From Dehalococcoidia bacterium (lineage in GTDB: Bacteria > Chloroflexota > Dehalococcoidia > UBA2979), in NCBI GenBank assembly GCA_964291495.2, contig OZ219872.1, forward strand, positions 160,001 to 224,000: DNA of 64,000 nucleotides, read 5' to 3'. Every line of letters starts with the position of its first letter. Within the stretch, counting starts at the first letter, position 1. A program made the position numbers and the translations under genes. The notes beneath the pieces are model-generated. The model was not told the DNA's origin and did not search any database. It saw nothing but the letters and a program-made list of their open reading frames with translations. Shown piece after piece: positions 1 to 64,000 of the stretch.

Positions 1-420
1 CCGGTCTTCTACGACTCGCTGCTGGGCAAGCTGATCGTCTGGGCGGAGGACCGCCCGGCCGCGATCGAGCGGCTGCGGCGCGCGCTGCAGGATCTCCTGG
101 TCGCCGGCATCGACACCAACGCGCCGTTCCACCTCGCGCTGCTCGACCACCCGGACTACGTCTCGGGCGCGGTCGACACCGGCTGGCTGGAGCGCGAGTT
201 CGAGATGCCCCCACCGCCCGAGGACGACCCGAGCGAGGTCACGGCGCTGATCGCCGCCGCGCTCGCGTCGGGCATGAGCAGCGCTCGCGGATCGGGCGCG
301 AACGGAGCAGCGGGCGCGCCGGGGCGCGGCTGGGCGCTGGCCGGGCGCAGCGACGCGCTGGGCGCGCGCGTGCGCCACGCGGAGGGACGAGGATGGCGAA
401 GCGGCATCGGCTCCTCGTAG
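1..420 (+). CDS. accC: Biotin carboxylase C-terminus (acyl-CoA carboxylase alpha subunit), 5' truncated by the window edge
   Basis: Frame 1 reads PVFYDSLLGKLIVWAEDRPAAIERLRRAL...GIDTNAPFHLALLDHPDY, the typical biotin carboxylase C-domain. Stop at 420. Confidence 0.88.
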   Translation, partial: PVFYDSLLGKLIVWAEDRPAAIERLRRALQDLLVAGIDTNAPFHLALLDHPDYVSGAVDTGWLEREFEMPPPPEDDPSEVTALIAAALASGMSSARGSGANGAAGAPGRGWALAGRSDALGARVRHAEGRGWRSGIGSS

Positions 421-926
421 GCGGCGAGGAGCGCACGGTCGTGCTCGACAGCGCCCCCGGCGAGGGCGGCGAGACGCTCGTCACGATCGACGAGGCGGAG
501 CCGATCGCGATCGCCGTGGACGCGGCGGAGCTGCCCGGCTTCGTCTCGTTCCGCATCGGAGGCGTCACGCGGCGCGCCTACGTCGCGCGCGACGGCGCCT
601 CGTTCGACGTGACCGTGGGCTCGCGGCGTTTCGTGGTCCAGCAGGTCACGGGCAGCGGACGCGGGCGCGGCGTGGTCGGCGGCGCCGAGGATGCGCCCGG
701 CGAGATCACCTCCCCCCTCGCGGGCGTCGTCGTCGAGGTGCGCGTCGCGCCGGGCGACGTGCTGGAGGCCGGCACGACGGTGCTCGTCCTCGAGGCGATG
801 AAGATGCAGAACGAGGTGCTGATCCCGCTCGACGGCACGGTGACGGCCGTGCGCGTGAACGCCCGCGACAGCGTGGAGCAGGGCCAGTTGCTCGTCGAGT
901 ACGACCCCGACGGAGCGGACGAATAA
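393..926 (+). CDS. accB: Biotin carboxyl carrier protein with an N-terminal BT-like extension
   Basis: Biotinylation motif VLEAMKMQNE. Overlaps the end of the biotin carboxylase gene. Confidence 0.88.
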   Translation: MAKRHRLLVGGEERTVVLDSAPGEGGETLVTIDEAEPIAIAVDAAELPGFVSFRIGGVTRRAYVARDGASFDVTVGSRRFVVQQVTGSGRGRGVVGGAEDAPGEITSPLAGVVVEVRVAPGDVLEAGTTVLVLEAMKMQNEVLIPLDGTVTAVRVNARDSVEQGQLLVEYDPDGADE

Positions 927-1030
927 GCACGAATCCGCCGCCGCCGCGACCACAGGCATTGCCGGTAGTGCTAGAATCTGCGCCCGCGCGCCCCGGTCGG
1001 GCGCCCGGATGTAGCTGAGAGGCGCCTCCG

Positions 1031-1585
1031 ATCGCGAAAGAGCTGCGGGTCAACGATCAGATTCAGGTTCCGCAGGTCCGCGTGATCCGTGACACCGAGC
1101 AACTCGGCATCCTCGATATCGACGAGGCGCAGCGCATTGCCGACGAGGCGAACCTCGACCTCGTCGAGGTTGCGCCGACGGCGACCCCGCCCGTCGTCCG
1201 GATCATGGACTACGGCAAGTTCAAGTATCAGCAGGCCAAGCGCGAGCGCGAGTCGCGCAAGTCCTCGCGCCACTCCTCGCTGCGGGAGGTGCGGATGCGC
1301 GTCAAGATCGACGAGCACGACATCGCCTTCAAGGCGCGCACCGCGCGCAAGCTGCTGGGCGAGGGCGACAAGGTGAAGATCTCGGTGATGTTCCGCGCGC
1401 GCGAGATCACCCACCCGGAGGTCGGCCGCGACCTGCTCGATCGCTTCTACTCGCGCATCGAGGACGTCGCGACGATCGAGCGGCCGCCGCAGATGGAGGG
1501 CCGCATGCTCTCGATGGTCGTCATGCGCGACCCCAAGGCGGCCGCCGGTGAGGCGCCGGACGCCGCGGCGGCGTCCTCCGGGTAG
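1031..1585 (+). CDS. infC: Translation initiation factor IF-3, non-canonical ATC start
   Basis: Reads IAKELRVNDQI..VRVI...LDLVEVAP...IMDYGKFKY...F.AREI.HPE. In-frame TGA at 1016, SD-like GAGAGG at 1017-1022, ATC at 1031. Confidence 0.95.
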   Translation: MAKELRVNDQIQVPQVRVIRDTEQLGILDIDEAQRIADEANLDLVEVAPTATPPVVRIMDYGKFKYQQAKRERESRKSSRHSSLREVRMRVKIDEHDIAFKARTARKLLGEGDKVKISVMFRAREITHPEVGRDLLDRFYSRIEDVATIERPPQMEGRMLSMVVMRDPKAAAGEAPDAAAASSG

Positions 1586-1634
1586 CTGCGGGCGCTGCTG
1601 GCCCGTAGCGCGTCCGCCTCGGTAGACTCGAACC

Positions 1635-1829
1635 ATGCCGAAGATGAAGACCCACCGGGGCACGGCGAAGCGCGTGAAGGTCACGGGCAGCGGGAAGCTG
1701 CTGGTGCGCGCCCACCACCTCAACAACAAGCGCATGAAGAAGCGCCGCGAGAAGCTGGAAGCGCTGGGCCGCATGCACGAGGTGGACAAGACGCAGCGCA
1801 AGCGCATTCGCCGGCTGCTCGGCCGCTAG
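1635..1829 (+). CDS. rpmI: 50S ribosomal protein L35
   Basis: MPKMKTHRGTAKRVKVTGSGK. Lies between infC and rplT. Confidence 0.97.
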   Translation: MPKMKTHRGTAKRVKVTGSGKLLVRAHHLNNKRMKKRREKLEALGRMHEVDKTQRKRIRRLLGR

Positions 1830-1851
1830 CGCTCACAAGGGGTAGAGGACC

Positions 1852-2208
1852 ATGCCGCGTACGCGAAACCGCGTCGCCACGCGCGCCCGCCACAAGAAGA
1901 TCATTCGCCGCGCGCGCGGCCACCGCGGCAAGCGCCATCGCAACTTCAAGGTCGCCAACGAGTCGGTACTGCACGCCTTGCGCTACGCGACCGACCACCG
2001 GCGCGAGCGCAAGGGCGACTTCCGCCGCCTCTGGATCGTGCGCATCAACGCGGCGGCCCGCCTGCACGGCCTCAGCTACAGCCGCCTGATCCAGGGCCTC
2101 AAGCGCGCCGGCATCGAGATCGACCGCAAGATGCTCGCCGACCTCGCGGTGCGCGAGCCCGAGACCTTTGGCCGGCTCGCCGCCCGCGCCGAGGCCGCCC
2201 TGGCCTGA
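1852..2208 (+). CDS. rplT: 50S ribosomal protein L20
   Basis: DFRRLWIVRINAAAR...SYSRLI...IDRKMLADLAV. Confidence 0.98.
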   Translation: MPRTRNRVATRARHKKIIRRARGHRGKRHRNFKVANESVLHALRYATDHRRERKGDFRRLWIVRINAAARLHGLSYSRLIQGLKRAGIEIDRKMLADLAVREPETFGRLAARAEAALA

Positions 2209-2232
2209 CGCCGGAACTTCCGGGGGCAAGCA

Positions 2233-2257
2233 AACGGGGCGGCTGAGCCGCCCCGTT
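2233..2257. terminator. Hairpin between convergent genes, likely a bidirectional terminator
   Basis: Perfect 11-bp stem AACGGGGCGGC-TGA-GCCGCCCCGTT between the rplT stop and the DUF169 stop at 2287. Confidence 0.7.
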
Positions 2258-2286
2258 CGGTATTCGCTGCTACCGCGTCCCTGGCG

Positions 2287-3021
2287 TCAGTTCACCGGCG
2301 GGAAGCGCTTCATATCCTCGGCGGCGTAGCCCGCCACGGCAAGGTCGGCGCCCCCGGCCGCCTCGATCTTCGAGACGACGTCGGCCAGCTGGCTTGCCGG
2401 AATCGCGCAGGTCATTTCGGAGTTGGACATCCCGGTCCGTACACGACTGAGCTGTCAGCCAACGCTCGCGGCTGCGACTCCATGTTCCTTCGCCATCGCG
2501 ACGATGTGGCACTGCGGCTTGCCCTGCAGGCTCAGGTCCGGCAGCGCGTCGGACAGCACCATCAGCTGCCGGCCGGTGACGCGCAGCATCACCACGTCCG
2601 GGTCGATCGGCGTATCGGATAGCGGGCCGTAGGTGATCGCACCGGGCTTCTCGCTGATCGTCGGGATCAGCGGCACCACGTCCATCGTCACCCAGCCGCA
2701 CTCGAGGACCGCGGCCACGTCGGAGTTGCCCGCGACCTCATCGAGGGTCTTGAGGCCGTGCGTCAGGCTGCCGACGCTGCAGTTGCCGTGGTCCTCGGCC
2801 ACGGTCGAGAACGTGCGGTCCGTGGACTTCATCCAGAACACGCAGCCGGCCGAGACGCGGCCGGTGCGGCCGTCCTCGAGCGGCGGCGGCATCGGGTCGT
2901 CGAAAGCGTCCACGCCGTCGGGAGGCGCGTCCGAGAAGGTGATCGCGATCGGCGGTACGTCGGTCCCGACGCTCGACATCAGCCGCTGGCTGAGGCCCGC
3001 CCAGTCCTCTGTCGTGGCCAT
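2287..3021 (-). CDS. DUF169-like protein, candidate selenoprotein (UGA at 2457-2455 read as Sec, about U189 of 244 aa)
   Basis: PPIAITF..GRVSAGCVFW..DHGNCSVG..YGPL..PDVV..GKPQCHIV..ASVG-[TGA]-QLSRVRTGMSNSEMTCAIP..YAAEDMKRFPPVN*. SD GGAGGT precedes ATG 3021. An alternative start is ATG 3093. Confidence 0.8.
2408..2457 (-). promoter_or_regulatory. Candidate bacterial SECIS element
   Basis: After the UGA: apical stem GGAC/GUCC (+17..20/+27..30) with loop CGGGAU, extended by GU/AC, UCG/CGA, UCA/UGA and CAG/CUG pairs out to +47. Folded by eye. Confidence 0.6.
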
Positions 3022-3172
3022 CGCCACCTCCCCATTCGCGCCGCCTCCGAAGACGCGGCGCACAAGATTCCCGAACCAGTTTCCGGTACTCATGGCTGGA
3101 GTATGCTCCAACCTTCCCAAAATGACAAAGGCCGGAGTCCGAGGGCCGCGAGGCGCGCGCGGGAGCCGGTTC

Positions 3173-5608
3173 CTACGCGCGCTGCTCCGCGCCGTGCTCG
3201 CGCGCGAGGCGCTGGAGAATGCGCGCCTGCTCGCGGTTGGCGTCCTCGCCCGTGAGCGTGCGGTCGGGCGCCTGGTAGCGGATCGCGAAGGCGATCGACT
3301 TCTTGCCCGCGGGCAGCTGCTCGCCTCGGTAGACATCGAAGACGCGCGCCTCGGCGACCAGCCGCGACTGCTCGATCAGCGCCTGCAGCGCGCCCGCCGG
3401 GACGCCCTCGTCGACGACGAGCGCGACGTCCTGCTCCACCGCCGGGAAGCGCGGCACCGGCTCGGCGCTGCGCCGCCTGGGCGACGCCACGAGCAGCGCC
3501 GCGAGGTCCAGCTCGAAGAGCGCGACCGGCTGCTCGACGCCGAACGCCTCGAGGGTGTCCGGGTGCACCTCGCCGAGCGTGCCGACGGGCGTACCGCCGA
3601 TGCCGACGCGCGCACAGCGGCCAGCGAGCAGGCCGTGCTCCTCGGACGGCTCGTACTCGAAGGCGACGCCGAGGCGCTCGCCCAGCTCGTCGAGCACGCC
3701 CTTCGCGTCGAAGAAGCCGAGGGCGCGCTCGAGCGGGCTGCCCCAGCGGTCGCGATCTGCGCCGCAGAGCGCGCCAACGACGACCTCGCGCTCGTCGGGC
3801 AGCGGGCCGTCCGCGCCGCGGCGCGGCGCGTAGATGCGCCCGGCCTCGAAGATCGCGATCTCGTCCGCGCCCGCGCGCAGGTTGCGGTCGACCGTTTCAA
3901 TCAGCGAGTGGCGCAGCGAGGTGCGCAGCACCTCGTGTTCCGAGGAGAGCGTGTTGCGCAACTGCAGCGGCGCGTTCGCCTCCAGCTCGACGGGCGGCCG
4001 GACGCGGGCCAGCGCCTCGCCGGTGGTCAACGAGTAGTTGATCACCTCCTGCAACCCCGCGGCGGCGAGTGCGCGGTTCACGCGGTCGCGCAGCGCCGGC
4101 AGCGGGGCCGGCTCGTACGAGGGCACGCGCCCGCGCACCGTCGTTGCCGGCAGCCGGTCGTAGCCGGCGATGCGCACGACCTCCTCGGCGAGGTCGTCGG
4201 GGATCGTCACGTCGGTGCGCCACCACGGCGCGTCGACGAGGAAGCGCTCGGCCATGCCCTCCTCGCCGCCCTCGCGGGCGACCGCGAAACCGAGCGCGCC
4301 GAGGGCGGATGCGACCTCGGCGTCGGGGACGTGGAAGCCGAGCACGGTGTCGAGGCGCGAGCGCTCAAGGGCGACGCTCGCGGTGGGCTGCGGCCGCGGG
4401 TAGACATCGACCGCGCCGCGCCGCGCCGTGCCGCCGCAGACCTCGACGAGCAGCTGCGTCGCGCGCCGCGAGGCGTGGGCGGAAAGCTCCGGCGCGAGGC
4501 CGCGCTCGAAGCGCGAGGAGGCCTCGCTGCGCAGCCGCAGCCGCGTCGAGGTGCGGCGGATGCTCGCCGGGTCGAACTGCGCGGCTTCCAGCAGCACCCG
4601 CGTGGTGCCCTCGTGGACCTCGCTCTCGAGGCCGCCCATCACGCCGGCGAGCGCGATCGGCCCGCTGTCGTCGGTGATCAGCAGCGTGTCGTCGCTCAGC
4701 TCGCGGTCCTCGCCGTCGAGCGTGGTCAGGCGCTCGCCCTCGCGCGCGAGGCGCACGACGACCGTGCCCCGCAGCCGGTCGGCGTCGAAGGCGTGCAGCG
4801 GGTTGCCGAGCTCGAGCATCACGTAGTTCGTGACATCGACGACGTTGTTGATCGGGCGCTGCCCGGCGGCCTGCAGCCGCTCCTGCAGCCAGCGCGGCGA
4901 GGGCCCGACGGTGATGCCCTCGATCACCGTGGCGATGTAGCGCGCGCAGAGGTCAGGGTCGTCGATCGCGACGGCGGCGGCGTCCTCGACGGGCTCGTTG
5001 CCCTCGGAGTACTCGTCGTCCTGAAGGAGCAGCGCGGCGCCGAGGATGGCAGCGGCCTCGCGGGCGATGCCGGCCATGCTCATCATGTCGGCGCGGTTCG
5101 GCCAGGTATGCACGTCCAGCACCACGTCGCCGAGGTAGTCGGCGAGCGGCGCGCCCACGGGCGCGTCCCCGGGCAGCTCGAGGATGCCCTCGTGCTCCTC
5201 CGAGAGCCCCAGCTCGCGCTCGGACAGCACCATCCCCGAGGAATCGACGCCGCGGATGCGCGCCGCCTTGAGCGTCGCGGTCTCGCCGCTGCGCGGGTCG
5301 ACCAGCGTCGCGCCCTCGCGCGCGAAGGCGACGCGCTGGCCGGCGGCGACGTTCGGCGCGCCGCAGACCACGGTGTGCGGCTCGCCCGCGCCGTACTCGA
5401 CCGTCGCGAGCACGAGGCGGTCCGCGTTGGGGTGCGGGTCGACCGAAAGCACCTCGGCGACCGTCACCAGATCGCGGTCCCAGCCGCCTACGCGCTCGAT
5501 CCCCTCGACCTCCGCAGAGGCCATCGTCAGCCGCTCCGCGAACGCCTCGACGTCGAGGTCGTCCGGGAGGTCGACGTAGTCGCGCAGCCACTTGAGGGAG
5601 ACGAGCAT
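3173..5608 (-). CDS. pheT: Phenylalanine--tRNA ligase beta subunit
   Basis: MLVSLKWLRDYV..HPNADRL..VVCGAPNV..RPINNVVDVTNYV..SEASSRFERG..LRTSL..KKSIAF. Confidence 0.97.
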   Translation of the reverse strand: MLVSLKWLRDYVDLPDDLDVEAFAERLTMASAEVEGIERVGGWDRDLVTVAEVLSVDPHPNADRLVLATVEYGAGEPHTVVCGAPNVAAGQRVAFAREGATLVDPRSGETATLKAARIRGVDSSGMVLSERELGLSEEHEGILELPGDAPVGAPLADYLGDVVLDVHTWPNRADMMSMAGIAREAAAILGAALLLQDDEYSEGNEPVEDAAAVAIDDPDLCARYIATVIEGITVGPSPRWLQERLQAAGQRPINNVVDVTNYVMLELGNPLHAFDADRLRGTVVVRLAREGERLTTLDGEDRELSDDTLLITDDSGPIALAGVMGGLESEVHEGTTRVLLEAAQFDPASIRRTSTRLRLRSEASSRFERGLAPELSAHASRRATQLLVEVCGGTARRGAVDVYPRPQPTASVALERSRLDTVLGFHVPDAEVASALGALGFAVAREGGEEGMAERFLVDAPWWRTDVTIPDDLAEEVVRIAGYDRLPATTVRGRVPSYEPAPLPALRDRVNRALAAAGLQEVINYSLTTGEALARVRPPVELEANAPLQLRNTLSSEHEVLRTSLRHSLIETVDRNLRAGADEIAIFEAGRIYAPRRGADGPLPDEREVVVGALCGADRDRWGSPLERALGFFDAKGVLDELGERLGVAFEYEPSEEHGLLAGRCARVGIGGTPVGTLGEVHPDTLEAFGVEQPVALFELDLAALLVASPRRRSAEPVPRFPAVEQDVALVVDEGVPAGALQALIEQSRLVAEARVFDVYRGEQLPAGKKSIAFAIRYQAPDRTLTGEDANREQARILQRLAREHGAEQRA

Positions 5609-5621
5609 GCGGCGGGCCTCG

Positions 5622-6050
5622 CTAGAACTGGTCGAGCAGGATGGCGTTGCCATCCGGGTCTTCGATCACGATGTGCGCAGGGCCCTCGTCCTCGGTGGCC
5701 GGGAGCGCTACCGAGGGGTCCTGGCCGTCCGGCATCTCGTGCAGCAGCTCGGTCTCGAGGCCGCGCTCGGCGAGGCGGCTCTGGACGGCGCGCACGTCGG
5801 GCGGATTGAAGGTCAGGATGTTGCCCTCGAACATCCCCTCGAAGAGGCCGATCATCGCGCCGCCCTGGCGCATCATCAGCCAGCCCTCGCCGCCGCCGAG
5901 CGGCTCGAAGCCGAGCTGCTCATAGAACGCCTGCGAGACCGCGAGGTCGCTCACCGACAGGCTCACCGAGAAGTAGCCGAGGTTCGGGTCGCCCGCCGGT
6001 GGCGGCTCGGGCGCCTCGATGTCGCCGGCTGTCGGGTCGGCTTCGGACAT
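5622..6050 (-). CDS. VOC/glyoxalase family protein
   Basis: LGYFSVSLSVSDLAVSQAFYEQLGF..IGLFEGMFEGNILTFNP..IEDPDGNAILLDQ. Confidence 0.85.
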   Translation of the reverse strand: MSEADPTAGDIEAPEPPPAGDPNLGYFSVSLSVSDLAVSQAFYEQLGFEPLGGGEGWLMMRQGGAMIGLFEGMFEGNILTFNPPDVRAVQSRLAERGLETELLHEMPDGQDPSVALPATEDEGPAHIVIEDPDGNAILLDQF

Positions 6051-6052
6051 CG

Positions 6053-7126
6053 TCAGACCCCCTGGAACTGGCGCAGGAAGCGCAGGTCGTTGGCGTAGAA
6101 GTTGCGGATGTCCTCGATGCCGTGGCGCAGCATCGCGATCCGCTCGACGCCCATGCCGGCGGCGAAGCCGGTGTAGCGCTCCGGGTCGTAGCCGGAGGCA
6201 GCGAGCACCTCGGGGTGCACCATCCCCGCACCGAGGATCTCGAGCCAGCCGCTGCCGCGGCAGACCGCGCAGCCCGGCTCGTCGCCGGGGCAGGAGAAGC
6301 AGTCGACGGCGACCTCGACGCCGGGCTCGACGAAGGGGAAGTAGGAGTGGCGCAGCAGCACGCGGCGCTCGACGCCGAAGAGCTGGCGCGCGAACTCCAG
6401 CAGCGTGCCCTTGAGATCGGCGAGCGAGACGCCCTCGTCGACGGCGAGCAGCTCGACCTGCGTCATCATCCACTCGTGCGTCGCGTCGGTCGCCTCGTAG
6501 CGGTAGCAGCGGCCGGGCACGGCGATGCGCACGGGCGGTTCGTGGGCGTCGAGGTAGCGAATCTGCATCGGCGAGGTATGCGTGCGCAGCAGCAGCGGCT
6601 GCTCGCCGTCGACGTCCTCGTCGAGCCAGAAGGTGTCCCACATATCGCGCGCGGGGTGGTCCTCGGGGATGCGCAGGCGGGTGAAGTTGTAGTCGTCGAG
6701 CTCGACCTCGGGGCCCTCGACGGTGGCGAAGCCCATGCGCGTGAAGGCGTCGAGGATCTCCTGCAGGGTCTGGGTCACGGGGTGCAGGCCGCCGCGGCGG
6801 CGGCGCCGGCCGGGCAGCGTCACATCGACGGCGCCCCCGGCGAGCTGCGAGGCGAGGGCGGCGGCGCGCAGTTCCTCGTGGCGCGCCTCGAGCGCCGCCT
6901 CGAGGTCGCGCTTGAGCGCGTTGGCGGCCTGCCCGGTGGCGCGCCGCTCCTCGGCCGGCAGCGCGGAGAGCCCGCGCAGCACGCCGGTGAGCGCCCCCGA
7001 GCGCCCGAGCACGGAGCGCCGCCACTCCTCGACGGCCTCCTCGTCGCCCGCTGCGGCGAGCGCCTCGCGCCACTCGCGCGCGAGGCTATCGAGGTCGGTG
7101 GGGCTATCGGAGGCGTCGGCGGTCAT
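6053..7126 (-). CDS. pheS: Phenylalanine--tRNA ligase alpha subunit
   Basis: HPARDMWDTF, LLRTHTSPMQ, YFPFVEP, WLEILGAGMVHP, GMGVERIAML. Confidence 0.98.
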   Translation of the reverse strand: MTADASDSPTDLDSLAREWREALAAAGDEEAVEEWRRSVLGRSGALTGVLRGLSALPAEERRATGQAANALKRDLEAALEARHEELRAAALASQLAGGAVDVTLPGRRRRRGGLHPVTQTLQEILDAFTRMGFATVEGPEVELDDYNFTRLRIPEDHPARDMWDTFWLDEDVDGEQPLLLRTHTSPMQIRYLDAHEPPVRIAVPGRCYRYEATDATHEWMMTQVELLAVDEGVSLADLKGTLLEFARQLFGVERRVLLRHSYFPFVEPGVEVAVDCFSCPGDEPGCAVCRGSGWLEILGAGMVHPEVLAASGYDPERYTGFAAGMGVERIAMLRHGIEDIRNFYANDLRFLRQFQGV

Positions 7127-7185
7127 GTTTGGAGTGTCGCGCGCGCGGCGGGTGAGGGCAACGCGGCGCGGCGGCGGCGGCCTCG

Positions 7186-7650
7186 CTACAGCGTCCGCCG
7201 CCGTGGCGGAGGCTTGATCGCGTAGACCACGGCGGAGATCAGCGCCACGACCCCGCCCAGCCCCCACGCCGGAAGCCAGCCGAGGAAGGACAGGCCCCAG
7301 GCGCCCTCGGTACCGCCGGAGCCGAGCACCACCTCCACGACCAGCGCGGCCACCAGCATCGCGACCACGACCGGCACCGGCCCGAGGAAGGCGTAGATGA
7401 ACGCCGTCGCCACCACCGCGGCGGCCACGGCCCCGACGCGCGACGTGATCGCCTGCGAGGCAACCTTCCCCACGTTGACCCCGATCGCCGCGCCCCCGAG
7501 GACGCCGGCGACCACGGCGGCAACGAGCACGATCGCGGAACCCAAGGCTCCTGTCCTCCCCTGTCGCGCACCGGCGTCGGCGGTCGCCGGCGACGATACG
7601 CCCTGTGTCGTGGGTGGTGTCGGAAGCGGAGGCCGACAGGACGCCGTCAT
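7186..7650 (-). CDS. Small multi-pass membrane protein, start uncertain
   Basis: About 4 hydrophobic segments and a basic C-tail. Fills the gap upstream of pheS. Confidence 0.55.
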   Translation of the reverse strand: MTASCRPPLPTPPTTQGVSSPATADAGARQGRTGALGSAIVLVAAVVAGVLGGAAIGVNVGKVASQAITSRVGAVAAAVVATAFIYAFLGPVPVVVAMLVAALVVEVVLGSGGTEGAWGLSFLGWLPAWGLGGVVALISAVVYAIKPPPRRRTL

Positions 7651-7654
7651 CCGC

Positions 7655-8722
7655 CTATGTACGCTGTTCTACTACCTCGATCACGTCAACGACTGCCTCG
7701 GTCGCAATGAGACAGGCTGCCGCTTCGGTCTCCGTGGCATTCCGATCGTGTTGCAAAGAAGCCGCAAAACCCACAATCGCTCGGACCGACTTCCGAGCTT
7801 CCTTACGGCTTGATCCAGCGAGTTCTACCGCGATGTACGCCTCGAGGCGCCGCTTGGCATCGGTAGCGGATGGCTCGACTCCGTCGACTGGCGGATGCCG
7901 CTCCCTCACGTACACGGCTTCCGCGAGCGAAATCAGAATCTCGCGACAAAGATGGCCGACGGACTGGAAGTCCTCCTCCGCGCTCGCATCGGCAAGCCGC
8001 TCCCGCGCCCTCTCCACTTGTCGCTGCACCTTGGACCACGCTTCGCTCGTGGAGTCCTTGGACTCACGTGCGACGGTCCGCTCTGCACTGTCTGTAGATG
8101 GTTGAACGACTCCTGGCTGCATGACGTCGCGCAGAGGCCAAGAGTAAGTGGGAATACTAGGGATCTCGTAGGTCGGTACTTTGAATGACCCTTCGACGAT
8201 ACCTAAGTGCGTGTCTGGAAAGCGGTGGCCCACAATGGAGCCACTCAGCGCTCCTAGCGTGCCTCGAAACCGCTCCGCCAATGGCCTGAGAGCGTCCGCG
8301 AACTCTTGCGCTTGATTCCGAATGTACGAAGTGATTGCAGACCGGAAAGACTCATACACTCTCGACGGCTTGGCGGAGGCATACCTTGGATAGACGGATC
8401 GCAAATAGACTCTGGCTATTCGGCGGAGAACCCAGTCAGTGAGGCTCCCAAGGTCTTCTTCGCGAAGATCTGGGGCAATCAAGAGCCTATGGAGAGCTAG
8501 CACCGTATAGTGGCGATCATCGACGGGTCGGCCCTCTTGCTCCAGTTCTTGGAGGAATATCGCGTCCCCGATCGTCATGCTGCGCTTGAGTTCGAGCTTC
8601 CCGAATCGCTTCGTACGTACGACGACGGGCGTAGTCTCTATCAAAAGCGCCAATCGTCGAGGGTGCCGCTCCCCGCTGTTGTCTGTCTCAGCACGTACCG
8701 AATCCTGCAATCGTGCCCCCAT
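7655..8722 (-). CDS. Lower-GC hypothetical protein with a C-terminal Abi_C/HEPN-like helical domain
   Basis: C-terminus reads WSKVQRQVERARERL..EEDFQSVGHLCREILISLAEAV..SATDAKRRLEAYIAVEL..LQHDR. Visibly AT-richer codon usage than its flanks. Confidence 0.7.
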   Translation of the reverse strand: MGARLQDSVRAETDNSGERHPRRLALLIETTPVVVRTKRFGKLELKRSMTIGDAIFLQELEQEGRPVDDRHYTVLALHRLLIAPDLREEDLGSLTDWVLRRIARVYLRSVYPRYASAKPSRVYESFRSAITSYIRNQAQEFADALRPLAERFRGTLGALSGSIVGHRFPDTHLGIVEGSFKVPTYEIPSIPTYSWPLRDVMQPGVVQPSTDSAERTVARESKDSTSEAWSKVQRQVERARERLADASAEEDFQSVGHLCREILISLAEAVYVRERHPPVDGVEPSATDAKRRLEAYIAVELAGSSRKEARKSVRAIVGFAASLQHDRNATETEAAACLIATEAVVDVIEVVEQRT

Positions 8723-8854
8723 TGCCCGAACCGTCACCCCACTTCCGGGCACGATACCTCAGCCTGCATCAGAACGCCCGTTTTCTTCGGCGCGCACCCC
8801 TTACGCCCGTCCCCTACAATCCCCACCACACCGCACTCCCGAAAGGAGCACCCC

Positions 8855-9106
8855 GTGAGCGTTCGCGGCTACATCCTCGTCGAGACCGAGGTGGGGAGGA
8901 CACAGGCAGTCGGGCGCGCCATGCGCGACCTCGTCTCCGAGCTCGCCACCGTTACCGCCGTCGATACCGTCACCGGCCCCTACGACGTCATCGTCCAGCT
9001 CGACGCCGAGGACCTCGACCAGCTCGGCAAGTGCATCACCGAGGAGCTCCAGGCCGTCGCCGGCGTGCAACGGACTACTACCTGCCTCGCAGTCTCGCTG
9101 GGCTGA
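8855..9106 (+). CDS. Lrp/AsnC ligand-binding domain protein
   Basis: VRGYILVETEVG..VTGPYDVIV..GVQRTTTCL. SD AGGAG before the GTG, with TACAAT upstream. Confidence 0.88.
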   Translation: MSVRGYILVETEVGRTQAVGRAMRDLVSELATVTAVDTVTGPYDVIVQLDAEDLDQLGKCITEELQAVAGVQRTTTCLAVSLG

Positions 9107-9130
9107 CCGCCGGGTAACTGCGCGCGGATC

Positions 9131-9336
9131 CCCCTCACCCTCGCCCTCTCCCGCCGGGGGAGAGGGGATCGGACCGGATCCTCCCTCACCCTCGCCCTCT
9201 CCCGCCCGGGGAGAGGGGACCGGACCGGATCCTCCCTCACCCTCGCCCTCTCCCTCGGGGAGAGGGGACCGGATGGGTGCCGCTGCCCGGGTCCCCTCAC
9301 CCTCGCCCTCTCCCCGGGGAGAGGGGGCTGGAGGGG
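9131..9336. repeat. Array of 4 REP-like palindromes
   Basis: Four copies of CCCTCACCCTCGCCCTCTCCC-Nn-GGGAGAGGGG at about 9131, 9183, 9234 and 9293, with near-identical linkers. Confidence 0.9.
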
Positions 9337-9401
9337 AGCCACTGCCCGATCCCCCTCGCGCGGCGCTGGCGCGTGAGCGCCGGCTGGCCGACGCTTGAGG
9401 C

Positions 9402-10310
9402 ATGACGCAGACCATCGCGCTGCTCGGGCATCCCGTCGCCCACTCGATCTCGCCGGCCTTCCAGCAGGCCGCCCTCAACGCGCTCGGCGTCGAGGCGCGC
9501 TACGAGGCCTGGGACACGCCCCCTGAGGACGTGCCGGACGCCCTCGAGCGGCTGCGCGACCCCGCCGTGCTCGGCGCGAACGTCACCGTCCCCCACAAGC
9601 TCGAGGCGCTGCGGCTCGCCGACTCCGCCGACGCCGTCGCGCGGCGCATCGGCGCGGCTAACACGCTCATCCGCCGCGAGGACGGCGCGCTGCACGCGAC
9701 CAACACCGACGTCGCCGGGGTGCAGCGCGCCCTCGCCGACGCGGCGGTCGCCCTCGAGGGCGTCGAGGCGGTGCTGCTCGGCGCGGGCGGCGCGGCCCGC
9801 GCGGTCGTCGCGGCGCTGCGCGCGGGCGCCGCGCGCTCGCTCACCGTCGCCAACCGCACGCCGGCGCGCGCCGAGGCGCTGCACGAGGTCGCCGAGGAGG
9901 GCGAGGCGCCGCCTCTCGAGCTGCGCGTCTGCCCGCTGGACGTGGACGCGGGGCCGCTGCGCGCGGCGCTGGAACGGGCAGGGCTGGTGATACACTCGAC
10001 CTCGCTGGGGATGCGCCACGGGCCGGACGAGGCGGCGACACCCCTGCCGGCGGAGTGCTTCCAGCCGGGGCAGGCCGCCTTCGACCTGGTCTACACACCC
10101 GAGCGCACGCCGTTCCTGCACGCCGCCGGAGCCGCGGGCGCCCGGCCGATCGGCGGGTTGGGCATGCTGGTCCACCAGGGCGCAGAGTCGTTCCGCCTCT
10201 GGACCGGCCTCGAGCCCCCGCTCGAGGTGATGTTCGAGGCCGCCCGCGCCGCACTGGCGGCCCAGCAGGGCGCGCCGCAGGGCCGCCTACTTCAGGAGCA
10301 GGCGCCGTGA
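9402..10310 (+). CDS. aroE: Shikimate dehydrogenase
   Basis: GHPVAHSISP, GANVTVPHK, IGAANTL, NTD, LGAGGAARA, DLVYTP, GLGMLVHQG. Confidence 0.97.
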   Translation: MTQTIALLGHPVAHSISPAFQQAALNALGVEARYEAWDTPPEDVPDALERLRDPAVLGANVTVPHKLEALRLADSADAVARRIGAANTLIRREDGALHATNTDVAGVQRALADAAVALEGVEAVLLGAGGAARAVVAALRAGAARSLTVANRTPARAEALHEVAEEGEAPPLELRVCPLDVDAGPLRAALERAGLVIHSTSLGMRHGPDEAATPLPAECFQPGQAAFDLVYTPERTPFLHAAGAAGARPIGGLGMLVHQGAESFRLWTGLEPPLEVMFEAARAALAAQQGAPQGRLLQEQAP

Positions 10311-10963
10311 TCGAGATCGGGATCATCCTGACGGTGCTGATCGGCGGCGCGGTCGGCTGGGTGATCGTCCAGTCCTTCTTCGGCCACCGCTACTGGCGGC
10401 GCGCGATCGCCGCGGGCGACGAGACGGCGATGCGCGCCGCGCTGATCGAGGCGCTCGACACCTGGCGACGGATGCGCCCCGACCGCGACGTGATTCCCTC
10501 GGACTGGCGCGCGCTGCAATCGGCCGGGATCGTCGCCGCCGACAGCACGCGCTGCCGCGTCTCGCTGCTCGCCGACCCCGACATCCGCGTCGTCGACGGC
10601 GTGCGCGACGAGGTCGGCGGCGCGATCCACGTCGCGCGCCGCTCCGCCGTGCTGATGGCCGAGCGCCTGCTCTACGAGATCCCGCTGATCCGCTTCGACG
10701 CCGTGCAGGTCGACGTCTACACCGAGTACCGCGGCCCCGAGGGCGTCACGGAGTCCGTCTGCCTGCTCACCACGCAGCTGACGCGCGAGCAAGGCGCGGA
10801 CACCTACTGGGACGAGCTCGGCTTCGAGGAGATCCTCGCGACCTGGCAGACGCGCGAGCGCCAGACCGACGCGCCGCTCGACCCCGAGGAGGGCGCGCTG
10901 ATCGCGCCGGAGGAGGACGCCCAACCGGCAGCAGCGCCGGCGAGCGTGGAGGGCGCATCGTGA
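10307..10963 (+). CDS. Membrane-anchored hypothetical protein
   Basis: N-terminal transmembrane segment IGIILTVLIGGAVGWVIV. GTGA overlaps with both aroE and aroC. Confidence 0.75.
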   Translation: MIEIGIILTVLIGGAVGWVIVQSFFGHRYWRRAIAAGDETAMRAALIEALDTWRRMRPDRDVIPSDWRALQSAGIVAADSTRCRVSLLADPDIRVVDGVRDEVGGAIHVARRSAVLMAERLLYEIPLIRFDAVQVDVYTEYRGPEGVTESVCLLTTQLTREQGADTYWDELGFEEILATWQTRERQTDAPLDPEEGALIAPEEDAQPAAAPASVEGAS

Positions 10964-12144
10964 GCCGCTTCCGCTTCCTCACCGCGGGCGAGTCGCACGG
11001 CAAGGCGCTGACCGTGATCATCGAGGGCGTCCCCGCCGGGCTGCGCATCGACGAGGAGATGATCGCGGTCGACCTCGGGCGCAGGCAGCGCGGCTACGGC
11101 CGCGGCAAGCGCCAGCAGATCGAGACCGACCGCGCAGAGATCACCTCTGGCGTGCGCCACGGCCGCACGATCGGATCGCCGATCGCGCTCTGGCTGCGCA
11201 ACAAGGACCACGACAACGCCAACTGGCGCGTGCGCATGGCCACCGAGGAGGTCGACCAGGAGGTCGAGCGCGTCACGCTGCTGCGGCCCGGCCACGCCGA
11301 CCTCGCCGGCACGCAGAAGTACCAGCTCGACGACGTGCGTCAGATCCTCGAGCGATCGAGCGCGCGCGAGACCGCGATGCGCGTCGCCGCCGGGGCGATC
11401 GCGCGCGCGCTGCTCGCCGAGCTCGGCGTCGCGGTGCACTCGCACACGATCGCGATCGGCGACGTCGAGGCCGCCCCGCCGGAGGGCGCGATCAACTGGG
11501 AGGCCGTCGAGGCCTCGCCGGTGCGGGTCGCCGACCGCGAGGCGGAGCCGCGCATGATCGCCGCGATCGACGCCGCGAAGGAGGCGCTCGACAGCCTCGG
11601 CGGCATCTTCGAGGTGCGCGCGGGCGGACTGCCGTTCGGCCTCGGGGCGCACGTGCAGTGGGACCGGCGGCTGGACGGGCGGATCGCGCAGGCGATCCTC
11701 GCGATCAACGCCGTCAAGGGCGTCGAGATCGGGCCCGCCTTCGACAACACGCGGAAGCCCGGCTCCGAGGTCCATGACCAGCTGCTGCCCGCCTCGCAGT
11801 GGAGCGAGCGGCCCTGGGAGCGGCGCACCAACCGCGCGGGCGGCCTCGAGGCGGGCATGACCAACGGCGAGGAGTTGATCGTGCGCGGCGCGCTCAAGCC
11901 GATCGCCACCCTCGCCCGCCGCCTGCCCACCGCCGACCTGCTGACCGGCGAGGAGGCCCAGGCCTTCTTCGAGCGCGCCGACACCTGCGTGGTGCCCGCG
12001 GCGGGCGTGATCGGCGAGGCGATGGTCCTGGTGACGCTGGCCGACGCCGCCCTCGAGAAGTTCGGCGGCGACCACATCGACGAGTTCCTGCGCAACCATG
12101 AGGCCTTCCAGGCGACGGTCGGCCCGCGCGAGCCCGAAGCATGA
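10960..12144 (+). CDS. aroC: Chorismate synthase
   Basis: FLTAGESHG, RPGHADL, ERSSARETA, NRAGGLEAGMTNG. Confidence 0.98.
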   Translation: MSRFRFLTAGESHGKALTVIIEGVPAGLRIDEEMIAVDLGRRQRGYGRGKRQQIETDRAEITSGVRHGRTIGSPIALWLRNKDHDNANWRVRMATEEVDQEVERVTLLRPGHADLAGTQKYQLDDVRQILERSSARETAMRVAAGAIARALLAELGVAVHSHTIAIGDVEAAPPEGAINWEAVEASPVRVADREAEPRMIAAIDAAKEALDSLGGIFEVRAGGLPFGLGAHVQWDRRLDGRIAQAILAINAVKGVEIGPAFDNTRKPGSEVHDQLLPASQWSERPWERRTNRAGGLEAGMTNGEELIVRGALKPIATLARRLPTADLLTGEEAQAFFERADTCVVPAAGVIGEAMVLVTLADAALEKFGGDHIDEFLRNHEAFQATVGPREPEA

Positions 12145-13826
12145 GCGCGGACATGCCGATGCAGCAGATCGTGCTGATCGGCCTTAGCGGCGTCGGCAAA
12201 TCCTCGGTGGGCGCGATCCTCGCCGAGCGCCTCGGCTGGCCGCTGATCGACACCGACGACCTCGTGACGGAGCTGGAGGGCGAGTCGCCGGCGGAGCTGA
12301 TCACCACCCGTGGCGAGCCGGCCTTCCGCAAGATCGAGGAGCGCGTCGTGGCCGAGGCCGCGCGGCGCACGCCGGCGGTGATCTCGCTCGGCGGCGGCGC
12401 CTTCCTCAGCCCCCGCTCGCGGCGCGCCCTCGGGGAGCGCGGGCTGATCTGCTGGCTCGACGCCGCGCCCGCGGAGATTGCGCGCCGCCTGCGCGAGGCA
12501 CCCGACTCCACGGAGCGCCCGCTGCTGGGCGAGGACCTCGAGGGCCGCTTGCAGCAGCTGAGCGACGAGCGGCGCATCCACTACAGCCAGGCCGACCTCT
12601 GGACGCCCGCGCAGGGCCTCACGCCGGAGGACGTGGCGGACCGCATCCTGCAGGCCTGGTCGGGCGGGGCGGACGTGCCCGCCGGCGGACCGCGCCGCCT
12701 CGAGCGCCTCGGCAGCGCCCAGCCCGCCGCCGGCCCAGCCGCAATCGTCGACACGGGCGGCGAGCGTTACCCGATCTGGGTCGGCGCCGGCGAGCTGATG
12801 CGTCTGCCGGAGCGGCTGCGCCTGCTCGGCCTCGAGGGCTCCGTCTACGTGATCGCCGACGAGTCGGTGATGGAGGCGCACGGCGAGCTGCTCGTCGACG
12901 CGCTCGACAGCGGCGGCTTCCGCGGCGCCTCCTACGTCGTCCCGCCGGGCGAGACCTCGAAGAGCCTGCGCGCCGCCGAGGAGATCTACGGCTGGCTCGC
13001 GCAGTCGCGCGCCGAGCGTCGCGACACGGTGCTCGCCTTCGGCGGCGGAGTGGTCGGCGACCTCGCCGGCTACGTCGCGGCCACCTACCTGCGCGGGATG
13101 CCGTTCGTGCAGGTGCCGACCTCGGTGCTGGCGATGAACGACGCGGCGATCGGCGGCAAGGTCGCCGTCGACCTGACCGGCGGCAAGAACCTCGTCGGCG
13201 CCTTCCACCAGCCGCGCGCCGTGCTCTCCGACATCGACCTGCTGCGCACGCTGCCGCGCCGCGCCTTCACCGAGGGCCTGGCCGAGGTGGTGAAGCACGC
13301 GCTGATCCTCGACCCGCTGCTGCTCGGCGAGATCGAGCGGCACGCCGGCGACCTCGGCGGTCCGGCGCCGGACCAGGAGCTGCTGACGCACGTGATCGCG
13401 CGATCCTCGCGGCTCAAGGCGCTGATCGTCTCCGCCGACCCGAAGGAGCGCGGGCTGCGCGCGATCCTCAACTACGGACACACCATCGGCCACGCCATCG
13501 AGGCGGTGACCGGCTACGAGGATTACCTGCACGGCGAGGCGGTCTCCGTCGGGATGATGGGTGCGGCCCGCATCGCCGAGCGCATGGGCATCCTCGACAA
13601 CGAGGTCGTCGCCCGCCAGGCGGACGTGCTGCGCACGCTCGGCCTGCCGCTCGCCGCGCCGGGAGTGAACGCCGAGGCGGTGATGGAGACGATGCTCCTC
13701 GACAAGAAGGTCGAGGCCGGACGGCTGCGCTTCGTGCTGCTCGAGGAGATCGGGCGTCCGATCGTGCACGGCGACGTGCCGGGCGAGATCGTGCGCGACG
13801 TCGTGCGCACGCTCACCGCCGGATAG
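12141..13826 (+). CDS. aroB: Fused shikimate kinase / 3-dehydroquinate synthase (AroK-AroB)
   Basis: N-terminal GLSGVGKS, DTD, GGG and RPLL. C-terminal GGGVVGDL, DAAIGGK, KNLVGAFHQP and LNYGHTIGHA. Confidence 0.95.
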   Translation: MSADMPMQQIVLIGLSGVGKSSVGAILAERLGWPLIDTDDLVTELEGESPAELITTRGEPAFRKIEERVVAEAARRTPAVISLGGGAFLSPRSRRALGERGLICWLDAAPAEIARRLREAPDSTERPLLGEDLEGRLQQLSDERRIHYSQADLWTPAQGLTPEDVADRILQAWSGGADVPAGGPRRLERLGSAQPAAGPAAIVDTGGERYPIWVGAGELMRLPERLRLLGLEGSVYVIADESVMEAHGELLVDALDSGGFRGASYVVPPGETSKSLRAAEEIYGWLAQSRAERRDTVLAFGGGVVGDLAGYVAATYLRGMPFVQVPTSVLAMNDAAIGGKVAVDLTGGKNLVGAFHQPRAVLSDIDLLRTLPRRAFTEGLAEVVKHALILDPLLLGEIERHAGDLGGPAPDQELLTHVIARSSRLKALIVSADPKERGLRAILNYGHTIGHAIEAVTGYEDYLHGEAVSVGMMGAARIAERMGILDNEVVARQADVLRTLGLPLAAPGVNAEAVMETMLLDKKVEAGRLRFVLLEEIGRPIVHGDVPGEIVRDVVRTLTAG

Positions 13827-13836
13827 GCCGGACCAC

Positions 13837-14166
13837 GTGGTCCTGGGCAACGGTGCGGAGGAGAGCGGCGTCCTCGCCGACCCGCGCCGTCCTCGCCGCC
13901 TCGTCGCGAAGGCCGTCGGGCGCGTCCAGGGCGTCGGCTACCGCGCCTTCTGCGCCGACGAGGCGCTGCGCCTGCACGTCGACGGCTACGCCCGCAACCT
14001 GCCCGACGGCCGCAGCGTCGAGGTCCAGGCCGAGGCGGACGAGCCGACGCTGCGCCGCTTCATCGAGCGCCTGCGCGAGGGCCCGCGCATGGCCGTCGTG
14101 CATGACGTCGAGTACCGCTGGGAAGAGGCCACCGGCGAGTTCAGCGGCTTCGAAGCGGTGATCTAG
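13837..14166 (+). CDS. acyP: Acylphosphatase
   Basis: GRVQGVGYR..GYARNLPDG.SVEV. Confidence 0.92.
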   Translation: MVLGNGAEESGVLADPRRPRRLVAKAVGRVQGVGYRAFCADEALRLHVDGYARNLPDGRSVEVQAEADEPTLRRFIERLREGPRMAVVHDVEYRWEEATGEFSGFEAVI

Positions 14167-14215
14167 CGCGGACGGTACGGCGAGGGCAGTCGCCGAGGTC
14201 CGACAGGCTCGCCGG

Positions 14216-14455
14216 TTACCCCGGGCGGGCTTCGCGAACCCGGTCGCGCAGCTGGTCGAAGTACGCCGCATCGGCGGTCACCGCCGGCGGCGACGCCGCA
14301 CCCTCGAGGAGCAGGCCGCGCAGGGCCTGGCGATCCTGATCCTTGCGGATCAGCTCGCGCACGTACTCGCTCGACGAGCTGTAGCCCCGCGATCGGACCT
14401 GCTGGTCGACAAAGCCCTTGAGGCCCTCAGGCAGCGAGATGTTCATCGTGCTCAT
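14216..14455 (-). CDS. ParD-family ribbon-helix-helix antitoxin, orphan
   Basis: MSTMNISLPEGLKGFVDQQV..GYSSSSEYVRELIRKDQDR..LRGLLLEGAAS. Confidence 0.88.
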   Translation of the reverse strand: MSTMNISLPEGLKGFVDQQVRSRGYSSSSEYVRELIRKDQDRQALRGLLLEGAASPPAVTADAAYFDQLRDRVREARPG

Positions 14456-14468
14456 GCTGCAAAGGCTA

Positions 14469-14497
14469 GCCTGCTTGGCAAGGTTTGCCAAGCAGGC
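14469..14497. promoter_or_regulatory. Palindromic operator upstream of the antitoxin
   Basis: GCCTGCTTGGCAA-GGT-TTGCCAAGCAGGC with 13-bp arms, adjacent to a -10-like TAGCCT. Confidence 0.65.
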
Positions 14498-14514
14498 CCG
14501 CCGCCACGGCGCCG

Positions 14515-15054
14515 CTACCGCCGCAGCCGCCCTCGCAGCCTCGCGAGCAGCCCGCCGCGGTCCGGCGCACGCTCACCGCGCAGCAGCCGCGCCTCGACCA
14601 GCGCCGCGAGCTCCGCGACCGCCTCGGCGCCGCGCGCCGTGAAGTCGCGCTCGAGGCGTTCCGCCTCGACCGAGGCGAGCAGATCGTCCGGCGCGACTGC
14701 CTCCGCCGTGTTCGCTGGGGCGGCGGTCAACTCGACCGCCGCGACGCCCGGCTCCTCGTAGTCCTCGGCGATCACGAGGTCGGCGCGCGGGTCGAGCGAG
14801 GCGACGAAGGCGGCGAGCGGGGCGGCTCGATCGAGGGGCGCGCTGCCGGGTGCGGGCGTGACGCGGCCCCCGCTTGGGAGCGTCACCGTGGCGCGGCCGT
14901 CGGCGAGCAGCTCGGCCGTCGCGCTGCGCAGGCCGCGCGCGCGCAGCGCCTCGACGAGGGCGATCACGAGCAGGTTGCGCGCCGGGATCTGCGGGCCAAC
15001 GACGCGCAGCACGGGGGGCCCGCCGTCGCGCGATGGCGGAGGATCGGCCGTCAT
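14515..15054 (-). CDS. Degenerate MobB-like protein
   Basis: Coupled to moeA. PPVLRVVG..LVEALRARGLRSA..ADLVIAEDY resembles MobB but has no GKT. Confidence 0.55.
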   Translation of the reverse strand: MTADPPPSRDGGPPVLRVVGPQIPARNLLVIALVEALRARGLRSATAELLADGRATVTLPSGGRVTPAPGSAPLDRAAPLAAFVASLDPRADLVIAEDYEEPGVAAVELTAAPANTAEAVAPDDLLASVEAERLERDFTARGAEAVAELAALVEARLLRGERAPDRGGLLARLRGRLRR

Positions 15055-16361
15055 CGCTCCGGGACGCGGTCGATCAGCAGCACCTCGACCTCGTCGCCCG
15101 GCTCCACCGGCGGCGCGTCCTCCGGCACGACGGCGATGCCGTTGGCGAGGGCGAACGAGGTGAGCACCCCGGAGCCTTGCGGGCCGGTCAGGCGCGCGTG
15201 GTAGCGGCCGTCGCGCCGCTCGACGATGGCGCGGGCGTAGAAGCGGCGCTCGTCCGGCCGGGCGATGCGCTCCCCAGCGATCGCGCGCACGCGAGGGCGC
15301 TCCCAGGCTTGCGGCTTGCCGAGCATGGTGAACACGGCGGGACGGCCGAACAGCTCGAAGGTCATCATCGCGGAGACGGGGTTGCCCGGCAGGCCGAGGT
15401 GCGGCACGACGCGCTCGCCCTCGCCCGCGCTGAAGGTTCCGAAGGCGAGCGGCTTGCCGGGCCGCATCCGCACCGTCCAGAAGCCGACCTCGCCCTCGCG
15501 GGCCAGCACCTCCTTGACCACGTCGAAGTCGCCGCGCGAGACGCCCGCCGAGGTCACCAGCAGGTCCGCGTCCGCGACGCCCTCGCGGACGCGGGCGGTC
15601 AGCGCCTCGACGCTGTCACCGGCAATGTCCAGCACCAGCGGCTCGGCCCCCATCTCGCGCACCATCGAGGCGAGCGAGAAGCCGTTGGAGTCGTAGATCG
15701 CGCCGGGCCGCAGCGGCTCCCCCGGCCGCAGCAGCTCGTCGCCGGTCGAGAGGACGGCGACGCGCGGACGGCGGATCACCGTGACGTGCTCGAGGCCGAG
15801 CGAGGCGAGCACGCCGATCTGCGCCGGGCCGAGGATCGTCCCGGCCAGCAGCACCAGCTCTCCCGCCCGCACGTCCTCGCCGGCCGGGCGCACGTTGGCG
15901 CCGGGCGCGGCGGCGACGTCGATCCGGACGTCGGCGCGGGGGTCGTCCTCCCAGCGGGTGGACTGCTCCTCCTCGTCGGTTTCCTCGAACGGGACGATCG
16001 CGTCGGCGCCGTCGGGGAGCGGCGCACCGGTCATGATCCGCACGGCCTCGCCGGGGCCGACCAGGCCCTTGTAGACCGACCCCGCCGCGAGGTAGCCGGT
16101 GACGCGCAGCCGGCGCGGGCTGGCCGGCGCGGCGCCCGTGGTGTCCGCGGAGCGGACCGCGTACCCGTCCATCGAGGTATTCGCGAGCGGCGGGATGTCG
16201 AAGCCGCCCCGCACGTCCTCAGCCAGCACCTGGCCGAGCGTCTCGAGCAGCGGCGCGGCGACCGCCTCGAGGGGCGCGAAGTGCGCGAGGATCCGCGCGC
16301 GGGCCTCCTCCACGGAGATCATGTCGGCGGGCAGGACGTGGCGGTGCTCGGGCTCGCTCAT
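15051..16361 (-). CDS. moeA: Molybdopterin molybdenumtransferase
   Basis: SMDGYAVR, RIMTGAPLP, STGDEL, YDSN, MRPGKP, GLPGNPVS, QGSGVLTS. Confidence 0.97.
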   Translation of the reverse strand: MSEPEHRHVLPADMISVEEARARILAHFAPLEAVAAPLLETLGQVLAEDVRGGFDIPPLANTSMDGYAVRSADTTGAAPASPRRLRVTGYLAAGSVYKGLVGPGEAVRIMTGAPLPDGADAIVPFEETDEEEQSTRWEDDPRADVRIDVAAAPGANVRPAGEDVRAGELVLLAGTILGPAQIGVLASLGLEHVTVIRRPRVAVLSTGDELLRPGEPLRPGAIYDSNGFSLASMVREMGAEPLVLDIAGDSVEALTARVREGVADADLLVTSAGVSRGDFDVVKEVLAREGEVGFWTVRMRPGKPLAFGTFSAGEGERVVPHLGLPGNPVSAMMTFELFGRPAVFTMLGKPQAWERPRVRAIAGERIARPDERRFYARAIVERRDGRYHARLTGPQGSGVLTSFALANGIAVVPEDAPPVEPGDEVEVLLIDRVPER

Positions 16362-16400
16362 GCCTCGATCATACGGCCTCGCCGCACATCGGCGGCGGCG

Positions 16401-17501
16401 CTATTGCCCGACGTACTCGGCCACGTTCTCGTTGTGCTCGGCGAGCGTCTCGGCGAAGGCGTGCGAGCCGTCGCCGCGCGCCACGAAGTAGAAGTAGTCC
16501 GTATCCGCGGGGCTCAGCACCGCCTCGATGGCGGCCAGGCCCGGACTGGCGATCGGCCCGGGCGGCAGACCCGCCACGAGGTACGTGTTGTACGGCGACT
16601 GGAAGGCGAGATCGTCGAGCGTCAGGCCGACCTTCCACCAGCCATCCCGCGGCTCCCCGCTGCTCTGCGTCGTGATCGCGTACTGCACGGTCGGGTCGGC
16701 GTAGAGACTGACGCCCGCCTCGAGGCGGTTGAGGTAGACGGAGGCGACGATCGGCATCTCCTCGCGCAGCAGCGTCTCGCGTTCGACGATCGAGGCGAGC
16801 GTGAGCACCTCGTGCAGCGTGAACTGGGAGAGCGCGATGCGACCGCGCAGCACCTGGTCGAGCGCCTCGTCGAGGGCCTCCAGCATCGCCGCGACGAGGC
16901 TCTCGGCCGTGGTCTCCTCGTCGATCGGGTACGTCGCCGGGAACAGGTAGCCGTTGAGCGTGGCTCCGGACGGGCGGCCTCGAAGGATCGCCTCCGTGCG
17001 CGGCCCGCCGACCGCGAGGTCCCACTCCTCCTGCGTCGCCAGCTCGAGGGCGACGACCGCCTGGCCGATCTCCTCGACGCGCATTCCCTCGTGCACCACG
17101 AAGAAGCGCTCGCGCGGGACGCCCTCGCGCAACTGGCGGATGATCTCGGCCGCCGGGGTGTTCGGGGCGAAGCTGTAGACGTCGGCTCGCAGCTCGGCGC
17201 CGACGCCGATCAACTGCACGAGCGTGCGGAAGCGTTCCTCGCTCTGGAGGACACCGCTCAGCACGAGGCGTGTCGCGATCACGTCGACGCCGTCGCCGGG
17301 CTCGACGGTCACGGTGATCGGTTCGGCCTCGTCGCTGCGGGGGCCCGGCGAGTCCGGGGGAGGCGGGACGCCCGCCGTCATCGCGTCGACCGTGCGCGAC
17401 TGCGTATCGGCCAGCGTGGCGGCGAGCACGGAGATCACGAGGGCGACCCAGACCAGCGACAACACGCCCGCGATCAGGATCGGGTCGAATCTACGGATCA
17501 C
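16401..17501 (-). CDS. mltG: Endolytic transglycosylase MltG (YceG)
   Basis: N-terminal transmembrane segment, NGYLFPATY, TLASIVERE, LYADPTVQY, SPYNTY, GLPPGPIASPG. Confidence 0.95.
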   Translation of the reverse strand: MIRRFDPILIAGVLSLVWVALVISVLAATLADTQSRTVDAMTAGVPPPPDSPGPRSDEAEPITVTVEPGDGVDVIATRLVLSGVLQSEERFRTLVQLIGVGAELRADVYSFAPNTPAAEIIRQLREGVPRERFFVVHEGMRVEEIGQAVVALELATQEEWDLAVGGPRTEAILRGRPSGATLNGYLFPATYPIDEETTAESLVAAMLEALDEALDQVLRGRIALSQFTLHEVLTLASIVERETLLREEMPIVASVYLNRLEAGVSLYADPTVQYAITTQSSGEPRDGWWKVGLTLDDLAFQSPYNTYLVAGLPPGPIASPGLAAIEAVLSPADTDYFYFVARGDGSHAFAETLAEHNENVAEYVGQ

Positions 17502-17910
17502 CGGCGTCGTCCATCCGTGCGCCCTCGCGCAGTCGCCGCCGTCGATCGATGAACTGCTGCAGCAGCAACGCGGCGGCGAGGTCGTCGCTCGCGCGTCGCG
17601 ATGGCGCCGACCGCTCGGCGGCCACCGAGGTCAGGCGTTCGTCTTCGTACTCGACGGGCAGGTCGAGGCGGCGGCGCAGGCGCTCGCCGAGGGCGCGGGC
17701 CGCGGCGGCGGCGGCGCCCTCCTCGCCGCCGAGCAGGCGGGGCAGGCCCACGACGATGCCGCCGACCTCCTCGCGCCGGGCGATGCTGCGAATCGCCGGG
17801 AAGGCGGCGGCGGCGGGCACGACCTCGATCGGCACGGCGACGCGCTCGTCGGGGTCGCACGCGGCGATGCCGATGCGCGCCTCGCCCGGGTCGATGCCCA
17901 GCCACCTCAT
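17491..17910 (-). CDS. ruvX: Holliday junction resolvase-like RuvX/YqgF
   Basis: WLGIDPGEARIGIA, IVVGLP, DERLTS, DDLAAALLLQ. Confidence 0.95.
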   Translation of the reverse strand: MRWLGIDPGEARIGIAACDPDERVAVPIEVVPAAAAFPAIRSIARREEVGGIVVGLPRLLGGEEGAAAAAARALGERLRRRLDLPVEYEDERLTSVAAERSAPSRRASDDLAAALLLQQFIDRRRRLREGARMDDAGDP

Positions 17911-17923
17911 CGCGGGCGTCCCA

Positions 17924-19690
17924 TCAGGAGCCCGCGCCGTTCTCGTCGTCGCCCTCGCCGTCCTCCGCGTCCTCCTCATCCGCCTCGTCCAACGACTGCC
18001 CGGCGATCGCAGCGGCGAGCGCCTCCGGGCTGACGAGCGTGATCGAGATGCGGTCGGAACGGCGCGGCATGCGCAGGCCCGGGATCCAGCCCGGGTGAAC
18101 GGTGATGTGCGGATCCCTCGAGAGCGCCAGCTCCTCGCGCAGCCGCTCGGCGGCGACTGCGGGCGAGACGTTCGTGAGCTGGCCGTGCAGCGCCGCCGGG
18201 TCGAAGAGTGGGCTCGCCCGGCCGGTCGCCGTGAGGTCGATCGTGAGGCGGCTGCCATCGAAGGAGTGCACGTCCGCGATCGTCGCCTCGGCCGTATCGG
18301 GCAGGAGCGCCATGCCGTCGGGCAGCCTGCCCTGGAGCAGTTCCTGTGCGATGCGCTGCGCGTCCTCGTCGGTCAGCACGAATGCGTTGGCGACGGCGGT
18401 GTACTCCATCGGGAACACGTCGCTCGGCTCCCCGACCTCGGCCAGCGGGGTCTGGCCCAGGATCACGGCGGAGATCGTCTCGGTGAAGACCGTCCCGTCC
18501 GTGACCGAGCGCAGCAACTCGCGCTCGCCCGCGAGGCGCAGCGCGCCGTCGGCCAGGCTCGCGACGGTGATCACGTCGTCGGGGCTGACGACGGCGACCT
18601 CGATGTCCGTACCGCCTCCGGCGGCGATGTTCGTCACGGTGAGCGTCTCCGGGAATCCGGTCAGCCGCGTCAGGCTGGCGGCGGGGACGTTGCCGGCGGT
18701 TCCAGGCTCGATCGCGGTCGCACCGACGACCGAGCTGGAGCCCGGAGGGATCGAGACCGCTCGATCAGTGGTGAACCGCACCCCGTCAATGGACTCGACC
18801 GGCGTGCCGATCGGCAGCACGAGATCCGCGTCGCCGCCGTTCGTGAAGGTGAGCCCGGCGCGCGCGTGCTTGTCGCCCACGGTCGCGAGCCCGGTCGAGG
18901 CGGCCGACACCACAAAGACCAGCTCGACCTGCACGGAATCGACGGCGATCACGCCGACGCCGAGGTCGGTCTCGCCGAGCGGGCTCAGCCGCATGCGGGT
19001 CGTCACCGTCAGCGTCTCCGCCGGCGGCGAGACCAGGATCGTAGCGGAGGGGATGTAGGTGCAGGCGGCGAGGCCGATCAGGAAGATCGCGCCCGCCAGC
19101 AGCGCCGCGCGCACGAACGGGCCAATCGAGGGGGCGCGGAGCACGAACTCGCGGCTGCCGAAGGGGATGCGCAGCGCGCGCCGGGGGCGCAGCCCCCGGA
19201 CCGTGCGCGCGGCGGGCAGGCCGGCGTCCGCGGCGTGCTGGCGGACGTCTCCTCGGCTCGCGAGCACGCGCACCTGGATCCCGCGCTGGCGCACGTAGGC
19301 GGCGATCCGCAGCCATTCCACCGCGTTGCGCAGCGCGTGGCTGCGACGCGGCACCACGAGCAACAGCTCGACCTCGCTCGCCGCATCGATGCGGCCGATG
19401 ATCGCGCGGGCATCGTCCTCACGCTCGGCGACGACCGTGGCCGCGCCGGGCAGGCGCGGGCCGCGACGGCGGCGGGGTGCGTCTCGTTCCCCGGCCTCGC
19501 GAGCCGCGGCGGCTTCCTCCCTGGCGGCTCGCCGCCGGGCCGCGGCGCGGCGGCGCTGCGTCCCGATGCGGCCCGCGAGCTCCTCGAGGGCCGCCGTCAG
19601 CGCATCCCAGGCGCGCAGCAGGCCGTCACGGGCGCGCAGCAGGACGTCCCGGGCCTGATCCGCGATCGAGCGCGGCTGCTCGCCGGACAC
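17924..19690 (-). CDS. Membrane-anchored baseplate J/gp47-like domain protein
   Basis: Cytosolic domain LLVVPRRSHALRN..A..RG..V.V, one transmembrane segment followed by PSATILVSP, then ARAGLTFTN..LPIGT..GVRFTTD..AIEPGTAGNVPA..VTN..GGGTD. Confidence 0.75.
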   Translation of the reverse strand: MSGEQPRSIADQARDVLLRARDGLLRAWDALTAALEELAGRIGTQRRRAAARRRAAREEAAAAREAGERDAPRRRRGPRLPGAATVVAEREDDARAIIGRIDAASEVELLLVVPRRSHALRNAVEWLRIAAYVRQRGIQVRVLASRGDVRQHAADAGLPAARTVRGLRPRRALRIPFGSREFVLRAPSIGPFVRAALLAGAIFLIGLAACTYIPSATILVSPPAETLTVTTRMRLSPLGETDLGVGVIAVDSVQVELVFVVSAASTGLATVGDKHARAGLTFTNGGDADLVLPIGTPVESIDGVRFTTDRAVSIPPGSSSVVGATAIEPGTAGNVPAASLTRLTGFPETLTVTNIAAGGGTDIEVAVVSPDDVITVASLADGALRLAGERELLRSVTDGTVFTETISAVILGQTPLAEVGEPSDVFPMEYTAVANAFVLTDEDAQRIAQELLQGRLPDGMALLPDTAEATIADVHSFDGSRLTIDLTATGRASPLFDPAALHGQLTNVSPAVAAERLREELALSRDPHITVHPGWIPGLRMPRRSDRISITLVSPEALAAAIAGQSLDEADEEDAEDGEGDDENGAGS

Positions 19691-19692
19691 CG

Positions 19693-22374
19693 CTACGCCT
19701 CGCCCAGGCGCTCGCGCGCCAGCAGCCGCGCGGCCTCGAGGGCCTCGCCGAGTCGGCTTGCGTCGCGCCCGCCGGCCTGCGCGAGTCCGGGCCTGCCGCC
19801 GCCGCCGCCGCCCACGACCGCGGCCGCGGCCTTCACGACCTCGTCGGCCAGCAGCCCGCGCTCGACGACGTCGTCGGTGGCGAGCGCGAGCAGCTGCGGG
19901 CGCTCGTTGATCACCGCACCCAGCGTGACGAAGGCGCTGTCCATGCGCTCGCGCAGGCGGTCGGCCATGCCGCGCAACGCGTCGGCGGAGTCGGCCTCGA
20001 CGACGGCGACGAGGATGCTCACCCCGGCGAGTTGCTCCGCCTGGTCGGCCAGCTCCTCGGCAAGCCCGGCGGCGCGGCTCGCCGACTGCGCGCGGGCGCG
20101 GCGGCGCTCCTCGGCGAGCTGCTCCTCGAGGGCGTCGATGCGGCCCGCGATCTCGGCGGGCGGCGCCTTGAAGCGCTGCGAGAGGTCGTCCACCAGGGCA
20201 AGGCGCTCCTCGATGTAGCGCTCGGCCTCGGGGCCGGTCAGCGCCTCGATGCGGCGCAGGCCCGCGCCGATCGAGGAGTCGCCGCTGATCACGAAGTTGC
20301 CGACGCCGCCCGTGGAGTGCAGGTGCGTGCCGCCGCACAGCTCGCGGCTGAAGCAGGCCGCCGTGTGCCGGTGCGCGGCGCCGCCTGCCGAGGCGCGCGC
20401 CTCGCAGTACTCGACCATGCGCACCTCGGCGGTGTAGCGGTCCTCGAAGAACGCGATCGCGCCGCGGTCGATCGCCTCCTCGTAGGGGAGGATAAACGTC
20501 TCCTGCGCGATGTCGTCGCGGATCCTCGCGTTGACCAGCCGCTGCGCCTCGCGCAGTTCCGCGGCGGACGGCGCCTGCGGGTGCGTGTAGTCGAAACGCA
20601 GGTGGTCCGGCGCGACGAGCGAGCCGGCCTGCCGCACGTGCTGCCCGAGGACCTCGCGCAGCGCCGCATGCAGCAGGTGCGTGGCGGTGTGGTTGCGGCG
20701 GCTCCCGGCGCGCCAGGCCGGATCGACCCGCGCCTCGGCCGGCTCGCCTTCGGCCAGCGCGCCCTCGACGACCTCCCCGCGGTGCACGTGCACGCCGCCG
20801 AGCGGCTGCGTGTCGTCGACGCGGAAGCGGCCCGCGGCGGTGACAATCTCGCCGCGATCGCCGACCTGCCCGCCGGCCTCCGCGTAGAACGCCGTCGCCC
20901 CCAGGACCACGTCGCCCGCAGCGCCCGCCTCGAGGCGTTCGACGCGCTCGCCGTCCGCGAACAGCGCCGCGACGGTCGACTGCGCCTCGAGCGCCTCGTA
21001 GCCGAGGAAGGCGCTGTCCAGGCCAAGGGCGGCGAAGCGCTCCGCCTCGTCGCCGCCGAAGTCGCTGAACGAGGTCTCGCCGCGGGAGCGCTCGCGCTGC
21101 GCGGCCATCTCCGCCTCGAAGCCCTCCTCGTCGACGGCGTAGCCGCGCGCGGAGGCCAGCTCGCGGGTCAGCTCGGGGGGTAGGCCGTGCGTGTCGTAGA
21201 GCGTGAACATGTCGCGGCCGGGGATCCGCCGCGCCGCGGCCTCGCGCTCGATCACGCCCTCGAGCAGCTCGATCCCGCGCGAGAGCGCCGCCTGGAAGCG
21301 GCGCTCCTCGTCCGCAGCGACGCGAACGATGAACGCGCGCTGCTCCTCAAGGCCGGGGTGTGCGTCCTTCGAGGCGCCGATCGCGGCCTCGATCACGCCC
21401 TCGATGAAGGGTTCGCGCAGGCCGATCGTGTAGCCGAAGTAGATCGCACGGCGCAGCACGCGGCGCAGCACGTAGCCGCGGCCCTCGTTGCCCGGCAGCA
21501 CGCCGTCGTGGATCAGGAAGGCGGCCGCGCGGGCGTGCTCGGTGATGGCCCGGAGTGCGCGCGCCTGCTCGGGTGCGCCGTCCGGGTCGTAGGCGATGCC
21601 GGCGGCCGCCTCGGCGCTCGCGAGGATCGCGCGCAGCTGGTCCGTCTCGTAGACCGAGCCGACCTGCTGCAGCACCCAGGCGAGCCGCTCCAGCCCCGCC
21701 CCGGTGTCGATGTTCTGCGAGGGCAGCGGGGTCAGCGAGCCGTCGGCCGCGCGGTCAAAAGCCATGAAGACCAGGTTCCAGACCTCAAGGAAGTTGGGCG
21801 ATTCGAGGTCGATCTGCCCGTCCGGCAGGCGCGGCTCGGAGGCCGGATCGTCGCCGAAGTAGTAGTGCAGCTCGGAGCAGGGGCCGCACGGCCCGGTGTC
21901 CCCGGAGTACCAGTAGTTCCCCAGCTCGGCGCTGTAGCGGAGGATCCGCTCGGGCGGCACACCCTGGCCGCGCCACAGCTCGAACGCCTCGTCGTCGTCG
22001 GTGTAGACGGTCACCCAGAGCCGCTCGAAGTCGAGCTCCAAAACGCCGACGAGGAAGCCGAGGGCGGCCTCGATCGCCTCGGCCTTGAAGTAGTCGCCGA
22101 GCGAGAAGTTGCCGAGCATCTCGAAGAAGGTGAGGTGCGAGTCGTCGCCGACGGACTCGATGTCGGTGGCGCGGAAGCACTTCTGGACGGACGTCAGACG
22201 CCTCGCGGGAGGCGTCTCGAGGCCGAGGAAGTAGGGCTTGAACTGCACCATGCCGGCGGAGGTGAAGAGCAGCGAGGGGTCGCCGTAGGGGACGAGCGAG
22301 GCGGAAGGAATGCGGCGGTGGGCGCGCGCCTCGAAGTACTCAAGGAACGCGGTGCGCAGCTCTTCGACGATCAC
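19693..22374 (-). CDS. alaS: Alanine--tRNA ligase
   Basis: DPSLLFTSAGMVQFK, HLTFFEMLGNFS, IDTGAGLER, NHTATHLLH, ELCGGTH, GGGGGRP. Confidence 0.98.
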   Translation of the reverse strand: MIVEELRTAFLEYFEARAHRRIPSASLVPYGDPSLLFTSAGMVQFKPYFLGLETPPARRLTSVQKCFRATDIESVGDDSHLTFFEMLGNFSLGDYFKAEAIEAALGFLVGVLELDFERLWVTVYTDDDEAFELWRGQGVPPERILRYSAELGNYWYSGDTGPCGPCSELHYYFGDDPASEPRLPDGQIDLESPNFLEVWNLVFMAFDRAADGSLTPLPSQNIDTGAGLERLAWVLQQVGSVYETDQLRAILASAEAAAGIAYDPDGAPEQARALRAITEHARAAAFLIHDGVLPGNEGRGYVLRRVLRRAIYFGYTIGLREPFIEGVIEAAIGASKDAHPGLEEQRAFIVRVAADEERRFQAALSRGIELLEGVIEREAAARRIPGRDMFTLYDTHGLPPELTRELASARGYAVDEEGFEAEMAAQRERSRGETSFSDFGGDEAERFAALGLDSAFLGYEALEAQSTVAALFADGERVERLEAGAAGDVVLGATAFYAEAGGQVGDRGEIVTAAGRFRVDDTQPLGGVHVHRGEVVEGALAEGEPAEARVDPAWRAGSRRNHTATHLLHAALREVLGQHVRQAGSLVAPDHLRFDYTHPQAPSAAELREAQRLVNARIRDDIAQETFILPYEEAIDRGAIAFFEDRYTAEVRMVEYCEARASAGGAAHRHTAACFSRELCGGTHLHSTGGVGNFVISGDSSIGAGLRRIEALTGPEAERYIEERLALVDDLSQRFKAPPAEIAGRIDALEEQLAEERRRARAQSASRAAGLAEELADQAEQLAGVSILVAVVEADSADALRGMADRLRERMDSAFVTLGAVINERPQLLALATDDVVERGLLADEVVKAAAAVVGGGGGGRPGLAQAGGRDASRLGEALEAARLLARERLGEA

Positions 22375-22603
22375 GCTGTGGTCACTGCCGAATCGCTCAC
22401 TGCCACGCCCCTGCGGCGCAGTCTCCGGGCCAGCGATCGGGCCGCTCCGGTAGAGACAGGGCCGTGTGCGAGTGTAGAATGGGCTCGAGCGACGGGTCAA
22501 TTTTCGCAGCCGCTCCCGCACCCGACGGGGCAGGCGCGTGACCGTGGAGCACCACGATCGAAACCAGCGCTGACAGCGACAAACCTCCCTCGTCCCACTC
22601 CGC

Positions 22604-23989
22604 ATGAGTTCCGGCGGATCGGCGCCGCTGCGCGGCTGGACCGCCGTCGTGCTCGCCGCCGGGCGCGGCGTTCGCATGCGCTCGCGCCGCCCCAAGGCGC
22701 TCCACGAGGTCGCCGGTCGCCCGATGCTGCTCCTGCTGCTCGACGCCCTCGCGGGCGCAGGCTGCGAGCGGAGCGTGGTGGTCACCGCCGACGCGGACGA
22801 CGAGGTCGCCCGCGCGGCGCGCGAGGCGGGCGCGCTCGTCGCCGTCCAGCGCGAGCCGCGCGGCACGGCCGACGCCGCCCTCTCCGCCGCCGAAGTCGTG
22901 GGCGAGGCAAGCCGCGTGCTGATCGCGCACGGCGACCTGCCACTACTCACCTCTGGCAGCCTCGCCGCCCTCGCGAGCGAGCACCTTGAAACGCGGGCCA
23001 CGCTCAGCCTCCTCACCGTCGAGGTCGAGGACCCCACGGGGTATGGACGTATCGTGCGCTCCAACGGTTCCGTCGCGGCGATCGTCGAGGAGTCCGAGGC
23101 CGACGAGGAGACCCGCGCGATCCGCGAGATCAACGTCGGCGTCTACGCCGCCGAGGCCGCCTGGCTGTGGCCGGCGCTGGCCTCGATCGCGCCCTCGCGC
23201 GGCGGTGAGGTGTACCTGCCCGACGCGGTGCGAGCGGCCATCGAGGCCGGGCGCGCCGTGCTCGCCCGCCCGCTCGCCGACGCGAGCGAGGCGCAGCAGG
23301 TCAACACGCGCTCGCAGCTCGCCGCCGCCGAGGCGGCGCTGCGCGCCCGCGTGCGCGAGGCGCTGCTGGCCGGGGGCGTGACGATCGTCGACCCCTCCGC
23401 GACCTGGATAGACGCGGGCGTCGAGGTCGGCGAGGACACGACGTTGCTGCCCGGCGTGCACCTGCTGGGTGCGACGGCGGTGGGGCGCGACTGCCGGATC
23501 GGACCCAACGCCGTGCTGCGCGATGCGCGCACCGGCGAGCGCTGCATCATCGGCGGCTCCACCCTCGAGGGCGCCACGCTCGCCGACGACGTGCACGTCG
23601 GCCCGTACTGTCACATCCGCCCCGGCTCGACGATCGAGGCGGGCGCGCGGCTCGGCAACTACGCCGAGGTCAAGGCCTCGCGGATCGGCGCGGGCAGCCG
23701 CGTCGGGCATTTCTCCTACGTCGGCGACGCCGATGTGGGCGAGGACGTGAACATCGGCGCGGGGACGATCACGGCGAACTACGATGGCGCCGGGAAGCAC
23801 CGCACCGTGATCGGAGACGGCGCGTTCATCGGCAGCGATTCGATGCTGGTGGCGCCGCTCAGCATCGGCGCGGGCGCGCGCACGGGAGTCGGCTCGGTGG
23901 TCACGCGCGACGTGCCGCCGGGCGCCTCGGCGATCGGCGCGCCGGCGCGCATCCGGAAGCCCTCGGGCGAAGCGGGAGAGGAGCAGTAG
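22604..23989 (+). CDS. glmU: Bifunctional GlmU
   Basis: LAAGRGVRMRS..PKALH, DPTGYGRI, EINVG, hexapeptide repeats, HFSYVGDA, NIGAGTITANYDG. Confidence 0.96.
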   Translation: MSSGGSAPLRGWTAVVLAAGRGVRMRSRRPKALHEVAGRPMLLLLLDALAGAGCERSVVVTADADDEVARAAREAGALVAVQREPRGTADAALSAAEVVGEASRVLIAHGDLPLLTSGSLAALASEHLETRATLSLLTVEVEDPTGYGRIVRSNGSVAAIVEESEADEETRAIREINVGVYAAEAAWLWPALASIAPSRGGEVYLPDAVRAAIEAGRAVLARPLADASEAQQVNTRSQLAAAEAALRARVREALLAGGVTIVDPSATWIDAGVEVGEDTTLLPGVHLLGATAVGRDCRIGPNAVLRDARTGERCIIGGSTLEGATLADDVHVGPYCHIRPGSTIEAGARLGNYAEVKASRIGAGSRVGHFSYVGDADVGEDVNIGAGTITANYDGAGKHRTVIGDGAFIGSDSMLVAPLSIGAGARTGVGSVVTRDVPPGASAIGAPARIRKPSGEAGEEQ

Positions 23990-24015
23990 CGGGCCGCCGT
24001 ACGGCCCGTGCAGGT

Positions 24016-25293
24016 TTGGATACCCTCACAGTCCTGGCCCTGGTGGTGATGATCGCGGCGGGCGTGCTGCTCGTGCTGATCTCGGCCGCCGAGGCGGGGG
24101 TGGCCGCGATCACGCGCCGCCGTACCCGCATCCGCGCCGAAAACGGCGTGGCGGGCCTCTTCGACAGCTACATCAAGCAACGCCAGCAGATCCTGAGCGC
24201 GCTCGGCGCCGGCGTGACGCTGGCGACCGTCACGCTCAGCCTCGGGATCGCCCTGGTGCTGATCGGCGAGGAACTGAGCGTGCTGGAGGCGGCGGCCGCC
24301 GGCCTGATCGCGCTCGTCGTGATCGCCGCGCTGCGCCAGAACGCGCGCGCGATCGCCCTCGCCAGCCCCGAGGGCGTGGGCTACCGCCTTGCGCGCGTGA
24401 TCGCCTTCCTCGCGTCCCTGCTCGCGCCGTTCGCCTGGCTGATGAGCACGCCCGCCCGCGGGCTGCTCCGCCTCGCCGGCCGCCGCACCGAACTCCCCGA
24501 CGACCCCGCGGGCGAGCTGCTCGCCGTCCTCGAGGCGCCGGCCGACGGCGACGGGGCCGAGGCGCTCACCGAGGAGCGGCGCATGATGCGCGGCATCCTC
24601 GCGATGTCACGCCAGACCGCGCGTGAGATTATGTCGCCACGCATCGACATCGTGGCCGTCTCCACGGAGGCCTCGATCGGCGACGTGATGAAGGTGGTGA
24701 ACTCGTCCGGGTTCACCCGAATCCCGCTCTACGAGGAGAACATCGACCGCATCATCGGGGTGCTCTACGCCAAGGATCTGCTCGCCCGCCTGCAGAGCGG
24801 GGTCTCCTCGCCCAACCTGCGCCTGATCGCGCGGCCGCCCTACTTCGTGCCGGAGACGAAGCGCGCCGACGAGCTCCTCGCGGACCTGCGCCGCGACCAG
24901 ACGCACGTCGCGATCGTCGTTGACGAGTACGGCGGCACGGCCGGCCTCGTGACCGTCGAGGATGTGCTCGAGGAGATCGTCGGCGAGATCGCCGACGAGT
25001 ACGACACGGACGAGATCGAGATCGAGGTGATCTCCGAGGACGAGGCGATCGTCGACGCACGCTTCGCCATCGACGACCTCAATGAGCTGTTCGGCGCCGA
25101 GATCCACAACGAGGACTTCGACACGGTCGGAGGCTTCGTGTTCTCGCTGCTCGGACGCCTCGCGGCGCCGGGAGACCACGTGAGCAGCGTGGAGCACGGC
25201 CTGGACCTCGAGGTGCTGACCGTGCACGGCCGCCGCATCCGCCGCGTGCGCGTCACCCACCACCCGCCAATGGACGAGGCGGCGGCCGGGTAG
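24016..25293 (+). CDS. HlyC/CorC (CNNM-CBS-CorC) membrane protein
   Basis: ISAAEAG transmembrane region, REIMSPRIDI, GFTRIPLY, VDEYGGTAGLVTVEDVLEEIVGEIADE, FDTVGG. Confidence 0.92.
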   Translation: MDTLTVLALVVMIAAGVLLVLISAAEAGVAAITRRRTRIRAENGVAGLFDSYIKQRQQILSALGAGVTLATVTLSLGIALVLIGEELSVLEAAAAGLIALVVIAALRQNARAIALASPEGVGYRLARVIAFLASLLAPFAWLMSTPARGLLRLAGRRTELPDDPAGELLAVLEAPADGDGAEALTEERRMMRGILAMSRQTAREIMSPRIDIVAVSTEASIGDVMKVVNSSGFTRIPLYEENIDRIIGVLYAKDLLARLQSGVSSPNLRLIARPPYFVPETKRADELLADLRRDQTHVAIVVDEYGGTAGLVTVEDVLEEIVGEIADEYDTDEIEIEVISEDEAIVDARFAIDDLNELFGAEIHNEDFDTVGGFVFSLLGRLAAPGDHVSSVEHGLDLEVLTVHGRRIRRVRVTHHPPMDEAAAG

Positions 25294-25370
25294 ACAGGGC
25301 GCGCCTTCACACGCGCAGGCAGTCCGGTAGACTGGTTGCGCGGAGCAACTTGCAGCGGGAGGCTTGGCCG

Positions 25371-25574
25371 GTGAGCAGCAGTCGCAACGTGCAGGTGCTG
25401 GAGACTGAGACGGCGATCCCGGACGACTCCTTCTGGCGTCCGCTGGCGCCGGACGACTTCATCCTGGCGTCGGGCGTGGCACCCTACACGTTCCCGGATC
25501 CATCCGACATCGAAGATCCAGAGGATGTCGAGGCGCTTCTCGATGCGATCTTCGGTGACAGGAGCCTCCCGTAG
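25371..25574 (+). CDS. Putative acidic antitoxin of the downstream PIN toxin
   Basis: 67-aa acidic ORF with SD GGAGG and its own TAGACT -10. Directly upstream of the PIN gene. Confidence 0.6.
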   Translation: MSSSRNVQVLETETAIPDDSFWRPLAPDDFILASGVAPYTFPDPSDIEDPEDVEALLDAIFGDRSLP

Positions 25575-25984
25575 TACAGCCAGCGCCCACGCCGGTCCTC
25601 GTCGACACCGACGTCTTCTCATACATCTTCAATGCGCACCCGCTCGCCGACCGCTACCGCGCGCATGTCGAAGGGCACGTGGCGGTGCTCTCGTTTCAGA
25701 CTGTCGCCGAATTGCTCCAGGGCGCCTATCAGCGTGGCTGGGGCGAGCCGCGTCTGGAGCAACTCCGTCGCGAGATGCGGCGTTATGCCGTGACTCCGTT
25801 CCACCTTCAGATGGCAGAGCAATTCGGTCAGCTGCGCTCACACCGACGAAGCGTAGGCCGTGAGATCGATACCGCCGATGCGTGGATCGCGGCGACGGCG
25901 CTGTGGCTCCAGTGCCCCGTCGTGACGCACAACCGCCGGGACTTCAGTGACATCCCCGACCTCGCGGTGATCAGCGAGGCATAG
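25571..25984 (+). CDS. VapC-like PIN domain toxin, start anomalous
   Basis: VLVDTDVFS..SFQTVAEL..ADAWIAATAL..VVTHNRRDF. No ATG, GTG or TTG in frame upstream of the DTD motif. Confidence 0.8.
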   Translation, partial: VVQPAPTPVLVDTDVFSYIFNAHPLADRYRAHVEGHVAVLSFQTVAELLQGAYQRGWGEPRLEQLRREMRRYAVTPFHLQMAEQFGQLRSHRRSVGREIDTADAWIAATALWLQCPVVTHNRRDFSDIPDLAVISEA

Positions 25985-26053
25985 CGCGGTCGCGGCCTCC
26001 ACCCGCCAACACCCCGCACTTGCCTTCTTGCCAACGGCTGGTAGGCTGTGCTC

Positions 26054-27211
26054 ATGGACGATGTAAGAACAAATGGTCTGGAGTGGTGGGTCGCCTTCCA
26101 CCGCATCTCCCGCCTCGGCTCCGTGCGCTTCGGGCTGCTCGAGCGGGCCTTCCCGGCGCTCGAGGATGCGTGGAAGGCCGATGCATCCGCGCTCCGCGCC
26201 GCCGGGCTGGACTCCGCCACGGTGGACCTCGTGGTGTCTCAGCGGCAGGAGATTGACCCGCAGCGGGAGCTGGAACGCCTGCACGAGGCCGGAGTGCGCG
26301 CGATCCCGCGCTTCCACTCCGCCTACCCCGCCCGGCTGCGCGAGATCGCCGACCCGCCGCCGGTCATCTACGTGCGCGGAACGCTGTCCCCGCAGGACGA
26401 GTGGGCGCTCGCCCTCGTCGGCACGAGGCGCGCGACGGCCTACGGGCGGCAGGCCGCCGGCGAGCTGGCGCGCGACCTCGCGACGAACGGCGTGACGGTC
26501 GTCTCCGGACTCGCGCGCGGCATCGACACGATCGCGCACCGCGCGGCGCTCGACGCCGGCGGGCGCACGATCGCCGTGCTCGCGAACGGCCTCGATACCG
26601 TCTACCCGCCCGAGAACCGCGGCCTGGCGAGCGAGATCGCCGAGGCGGGCGCGCTGATCAGCGACTACCCGCTCGGCACCAAGCCGCGCGCCGAGTTCTT
26701 TCCGAGGCGCAACCGCATCATGTCCGGCGTCTCCCTCGGCACGCTCGTCGTCGAGGGCGACGTGAAGAGCGGCGCGATGATCACCGCGCGCTTCGCCGCC
26801 GAGCAGAACCGCGAGGTCTTCGCCGTACCAGGCTCGATCTTCGCCCCGCAGTCGCGTGGGCCGCTCTCGCTGATCCGCGACGGGGCGACGCCGGTCGCGA
26901 GCGTCGAGCACGTCCTCGAGGCGCTCAATCTGACGATGATCGGCGCGCAGATGGACTTCGGCCGCGCGGCGCCCCCGGCGAGCGAGGACGAGCAGGCGCT
27001 GATGGAGGTGCTCACGCGCGAACCGAGGCACGTCGACGAGGTCGTGCGCGACAGCGGTTTGGCCGCAGCCCGGGTCTCGGCTACGCTCGCATTGCTCGAA
27101 CTCAAGGGGCAGGTGCGCGATCTGGGCGGCATGCAGTACGTCCGGGTGCGTGAACCGGCCCCCGCATACGAAGCTGCATCGACTCCCCCGAAGCAGGAGA
27201 CATCCCCTTGA
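26054..27211 (+). CDS. dprA: DNA-processing protein DprA
   Basis: YPARLREIADPPP, VGTRRAT.YG, VSGLARGID, FPRRNRIMSG, SGAMITA, VFAVPG. Confidence 0.97.
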   Translation: MDDVRTNGLEWWVAFHRISRLGSVRFGLLERAFPALEDAWKADASALRAAGLDSATVDLVVSQRQEIDPQRELERLHEAGVRAIPRFHSAYPARLREIADPPPVIYVRGTLSPQDEWALALVGTRRATAYGRQAAGELARDLATNGVTVVSGLARGIDTIAHRAALDAGGRTIAVLANGLDTVYPPENRGLASEIAEAGALISDYPLGTKPRAEFFPRRNRIMSGVSLGTLVVEGDVKSGAMITARFAAEQNREVFAVPGSIFAPQSRGPLSLIRDGATPVASVEHVLEALNLTMIGAQMDFGRAAPPASEDEQALMEVLTREPRHVDEVVRDSGLAAARVSATLALLELKGQVRDLGGMQYVRVREPAPAYEAASTPPKQETSP

Positions 27212-29931
27212 GCAGCAGCACGACGCGCGGACGCAGGCGCAAGGCAGCCGACGCCCCCGGCAACGGCGGCACGCGCCTCGTGATCGTCGAGTCGCCGGCC
27301 AAGGCGCGCACGATCGCGGGCTTCCTCGGTCCCGAGTACGTCGTCGAGTCCTCGATCGGGCACATCCGCGACCTGCCGCAGGGCAACGACGCCGTCGACA
27401 TCGAGGCCGGTTTCAAGCCGCGCTACGAGATCCCGACCGACAAGAAGCAGCAGGTCAGCAAGCTGCGCAAGCTCACCCGCGAGGCGAGCGAGCTCTACCT
27501 CGCCACAGACGAGGACCGCGAGGGCGAGGCGATCGCCTGGCACCTCGCCGAGGTGCTCAAGCCGAAGGCGCCGGTGCGCCGCATGGTCTTCCACGAGATC
27601 ACCGAGCGGGCGATCGCCGAGGCGCTGGCCAACCCTCGCGCGATCGACGAGCACCTCGTCTCCGCCCAGGAGGCGCGCCGCGTCCTCGACCGGCTCTACG
27701 GCTACGAGGTTTCGCCGGTGCTCTGGCGCAAGATCCAGCCGCGGCTCTCCGCCGGGCGCGTCCAGTCGGCGGCGATCCGCCTGATCGTCGCGCGCGAGCG
27801 GGAGCGCATGCGCTTCGTCAACGCCTCGTTCTGGGACGTCCGCTCGGTGGTCCGGGACGAGCAGACCATCGACCGGTCGGAGCCCTTCGGCGCGCGCCTC
27901 GCCGAGCTCGGCGGGCAGCGGCTCGCGAGGGGCAACGACTTCGAGCCGGAGACCGGGCAACTCCGCGAGGGCGCCCGGGTGCTGCAACTCGACGAGGAGC
28001 GCGCGAGCGCCGTCGCCGCGGCTGTCGCGGAGGCCGAATACACCGTCGTCGAGGTCAACGAGCGGCCCTACACGCAGCGGCCGCCGGCCCCGTTCATCAC
28101 CTCGAGCCTGCAGCAGGAGGCCGGACGGAAGCTGGGCTTCACGGCGCAGCGCACGATGCGCACCGCGCAGAACCTCTACGAGAACGGCTACATCACCTAC
28201 ATGCGCACGGACTCGGTGAACCTCTCGGAGCAGGCGATCAACGCCGCCCGTAGGCAGGCGCGCGACCTCTACGGCGACGCCTACGTGCCGGCGCAGCCGC
28301 GCCGCTACCGCACGCGCTCGCGCGGCGCGCAGGAGGCGCACGAGGCGATTCGCCCCGCCGGCGACATCTTCCGCACGCCGGACAGCCTGCGCGCGGCGCT
28401 GCGCCCCGACGAGCTGCGCCTCTACGACCTGATCTGGAAGCGCACGGTCGCCTCTCAGATGGAGAACGCCCGAGGCCGGCGCACGAACGCCCGCCTCAGC
28501 GCCGACGCCGGTGAGCCCGGCGAGGCGCTGTTCGCCGTCTCCGGCAAGGTGATCGACTTCCCCGGCTTCCTGCGCGCCTACGTCGAGGGCTCCGACGACC
28601 CCGACGCCGCCCTCGACGACCAGGAGCGCATCCTGCCGCCGCTCACCGAGGGACAGACGCTGCGCGGCGTCTCAGCCGAGGCGCGCGGTCACGAGACCCG
28701 TCCACGCGCCCGCTACACCGAGGCCAGCCTCGTGCGCGAGCTGGAGGAGCTGGGCATCGGGCGGCCCTCCACGTACGCCTCGATCATCCAGACCGTGCAG
28801 GACCGCGGCTACGTCTGGAAGCAGGGCGCCGCGCTGACGCCGACGCTGACCGCGTTCGCCGTCGTCGCGTTGCTGGAGCAGCACTTCGGCGACCTCGTGG
28901 ACTACAGCTTCACCGCTCGCATGGAGGAGGATCTCGACCGCATCGCCGGGGGCGAGGTCGAGCGGGAGCCGTGGCTGCAGCGCTTCTACTTCGGTGACGA
29001 GAGCGAGGCCGGTTCGGGGCTCGCCGCCGAGGGCCTCAAGCAGCGCATCGACTCCAGCTGGGAGGCGATCGACGCGCGGGCGATCTCCACGATCCCGCTC
29101 GGCGAGGACGCCGACGGCCGCTCGATCGCCGCGCGCGTCGGGCGCTACGGCCCTTACCTCGAGGCTGGCGAGGGCGAGCAGCGCGCCACGATTCCGGACG
29201 ACCAGCCGCCCGACGAGCTGACGGTCGAGCGCGCCAGCGAGCTGCTCGCCGAGGCCGCGCGCGGCGGGCGCGTCGTGGCGACCGAGCAGGAGAGCGGCAA
29301 GCCGATCTACGTCAAGACGGGGCCCAACGGCCCCTACGTGCAGATCGGCGAAAACGACGACAACAAGGGCAAGCCGAAGCGCGCCAGCCTCTGGCCCGAG
29401 ATGAGCATCGAGACGCTGACCGCCGACCAGGCGTTCGAGCTGCTGTCCTATCCGCGCATCCTCGGCGCACACCCCGAAAGCGGCGAGGAGATCGCGGTGC
29501 TGGACGGGCGCTACGGGCCGTTCGTCCGCGCCGGCAAGGAGACGCGCAGCCTGCGCGACCACGAGCACTTGCGCACGATCGAGTTCGACGAGGCCGTGCG
29601 GCTGCTGAGCGAGCCGAAGCGCCGCGGGCGCGGCGCCGCGGCGGGGCCGCTCGCGGTGCTCGGCCAGCACCCGGACAGCGGCGCGAGCATCGAGCTGCGC
29701 AACGGGCGCTACGGTCCGTACGTCACCGACGGCCAGGTCAACGCCTCGCTGCGGCGCGGGCAGGAGCCCTCGAGCGTCACGCTCGACGAGGCCCTTGCCC
29801 TGATCGCGGCGCGCGAGGAGCGGATGCGCGAGCAGGGCCAGGATCCGCGCGCCCCGAAGCCGCAGCGCCGGGGCCGGCGCGGCGGCGCTGCGCGCCGCAC
29901 GAGCCGCTCGCCGAAGCGGCGCTCCGCCTGA
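27208..29931 (+). CDS. topA: DNA topoisomerase I with C-terminal GRYGPY repeats and a basic tail
   Basis: LVIVESPAKA, ATDEDREGE, SAGRVQ, ITYMRTDS, QEAHEAIRP, GIGRPSTY. Confidence 0.98.
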   Translation: MSSSTTRGRRRKAADAPGNGGTRLVIVESPAKARTIAGFLGPEYVVESSIGHIRDLPQGNDAVDIEAGFKPRYEIPTDKKQQVSKLRKLTREASELYLATDEDREGEAIAWHLAEVLKPKAPVRRMVFHEITERAIAEALANPRAIDEHLVSAQEARRVLDRLYGYEVSPVLWRKIQPRLSAGRVQSAAIRLIVARERERMRFVNASFWDVRSVVRDEQTIDRSEPFGARLAELGGQRLARGNDFEPETGQLREGARVLQLDEERASAVAAAVAEAEYTVVEVNERPYTQRPPAPFITSSLQQEAGRKLGFTAQRTMRTAQNLYENGYITYMRTDSVNLSEQAINAARRQARDLYGDAYVPAQPRRYRTRSRGAQEAHEAIRPAGDIFRTPDSLRAALRPDELRLYDLIWKRTVASQMENARGRRTNARLSADAGEPGEALFAVSGKVIDFPGFLRAYVEGSDDPDAALDDQERILPPLTEGQTLRGVSAEARGHETRPRARYTEASLVRELEELGIGRPSTYASIIQTVQDRGYVWKQGAALTPTLTAFAVVALLEQHFGDLVDYSFTARMEEDLDRIAGGEVEREPWLQRFYFGDESEAGSGLAAEGLKQRIDSSWEAIDARAISTIPLGEDADGRSIAARVGRYGPYLEAGEGEQRATIPDDQPPDELTVERASELLAEAARGGRVVATEQESGKPIYVKTGPNGPYVQIGENDDNKGKPKRASLWPEMSIETLTADQAFELLSYPRILGAHPESGEEIAVLDGRYGPFVRAGKETRSLRDHEHLRTIEFDEAVRLLSEPKRRGRGAAAGPLAVLGQHPDSGASIELRNGRYGPYVTDGQVNASLRRGQEPSSVTLDEALALIAAREERMREQGQDPRAPKPQRRGRRGGAARRTSRSPKRRSA

Positions 29932-29995
29932 CACGTCCCCCAACCTGCGTGCTACGCTCGATCCGCGGGGTTACGGAGCACACCGGAGACTAACG

Positions 29996-30988
29996 GTGTC
30001 CGACCCGCGTACCATCGAACCACCGCCTCCCGCCGCGCGCGCCCTCGAGGCGCTCGAACGTTATCTCGGCGAGCTCGCCCTCGTGCGGCAGCGATCCGAC
30101 CGCACGATCCGCAACTACCGCGACGACCTGGGCGGCTTCTTCTCGCACCTCGCCGGGGCGGGGGTCGAGTTCGACGAGGCCGGACGCGAGCAGGCGCGCG
30201 CCTACCTCGGGTTGCTGCTGCAGGGCGAGCAGCGTGCGCCCGCCTCGGTGAAGCGCATCGCCTCGACGATCCGCGCCTTCTATGGCTGGCTGGATCGCGA
30301 GGGCAAGCTGCGGCCGGGCCGGCCCGGCGACTCGATCCTGCGGTTGCGCTCGCCGAAGGCCCCGAACCGCCTTCCGCAGATCCTCTCCGGCGAGGAGGCC
30401 GGCGACCTGATGAGCGCGCCCGAGGACGACACGCCCGCCGGGCTGCGCGACCGCGCCCTGCTGGAGCTGCTCTACGGCGCCGGCCTGCGCGTCAGCGAGG
30501 CGGCCGCCATGGACAGCGCCGACCTCGATCTTGCGAACCGGCAGGTGCGCGTCACCGGCAAGGGCAAGAAGCAGCGCGTCGCCCTCTTCGGCCGACCGGC
30601 GCGGGACGCGCTGCGCGACTACCTGGATCGAGGCCGCCCGCAGCTCGCGCGCGGGGCGGAGGCGGCGCTCTTCCTCAACCGCTCCGGCGGGCGGCTCTCG
30701 GCGCGCTCGATCCAGTCGATCGTTCGCGCGGCGGGGACATCGGCGGCGGTGCGCCAGCGGGTGCATCCGCACCTGCTGCGCCACAGTTTCGCGACGCATA
30801 TGCTGGACGAGGGCGCCGATCTCCGGATCGTGCAGCAGCTGCTGGGCCACGCTTCGGCGGACACGACCCAGATCTACACCGCGGTGACCGGCTCGCGGAA
30901 ACAGGCGATCGTCTCCCGGGCGCTCGCCCGCGCCCGCGACATCGAGGGCGACGGCGAGCGCGAAACGAACGAGGCGAGGACCGGCTGA
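29996..30988 (+). CDS. xerC: Tyrosine recombinase XerC/XerD
   Basis: RDRALLELLYGAGLRVSE, VTGKGKKQR, HPHLLRHSFATH, LLGHAS..TTQIYT. dprA-topA-xer synteny. Confidence 0.88.
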   Translation: MSDPRTIEPPPPAARALEALERYLGELALVRQRSDRTIRNYRDDLGGFFSHLAGAGVEFDEAGREQARAYLGLLLQGEQRAPASVKRIASTIRAFYGWLDREGKLRPGRPGDSILRLRSPKAPNRLPQILSGEEAGDLMSAPEDDTPAGLRDRALLELLYGAGLRVSEAAAMDSADLDLANRQVRVTGKGKKQRVALFGRPARDALRDYLDRGRPQLARGAEAALFLNRSGGRLSARSIQSIVRAAGTSAAVRQRVHPHLLRHSFATHMLDEGADLRIVQQLLGHASADTTQIYTAVTGSRKQAIVSRALARARDIEGDGERETNEARTG

Positions 30989-31014
30989 AGGACCGACTGA
31001 AGGAAACTAACGCG

Positions 31015-31458
31015 ATGCGCGTGCTGATACTCAACGGCCCCAACCTCAACCTCCTCGGCGAGCGCGAGCCGGAGATTTACGGCAGCGACACCCTCGACAC
31101 CCTCGAGCAGCAGTGCCGCGAGCGCGCCGCCGAGTTGGGCATCGAGATCGAGTTCGCCCAGTCCAACTCCGAGGGCGAGATGGTCGACCTGCTCCAGCAG
31201 CGCCGCGACCGCGACGGCGTCATCCTCAACGCTGCTGCGTACACGCACACCTCGCTCGCCCTCGCCGACACACTGGCGGCCTTCGAGCCGCCCGTCGTCG
31301 AGGTGCACTTGAGCAACATCCACGCGCGCGAGGAGATCCGCCGCCAGTCGCTGACCGCGCCCCACGCCTGGGGCCTGATCAGCGGCTTCGGCTTCCGCGG
31401 CTACCTCGCCGCGCTCGACCTGCTGCACGCGCGGCTGAGCGAGGGCGCGGGCGAGTGA
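31015..31458 (+). CDS. aroQ: Type II 3-dehydroquinate dehydratase
   Basis: LNGPNLNLLGEREPEIYG, NAAAYTHTS, EVHLSNIHARE. Confidence 0.98.
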   Translation: MRVLILNGPNLNLLGEREPEIYGSDTLDTLEQQCRERAAELGIEIEFAQSNSEGEMVDLLQQRRDRDGVILNAAAYTHTSLALADTLAAFEPPVVEVHLSNIHAREEIRRQSLTAPHAWGLISGFGFRGYLAALDLLHARLSEGAGE

Positions 31459-32588
31459 GCGCTGCCCCCTCGCGCCTCGCGCGCCTGCGCGAGCGGCTCG
31501 ACGCCCTCGAGGTCGACGCGCTGCTGGTGACCGCCCCGGCGAACCGCCGCTGGCTCTCCGGCTTCACCGGCTCCGCCGGCATGCTGCTCGTCGGCGCCGA
31601 GGCCGCACGCATCGCGACCGACGGCCGCTACCACGAGCAGGCGCGCCTGCAGGCGCCCGCCTTCGAGCTCGTCGCGGCCCCGCTGCGGCGCATCGACTCG
31701 TTCGCCGCCGACCTGCTCGCCGGCCTCGGCGGCAACGCCGTCGGCATCGAGGCGGCGCATGTCACAGTCGCGGAGCACGCGGAGTGGACCGAGGCGATCG
31801 GGCTGCTGCCGCCGGAGGACCGCCCGCGGCTCACGCCGCTGCGCAACGCGATCGAGCCGCTGCGCGCGATCAAGGACGCCGGGGAGCTCGAGGCGATCTC
31901 GCGCGCGGTGCGACTCGGCGACGAGGCGTTCGCGCACGCCGCCGCGCAGCTGCGGCCCGGCGTCAGCGAGCGCGAGCTGGCCTGGGAGGTGCAGCGCCAT
32001 GCCCTGGAGCACGGCGCGCAACGGCTCTCGTTCGAGACGATCGTCGCCGCCGGACCGCACGGCTCGATGGCGCACGCGCGCCCTCGCGACGTCGCCGTCG
32101 AGGCCGGACAGGGCGTGGTCATGGACCTCGGCGTGGTCGTCGACGGCTACTGCTCGGACCTGACGCGCACCGTCTTCGCCGGCGAGCCGGATGAGCGCTT
32201 CGCGCGGGTGTACGATGCAGTCCTGACCGCGCAGACGATGGCCGTCGAACGAATCGAGGCCGGCATGAGCGGGGCCGAGGCGCACGCCATCGCGGCGACC
32301 GTGCTCGCCGAAGCCGGGTACGGCGAAGCCTTCACGCACGGCCTCGGCCACGGCGTCGGCCTCGAGGTCCACGAGGCGCCGCGGCTCGCGGCCGACTCGG
32401 GCGACGTGCTCGCCGACGGGCACGTCGTGACGGTCGAGCCGGGGGCCTACTTCCCCGGCTGGGGCGGAGTGCGCATCGAGGATCAGTGCGTGATGGAGGA
32501 CGGACGGCTGCGCGTACTCTCGCGCGCGCCGAAACTGGATCTGGAAGTGGGACCGTCGGTTGGGTCCGGAGTGGGGGTGGCCTCGTGA
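31455..32588 (+). CDS. Xaa-Pro peptidase (M24B)
   Basis: WLSGFTGS, DGRY, YCSDLTRT, HGLGHGVGLEVHE, TVEPG, GVRIED. Confidence 0.95.
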   Translation: MSAAPSRLARLRERLDALEVDALLVTAPANRRWLSGFTGSAGMLLVGAEAARIATDGRYHEQARLQAPAFELVAAPLRRIDSFAADLLAGLGGNAVGIEAAHVTVAEHAEWTEAIGLLPPEDRPRLTPLRNAIEPLRAIKDAGELEAISRAVRLGDEAFAHAAAQLRPGVSERELAWEVQRHALEHGAQRLSFETIVAAGPHGSMAHARPRDVAVEAGQGVVMDLGVVVDGYCSDLTRTVFAGEPDERFARVYDAVLTAQTMAVERIEAGMSGAEAHAIAATVLAEAGYGEAFTHGLGHGVGLEVHEAPRLAADSGDVLADGHVVTVEPGAYFPGWGGVRIEDQCVMEDGRLRVLSRAPKLDLEVGPSVGSGVGVAS

Positions 32589-33148
32589 TCGGAAGCGGCG
32601 ATCTGCGGCGCGGCACGACCGTCGAGGTGGACGGCACGCTCTACCAGGTGGTCGACGCGCACCACATCAAGACCAAGAAGTCGGCCGTCTATCGCGTCAA
32701 GATGCGCGACATGCGCGCCGGCCACCAGATCGAGCGCACCTTCAACGCCGGGGAGAAGCTGACCGCCGCGCGCGTTGAGCGCCGCGCGATGCAGTACCTC
32801 TACTCCGACGGCGACGCGCTGACCTTCATGAACACCGAGACCTACGACCAGATCGACGTGCCGCGCGCCGTCGTCGACGACCAGCTCCCCTACCTCAAGG
32901 AGAACGACGTCGTGCAGGTGCTGACCTACGGCGAGGAGGCGCTCGGCGTCGAGCTGCCGGCCGCCGTCACGCTCGTGATCACCGAGGCCGAGCCCGGCGT
33001 GAAGGGCGACACCGCGACGGGCGCGACGAAGCAAGCGACGCTGGAGACCGGCCTGGTGGTCGACGTGCCGCTGTTCATCAACCGCGGCGACACGATCAAG
33101 GTCTCCACCTCCGGCGGCGGCTACCTCGAACGGACCGCCACCGCCTAG
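32585..33148 (+). CDS. efp: Elongation factor P with an atypical tip loop
   Basis: DLRRG..MQYLY..FMNTETYDQ..EPGVKGDTA..KQATLETG..VPLFI. aroQ-pepP-efp synteny. Confidence 0.95.
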   Translation: MIGSGDLRRGTTVEVDGTLYQVVDAHHIKTKKSAVYRVKMRDMRAGHQIERTFNAGEKLTAARVERRAMQYLYSDGDALTFMNTETYDQIDVPRAVVDDQLPYLKENDVVQVLTYGEEALGVELPAAVTLVITEAEPGVKGDTATGATKQATLETGLVVDVPLFINRGDTIKVSTSGGGYLERTATA

Positions 33149-33207
33149 CAGCGCTCCCCGACTGGTTCCTCCCCGGACTAGTTCTCCCCGGAAGGCGCGC
33201 CAGCACG

Positions 33208-34413
33208 ATGCCACCCGAGGTCTACCCGGTCCGCCAGGTCACCCGTTACCTGCGCGAGCTGATCGAGGTCAACCGCCACCTCTCGCAGATCTGGGTCGCC
33301 GGCGAGGTGCGCAACCTCACGGCGGCGTCCTCGGGGCACATCTACTTCACGCTCAGCGACGAGCAGGCGCGCGCCGGGCTGCGCTGCGCCTTCTTCCGCC
33401 AGCGCAACATCGGCCAGCGCGAGCGGATCGCCGAGGGCGTCTCGGTCGTCGTCTACGGCTCACTCTCCGTCTACGAGCCGCGCGGCGAGCTGTCCTTCAT
33501 CGTCGACTTCGTCCAGCCCGAGGGCACCGGGGCGCAGGCCGCGGAGTTCGAGCGGCTGCGCGCGCTGTTCGAGGCGGACGGCCTGCTCGCGCCGGAGCGC
33601 AAGCGCGCGCTGCCCCCCTTCCCGCAGCGCATCGGCGTCGTCACCTCGGCCGCCGGCGCGGTGCTGCACGACGTGCTCGACGTGCTGCGCCGCCGCTGGC
33701 CGATCGCCGAGGTGATCGTGCAGCCGACGCAGGTGCAGGGCGAAGGCGCGGGCGCGCTGATCGCCGAGGCGCTGCGCGCCCTCGGCGAGCGGGCGACGCC
33801 GCAGCGGCGGCCGGACGTGATCATCCTCGCGCGCGGCGGCGGGGCGGCCGACGACCTGCAGGCCTTCAACGAGGAACCCGTCGGCCGCGCGATCTTCGCC
33901 TCGCCCGTGCCTGTCGTCTCCGCCGTCGGGCACGAGACCGACACCACCCTCGCCGATCTCGTCGCCGATCTGCGCGCGCCCACCCCCTCGGCCGCCGCCG
34001 AGTTGGTCGCCCCCGACCGCAGCGAGGTCGCCCAGCGCATCGATGCGATCTCGCGTCGCGGCGAGGCGCGGCTGGCCCGCCTGCTGCGCGACGCCCTCGA
34101 ACGAATCGGCGGGCAGCGAGCGGCGCTCGAGGCAGCGCTGCCGGACCTCGCCGCGACGCGGCGCGAGCTCGACTGGCACGAGGCGGCGTGCGCGCGCGCC
34201 CTCGACGAGCGGATCGGCCTCGCGCGGGAGCGCACGGCGGCGCTCGCCGGGCGGCTCGGCGCACTCTCGCCGCAGGCCACGCTGGAGCGCGGCTACGCCG
34301 TCGTCGAGCGCGCCGACGGCACGCTCGCGACCTCGGCGGCGGCCCTGCGGCGCGGCGAGGCGGTAGCATTGCGCCTGCGCGACGGCCTCCGCGGCGCGCG
34401 CATCGAGGACTGA
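33208..34413 (+). CDS. xseA: Exodeoxyribonuclease VII large subunit
   Basis: WVAGEV..SGHIYFTL, IGVVTS, ARGGG, SAVGHETD, RAPTPSAAAE, LERGYA. Confidence 0.97.
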   Translation: MPPEVYPVRQVTRYLRELIEVNRHLSQIWVAGEVRNLTAASSGHIYFTLSDEQARAGLRCAFFRQRNIGQRERIAEGVSVVVYGSLSVYEPRGELSFIVDFVQPEGTGAQAAEFERLRALFEADGLLAPERKRALPPFPQRIGVVTSAAGAVLHDVLDVLRRRWPIAEVIVQPTQVQGEGAGALIAEALRALGERATPQRRPDVIILARGGGAADDLQAFNEEPVGRAIFASPVPVVSAVGHETDTTLADLVADLRAPTPSAAAELVAPDRSEVAQRIDAISRRGEARLARLLRDALERIGGQRAALEAALPDLAATRRELDWHEAACARALDERIGLARERTAALAGRLGALSPQATLERGYAVVERADGTLATSAAALRRGEAVALRLRDGLRGARIED

Positions 34414-34439
34414 CGGGGCTCGGGCGACGGCCGCCCGCT

Positions 34440-34545
34440 CCCTCCCCTCCGGCCCCCTCTCCCCGAGGGAGAGGGCGGGGGGTGAGGGCGGTCCCCTCCC
34501 CTCCGGCCCCCTCTCCCCTGGCGGGAGAGGGCGGGGGTGAGGGGG
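34440..34545. repeat. Two tandem REP-like palindromes, opposite orientation to the 9.1-kb array
   Basis: CCCCTCCGGCCCCCTCTCCC-Nn-GGGAGAGGGCGGGGGTGAGGG, two copies between xseA and xseB. Confidence 0.88.
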
Positions 34546-34580
34546 TTCCCACCGAGCGAAGAGAGCAACGAAAGGGCAAC

Positions 34581-34832
34581 ATGGCGCAAGCCGAATTCCC
34601 GGACGAACCCGCCCCCGGCGACGACGCCACGAGCGACTCCTTCGAGGCCCTGTTCGCGCGCCTCGAGGAGGTCACCGAGCAGCTCGAAGCCGGCGATGTC
34701 GCCCTCGATCGCGCCGTCGCGCTCTACGAGGAAGGCATGACCCTCGCCCAGCGCTGCCAGCGCCTGCTCAGCGAGGCCGAGCAGCGCATCGAGCAGCTGC
34801 GCGAGGCCTACGACGGCGCGGGGGCCCAGTGA
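34581..34832 (+). CDS. xseB: Exodeoxyribonuclease VII small subunit
   Basis: SFEALFARLEEVTEQLEAG..LYEEGM..CQRLL.EAEQRI. Confidence 0.95.
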   Translation: MAQAEFPDEPAPGDDATSDSFEALFARLEEVTEQLEAGDVALDRAVALYEEGMTLAQRCQRLLSEAEQRIEQLREAYDGAGAQ

Positions 34833-34845
34833 TAGCGAGGCACCC

Positions 34846-35658
34846 GTGACGCTGCGCATCGGCTGGTTCACGACGGCGCGCGGCCCCGGCTCGCGCGCGA
34901 TGTTCGAGGCCGTGCGCGCCGCCATCGACGCCGGCGCGATGGACGCCGAGCTGGCCTTCGTCTTCTGCAACCGCGAGCGCGGCGAGGCCGAGGCGACCGA
35001 CTCCTTCTTCGACCTCGTCGCCGAGGGCGGCACGCCGCTGGTCGCGCGCTCCTCGGTCCACTACCGGCGCGAGGTCGGCGGGAAGCTCTCGCGGCCGGGC
35101 GAGCCGCTGCCGGCCTGGCGGCTGGAGTACGACCGGCTGGTGGACGAGGACCTGGAGGCGCACCCCTTCGAGATCGGGATGCTGGCCGGCTACATGCTGA
35201 TCCTCGAGCGCGAGTTCGTCGCGCGGCACGCGGTGCTGAACCTACACCCGGCGCTGCCGACCGGCCCGGCGGGCATGTGGCAGGCCGTGATCCGCCAGCT
35301 GATCCGCGAGGGCGCGGAGGAGAGCGGCGTGATGCTGCACCGCGCCATCGCCGAGGTAGATGAAGGCCCGGTGGTCGCCTACTGCCGCTACCCGCTGCGC
35401 GACCCGGAGCTCGAAGCGCTGCGCGAGCGCCTGCCCGGCCCGCCCGCCGAGCTCGACGACGCCACCCTCGACGGCTCCGAGTTGTTCGCCGCGATCCGCG
35501 CCCGCGGGGTCGCCCGCGAGGCCCCGCTCGTCGTCGCCACCCTCGCCGAGTTCGCCGCCGCCCGCCGCCGCGTCGAGGGCCCGCTCATCCTCGACCCCAC
35601 CGGCGCCCGCGCCGAACCCGCGGACCTGACGTCGGAGGTGGACGCGCAGTTGGGGTAG
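34846..35658 (+). CDS. purN: Phosphoribosylglycinamide formyltransferase-like
   Basis: IGWFTT, FVFCNRE.GE, LAGYMLI, LNLHPALP, GVMLH..VDEGP. Confidence 0.75.
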   Translation: MTLRIGWFTTARGPGSRAMFEAVRAAIDAGAMDAELAFVFCNRERGEAEATDSFFDLVAEGGTPLVARSSVHYRREVGGKLSRPGEPLPAWRLEYDRLVDEDLEAHPFEIGMLAGYMLILEREFVARHAVLNLHPALPTGPAGMWQAVIRQLIREGAEESGVMLHRAIAEVDEGPVVAYCRYPLRDPELEALRERLPGPPAELDDATLDGSELFAAIRARGVAREAPLVVATLAEFAAARRRVEGPLILDPTGARAEPADLTSEVDAQLG

Positions 35659-35742
35659 GGGCGGGGAATGCAAGAGCCAAGCCGTCTGAACGCGGTGCAC
35701 GAAGTACGCGTGGTGGCGGAGCGCTGACTATGCTCGCGCGCG

Positions 35743-36675
35743 ATGAGCACACATCGCTGGACGCCGCCCGACTTTAGCGACCTCGACGCACTCGCCGCGG
35801 CGCTCGACCGCGCCTGCCCTGCTGCTGCTCCGGTCCGCGAGTTGCGCATCCTCGGCGAGGGTTACTTCAGCGTCGCGGTCGCCTCCGCGTCCGGTTACGT
35901 CTTTCGGCTCGGCACGAGCCCCGATGTCACCGCGCGCTACCGGAAGGAGTGGACCGTCCTCCCGTGGCTGGCGACCAAACAGCTACCGATCGCGACCCCC
36001 GAGCCATGCTGTCTGCTCGGCGACGGAGACCCGTTTCCTTACGGTGGCATCGCCTACCCGCTGCTCGCCGGCCGGGTGCTGCGCCCGGCCACCCTCGCCC
36101 GCTCGGACCGCCCGGCGCTGGCGCAGCAGATCGCTGCATTCAACCTCGCGATGCATCGACTCTCGATCGACGAGGGTCGCGCCGCCGGTCTGCCGGACGG
36201 GCGCGAAACAGACCGGCGCTGGCTAGAGGCATACCGCGAGGCATCGGTCGACGCCCTCCGCGAGGTGCTCGACCGGGTCGAGCACACGACGCTGGTTCGG
36301 TGGTGGGAGGCTGCGCTCGCCGATCGGCGAATCGCCGACTACCAACCGGTGGTCGTCCACGGTGATGTCGGGGAGGAGAATCTCCTCGTGGACGACCAGG
36401 GCCGGCTCGTGGCTGCGGTGGACTTCGAGCACGCCGCTGTGGGCGACCCGATTCACGACTTCCGCCAACTCCGCTACCTCGACGAGGCCTTCATGGAGGA
36501 GGTCATCGCCGCGTACGTGGCGCTGGGCGGGCAGATCGACGCTGGGTTCCGCTACCGCGTGGAGCGGGAGCGCCAGTTTGCCGCGTTCGGCTCCATCCAC
36601 CGCGCGTGGGGTCGGGGCGAGCGCGACGCGATCGACCGTGCCCCGGCTCGGCTCCGAGCGCTCGGCGTCATCTAG
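35743..36675 (+). CDS. APH/choline-kinase family phosphotransferase
   Basis: LGEGYFS..YVFR, HGDVGEENLL, VDFE..VGDP..DF. Confidence 0.85.
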   Translation: MSTHRWTPPDFSDLDALAAALDRACPAAAPVRELRILGEGYFSVAVASASGYVFRLGTSPDVTARYRKEWTVLPWLATKQLPIATPEPCCLLGDGDPFPYGGIAYPLLAGRVLRPATLARSDRPALAQQIAAFNLAMHRLSIDEGRAAGLPDGRETDRRWLEAYREASVDALREVLDRVEHTTLVRWWEAALADRRIADYQPVVVHGDVGEENLLVDDQGRLVAAVDFEHAAVGDPIHDFRQLRYLDEAFMEEVIAAYVALGGQIDAGFRYRVERERQFAAFGSIHRAWGRGERDAIDRAPARLRALGVI

Positions 36676-36766
36676 TCACCGACCGCCCGTCAGCACCTAG
36701 TCCCCCGGAACTAGCCGCACCCGCGGGTGCGCGCTAGGCTGGCGGCATCCCCACTGGAGGCAGCGC

Positions 36767-37057
36767 ATGGCCGAACGTTATCTGCCGGTGCCGACGCGCC
36801 GAGGGCGGGTCGTGCGGCGGGGCGCGGGGCTGCCGGCGCGCGTCGTGAACCTCGTGCCGGCGCGGGTCGTGCCAGTGCTACAACGCTCGCTGCTCGTCGC
36901 GGGGGCGGCGCTCGCCGCCGAGTACGCGTTGCGCGCCGTAGTCGGCGGCACGCTGCTGCGGGTGCTCTCGCCCTTCCGCTCCGGCGCGATCTCGCGCACC
37001 GAAATCACGGACTGGCTCATCGTGGAGCGCTTCCGCCGCCGGGGCGAGGACGGGTAA
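36767..37057 (+). CDS. Small hypothetical protein
   Basis: SD GGAGG and a TAGGCT -10 upstream. One hydrophobic segment. Confidence 0.6.
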   Translation: MAERYLPVPTRRGRVVRRGAGLPARVVNLVPARVVPVLQRSLLVAGAALAAEYALRAVVGGTLLRVLSPFRSGAISRTEITDWLIVERFRRRGEDG

Positions 37058-37068
37058 GCCGCCCGCCC

Positions 37069-37797
37069 GTGCCCGAGGAACGGCTCCAGAAGATCCTCGC
37101 GCGCCACGGCCTCGGCAGCCGCCGCTCCGTCGAGCAGCTGATCCGCGAGGGCCGCGTGCACGTCGACGGCGCCGTCGCCGAGCTCGGCCGGCGCGCCGAC
37201 CCCGCCGCCAGCCTCGTCACCGTCGACGGCGCGCCGCTGCCCCCGCTCCCGCCCGAGCTGACGCTGCTGCTGCACAAGCCGCGAGGCGTCCTCGTGACCG
37301 CCTCGGACGAGCGCGGCCGCACGACGGTCTTCGACCTGCTCGACGACCCGCCGGCGAGCCTGCGCCACGTCGGGCGGCTCGACCGCGACAGCGAGGGCCT
37401 GCTGCTGCTCACCACCCGCGGCGAGCTGGCGCACCGCCTGATGCACCCGCGCCACCGCGTCGACAAGACGTACGAGGCGCTCGTCGAGGGCGTCCCGGAC
37501 GCCTCGGCGCTGGTCCTCCTGCGCGAGGGCGTCGAGCTGGACGACGGCCCGACCGCGCCCGCCGGGGCGGAGCTGCTGCGCCGCGACGGCCGCGGCGCCT
37601 GGCTGCGCCTGGTGCTGCACGAGGGCCGCAAGCGCCAGCTGCGGCGCATGCTCGACGCCGTCGGGCACCCGGTGCGGCGGCTGATCCGCACCGGCGTCGG
37701 CGGCATCGCGCTCGGCGACCTCCCGGCGGGCGCCTCGCGGCCGCTCGACGCGGCCGAGGAGCGCGCGCTGCTCGCGCTCGTCGGCCTCGGCGAGTAG
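37069..37797 (+). CDS. rluB: rRNA pseudouridine synthase (RluB/RsuA family)
   Basis: ERLQKILA..SRR S4 domain, HKPRG, VGRLDRDSEGLLL, EGRKRQLRRM. Confidence 0.9.
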   Translation: MPEERLQKILARHGLGSRRSVEQLIREGRVHVDGAVAELGRRADPAASLVTVDGAPLPPLPPELTLLLHKPRGVLVTASDERGRTTVFDLLDDPPASLRHVGRLDRDSEGLLLLTTRGELAHRLMHPRHRVDKTYEALVEGVPDASALVLLREGVELDDGPTAPAGAELLRRDGRGAWLRLVLHEGRKRQLRRMLDAVGHPVRRLIRTGVGGIALGDLPAGASRPLDAAEERALLALVGLGE

Positions 37798-37863
37798 CCC
37801 GCCGACGCTGGACGCCCGCCGGACCGCGTCCATATCATCGCGGCGCGAGCCGCGGACGCCTCG

Positions 37864-38634
37864 ATGGCGACGGGCAGCGCGGGGACGGAGGCACGCCCGA
37901 TCGCTGCCCAATCCCCTACCCCGTCCCCTCCCGAGACCTCGAGCGAGTCGGTCGCGCGCAGCCTCGCGCTCGACGGGCCGACCGCCTCGGGCAAGAGCGC
38001 CGTGGGCCGCGCGCTCGCCGCGCGACTCGGCTTCGGCTTCCTCGACACCGGCATGATGTACCGCGCCTGCACGCGCGCCGTTCTCGACGCAGGGATCGAC
38101 GCCGACGACCCCGCCGCCGTGATCGACCGCGTCCGAACGGCAGACCTCGACGTCACGTGGCCGGCGGACCCGGCGACGCCTCGCGTCTCGGTCGACGGCG
38201 CAGACGTGACCGAGGGCCTGCGCGAGCCGGCGATCGAGGCCAGCGTCTCGCTGATCTCGCGCGTGCCCGAGGTGCGCGACGAGATGGTGCGCCTGCAGCG
38301 CGCGGTCGCCGAGCGCAGCCCGGTCGTGATGGCCGGGCGCGACATCGGCACGCGCGTGCTCACCGACGCGCGCGCGAAGATCTTCCTCGCCGCCTCGATC
38401 GAGGTGCGAGCCCGCCGCCGCCTCTCCGAGGAACTCGCCGCCGGGCGCGAGACGGACCTCGAGCGCGTGATCGAGGAGACCGCGCGCCGCGACGGCCTCG
38501 ACCAGACCGGCAAGCGCGCGATCCACCCCGAGCAGGCCGCGCCGGACGCGGTCATCCTCGATACGGACGCACTCGACATCGACGAGGTCGTGGCGCGCGC
38601 CCTCGCGGCCTACGAGCGGGCGAACGCCTCGTGA
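37864..38634 (+). CDS. cmk: Cytidylate kinase
   Basis: DGPTASGKS, LDTGMMYRA, GRDIGT, KIFL.AS...RA.RR. Confidence 0.95.
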   Translation: MATGSAGTEARPIAAQSPTPSPPETSSESVARSLALDGPTASGKSAVGRALAARLGFGFLDTGMMYRACTRAVLDAGIDADDPAAVIDRVRTADLDVTWPADPATPRVSVDGADVTEGLREPAIEASVSLISRVPEVRDEMVRLQRAVAERSPVVMAGRDIGTRVLTDARAKIFLAASIEVRARRRLSEELAAGRETDLERVIEETARRDGLDQTGKRAIHPEQAAPDAVILDTDALDIDEVVARALAAYERANAS

Positions 38635-39332
38635 TGGGCTGGCTGTGGGGTCGCTTCTCGATCTTCGCGTACTGGATCGCGACGAGCGCCATCTACTGGT
38701 TCATCCGCACCTTCGCCCGCCTGGAGGTGGTCGACGCCTCGAACGTGCCGGCCGAGGGCCGCGTGCTGATCGTCGCGAACCACCTCAGCAACTTCGACCC
38801 GGTGCTGGTCGCCGCCTGCTCGCCGCGGCGGGTGCGGACGATGGCGAAGCGCGAGATGTTCGAGACGCCGTTGGTCGGCTGGACGGTCTGGGCCTACGGC
38901 GCCTTCCCGGTGCGGCGTCACTCCGCCGACATGGGCGCGCTGCGGGTGGGGCGCAACCACCTGGTGGCAGGCCGCGCCGTGCTCGTCTTCCCCGAGGGCA
39001 CGCGAGCGCCCGAGCGATCGCTGATCCCCGCCCTGCCCGGCTCGGCGATGCTCGCGCTGCTCGGCGACGCGCCCGTCGTGCCCGTCGCCGTGACCGGCAC
39101 CGAGAGGCTGAGCGGGCCCGGCGCCATCCTCGGCGGGCTGTTGCGCGGGCGGCCAACGGTGCGCGTGCGCTTCGGCGAGCCGTTCTCGCTCGGCGACGGC
39201 GCGACGACCGCCAGCCGCGCCGAGGAGGCGACGGACCTGCTGATGCGCCACATCGCCGCGCTGCTGCCGGAGGGCTACCGCGGGGCCTACGGCGCGGGCA
39301 GCGAGGGCCAGCTCGTCGTCTCCCGCCAGTAG
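38634..39332 (+). CDS. plsC: 1-acyl-sn-glycerol-3-phosphate acyltransferase
   Basis: NHLSNFD, AKRE, FPEGTR, VVPVAV. Confidence 0.92.
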   Translation: MGWLWGRFSIFAYWIATSAIYWFIRTFARLEVVDASNVPAEGRVLIVANHLSNFDPVLVAACSPRRVRTMAKREMFETPLVGWTVWAYGAFPVRRHSADMGALRVGRNHLVAGRAVLVFPEGTRAPERSLIPALPGSAMLALLGDAPVVPVAVTGTERLSGPGAILGGLLRGRPTVRVRFGEPFSLGDGATTASRAEEATDLLMRHIAALLPEGYRGAYGAGSEGQLVVSRQ

Positions 39333-39376
39333 CGAGCTTCGCGTAACCCTCTCCTCGGGGCAGCGAGCGCATCCCT

Positions 39377-39591
39377 TCCGGTCCCCTCTCTCCGAGGGGA
39401 GAGGGGACCGGAGGGGTGGTTCTCCAACCCCGTCATTCCGGCGAAAGCCGGAATCCAGCCGAGCCGCGCAGCGCGCTCGTCCGACGCCCGTGGGGCCGGA
39501 GCTCTCGGGGGCGCAACAACCGATCGAGGTGGGGAGCATCCGCGGGCGAGCCCCCTCACCCCCGCCCTCTCCCCGGGGAGAGGGGGCCGGA
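39377..39591. repeat. Cluster of REP-like palindromes from two families
   Basis: CCCCTCTC/GAGAGGGG type at 39377-39412 and 39551-39591. GTCATTCCGGCGAAAGCCGGAATCCAG type at 39432-39458. Confidence 0.85.
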
Positions 39592-39803
39592 TCGGGCTTG
39601 TGGGAGTTTCGCAACGGTCTACAGTAGCGGGAGGCAGAGGGGCGTACCCGGCCGCTCCGCCTCGTGGCGAGTGTTGGGCGGGGACGGCCTATACTGCGTA
39701 CAGAGTGCGGGGGCTGCGCGAGCCCGTTGCGGCGCGCGTCTCTCGTATTCCCGTGAGCTCTTCCCCTGCGCGCGCGACGCCGACGCGCCCGCGAGAGGCA
39801 ACC

Positions 39804-42518
<2,715 letters not shown>

Positions 42519-42534
42519 CGCGCGCCTCGAGGCC

Positions 42535-42705
42535 TCAGAACGCCAGCCAGGCGAGGACGGCCGTCGCGGCGGCGACGGCGAGGCCGGTGACCGTCACGGC
42601 CGCGCTCTCCAGCGTGACCGGCCCCAGATAGAGCAGCGGGAAGCTGACGATCGTCCCGAGGAGGACGACGTGGCGCAGCTTCTGCTTCGTCGCGTCCGGC
42701 AGCAC
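42535..42705 (-). CDS. Small two-TM membrane protein downstream of the lactate permease
   Basis: GTG 3 nt after the permease stop, with a GAGGT SD. MLPDATKQKLRHVVLLGTIVSFPLLY..AVLAWLAF. Confidence 0.6.
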   Translation of the reverse strand: MLPDATKQKLRHVVLLGTIVSFPLLYLGPVTLESAAVTVTGLAVAAATAVLAWLAF

Positions 42706-42707
42706 GG

Positions 42708-44303
42708 CTACCTCGACAGTCCCGGCAACAGCTCGATGATGATGATCGCCTCGATGCCCACGAGCAGCACGAGCAGCAGGATGTAGGGAATCACGAGCCG
42801 GAAGATCTGCCGCTCGCTGCCCGCGAGGCCGACGACGGCGGCCCCGACGAGCACCTTCGCCGGCGCCATCGGGCTGCCGACCGAGGCGCCGATCGACTGG
42901 ATGCTCGCGATTGTCACGCCGCCGATGTCGAGCGCCCGCGCGGTCTCCAGCTGGAGCAGGCCGAACATCACGTTGGAGTTCGTGTTGCTCCCGCTCATGA
43001 ACGAGCCGAGCAGGCCGATGAACGGCGAGACGAGCGGGAAGACCGGCCCCGAGGCGTCGGCGATGCCCCGCGCCAGCAGCACCGTCATCCCGGAGTCGGC
43101 CATGACGACGGCCATCATCACCATCGTCGCGACGCCGATCGTGGTGCCGAGGCACTGCGAGTAGGTGAGCGTCGCCGCCTCCCAGGCGACGCCGCGCCGC
43201 CAGCGTCCGGCGAGGACGTAGAGGACGGCGCTGATCGCCACGGAGAAGGCGATCAGCGGGGCCGGGTGATTGAGCAACCGGATCGGCGCGTAGTCGTCGA
43301 CGGTCGGGACGGCGAAGCCCTCGGCGGTCACGAAGCCGGGGTAGTCGAGCGCCCACCTGAGGTCGGCGACGGCCTCCTTGATCGGGCCGATCTGCGAGAT
43401 CACGCTCAGCGTGATCAGCAGCAGGTACGGCATGAACGCCAGCCAGAACGGCAGCGACTCGCCCTCGTCGCCGTCCGGCTCCGCGGGCGCCTTCGGAGAG
43501 TCGGGCTCACCTCGGAACAGCGGTGTGCGAGCCACGAGGGCGATCGCCACCATGCCCAGCACGGCCGGGACGCTCGAGGCGATCTGCGGCGCGCCGGCGA
43601 GGGCGAGCAGGTACATCCCCGCCGCCATCACCGCACCCGCGACGATCACGACCGGCAGGCTGCGCCTCACGGCGTCCAGCCCGCCCTGGATGTGGGCGAC
43701 GAGCGCGCCGCTGACGACGATCACCGGCGCGAACAGCAGCGCCATGTGCGGGGCGATCACGTCGCCCTCGATGCCGGTTACGAGCTGGATCGTGTAGTAG
43801 GACGAGCCCATCGAGCCGAAGGTGACGGCCCAGCCGTGGCCGACGAGCGCCATGCCCGCCGCCCTCGCGGGCGAGAAGCCGAGCATGATCAGCAGCGGCG
43901 CGGCCACGGCGATCGGTACGCCGAAGCCGGTGATGCCCTGGATGAAGCTCGAGAAGCCCCAGCCGATCAGCAGCGCCTGGGTGAGGCGGTCCTCGGCCAG
44001 CCGGGCCATCGCGCGGCCGATCGCGTCGATGCCCCTCAGCCTGTCGACGAGGTTGAACATGTAGACCGACGCCCAGACGATCGTGAGCACGAACAGCGCC
44101 AGGCTGAGGCCCTTCGCGCTGGCGATCGCCACGTGGTCGCGCGCCGCCCCGAAGACCGCGAGGCCGAGCGCCATTGCCAGCACCCAGGCCGCCGCCCCCG
44201 CTCGGGGCGCGCTCCAGTCGAGGGCGAGAATCGTCACCACCAGCAGGGCCACGGGCGCCAGGGCCAGCAGCCAGTTGGCAATCGTGAGTTCGGGACCAGT
44301 CAC
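42708..44303 (-). CDS. lctP: L-lactate permease family transporter
   Basis: LIGWGFSSFIQGITGFGVPIA, TFGSMG, FMSGSNTNSNVMFG.LQ. Confidence 0.88.
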   Translation of the reverse strand: MTGPELTIANWLLALAPVALLVVTILALDWSAPRAGAAAWVLAMALGLAVFGAARDHVAIASAKGLSLALFVLTIVWASVYMFNLVDRLRGIDAIGRAMARLAEDRLTQALLIGWGFSSFIQGITGFGVPIAVAAPLLIMLGFSPARAAGMALVGHGWAVTFGSMGSSYYTIQLVTGIEGDVIAPHMALLFAPVIVVSGALVAHIQGGLDAVRRSLPVVIVAGAVMAAGMYLLALAGAPQIASSVPAVLGMVAIALVARTPLFRGEPDSPKAPAEPDGDEGESLPFWLAFMPYLLLITLSVISQIGPIKEAVADLRWALDYPGFVTAEGFAVPTVDDYAPIRLLNHPAPLIAFSVAISAVLYVLAGRWRRGVAWEAATLTYSQCLGTTIGVATMVMMAVVMADSGMTVLLARGIADASGPVFPLVSPFIGLLGSFMSGSNTNSNVMFGLLQLETARALDIGGVTIASIQSIGASVGSPMAPAKVLVGAAVVGLAGSERQIFRLVIPYILLLVLLVGIEAIIIIELLPGLSR

Positions 44304-44396
44304 GAGCAGCGTCCCCGCCGTTCCGTCAGCAGTGTCGCTCGCGGGCTATGCGCCCGGCCAATCCGCCCCGAGCATCGCCCAGCGAGCGGTGTCGGG

Positions 44397-46250
<1,854 letters not shown>

Positions 46251-46537
46251 GGTCGGCGCTCCTCGCCGGCCCCCCGCGCAGCAACCAGCGTACCGCGAGC
46301 GGTAGCGCAGCGGAAACGCCCGGCCGCGCGGGCTGCCAGCCGGGCCTTGATACAATGCCGCGGTTGCGGCCCGGATCGGCGAGGAACGTACGCAGGGCCC
46401 GCCGAATCGGACGTTCACCGAGAGCGAACCGGACGACGCGGCGCCCGCCGATTGGCCGCCCGGGCTGGAGCGGAATCGTGCACAGCATCTGCGCAGTGAT
46501 CGAGGTGCGGCGCGCCCCGGACGCGCGGGCCTGAGTC

Positions 46538-47488
46538 GTGCAAGACGCGCCTGACGGAGGCTCCGGCCGCCGGCGCTGGCTCGTGCCGCCCCTTGTGCTC
46601 GTCGTCACGGCCGCGGTCACTGCCGGCGTCGCGCTCCTGTTCTTCGACAGCCCGTCCGGCGAGGAGCCCGCCCCACCTGCGGCGCCCGCCAGCCCCGCCA
46701 CCCTGGCGACGCCGAGCGCGAGCCCGAGCCCCGACGCGAGCCCGAGTCCCGCTCCCGCATCGCCCACCCCTGCGCCGCTTGCAACGGAGACACCGACGGC
46801 GACCACCTCCCCTGCAACTTCGCCTTCGCCCACGCCGTCGCAAGAGGCGCGCCCCACGCCCGATCCGTCGCGAACGGACTACCCGGACCTCGTCGTGAGG
46901 GAGGTGTTCTCGCGCCTCAACCAGCTGTTCGTCGTCGTCGCCAACGCTGGCACCGCCGACGCCGACGGCGTGATCGAGGTCAGCATCGACGGCGGCACGC
47001 CGCACCCAATCGACACCGGCAAGGCGTTGCGGCCGGGCGACCTCATCGAGTACCCGCTCGAGGGCGAATACGTGCAGCGGCGTGGGCAGGTGGTGGTGAC
47101 CGTGCGCCCAAGCGCCTCGATCGTCGAGCGCAACGCCGGGAACAACGTCTTCGTCGGTGTCGTCACGCCGGACGCGCCCAACGACCTCGCGGTGATCGAC
47201 ATCACCTACGGAGGCAGCGGCCCCCACCTGATCGCGACCATCCGCAACCGCAGCCCGATCCCGCTGCGGGGCGAGGTTACGATTGCGATCCGGGAGATCG
47301 AGGCCCAGGACGACCTCTTGCTGCGCGAGACGCGCGAGCTCGACGTCGAGCGGGGCGCCACGCAGGCCTTCGAGTTCCCGGCAATCACGACGGCGCCGCT
47401 GGAGTCCGTGCAGGTGATCATCTCGACCGACGCGATCAACGATGCCGACGCGTCCAACAACTTGCTCCCCCGCCGGGGACCGCGCTGA
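46538..47488 (+). CDS. Membrane-anchored surface protein with a Pro/Ser/Thr linker and two CARDB-like Ig domains
   Basis: Transmembrane segment, PST-rich linker, PDLVV..VVANAGT..ERNAGNN, then NDLAV..IRNRS..DADASNN. Confidence 0.75.
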   Translation: MQDAPDGGSGRRRWLVPPLVLVVTAAVTAGVALLFFDSPSGEEPAPPAAPASPATLATPSASPSPDASPSPAPASPTPAPLATETPTATTSPATSPSPTPSQEARPTPDPSRTDYPDLVVREVFSRLNQLFVVVANAGTADADGVIEVSIDGGTPHPIDTGKALRPGDLIEYPLEGEYVQRRGQVVVTVRPSASIVERNAGNNVFVGVVTPDAPNDLAVIDITYGGSGPHLIATIRNRSPIPLRGEVTIAIREIEAQDDLLLRETRELDVERGATQAFEFPAITTAPLESVQVIISTDAINDADASNNLLPRRGPR

Positions 47489-47497
47489 GGTGACGCC

Positions 47498-47956
47498 GTG
47501 AGCGAACGTGCGGAGCAACCGATGCAATCCCGCGACGACCGCGTCGAAGCATTGCGCGAACGCCTCGAGCGGTCGCGGGCGACGCTGCTCGAGGCGCTCG
47601 CGAGCCTCACGGAGCGGGACTTCGCGAGCGAGATCGAGGATGGACGCAGCGTGCTCGACCTGCTCGCGGAGCTTGCGCCCGCAGAGTTGGCCGACGCCGC
47701 CGCCGCGGCGGCAGGCACTGCCGGCGTCCGTGACGTGGCCGTCGCGGGGCGGCGCCGCGACGCAATGATGGCGCCGCAGATGGTCCACGACCTCGCCGGC
47801 GCGCGCCGGCGCACGCTGCTCGCCCTCGCTGCAATCGAGGCGGCAGGAGGCGGCGAGGACGACCCGCTGGCGGCGCTGCGCGCGGTCGCCGAGCGCGAGG
47901 AGCAGGCCGCCGCCGCGATCCGCGCCCGCTTCGGGGACGGTTCGGCCGATTCGTAG
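47498..47956 (+). CDS. DinB-like helical hypothetical protein
   Basis: LERSRATLLEALASLTERDF..SVLDLLAEL..DLAGARRRTL. Confidence 0.6.
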   Translation: MSERAEQPMQSRDDRVEALRERLERSRATLLEALASLTERDFASEIEDGRSVLDLLAELAPAELADAAAAAAGTAGVRDVAVAGRRRDAMMAPQMVHDLAGARRRTLLALAAIEAAGGGEDDPLAALRAVAEREEQAAAAIRARFGDGSADS

Positions 47957-48015
47957 CAGATCTGCCGCCGCCGACCGTAACGATCGGGCCGTTGCGGTGT
48001 CTTAACAGATGGACC

Positions 48016-50037
48016 ATGAGTACCATCGAAGAAGTGAAATCGCGTCTCGATATCGTCGAGACCGTCGGCAACTACGTGCCGAACCTCAAGCGGAGCGGCC
48101 GTACGTGGAAGGCGAACTGCCCCTTCCACAACGAGCGCACGCCCTCGTTCATCGTCGACCCCAATCGCAACAGCTGGCACTGCTTCGGGGCCTGCTCGAC
48201 CGGCGGCGATGTGATCGAGTTCGTGCGGCGCTTCGAGGGGCTCGATTTCCGCGAGGCGCTGCGCCGCTGCGCCGAGCGCGCGGGCGTCGAGTTGCGCCCG
48301 CCGACGCGCGCCGAGCGCGAGGAGCGCGAGCAGCACGAGCAGCTGCTGAGCGCCAACGAGGCCGCCGCCGTCTTCTTCCAGGCCGCCCTCGACAGCCCCG
48401 AGGGCGCCTCGGCGCTTGCTTACGCCGAGGGGCGCGGGCTGGACGCGGGGGCGCGGCGCGACTGGCAGATCGGCTACGCGCCGGACAGTTGGCAGGCGCT
48501 CACGGACCACCTCGGCGCGCGCGGGTTCGGCCCGGACGTGCTGATCGCCGCCGGCCTCGCCATCGAGGGCAACCGGGGACCGTACGACCGCTTCCGCGGG
48601 CGGCTGATCTTCCCCACGCGCGACGAGCGCGGCAGGCTTACCGGCTTCGGAGGGCGCGCGCTGCTCGAGGACCAGGAACCGAAGTACCTCAACACGCCGC
48701 AGACTCCGCTCTTCGACAAGAGCGGCACGCTCTATGGCCTCGACCGCGCGGGCCCCGAGGCGCGCCGCGCCGAGCAGCTGATCGTCGTCGAGGGCTACAT
48801 GGACGTGATCGGCTGCTGGCAGGCCGGCCTGCACAACGTCGCCGCCTCGATGGGCACGGCGATCAGCGAGCGCCAGATGCGCCTCGTCAAGCGCTTCACG
48901 CCCAACGTCGTGCTCGCCCTCGACGCCGACAACGCCGGCTCCGAGGCGACCCTGCGCGCGATCGGCGTCGCCGCAGGGGCCGCCGACCACGACACGGTCG
49001 CGACCATCGACTGGCGCGGGCTCGTCTCCTACCAGGACGTGCTGCGCGCCGACATCCGCATCGCCGCGCTGCCCGAGGGCGAGGACCCGGACTCGCTGGC
49101 GCGCAAGAACCCGGACGACCTGCGCGCGCTGATCGACGCCGCGCGGCCCGTCGCCGACCACCTCTTCGACGCGATCGAGGAGCGCACGAACCTCGAGGAT
49201 CCGCGCGCCCGCTCGCAGGCGGTCGAGGCGCTCGCGCCGACGGTCGCGGCGATGGCGGACGCAGTGGTGCGGGCGCACTGGCTGCAACGGCTGGCGCGGC
49301 TGGGCCGCATCAGCGAGGCGGCCGCGCAGGCACTGGTCGCGCGCGGGCGCGGCGCGGTCCGTCCGGCGCCTGTGCCCTCCTCGCGCGAGGTCGCGGCCGC
49401 CGCGCGCCAGCAGCCGCCGCCGGGTGCGCCGCCCGCCAGCGACGTGAACCCGGGCGAGACGCAACTTTTGAGACTGCTGCTGCGTTATTCCTCCTGTCGC
49501 GAGGCCGGCGAGGCGCTCGACTCGGACACGTTCGAGGACAGCGAGTACCGCCGCCTGTTCGAGACGTGGCGCGAACACGACGACTTCGACGAGCGTCTTG
49601 ACGAGTTCGACGAGGAGTTGCAAGGGCTGCATGCCTCGCTGAGCGCGGGAGGACTGCCCGAGGCGTACGAGCGGATGTCGGCAATGGAGCTGTGCGAGGT
49701 GGTCGAGGGCACGGCCTGGCAGCTGCGCACCCGCCGCCAGCAGGCGCGCATCCGCGCCGAGGCAGGCGCGGTCGCGGAGCAGATGGCCGAGGCGCGCCGC
49801 GAGGGCGCCGGGGTGCTCGAGTTCGCCCTCAGCGCCGCCGAGCGCGGCGCGCTTCCGGCGGACGCGGCCAGCGAGGAGGCCGAACTGGCCACGAGCTTCG
49901 TCGAGCTGAGCCGGCAGCAGCGCGAGCTGGCTCGCGTCTTCGCCTCGGCCGGCGCCGGCAACGGCGAGCACGCCGAGCCGACGGAGACACACGACGACGG
50001 AAGCACTGGATTGGATGCGCCGGACGGCGCAGAGTGA
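48016..50037 (+). CDS. dnaG: DNA primase
   Basis: [16 protein letters not shown] zinc finger, [35 protein letters not shown]. Confidence 0.98.
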
Positions 50038-50059
50038 ACGAGCGGAACGGGGGAACGAG

Positions 50060-51799
<1,740 letters not shown>

Positions 51800-51876
51800 A
51801 CGGCCGCAGCGGGCGGCCGACTGCCAGGCGCCGCGCCCACAGCGAAGCGCGCCGCGCCGTTCGGAGAGGGATCGAG

Positions 51877-52179
51877 ATGCCGATTTACGAGTACCGCTGC
51901 AAGAAGTGCGACCACGAGTACGAGCAGCGGCGAAGCATGGCGGACATGGACAAGCGCCGTGCCTGCCCGGAGTGCCGCTCCCGCGCCGTGGAGCGCAAGC
52001 TCAACACGTCGTTCGCCGTCGTCGGCGTCTCCCGGACCGGCGGCGACTTCGATCTCGGCGACCTCGAGGGCATGGAAGGCCTCGAGGACATGGCCGGCAT
52101 GGAAGGCATGGGCATGCCCGAGATGGGCGGCATGCCCCCGGGCATGGGCGGCATGCCGCCCGGGATGGACGCCTTCTAG
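51877..52179 (+). CDS. FmdB-family zinc ribbon protein with a Gly/Met/Pro-rich tail
   Basis: MPIYEYRCKKC..CPECRS..GMGGMPPGMDAF. Confidence 0.88.
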   Translation: MPIYEYRCKKCDHEYEQRRSMADMDKRRACPECRSRAVERKLNTSFAVVGVSRTGGDFDLGDLEGMEGLEDMAGMEGMGMPEMGGMPPGMGGMPPGMDAF

Positions 52180-52231
52180 CCGTCGCGAGGGCGCCTCGAT
52201 CGCACGCGCTTCGCGGAGCAGCAGCCCGTCG

Positions 52232-52954
52232 CTACGCCTCAGCCGCGAGCAGCCCCAGCGCCCGACGGCGCTCGCGCTGCTCGAAGACCAGGTAGACGTG
52301 CCCGGCGGCAGCGAGCAGGGCGCCCTCAATGGCGCTGATCAGGCCGACCGCGAGGGTGACGTCGAACCAGAAGCCGCGCGGGTACATCTGGATCAGGTGA
52401 TCGCGGGCCGGGCTGAGCTTCCACAGGTCGTTCGCGAACGAGATCACGTGGAACTGCCGGAACAGCTCGTCGAAGCCGACCAGCACCGCCCCCGCCGCGA
52501 CCCCGAGCAGCACCACCGTCAGCCCGCCGGCGAATCGCAGCAGGCCCGCGAGGTGCGCGACTGCCTCGCCACGGCCGTACGCCAACGCCGCCGTGACGTA
52601 GAGCACGAGGATGGCGAACGCGATCTCGTGCACCCGGAAGCTGGCCTGCATCAGCCACTTCACGTCACGCATGTGCAGCACCTCGCGCTCGCTGAACAGC
52701 GGCGCCGGCGCGCCGTCGACCGTGACCTCGATGTCGAGCAGATCCTCGCCGTCGCGGAAGTAGTCGATGATCTCGCGCGCCGCGCGGTCGAGCTCGGCGC
52801 GCGCGACGCCCGTGGTCGGCTCGGCGTCGTAGCGCGCGAACGCGTACTCGTGCACGGGCGGCCAGAGGGCGGCGATCCGCACGTTCGTGAGCACCAGGAA
52901 GAGCGGCAGCGCGACGACGAACAGCGCCGTTGCAACCCAGCGAAGTGTCAGCAC
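52232..52954 (-). CDS. DUF1461/TIGR01906-like integral membrane protein
   Basis: FSEREVLHMRDVK, FDELFRQFHVISFANDLW, LIQMYP.GFW. Confidence 0.85.
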   Translation of the reverse strand: MLTLRWVATALFVVALPLFLVLTNVRIAALWPPVHEYAFARYDAEPTTGVARAELDRAAREIIDYFRDGEDLLDIEVTVDGAPAPLFSEREVLHMRDVKWLMQASFRVHEIAFAILVLYVTAALAYGRGEAVAHLAGLLRFAGGLTVVLLGVAAGAVLVGFDELFRQFHVISFANDLWKLSPARDHLIQMYPRGFWFDVTLAVGLISAIEGALLAAAGHVYLVFEQRERRRALGLLAAEA

Positions 52955-52960
52955 CCCACG

Positions 52961-52968
52961 AGTATACT
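52961..52968. promoter_or_regulatory. Palindromic bidirectional -10 element
   Basis: AGTATACT gives TATACT on both strands, each 6 nt before a start codon (GTG 52954 on minus, ATG 52975 on plus). Confidence 0.6.
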
Positions 52969-52994
52969 CGCGCCATGATTCACGTTCCGTGGCG

Positions 52995-53768
52995 ATGAGC
53001 GGCGAACCCGGCGCCGATCGCGGTGCGGCCTCGCCGGACGCCGCGCGCGAGGACACACACAACGTCGACGGTCTGCGCGCCATCATGGCGCGCCTCTACG
53101 CGCCCGGCGGCTGCCCCTGGGACGGCGAGCAGACGCACGAGTCGCTGCGCGGCTCGCTGATCGAGGAAGGCTACGAAGCCGTCGAGGCGATCGATCGCGG
53201 CGACCTTGCGGGGCTGAGCGAGGAGCTCGGCGATCTGCTGATGCAGATCGTCTTCCACACGACGATCGCCGAGGCGGCGGGCGACTTCAGCTTCGACGAG
53301 GTGGTCGAGGCGATCTGCCTCAAGATGCTGCGCCGCCACCCCCACGTCTTCGGCGGCGAGGAGGCCTCCGACAGCAGCGAGGTGTGGGCGCGCTGGGAGC
53401 AGATCAAGGCGCAGGAGCGCGCCGACTCAGGCGTGGACGAATCGCCCGCGAGCGCGCTCGCCTCGTTGCCTCGCGCCTTGCCGGCGCTGCAACGGGCCCA
53501 GTCGCTGATCGGCCGTGCCGAGCGCTCGGGGATCGCTCCCGCGGACGCGCCACCGCTCGAGGCGCTCGGCGCTGCCATCGAGGAGCTGCGGGCGCAGGAT
53601 GGCGCGGACGGCGCGGGAGACCGCGGGGAGACGCTGGGCGCGCTGCTCTGGGCCGTTGCGCGCTACGCCCGCACGCACGACATCGACGCGGAGAGCGCGC
53701 TGCGCGAGCGCGCGGGCCGCTACATCGAGGCTGTCGCCGATGCGGCCGGGGAGGACGGGTCCGGCTAG
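52995..53768 (+). CDS. mazG: MazG nucleoside triphosphate pyrophosphohydrolase
   Basis: GCPWDGEQTHESL, EELGDLLMQIVFH, RRHPHVF, WEQIK, LPALQRA. Confidence 0.93.
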   Translation: MSGEPGADRGAASPDAAREDTHNVDGLRAIMARLYAPGGCPWDGEQTHESLRGSLIEEGYEAVEAIDRGDLAGLSEELGDLLMQIVFHTTIAEAAGDFSFDEVVEAICLKMLRRHPHVFGGEEASDSSEVWARWEQIKAQERADSGVDESPASALASLPRALPALQRAQSLIGRAERSGIAPADAPPLEALGAAIEELRAQDGADGAGDRGETLGALLWAVARYARTHDIDAESALRERAGRYIEAVADAAGEDGSG

Positions 53769-54352
53769 CTGTCCAGCGCGCCCTCAAGCAGGGAGCGCAG
53801 CTCGCTGAGTTGCGCGTGCCGCCAGCCGACCGAGCGCTCCCACGTCGCGTCCATGTAGCGCGCGCGAGCGTCGTCGAACTCCGGGCTGCCGCGCTCGACG
53901 CCCTCCATGATCTCGCGCAGCGGGGCCATCTCCGCGTTGGCGAGCTCGGGCCGCTCGATCCAGTGGCCGAGCTCGTTGTGGTCGGCGTCGTAGAAGACGA
54001 TCGTGGGGATCGACTCGAACTCGCCGTCCTTGAGGAACTCGGACATGATGTCGTTGTTCTGGTCGCGGAAGAACATGCGCAGTTCCATGCCTGCGCGCTC
54101 GGCGATCTTCGCGATCACCGGCAGCCCTCGCCAGACGTCGGGGCACCAGTGCTCGCCGAGCACGAGCGCCTTGACGCCGTGCGAGCCGACGAGCGAGGCG
54201 ACGGCGGCGAGGTCGTCGGCGTCCGGCTCGTACTCGTCATAGTGGCGCTGGAACTCGGCCTCGCGCCCCTCGATCGCGTCCATCCACTCGCCGAACGAGC
54301 GAATGCCGCTCGCGAAGCGCTCCGGGGTGACGACGGAAGTCTCGCTGGTCAT
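53765..54352 (-). CDS. Thioredoxin-like protein, single-Cys WCPDV
   Basis: LVLGEHWCPDV, FFRDQN, SIPTIVF, WIERP. Confidence 0.85.
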   Translation of the reverse strand: MTSETSVVTPERFASGIRSFGEWMDAIEGREAEFQRHYDEYEPDADDLAAVASLVGSHGVKALVLGEHWCPDVWRGLPVIAKIAERAGMELRMFFRDQNNDIMSEFLKDGEFESIPTIVFYDADHNELGHWIERPELANAEMAPLREIMEGVERGSPEFDDARARYMDATWERSVGWRHAQLSELRSLLEGALDS

Positions 54353-54443
54353 CGGATCCTCCTGCTGTTGCCTTCAGACCGACGCCCCGTTGCGGGCGCC
54401 GGGCATCGAGGATACACCCGCGCGCGAGTGGATGAGCGCCGCC

Positions 54444-55115
54444 TCAGCCCTGGCTGGACCTCGATCCGCCGACCGTCTCCGCGGCCGGCTCGCGTTCCGC
54501 GTCCTCCTGGAAGTCGGGCCGAGGCGGGCGCGTGACCGGCTGGATCATCTCGGCCGCCGCGGCGGCCCGGGCGGCGCGGCGGCGACGGCGGGTCGGCTGT
54601 TCCTCGACGGGGGCGCGCTCCTCCTCGACAGCGGCGGGTTCCTCGGCGGGCTCGGGCGCCGCGGGTTGCTCGCGAGGCACGGCGCAGTAGGGGCAGTGAC
54701 GCCAGGAGTTCATCAGCAGGCGCTCGCAGCTCTGGCACGGCTGCTTCAGCTCGTTGCTGCAGAAGGCGCAGATCATCCACTCGCCATCGATCGGCCGCCG
54801 ACACTCCGGGCAGGTGGGCGCCGCCTGCAGTTCCGAGAGGATCGCCTCCTGCTCGAGCTCGCGGTCGTAGGCCTCGCGCAGCGTCAGCGAGGGTCGCACC
54901 GCGAGGTAGACGGGGTAGCCGATCAGCGGCAGAAAGAGCATGACCGAGAGGCCAGCCAGCCGGGTCACGAAGTCGCGCGTGCGGCTGCGCATGTCGCGCC
55001 AGGCCCAGAACAGCGAAGCGATCCAGATGAGGAAGAGGTAGGCGCCGACGACCACGCCGAGGATCCTGGCGATCGTCAGGATGTTGCCCGGCACGCTGTC
55101 GATCAGGGTGTCCAC
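54444..55115 (-). CDS. Membrane protein with a double zinc ribbon
   Basis: Two transmembrane segments, YLAVRP, then CPEC..CAFC..CQSC..CPYC. SD AAGGAG. Confidence 0.85.
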   Translation of the reverse strand: MDTLIDSVPGNILTIARILGVVVGAYLFLIWIASLFWAWRDMRSRTRDFVTRLAGLSVMLFLPLIGYPVYLAVRPSLTLREAYDRELEQEAILSELQAAPTCPECRRPIDGEWMICAFCSNELKQPCQSCERLLMNSWRHCPYCAVPREQPAAPEPAEEPAAVEEERAPVEEQPTRRRRRAARAAAAAEMIQPVTRPPRPDFQEDAEREPAAETVGGSRSSQG

Positions 55116-55239
55116 GCGCGCTCCTTCGCTCGTCCCGCACGCTCGCCCCGCCAGCACACAGAGCGTACCATGAGGCCGCCGGGCCCGCCGTCGGCGCATT
55201 CCCGGCTGCGCTACCGCTCCCATCCCACACGAAGGCCTC

Positions 55240-57471
55240 ATGAGCGCCGCCACTGACGTCCTGCACGGCCTCAACGAGGCGCAGCGCCGCGCCGTCGAGG
55301 CGCCCGACGGGGCGCTGCTGATCCTCGCCGGGCCCGGCTCCGGCAAGACGCGCGTGATCGCGCATCGCATCGCCTGGCTCGTGCGGGCCGGCGATGTGGC
55401 GCCGTGGCGCATCCTGGCCGTGACCTTCACCAACAAGGCCGCGCGCGAGATGCGCGAGCGCACCGCGCTGCTGCTCGGCGGCGACGCGCACGGCGTCACG
55501 CTCGGCACCTTCCACTCCGTCTGCGCCCGCATCCTGCGTCGCGACGGCGAGGCGATCGGCCTGCCGTCCGACTTCGTGATCTACGACCGCGACGACCAGC
55601 TCGGGCTGATCCGCCGCGCCCAGCAGGCGCTCAGCATCGACCCGAAGCGCTGGCCGCCCGGCGCGCTGCTCTCCGCCATCTCCGCCGCCAAGAACGAGCG
55701 GCGCGACGCCTCGACGACGCTGCGCGACGCCGGCTCCTACTTCGAGGAACTCGTTGGCCGCACCTTCGAGCACTACCAGCAGGCACTGCGCAACAGCGGC
55801 GCGGTCGATTTCGACGACCTGCTCGGGGAGACGCTGCGGCTGTTCGAGCAGCATCCGGATGTCCGTGACCGCTACGCGGAGCGCTACCGCCACGTGCTGA
55901 TCGACGAGTTCCAGGACACGAACCTCGTGCAGTACCGCCTCGCCCACGAGCTGGCGAGCGCGCACGGGGCGATCACCGCGGTCGGCGACCCGGACCAGTC
56001 GATCTACTCCTGGCGCGCCGCCGACGTGCGCAACCTCCAGCACTTCGAGCGCGACTTCCCGGACGCGCAGGTGATCCTGCTGGAGCAGAACTACCGCTCC
56101 ACCGGCCGCATCCTGCAGGCCGCCCACGCGTTGATCGATCGCGCCAGCGAACGGCGCGAGCGCGCGCTCTGGACCGAGAACCCCGAGGGCGACCCGATCA
56201 TCGTCGAGGAGCTCTACGACGGCGACGAGGAGGGCCACTTCGTCGCCCTCGAGATCTCGCGCCAGCTGCGCGAGGAGGGCCGCGAGTTCGCGGACTTCGC
56301 GGTGATGTACCGCACCAACGCCCAGTCGCGCGCCATCGAGGAGGCGTGCATCCAGCAGGGCATCCGCTACCGCATCGTCGGCGGCACGCGCTTTTACGAC
56401 CGGCGCGAGATCCGCGACCTGCTCGCGTACCTGCGGCTGATCCACAACCACGCCGACGCGATGGCGTTCCGGCGCATCGTCAACGTCCCCGCCCGCGGCA
56501 TCGGCGCGCGCTCGCTCGAGCGCATCCAGCAGGCCGCCGAGCAGCTCGAACGTCCGTTGCTGGCGATCGCGGCGATGATCGCGCGCGGCGACGAGGATCC
56601 CGCGCTGCCGCAGCTGCGCGGCGACATCCGCCTCGCCCTCCGCGACTTCGTGGCCCTGATCGACCGCCTCAGCGCCGCCGCCGATGCGCAGAGCGTGTCC
56701 GGCCTGCTCGGCGAGGTGCTCGCGGAGACCCGCTACCGCGAGCACCTCGAGCGCTCCGAGGAGGAGCGCGCCGAGCTGCGCTGGGAGAACGTGGAGGAGC
56801 TGCTCAACGTCGCCGCCCAGTACGAGGACCTCGAGGGCGAGGCCTCGCTCGCCACCTTCCTCGAGGAAGTCGCGCTCGTCGCCGACGTTGACGACCCCGG
56901 TGCGGACACGCCCGACGCGGTCACACTGACCACGCTGCACGCGGCGAAGGGCCTCGAGTTTCCCGTCGTCTTCATGCCCGGCGTCGAGGAGGGCCTGCTC
57001 CCGCACTTCCGATCGCTCGACGACCCCTCGCAGATGGAGGAGGAGCGGCGCGTCTGTTATGTCGGCATCACGCGCGCCCAGGAGCGCCTCTACCTCACGA
57101 GGGCGCGACGGCGGCAGCGCCAGGGGCGCTACCAGCCTGCCCTGCCCTCGCGCTTCCTCGAAGACCTGCCGGAGAGCGTGACGATGAGCGCGAGCGGCGG
57201 CCGGGCGCGCACGCGGCCCACGCGCAGCGCCCGCGAGCGCCGCGCCGAGATCGCGCAGTGGCGGAGGGCGGACCAGGACGAGGCAGACGACGGCGCCGTC
57301 GACGAGCCGCGCTACGCCCCCGGCGACAAGGTCGAGCACGCGACGTTCGGCCCCGGCGTCGTCGTCTCCTGCGAGCTGCTGCGCGGCGACCAACAGGTCA
57401 CGGTCGCCTTCGAGGACAAGGGCGTGAAGAAGCTCCTGCTCTCACTCGCGCCGCTCGAGCCGCGCGCGTAG
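55240..57471 (+). CDS. pcrA: UvrD/PcrA helicase
   Basis: AGPGSGKT, TFTNKAAREM, DEFQDTN, VGDPDQSIY, LEQNYRST, TLHAAKGLEF, C-terminal Tudor-like domain. Confidence 0.97.
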   Translation: MSAATDVLHGLNEAQRRAVEAPDGALLILAGPGSGKTRVIAHRIAWLVRAGDVAPWRILAVTFTNKAAREMRERTALLLGGDAHGVTLGTFHSVCARILRRDGEAIGLPSDFVIYDRDDQLGLIRRAQQALSIDPKRWPPGALLSAISAAKNERRDASTTLRDAGSYFEELVGRTFEHYQQALRNSGAVDFDDLLGETLRLFEQHPDVRDRYAERYRHVLIDEFQDTNLVQYRLAHELASAHGAITAVGDPDQSIYSWRAADVRNLQHFERDFPDAQVILLEQNYRSTGRILQAAHALIDRASERRERALWTENPEGDPIIVEELYDGDEEGHFVALEISRQLREEGREFADFAVMYRTNAQSRAIEEACIQQGIRYRIVGGTRFYDRREIRDLLAYLRLIHNHADAMAFRRIVNVPARGIGARSLERIQQAAEQLERPLLAIAAMIARGDEDPALPQLRGDIRLALRDFVALIDRLSAAADAQSVSGLLGEVLAETRYREHLERSEEERAELRWENVEELLNVAAQYEDLEGEASLATFLEEVALVADVDDPGADTPDAVTLTTLHAAKGLEFPVVFMPGVEEGLLPHFRSLDDPSQMEEERRVCYVGITRAQERLYLTRARRRQRQGRYQPALPSRFLEDLPESVTMSASGGRARTRPTRSARERRAEIAQWRRADQDEADDGAVDEPRYAPGDKVEHATFGPGVVVSCELLRGDQQVTVAFEDKGVKKLLLSLAPLEPRA

Positions 57472-57490
57472 GCCCGAGGCGAGTGACGGC

Positions 57491-58039
57491 ATGGTCTGGA
57501 TCGTCGCGCCGCTGTCAGCAGTAGTCGCGGCCCTGCTGGCGCTCATCGGCGTGGGTCTCGCGCTGCCTCGGAAGCACGTCGCGGCGCGGCGCATGCGGCT
57601 GCGGCGGCCGCCGGAGGAGGTGTGGGCGCGCATCCGCGACCACGCCGCCGAGCCGGGCTGGCGATCGAAGCTCGACCGCGTCGAGCGTCTGCCCGACGAG
57701 GGCGGGCGCGAGCGCTGGAAGGAGCTGCAGGGCCGGTCCGCCCTCACCTTCGAAACCCTGGATGCCGACCCTCCCAGCAAACTCGTACGCCGCATCGTGG
57801 ACGAGAAGCTGCCCTTCGGCGGCTCGTGGACCATCGAGGTCACGGGCGACGGCGCGAGTGGGTCGGTCGTCGCCGTCACCGAGCACGGCGAGGTCAAGCA
57901 CCCGCTGTTCCGCGTGATCAGCCGCTTCGTAATCGGCCACACGAGGACGATCGACGGCTACCTGCGGGACATCGCGGCGAGCCTCGGTGAGGACGCCGAG
58001 CCGGAGCCCGCCGAGCCGGCGGGCCCGCCCGGTTCGTAG
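57491..58039 (+). CDS. SRPBCC family protein with an N-terminal TM
   Basis: LPRKHVA..PPEEVW..LPFGGSWT..VTEHGEV.HPLFR. Confidence 0.85.
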   Translation: MVWIVAPLSAVVAALLALIGVGLALPRKHVAARRMRLRRPPEEVWARIRDHAAEPGWRSKLDRVERLPDEGGRERWKELQGRSALTFETLDADPPSKLVRRIVDEKLPFGGSWTIEVTGDGASGSVVAVTEHGEVKHPLFRVISRFVIGHTRTIDGYLRDIAASLGEDAEPEPAEPAGPPGS

Positions 58040-58048
58040 CGAAGAGCG

Positions 58049-58903
58049 TCAGCCGGCGAGGAGGCCAGCGAGCGTCTCGTCGTCGATGGCGGCGGCCATC
58101 AGCTCGCCGGCGCGCTCGGCCTTGGCCTCGCCGGCGAACGCCGAGCGCCCGAAGCTGCCCTCGATGTCGCGCACGGTCTCGACCGTGCCCTCGGGCGCGA
58201 GCAGCAGCGTGGTGCGCCGCGAGGAGGCGACGCGGTCCAGCAGGTAGGGGCTGGGTTCGCCGCCGCCGCTGAGGATCAGGCACTCCGGATCCACGCGCAG
58301 CGCGGCGAGGGCGACGTCGACCTTCTCCGCGCGCGTCACGACGGCGCTGCGCGCGAAGCGAGCGAAGTAGTCGTCACCGGCGTCCGAGGCGATCGGCCCG
58401 ACGACGATGTGCTCGCAGATTGCCGCGTCGCCCTCGGTCGAGCGGGCGAGCACCTGCGCCCGGCTTGCCGCGATCAGCGTGCCGACGGTCGGGGCGGCGA
58501 GCAGCCGGTCCTCAGGCAGGGCGAGCGGGCCGCCCGCGCGCGCGTGTGTGGCGAGGGCGATCGCACCGTTCGAAGCGCCTGCGTCGCCTGCGCCCTCGCG
58601 AGCGACGCTGATCAGCCGCGCGCCGAGCTCGGCGGCGAGCGCCGCGCCGTCCGCGCCCGCGGGAGCCTCGGCGATCACGACCTCGTCGCCCTCGGCGGAC
58701 AGTGCGGACGCCTCGACGGGCATTCCCCCGGCGCGGGCGAACTCGAGAGCGGCGAAGGCGGTTGCGTCGGCCTCGGCGCGGGCGTCGCCGGCGAGACGTT
58801 CGAGGCGCGCTGACCGCCCGGAGGCGGCGAGCCGGTGCGCCAGCCCGGCGGCGACGGTGCTCGCGCCGGCCTCGGCGGATCCGGCGACGAGGATCAGCGG
58901 CAT
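58049..58903 (-). CDS. DRTGG-domain protein (Pta N-terminus-like)
   Basis: LPEDRLLAAPTV, AVVTRAEKVDVALAAL, CLILSGG.EP, LL...GT.ET. Confidence 0.75.
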   Translation of the reverse strand: MPLILVAGSAEAGASTVAAGLAHRLAASGRSARLERLAGDARAEADATAFAALEFARAGGMPVEASALSAEGDEVVIAEAPAGADGAALAAELGARLISVAREGAGDAGASNGAIALATHARAGGPLALPEDRLLAAPTVGTLIAASRAQVLARSTEGDAAICEHIVVGPIASDAGDDYFARFARSAVVTRAEKVDVALAALRVDPECLILSGGGEPSPYLLDRVASSRRTTLLLAPEGTVETVRDIEGSFGRSAFAGEAKAERAGELMAAAIDDETLAGLLAG

Positions 58904-58952
58904 GGCGGCATCCTCGTCACGTCCCTCCCCTGTGGCTCCGCGCCCGGCGTGG

Positions 58953-59028
58953 TGGTGCCGAGGGGCAGATTTGAACTGCCGACACCGCGATTTTCAGTCG
59001 CGTGCTCTACCAACTGAGCTACCTCGGC
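58953..59028 (-). tRNA. tRNA-Phe (GAA)
   Basis: GCCGAGGTAGCTCAGTTGGTAGAGCACGCGACT-GAA-AATCGCGGTGTCGGCAGTTCAAATCTGCCCCTCGGCACCA, 76 nt with encoded CCA. Confidence 0.98.
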
Positions 59029-59119
59029 GCGCGCGTGGATCGTACGCGAGGGCGCGAGGGCGAACAACAGCACTCGCGCCGTCAGTTGGCCTGGTGGATC
59101 GCCCTCCCCGGGCAGTGCG

Positions 59120-59536
59120 CTACTCCTCGTAGCCTTCCGGCGGCTCCTCGAACGTCAGGTGGCGGTGCTTGATCTTCCACTCGCCGTCGACCTTGACCAG
59201 CTTGTCGCGGTAGACGCCGGTGACGCCCGTGCTGGAGGCCGCGCCGGTGTTCACCATCATCAGCATGGTGGTCATCGACGCCTCGTCGCCGTCGCCATCG
59301 ATAACGGGGTTGCCCATCCAGTGGCGGCTGCCGGTGTCGCCGCCGATCTTGCCCGCCCCCGCCGAGAATGCCCTTAGTGCGTCGTGGCCCTCGAACAGGC
59401 CGACGGGCCGCGCGTCGAAAACACCGTCCGGCGTGAAGCAGTTCGCGTAGTCGTCCGGCTGAATGAAGTCGAAGGCCTGCGCGTAGCGGTAGGCGAGGTT
59501 GAGGATCGCGAGGTGGTCCTCGACGGGCAGCGGCAT
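59120..59536 (-). CDS. SnoaL-like/NTF2 family protein
   Basis: EDHLAILNLAYRYA..FTPDGVF..SRHWMGNPVI..GVYRDKLVKVDGEWKI. Confidence 0.88.
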   Translation of the reverse strand: MPLPVEDHLAILNLAYRYAQAFDFIQPDDYANCFTPDGVFDARPVGLFEGHDALRAFSAGAGKIGGDTGSRHWMGNPVIDGDGDEASMTTMLMMVNTGAASSTGVTGVYRDKLVKVDGEWKIKHRHLTFEEPPEGYEE

Positions 59537-59642
59537 GACCGCACTCCTTCCCGGGCCGCTCCGGCGGCCCGACGCGGGGGCAGCATAGCAAGCTGTTCCC
59601 GCGTCGGGAGTCCCGCAGTCGGCCGACCCGCGAGAGTCGCGA

Positions 59643-60851
59643 CTACGAGGCGCCGGCCGGCGTCGCCTCCGGGTCGAACTCGGGAATCAGCTGCTCGCCG
59701 ACCAGGCGCATGCTCTTCTTGATCGCCTCGTGGGAGAGGTTGCCGACCTGCTGGAAGCACATCAGCCGGTCCAGGCCGATGTCGCGGTAGCGCTGCATCT
59801 TCTTCCGGCAGGTGTCGACGTCGCCGATGATCACCGTGTCCTGCTTGTTGAGGATCTCGTAGGCCTCCTCGTTGGTGATGTGCTCGCCGGAGACCATGCG
59901 GTTGAGCAGCCGCGTGAACTCGGTCTCCTCGACCTGCGCGGCGGCCTCCTCCTGCATCTCGGCCCACTCGGCCAGCGCGCTGCCGGGGTTGGCGGCCACG
60001 GCGGCGGCGAGCTCGTCGCCCGCCCGCAGCATGAACTCCCGCACCTCGAAGAAGTCGGACACGGTGTTGACGTACCAGGCGGCCGCGGCGGCCGCGCCGT
60101 TGTCGATCGCCTCCTGCTCGGTCTCCGCGCAGTGCACGAAGGTGAACAGCGCGACCTGGTCGTTCACGAACTTGCCGACCGGGTCGCAGTTCTTGATCTC
60201 CTCGCGGTAGATCGAGAGCATCGAGGCGACCGCCTCGATCGGGAAGTTGACGGTCGTGAGCAGCACGCCGACGCCGTTGCGCCCGGCCTGCTGGAAGCCT
60301 CCGGCGGTGCCCACCGCCTGCCAGAGCCGCGGGTGCGGCTTCTGGTAGGGCTTGGGGACGATGTTGCGGCGGTCGATCTGGAAGTTCTCGCTGTTCCAGG
60401 AGAACTCCTGCTCCGTCCAGATCGCGGGCAGCATCTCGAAGGCTTCCTGCATCTGGTTCCTGGCGTCGTCGGGGTCGATGTCGAACAGCCGCCACTCGGG
60501 CGCGGTCGAGCGCGCGAGGCCCACCTCGAGGCGGCCCTGGCTGACGTGGTCGAGGAAGGCGGCGCGCTCGGCCACGCGCACCGGATGGTTGAAGTTGAAC
60601 GGCGCGAGGACGGCGGCGTGGCCGACGCGCAGGTTCTTCGTCTGGTTGGCGATCGTCGTGAGCATGATCTCGGGCGCCGAGCTGTGGCTGAAGATGCCGG
60701 CGGCGTGGTGCTCCACCTCCCACCAGCAGCCGTAGCCGAGCTCGTCGGCAAGCCGCGCCTGCTCCAGCGTCTCCTGGATCAGGACGTGCTCGTGGTCCTC
60801 GCCCCAGGACTCCTCGGCCTTCTGAACCTCGCAAAAGATGTCGATCTTCAT
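59643..60851 (-). CDS. LLM-class flavin-dependent oxidoreductase
   Basis: [52 protein letters not shown]. Confidence 0.93.
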
Positions 60852-61031
60852 GTCCGCGCCTTCCCGACGTGCCCTCGTGTTCCAGCGGCGCAGCCTAGAC
60901 CACGTCCGCGCAACACGCAGCACCGCCGACGGCGTACCATGGATGAAGCGGCGGCGGGGATCCCAACCATCCGAGGGCATGCCTCGACCTGCCGCGATCC
61001 GCAACACACGTACGTACCGAGAGGCGCAGCG

Positions 61032-61688
61032 ATGTCCTGGTTCTTCGGCAAAAAGATGGAGCTCCCGACGGCGGAGGAGGCACTGCCGGGCCGCGACGAG
61101 CGCATGCCCGTCCCCGACGAGCACTACGTCCACGGCCGGCCCCTCGAGGGACCGTTCCCGGACGGCAGCGAGCTGGCGATGTTCGGGATGGGCTGCTTCT
61201 GGGGCGCGGAGCGCATCTTCTGGCAGCTCCCCGGCGTCTACACCACCGCCGTCGGCTACGCCGCCGGCCTCACGCCGAACCCCACCTACCGCGAGGTCTG
61301 CAGCAGCCTGACCGGCCACAACGAGGTTGTCCTCGTCGTCTTCGACCCCGAGCAGATCAGCTACGACGAGCTGCTGCGCGCCTTCTGGGAGGGGCACGAC
61401 CCGACGCAGGGCATGCGCCAGGGCAACGACGTCGGCACGCAGTACCGCTCCGGCATCTACACCTACAACGAGGCGCAGCGCGAGGCCGCCGAGCGCAGCC
61501 GCGACCAGTACCAGGAGGCGCTGCGCGCCTCCCGCTACGGCACGATCACGACCGAGATCCTCGACGCCCCCGAGTTCTACTACGCCGAGCACCCCCACCA
61601 GCAGTACCTGGCGAAGAACCCCAACGGCTACTGCGGTATCGGCGGCACCGGGGTGAGCTGCCCAGTCGGCCTGGTGCAGGCGAACTAG
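61032..61688 (+). CDS. msrA: Peptide methionine sulfoxide reductase A
   Basis: [44 protein letters not shown]. Confidence 0.97.
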
Positions 61689-61689
61689 C

Positions 61690-62736
61690 TTGCCCTTCGG
61701 CTCGGGCGGGAGGCCGCACCTCGGCATCTCGTTCCGCACCGACGACCTCGGGGACGCGGAGCGCGCGCGGCTGAGCGCCATGCTCGGCATCGCCGAGGAG
61801 GTCGGCATCTCGCGGATCGCGATCGGCGACTCGCAGTGGTCGCACTTCGACGCCGTGATCGTCGCCACGCTGATGGCCGAGCAGACCGAGCAGGCGATGG
61901 TCGGCATCTCGCCGACGAACCCGGTGACACGCGAGCCGAGCGTGATGGCCTCGGTGCTCGCCGGCCTCGACTCGCTCTCGAAGGGTCGTGCCTGCCTCGT
62001 CATGGCCTCGGGCGACACGGCCGCCTACAACGCCGGGCTCAAGCCCGGCCGGCGCGCCATGATCGAGGACTACGTGCAGTGCATGCGCGACCTAATCCGC
62101 ACGGGCCGCGCGACCTACCAGGGCCGCGAGCAGGTGGTGCGCTGGGCGCAGTGGTCGTACCGCCCGGAGGCGATGATCTACATCCTCGCCGAGGGCCCGC
62201 GCATGCTGCACCTCGCGGGTCGCATCGGCGACGGCGTCGTGATCGGCTCCGGGCTGCTCCCGGAGACCATCGAGGACGCCCTCGAACGCATCGAGGTGGG
62301 CGCGAAGGAGTCCGGCCGCACGCTCGACGACCTCGATATCTGGTGGACGGCGCGGCCCTCGCTCGAGCGGACGATGGAGGAGGCGATCGAGGTCGCGAAG
62401 GGCAGCATCTCCTCGGCGGGCAACCACTCGATGCGCTTCGGCTTCGAGGGCAAGAACGTCCCGCCGGAGCTGGCCCCGCAGCTCGAGCGCTTCGTCGCCG
62501 GCTACGACACGACGCAGCACCAGTTCGCGCACGGCGACAACGTGCGGCGCATGGAGGAGTCCGGCCTCACCGAGTACTTCTACGAGCGGTACGGCGTCGT
62601 GGGCGATCCGCCGGCCTTCGCCGCCCGCCTCCGCGAGCTCCAGTCACGAGGCGTCGACAAGGTCTGGTTCGCCTGGGGCGCCGGCAAGCTCCACCACCTC
62701 GAGCTGCTCCGCGACGAGGTGCTTCCCGCGCTATAA
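61690..62736 (+). CDS. LLM-class (Mer-like) flavin-dependent oxidoreductase
   Basis: IGDSQ, PTNPVTREPSVMAS, LSKGRA..SGD, AEGPRML.LAG.IGDGV. Confidence 0.9.
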   Translation: MPFGSGGRPHLGISFRTDDLGDAERARLSAMLGIAEEVGISRIAIGDSQWSHFDAVIVATLMAEQTEQAMVGISPTNPVTREPSVMASVLAGLDSLSKGRACLVMASGDTAAYNAGLKPGRRAMIEDYVQCMRDLIRTGRATYQGREQVVRWAQWSYRPEAMIYILAEGPRMLHLAGRIGDGVVIGSGLLPETIEDALERIEVGAKESGRTLDDLDIWWTARPSLERTMEEAIEVAKGSISSAGNHSMRFGFEGKNVPPELAPQLERFVAGYDTTQHQFAHGDNVRRMEESGLTEYFYERYGVVGDPPAFAARLRELQSRGVDKVWFAWGAGKLHHLELLRDEVLPAL

Positions 62737-62740
62737 GCGT

Positions 62741-62770
62741 GGCATGGCCGCCCGGGGCGGCGGCTATGCC
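62741..62770 (+). terminator. Possible terminator hairpin
   Basis: GGCATGGCCGCC..GGCGGCTATGCC just after the LLM stop. No U-tract. Confidence 0.4.
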
Positions 62771-62824
62771 GTGCCGGAGCGCCGCTGAGAGATGCCCGTC
62801 GCACGTTGCGGGTGCTATCTGGAG

Positions 62825-63694
62825 ATGCCGTTGCCCGTATTCATCAGCTACTCACACAACGACGCAGACTTTGCGGAAGAGCTAGCCAGCAACCTCGTCC
62901 GCGGGAACGTGCAAGTCTGGATCGATCGGTGGGAACTCCACGTCGGCGACTCGATCCTCACGCGAATTCAGGAAGCTATTGGTGGGGCGAGTGCGCTCAT
63001 TGTCATCCTATCCCAGTCGTCAGTCGAGTCGGAATGGTGCAAGAAGGAACTGAACGCCGGGCTCGTCCGTGAACTGGATGAGAAGCGCGTAGTAGTCTTG
63101 CCCGTGCTGGTCGACGATTGCGAAATCCCGCTCTTCCTTCGCGACAAGTTCTATGCGGACATGAGGACAGACTACGATCGCGGATTGCGGCAGATACTCG
63201 AAGCCGTTGCCAGTGTGACGACACCCTACATGGCGCGCATAGACGAACCAGAGTGGACCATCGACTACTCGATGGACTGGGGCGAGATCGATGGTTTTCT
63301 CTTGCTGTCGCTGTACATTCTCGAGTGGGCCCGAGACCAGCCATATTCTGCCATGTCAAGAGTCGACATTCTCGGGAATCGTGAAGCTACAAGTCACTAC
63401 CGGGCCCGAGCAGCGCTCGGCGAAGAAGCTCAAGTATTGGATTCACTTACCGGCTTCGCCGCAGCCTCGGTTACCGAGAGTCCCGAGCTCGTAGTCGTCT
63501 TGGAGGACACCTTCCCGAAGACGAGTGAACGCATCGTTCGACCCGCTGAACTCCCTGGGGCTGAACTCGTCGTCCATACAGAGTCTAGACGACTCGGAAC
63601 GGACACTGGTCGAGACGTTCGCCTTAGGCTAGGAAATCAGATCGCCATGGTGCATCAGCGGATGCTGGATGTCTCCGCTCGTCCAAAGAGCTAG
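62825..63694 (+). CDS. TIR domain protein with an unknown C-terminal domain, lower GC
   Basis: VFISYSHND, VWID..L.VGD, VILS..S..SEWCKKEL (catalytic-type Glu), VLPVL..CEIP..L. Confidence 0.9.
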   Translation: MPLPVFISYSHNDADFAEELASNLVRGNVQVWIDRWELHVGDSILTRIQEAIGGASALIVILSQSSVESEWCKKELNAGLVRELDEKRVVVLPVLVDDCEIPLFLRDKFYADMRTDYDRGLRQILEAVASVTTPYMARIDEPEWTIDYSMDWGEIDGFLLLSLYILEWARDQPYSAMSRVDILGNREATSHYRARAALGEEAQVLDSLTGFAAASVTESPELVVVLEDTFPKTSERIVRPAELPGAELVVHTESRRLGTDTGRDVRLRLGNQIAMVHQRMLDVSARPKS

Positions 63695-63904
63695 TCCACC
63701 ATCCCCGAATACGATCCGCCGCTCCGGCCGGCACTCCGCGACGCTCTGATCTGCTACGCAGGGCAGTTCGAGGGCGATCCGTGTGGCATGACGGGGCTTC
63801 GAGCAACGGGGGGGCCGCGTGGTTCGTCGAGCCCGCGGATGCTGCGGAGCACATCGCGGCGCTCGCGCGGCGCGTTAAGGCGGTGGTGCGTGAACTGGCG
63901 GACT

Positions 63905-64000
63905 CTAGCGGCCGTCGGCCGCACAATCGCCTGCGCTGAAGTCGGCAGACCTCGAAGCCAGGTCCTCGCGCGCGGCCTCGGCGCGGCGCTCGGCTATCAG
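63905..64000 (-). CDS. C-terminal fragment, possibly an AbrB/MazE-type antitoxin, truncated by the window edge
   Basis: LIAERRAEAARE..* matches the usual tail of AbrB-family antitoxins. Only 31 residues are visible. Confidence 0.45.
   Translation of the reverse strand: MIAERRAEAAREDLASRSADFSAGDCAADGR

Follow-up and report, generated by a model that had tools for sequence, protein, structure and literature searches.

The DUF169-family gene at positions 2287 to 3021 of the minus strand probably encodes a genuine selenoprotein, in which the UGA at codon 189 is decoded as selenocysteine (Sec). We assign this reading a probability of roughly 0.88, on the basis of the Sec/Cys pair formed with relatives, the conserved tail beyond the UGA, the constraint on the RNA and the Sec machinery of the genome. 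The gene sits between pheT and rplT in the window, a stretch of 64,000 nucleotides from a Dehalococcoidia bacterium (contig OZ219872.1). Read from ATG 3021, or alternatively from ATG 3093, the frame meets TGA 2457-2455 after the residues AAASVG and, in agreement with the coordinates and sequence of the original prediction, stays open for 55 further sense codons (QLSRVRTGMSNSEMTCAIP...AAEDMKRFPPVN) until TGA 2289-2287. Public gene calls end at ASVG (P0003, P0033), which on the selenoprotein reading would be an annotation error that cuts off the DUF169 protein. The pairing of Sec with Cys, the conservation of the tail and the invariance of the nucleotides after the UGA all exceed chance, whereas the predicted fold after the UGA does no better than chance. 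The gene and its flanking elements are as follows:

2287 to 3021, minus strand: coding sequence of the putative selenoprotein, a DUF169-family member of 244 residues in which residue 189 is U; the stop codon TGA 2289-2287 is included.
2455 to 2457, minus strand: in-frame UGA, read as selenocysteine 189 from the TGA, TGC and TGT counts in relatives and the invariant column.
2287 to 2289, minus strand: predicted true stop codon of the gene, at the same codon position in all 11 Sec-type genes.
3027 to 3033, minus strand: Shine-Dalgarno-like GGGGAGG, 5 nt before ATG 3021, read from the sequence.
3022 to 3093, minus strand: stretch of 24 codons starting at ATG 3093, possibly an N-terminal extension; its frame is open in every one of the 11 Sec-type genes.
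3100 to 3128, minus strand: sigma-70-like promoter match (TTGTCA, 17-nt spacer, CATACT) in the pheT-DUF169 spacer, a consensus match only.
2236 to 2254, minus strand: GC-rich hairpin GGGGCGGC/TCA/GCCGCCCC downstream of the stop, flanked by rplT and DUF169, two convergent genes.

The predicted protein matches the DUF169 profile (PF02596, COG2043) with an E-value of 1.1e-17 and 65.1 bits, well above the gathering threshold of 27 bits, and the match runs across the TGA and covers profile positions 2-208 of 209, that is, the whole domain. It is a divergent member of the family, canonical representatives of which score up to 198 bits. ATG 3021 lies approximately where alignments with the Cys-type relatives begin; the segment upstream of it is absent from those alignments and evolves fast (pS 0.33, pN/pS 0.41), and is more likely a 5' leader than an N-terminal extension. 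The promoter scan found a single sigma-70-like match against 0.0 expected. A terminator hairpin had been predicted at the 3' end: the GC-rich hairpin is indeed present about 32 nt after the stop, but it fails the T-run rule, under which the terminator scan returned no terminators, this hairpin included.

The central evidence comes from the codon that relatives carry at position 189. Among 20 loci of relatives it is TGA in 11, TGC in eight and TGT in one; among the best 80 loci of genome contigs the corresponding counts are 11, 59 and 10, so that the UGA aligns with a Cys codon in 69 of the 80 and never with Trp. Ten of the 11 TGA loci in this larger set come from the same genomes as those in the smaller one, the extra locus belonging to a partial metagenome-assembled genome (MAG; L063). 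Beyond this MAG, the TGA is kept in all 11 of the closest species of the genus (10 besides the source) and in a divergent metagenome contig (L122), the product of which is 81% identical at the amino acid level; TGA-bearing orthologues are thus found in other Sec-using organisms, all of a single lineage. An alignment of 28 sequences, with identity down to 27%, shows only four invariant columns, namely C60, W63, C189 and R193, if the Sec of the window is counted with the Cys found at position 189 in all 27 relatives. The codons of the conserved residues around this position are:

2842 to 2844, minus strand: invariant Cys60 (28-sequence alignment; C in 9/9 canonical DUF169 rows).
2779 to 2781, minus strand: nearly invariant Cys81 of an H78-x-x-C81 motif (28-sequence alignment).
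2509 to 2511, minus strand: nearly invariant Cys171 (28-sequence alignment and canonical rows).
2443 to 2445, minus strand: invariant Arg193 of the G-U/C-x-x-x-R motif (28-sequence alignment and canonical rows).

The S-x-G-C-x-x-x-R motif that had been given for the family was recovered, with G188 nearly invariant beside C189 and R193. Of the cysteines that had been proposed to share a site with U189, that of the TC dipeptide (C205) is not conserved family-wide. In canonical DUF169 proteins (12 rows fetched, of which L126, L128 and L134 were dropped as wrong-frame ORFs and nine kept) C60, C171 and R193 are present in 9/9, and the column of the Sec holds C in 6/9, G in one and D in two.

The region beyond the UGA bears the marks of a protein-coding sequence. 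Across the 11 Sec-type genes it has a pN/pS of 0.22, compared with 0.14 before the UGA, contains no indels and ends at a fixed stop position, even though the letters of the stop codon itself vary. In the comparison with L122, in which the stop lies one codon earlier, the part upstream of the UGA has a pS of 0.81, and codons +17 to +54 have a pN/pS of 0.27. Codons +1 to +7, which precede the first downstream ATG, encode the QLSRVRT of the family, the invariant R193 included, and show five synonymous and no non-synonymous changes when compared with the closest gene of the Cys type. The expected conservation past the UGA is thus borne out as purifying selection on the tail in the 11 Sec-type species and L122, a pattern of substitution which argues that the tail is translated.

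A second constraint acts on the nucleotides themselves, and is concentrated immediately after the UGA, where the following segments are distinguished:

2408 to 2463, minus strand: 56-nt run with zero variable sites in 11 Sec-type species, the longest in the 807-nt alignment.
2423 to 2445, minus strand: block identical even in L122, nt 13-35 from the U of the UGA.
2425 to 2438, minus strand: candidate SelB-binding apical hairpin GGAC/CGGGAU/GUCC, wholly within the conserved block.
2405 to 2452, minus strand: alternative extended stem-loop, structure 'A' (MFE and RNAalifold), an uncertain predicted fold.

The invariant run contains the UGA and the following 47 nt, and 15 codons after the UGA are invariant at the nucleotide level across the 11 species. 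In shuffle tests a longest run of this length had P 0.013, and 15 invariant codons following a fixed codon had P of about 5e-4. Although 61% of third codon positions differ in L122, nt 13-35 are identical, and pS against L122 drops to 0.36 in codons +1 to +16. The fall in GC3 bias that had been noticed after the UGA proved to be real, at 0.75 in codons +1 to +16 against 0.93 in the gene core.

These observations bear on the possibility that the gene is split or truncated, such that the TGA is a real stop, the protein has 188 residues and the tail is a relic or else encodes a small protein of its own from a downstream ATG, the invariant nucleotides then serving re-initiation. There is in fact an ATG eight codons past the TGA, gene callers do stop at the TGA, and the fold of the candidate SECIS is no better than background. 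Against this, the stop would have landed exactly on one of the four invariant residues, and the seven codons ahead of the ATG keep their family sequence through synonymous changes alone. Furthermore, the tail keeps its low pN/pS, its frame and its stop position (but for the one codon in L122) despite a pS of about 0.8, and truncation would remove a C-terminal helix of 30 residues, which the structural model predicts with high confidence. We therefore consider a split gene very unlikely.

Decoding of the UGA as Sec would depend on Sec machinery, and profile searches recovered it in the genome as the original prediction required: selA (523.6 bits), selB (301.7 bits), selD (368 bits, itself with an in-frame TGA and thus Sec-containing) and a tRNA-Sec (77 bits, anticodon TCA). 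Across the genus selA is found in 19/19 genomes and tRNA-Sec in 18/19. The genome has more than 15 other Sec genes, which include five of the UGSC type, FdhA, a rhodanese and a DsbA-like protein, among others. This weighs on a further alternative, namely that the UGA is read through without Sec, by a near-cognate tRNA inserting Trp, Cys or Arg or under a local recoding signal, to give a full-length protein that lacks selenium. The UGA is followed by C, a leaky context in E. coli, and the hairpin downstream is weak, both of which suit such read-through. However, the same UGA-C context is present at the true stop, TGA terminates the DUF169 gene itself and many other ORFs of the window, the relatives carry Cys, which is the hallmark of a Sec pair, and not Trp, and the Sec system is complete and accompanied by the other Sec genes. 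We judge selenium-free read-through to be very unlikely.

The remaining alternative, that the TGA is an error of sequencing or assembly or a nonsense mutation private to this genome in a gene undergoing decay, has no observation in its favour and a negligible chance of being correct, as the same TGA stands in 11 species-level assemblies, the partial MAG, the metagenome contig and contigs of independent runs, and selection on the tail speaks against decay. In the independent-run comparison, which was made on contigs, a contig from a separate DNA run (X2) keeps the TGA and shows no difference between 2354 and 2481, and an RNA-library contig (X18, 2414-2606) bridges the TGA unchanged, this being a single contig that could derive from DNA. 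Run X17 has no coverage around the UGA and carries no weight either way. In every respect in which the assignment of U189 to a conserved Cys might have failed, whether in the letters at 2455, the residue in homologues, the sharing of the TGA with other species and the divergent contig, or the presence of the Sec genes, the outcome favoured the selenoprotein reading.

The weak point of the case is the SECIS element, the fold of which is statistically indistinguishable from background. Under the bSECISearch consensus, a bacterial SECIS is a stem-loop starting a few nt after the UGA, with its apical loop about 20 nt downstream and a G among the first two loop bases. The GGAC/CGGGAU/GUCC element was found where predicted, at 2438-2425, with 22 nt from the A of the UGA to the first G of the loop. 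Its loop lies 24-29 nt from the U, within the 18-30 range read off the dot-bracket lines of this genome's other selenoprotein genes, and the hairpin forms part of the MFE fold of L122. In where its stem-loop starts, its loop distance of about 20 nt and the early G it resembles the SECIS of the E. coli fdhF type; it differs in that its apical stem is short, at 4 bp, and finds no support in energy or covariation. The long stem-loop that had been proposed does appear, in that the MFE structure of 57-66 nt is one long imperfect stem-loop, but its energy is no better than that of shuffled sequences: RNAfold gave the post-UGA segment a z-score of -0.34, and 69 of 200 shuffles folded at least as well.

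Comparisons with coding sequence at large point the same way. The apical hairpin, at -4.8 kcal/mol, is matched or beaten after 59% of 1500 random Cys codons from the coding regions of the genome, whereas the median for ten accepted Sec genes from the same genome is near -11.4 in this test; it is thus weaker than most in its own genome. Under bSECIS-like criteria 84% of background sites hold a 'qualifying' hairpin. Segments of the Sec type fold less stably (-15.8 kcal/mol) than 72 segments of the Cys type (mean -19.8). The covariation that would have strengthened the proposed hairpin did not materialize, as none of the 15 predicted pairs of structure 'A' has a compensatory change and two of the 15 are broken in L122. 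An ensemble probability of 0.44 was obtained for the hairpin in L122, compared with 0.01 in the window, and the folds predicted for the two Sec-type lineages disagree. An Rfam search (E <= 10) retrieved sRNA rows attributable to chance and none from a SECIS family. Substitutions on the Sec branch were set aside as 'pair-forming' evidence, since the structure was derived from the same sequence and the argument is circular. The most probable candidate for the SECIS element is the hairpin GGAC/CGGGAU/GUCC. Atypical SECISs do exist, because 87.4% of entries are given as having a canonical SECIS in BSepDB.

If the selenoprotein reading is correct, a ribosome arriving at the UGA would be supplied with SelB·GTP·Sec-tRNA(Sec), brought in by an element of the mRNA just past this codon, for which the conserved hairpin at a distance of 17-30 nt is the most probable candidate. 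After insertion of Sec, translation would continue for 55 codons to the stop at 2289-2287, and Sec would occupy the position in the G-C-x-x-x-R motif where the family has its invariant Cys.

In phylogenetic terms the Sec-type genes form one clade (support 100/99), and its sister group is made up of Cys-type genes from the same genus. All TGA-bearers are kin and represent one evolutionary event, and the tree thus points to a single origin of the Cys-to-Sec switch within one Dehalococcoidia genus, the members of which already used Sec. In 401 Chloroflexota genomes, 115 of which had a match (the count including one ordinary Cys-type row from the unpublished G135), only G000 has a TGA, and there is no other TGA-bearing DUF169. 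In 401 Actinomycetota genomes, with 62 matches (including the unpublished G512, G576, G614 and G733 as ordinary rows), none has a TGA, one has a TAG and one a TAA. Nothing else in the analysis draws on these unpublished genomes. A degenerate-pattern scan of metagenome contigs yielded L122 as its single match. The Cys-type orthologues of Dehalococcoidia and Acidimicrobiia (L034, L057; P0004) are 58-79% identical to the Sec-type protein and equal to it in length, and share its four Cys positions and the Arg. They differ in the codon at position 189, which is TGC or TGT and not TGA, in the GC3-rich codons that follow, and, in Acidimicrobiia, in their gene neighborhood, which contains adjoining NifS-like and NfuA-like genes instead of pheT and rplT.

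This neighborhood hints at sulfur or Fe-S chemistry. Selenocysteines nearly always serve as catalytic redox residues or metal ligands, and therefore the switch identifies position 189, within the G-C-x-x-x-R motif, as where the active site of DUF169 likely lies. We infer that U189 would be the catalytic nucleophile of a center that also comprises C60, C81 and C171, along with H78 and R193, and that the family may act in sulfur or selenium transfer or in Fe-S or metal(loid) chemistry. The AlphaFold model is confident (pLDDT 96). Foldseek found no match in the PDB at E <= 0.001, the PDB searched by sequence gave a chance row only (E 0.58), and NCBIfam returned no families. A wide VIA-align comparison reached a best Z of 4.7, with mostly thiolase-fold halves at Z 3-4; these values are below a meaningful level and do not imply a new fold.

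As regards its place among known selenoproteins, a 2026 inventory counts 119 families and subfamilies and BSepDB counts 111. The main text of the former does not list DUF169 (PF02596); PF02596 has no match in PMC13188914 (Table 1, main text), and none of the eight 'DUF' mentions there is DUF169. The novelty that had been suspected is consistent with the literature, in which no report of DUF169 (PF02596, COG2043, IPR003748) as a selenoprotein was found, though supplements (BSepDB Table S2, deep-Sep, GOS, Sargasso) might list the family. Like the DUF523, DUF166, DUF1858 and DUF3179 selenoprotein families of PMC13188914 Table 1, which were predicted computationally and are defined by Sec/Cys pairs, the gene combines a UGA at a conserved Cys, conservation downstream, TGA orthologues and a predicted 3' stem-loop; unlike the families of that table, its domain is PF02596/DUF169. 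It has neither a UxxC nor a CxxU motif, the local motif being S-x-G-U-x-x-x-R.

DUF169 would accordingly add one family to the catalogue of prokaryotic selenoproteins. It is also a useful case for SECIS models, in which constraint is clear in the nucleotides and not in the predicted energy. More tentatively, and with the odds against the proposal as a whole, DUF169 may be an unrecognised selenoprotein family in which Sec/Cys189 is the nucleophile of a four-Cys center (C60, C81, C171 and U/C189) that either accepts sulfur or selenium supplied by a cysteine desulfurase of the NifS type or serves as the scaffold for an Fe-S or metal(loid) center. If this is true, the natural Cys-to-Sec switch would be the first functional handle on DUF169, a widespread archaeal and bacterial family that lacks a solved structure.

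Public gene calls end the DUF169 protein early, at ..ASVG, ahead of an in-frame TGA at 2457-2455 (residue 189). The read-through protein scores 65.1 bits with the Pfam family DUF169 (PF02596), where the cut-off is 27; the match extends from position 2 to 208 of the 209 in the profile and so spans the TGA. NCBIfam contains no model for this protein. The gene is convergent with the plus-strand genes infC-rpmI-rplT and lies downstream of pheS and pheT, with the following features:

7267..6053, minus strand, pheS
5653..3173, minus strand, pheT
3128-3100, minus strand, sigma-70-like promoter match in the spacer between pheT and DUF169
5 nt upstream of the ATG at 3021, minus strand, Shine-Dalgarno sequence GGGGAGG
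3021..2287, minus strand, DUF169 gene, 244 codons

The sigma-70-like match would place the transcript start near an upstream ATG at 3093, suggesting that the gene may have its own promoter, which would give either a leader of 72 nt or a longer, leaderless form. The ATG at 3093 is also in open frame; the 24 added codons evolve fast (pS 0.33, pN/pS 0.41), and they fall outside the alignments with Cys-type relatives (those with TGC or TGT at codon 189).

The TGA called in the original prediction is upheld by contigs from other sequencing runs. One, from a DNA run distinct from the likely source, spans 2200-2568 with 14 differences, none of which falls in 2354-2481, and a 194-nt RNA-library contig spanning 2414-2606 keeps the TGA. 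These contigs exclude an assembly error at this codon, and the one from the RNA library hints weakly at transcription of the gene. In each of the four runs, just the 40 nt at 2486-2525 (coding for ..PQCHIVAMAKE..) are matched by numerous short contigs that differ in depth and have unlike sequence on both flanks, with a summed depth in run X1 of 153-177 versus 12.8 elsewhere; paralogues or other organisms may share this piece.

A six-frame search recovered the DUF169 gene in 28 of 61 related genomes, including all 19 of the genus. Among 20 loci of relatives codon 189 is TGA in 11 (the present genome and 10 other species, with at least 90% amino acid identity), TGC in 8 and TGT in 1. The best 80 loci from a scan of species-representative genomes, in which the close ones are Dehalococcoidia MAGs and the remainder mostly Acidimicrobiia by record titles, show 11 TGA, 59 TGC and 10 TGT; ten of these TGA loci are in genomes already counted, and the other is an additional partial MAG (L063). 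One further TGA-bearer, the metagenome contig L122, emerged from a degenerate-pattern scan, and is 81% identical to the window gene in amino acids and 71.5% in nucleotides; the two differ at 61% of third positions. Across 28 aligned representatives, with identity down to 27%, the only invariant columns are C60, W63, C189 and R193, while H78, C81, C171 and G188 are nearly invariant. The UGA falls at a conserved cysteine, as had been proposed, and recurs in orthologues. In nine canonical DUF169 members (three wrong-frame rows left out), C60, C171 and R193 are each present in 9/9, and the Sec column has C in six, G in one and D in two.

The TGA might instead mark a split or decaying gene, against which the region beyond it provides several lines of evidence. 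All 11 Sec-type genes (those with TGA at codon 189) keep the frame without indels and have a fixed stop position, even as the letters of the stop codon vary, and pN/pS is 0.14 upstream and 0.22 downstream of the UGA. In the comparison with L122, where synonymous changes approach saturation (pS 0.81), pN/pS is still 0.27 in codons +17..+54, in line with the predicted conservation past the UGA. Codons +1..+7 (QLSRVRT, with the invariant R193) are kept and lie upstream of any downstream ATG; relative to the nearest Cys-type gene they show five synonymous changes and no non-synonymous ones.

The segment after the UGA of the Sec-type genes is also constrained at the nucleotide level. The longest invariant run in their 807-nt alignment is 56 nt and contains the UGA together with the 47 nt that follow (codon-column shuffling, P 0.013; about 5e-4 for a fixed codon followed by 15 invariant ones). 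Against L122, pS falls to 0.36 in codons +1..+16, and there is no difference at all in nt 13-35 after the U. The drop in GC3 bias noticed originally holds (0.75 in codons +1..+16 versus 0.93 in the gene core), and Cys-type relatives use GC3-rich synonyms for the same codons.

For the proposed SECIS hairpin the observations point both ways. The MFE fold past the UGA is indeed one long stem-loop. The originally described hairpin GGAC/CGGGAU/GUCC (2438-2425, minus strand) is the sole helix wholly within the universally conserved block, and it is part of the MFE of L122. Its loop is 24-29 nt from the U, which by our reading of dot-bracket lines fits the 18-30 range of other selenoprotein genes of the genome, and is similar to CGUGAU, the loop of a UGSC gene of the same genome. 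However, the z-score of the MFE fold is only -0.34, the Sec-type fold is less stable than that of Cys-type segments, and RNAalifold found no compensatory pair, with 2 of 15 pairs broken in L122. The stem of the hairpin is only 4 bp (-4.8 kcal/mol), equalled or bettered at 59% of 1500 background Cys codons; the median hairpin of ten accepted Sec genes of the genome is near -11.4 kcal/mol. For this hairpin, the ensemble probability is 0.01 in the window and 0.44 in L122. The candidate SECIS is therefore atypically weak, which is unusual but not disqualifying, given that BSepDB reports a canonical SECIS in 87.4% of its entries.

The genome carries the expected Sec machinery, namely selA, selB, selD (with its own Sec codon) and a tRNA-Sec with anticodon TCA. 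Across the genus selA is present in 19/19 genomes and tRNA-Sec in 18/19, the sole miss being a Cys-type genome of 90% completeness; for the family, 49 of the 61 sampled genomes have selA. In a tree computed with the Sec/Cys column masked, the 11 Sec-type genes group in a single clade (100/99), whose sister group is the Cys-type genes of this genus. Adding L122 yields an unresolved trichotomy with the Sec-type genes (Sec monophyly 70/48). Sec machinery across the genus and a single Sec-type clade point to one Cys-to-Sec switch in a lineage already using Sec.

A scan for coding-like frames flanking TGA on both sides found many accepted Sec genes in the genome, and in BSepDB, Dehalococcoidia MAGs rank in the top ten bacteria for selenoprotein richness. 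Spread over several contigs are genes for five UGSC paralogues, FdhA, rhodanese-like, DsbA-like (UPWC), Trx-like (UPAC), WUGVC and SelD selenoproteins, a ferredoxin-thioredoxin reductase beta chain with CHULLFC, and a small GEPGC-U-SD..HHHHDH protein without a Pfam match; a CMD match with CKWU is weak and under cut-off (E 3.4e-4, 21 bits versus 23). Two thiolase-like genes outside the window, at G000:C5:178591-180006 (L135; ..CFVNG-U-GGGLSVM..) and G000:C5:687169-688416 (L136; ..CLVNG-U-GGYASVM..), both on the plus strand, have an in-frame TGA 17-18 codons ahead of the stop, each followed by a hairpin. Their Thiolase_C_1 matches (E 3e-40, 2e-45) cross the TGA to the profile end. These genes may represent a further unlisted Sec family, with 'Thiolase' having no occurrences in the main text of the 2026 selenoprotein review PMC13188914. 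In each of two relatives, a distance of about 1.1 kb separates a pair of tRNA-Sec genes (G004:C1:1964265-1965536, G017:C3:762282-763469).

An AlphaFold2 model built with the 28-row alignment (pLDDT 96, pTM 0.92) places C60, C81, C171 and U189 each one residue ahead of a helix (61-65, 82-87, 172-180 and 190-196), a predicted placement that would be typical of activated thiols and cluster ligands. Searches of the PDB by sequence, with Foldseek and with VIA-align, found no solved structural relative. In the Cys-type clusters (L057-L120, mostly Acidimicrobiia), a NifS/IscS-like cysteine desulfurase lies upstream of DUF169 in 51/80 loci, sharing its strand in the three checked, with a glyoxalase-fold gene in between in 24/80. 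An NfuA-like gene occurs in the flank of 55/80, mostly downstream and convergent (upstream and on the same strand in L096 and L117). As these loci are kin, the arrangement represents one lineage's synteny; Sec-type genes have no such neighbourhood. At one locus only, in a Miltoncostaeaceae MAG, a MerB-family (alkylmercury lyase-like) gene (L116:2197-2922) is directly upstream of the DUF169 orthologue. In published passages, DUF169 genes neighbour a TauE-like exporter in Desulfovibrio alaskensis G20 (PMC4001038) and lie close to HgcA-like genes in Nitrospina (10.1101/648329); for Slackia, a table of YedE-linked genes includes DUF169 (PMC5322559). Taken together, the Cys/U placement, the synteny and these published neighbours lead us to favour the hypothesis that DUF169 has a thiol/selenol centre for sulfur/selenium transfer, or for Fe-S or metal(loid) handling.

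The main text of the 2026 inventory (PMC13188914) contains no 'PF02596', and none of its eight occurrences of 'DUF' is DUF169. More generally, no publication tying DUF169 to selenocysteine was found in main texts, to which its apparent absence from print hence refers. The proposed mode of decoding is already known, and the DUF169 gene is a candidate for a genuine new selenoprotein family, so far confined to one Dehalococcoidia lineage.
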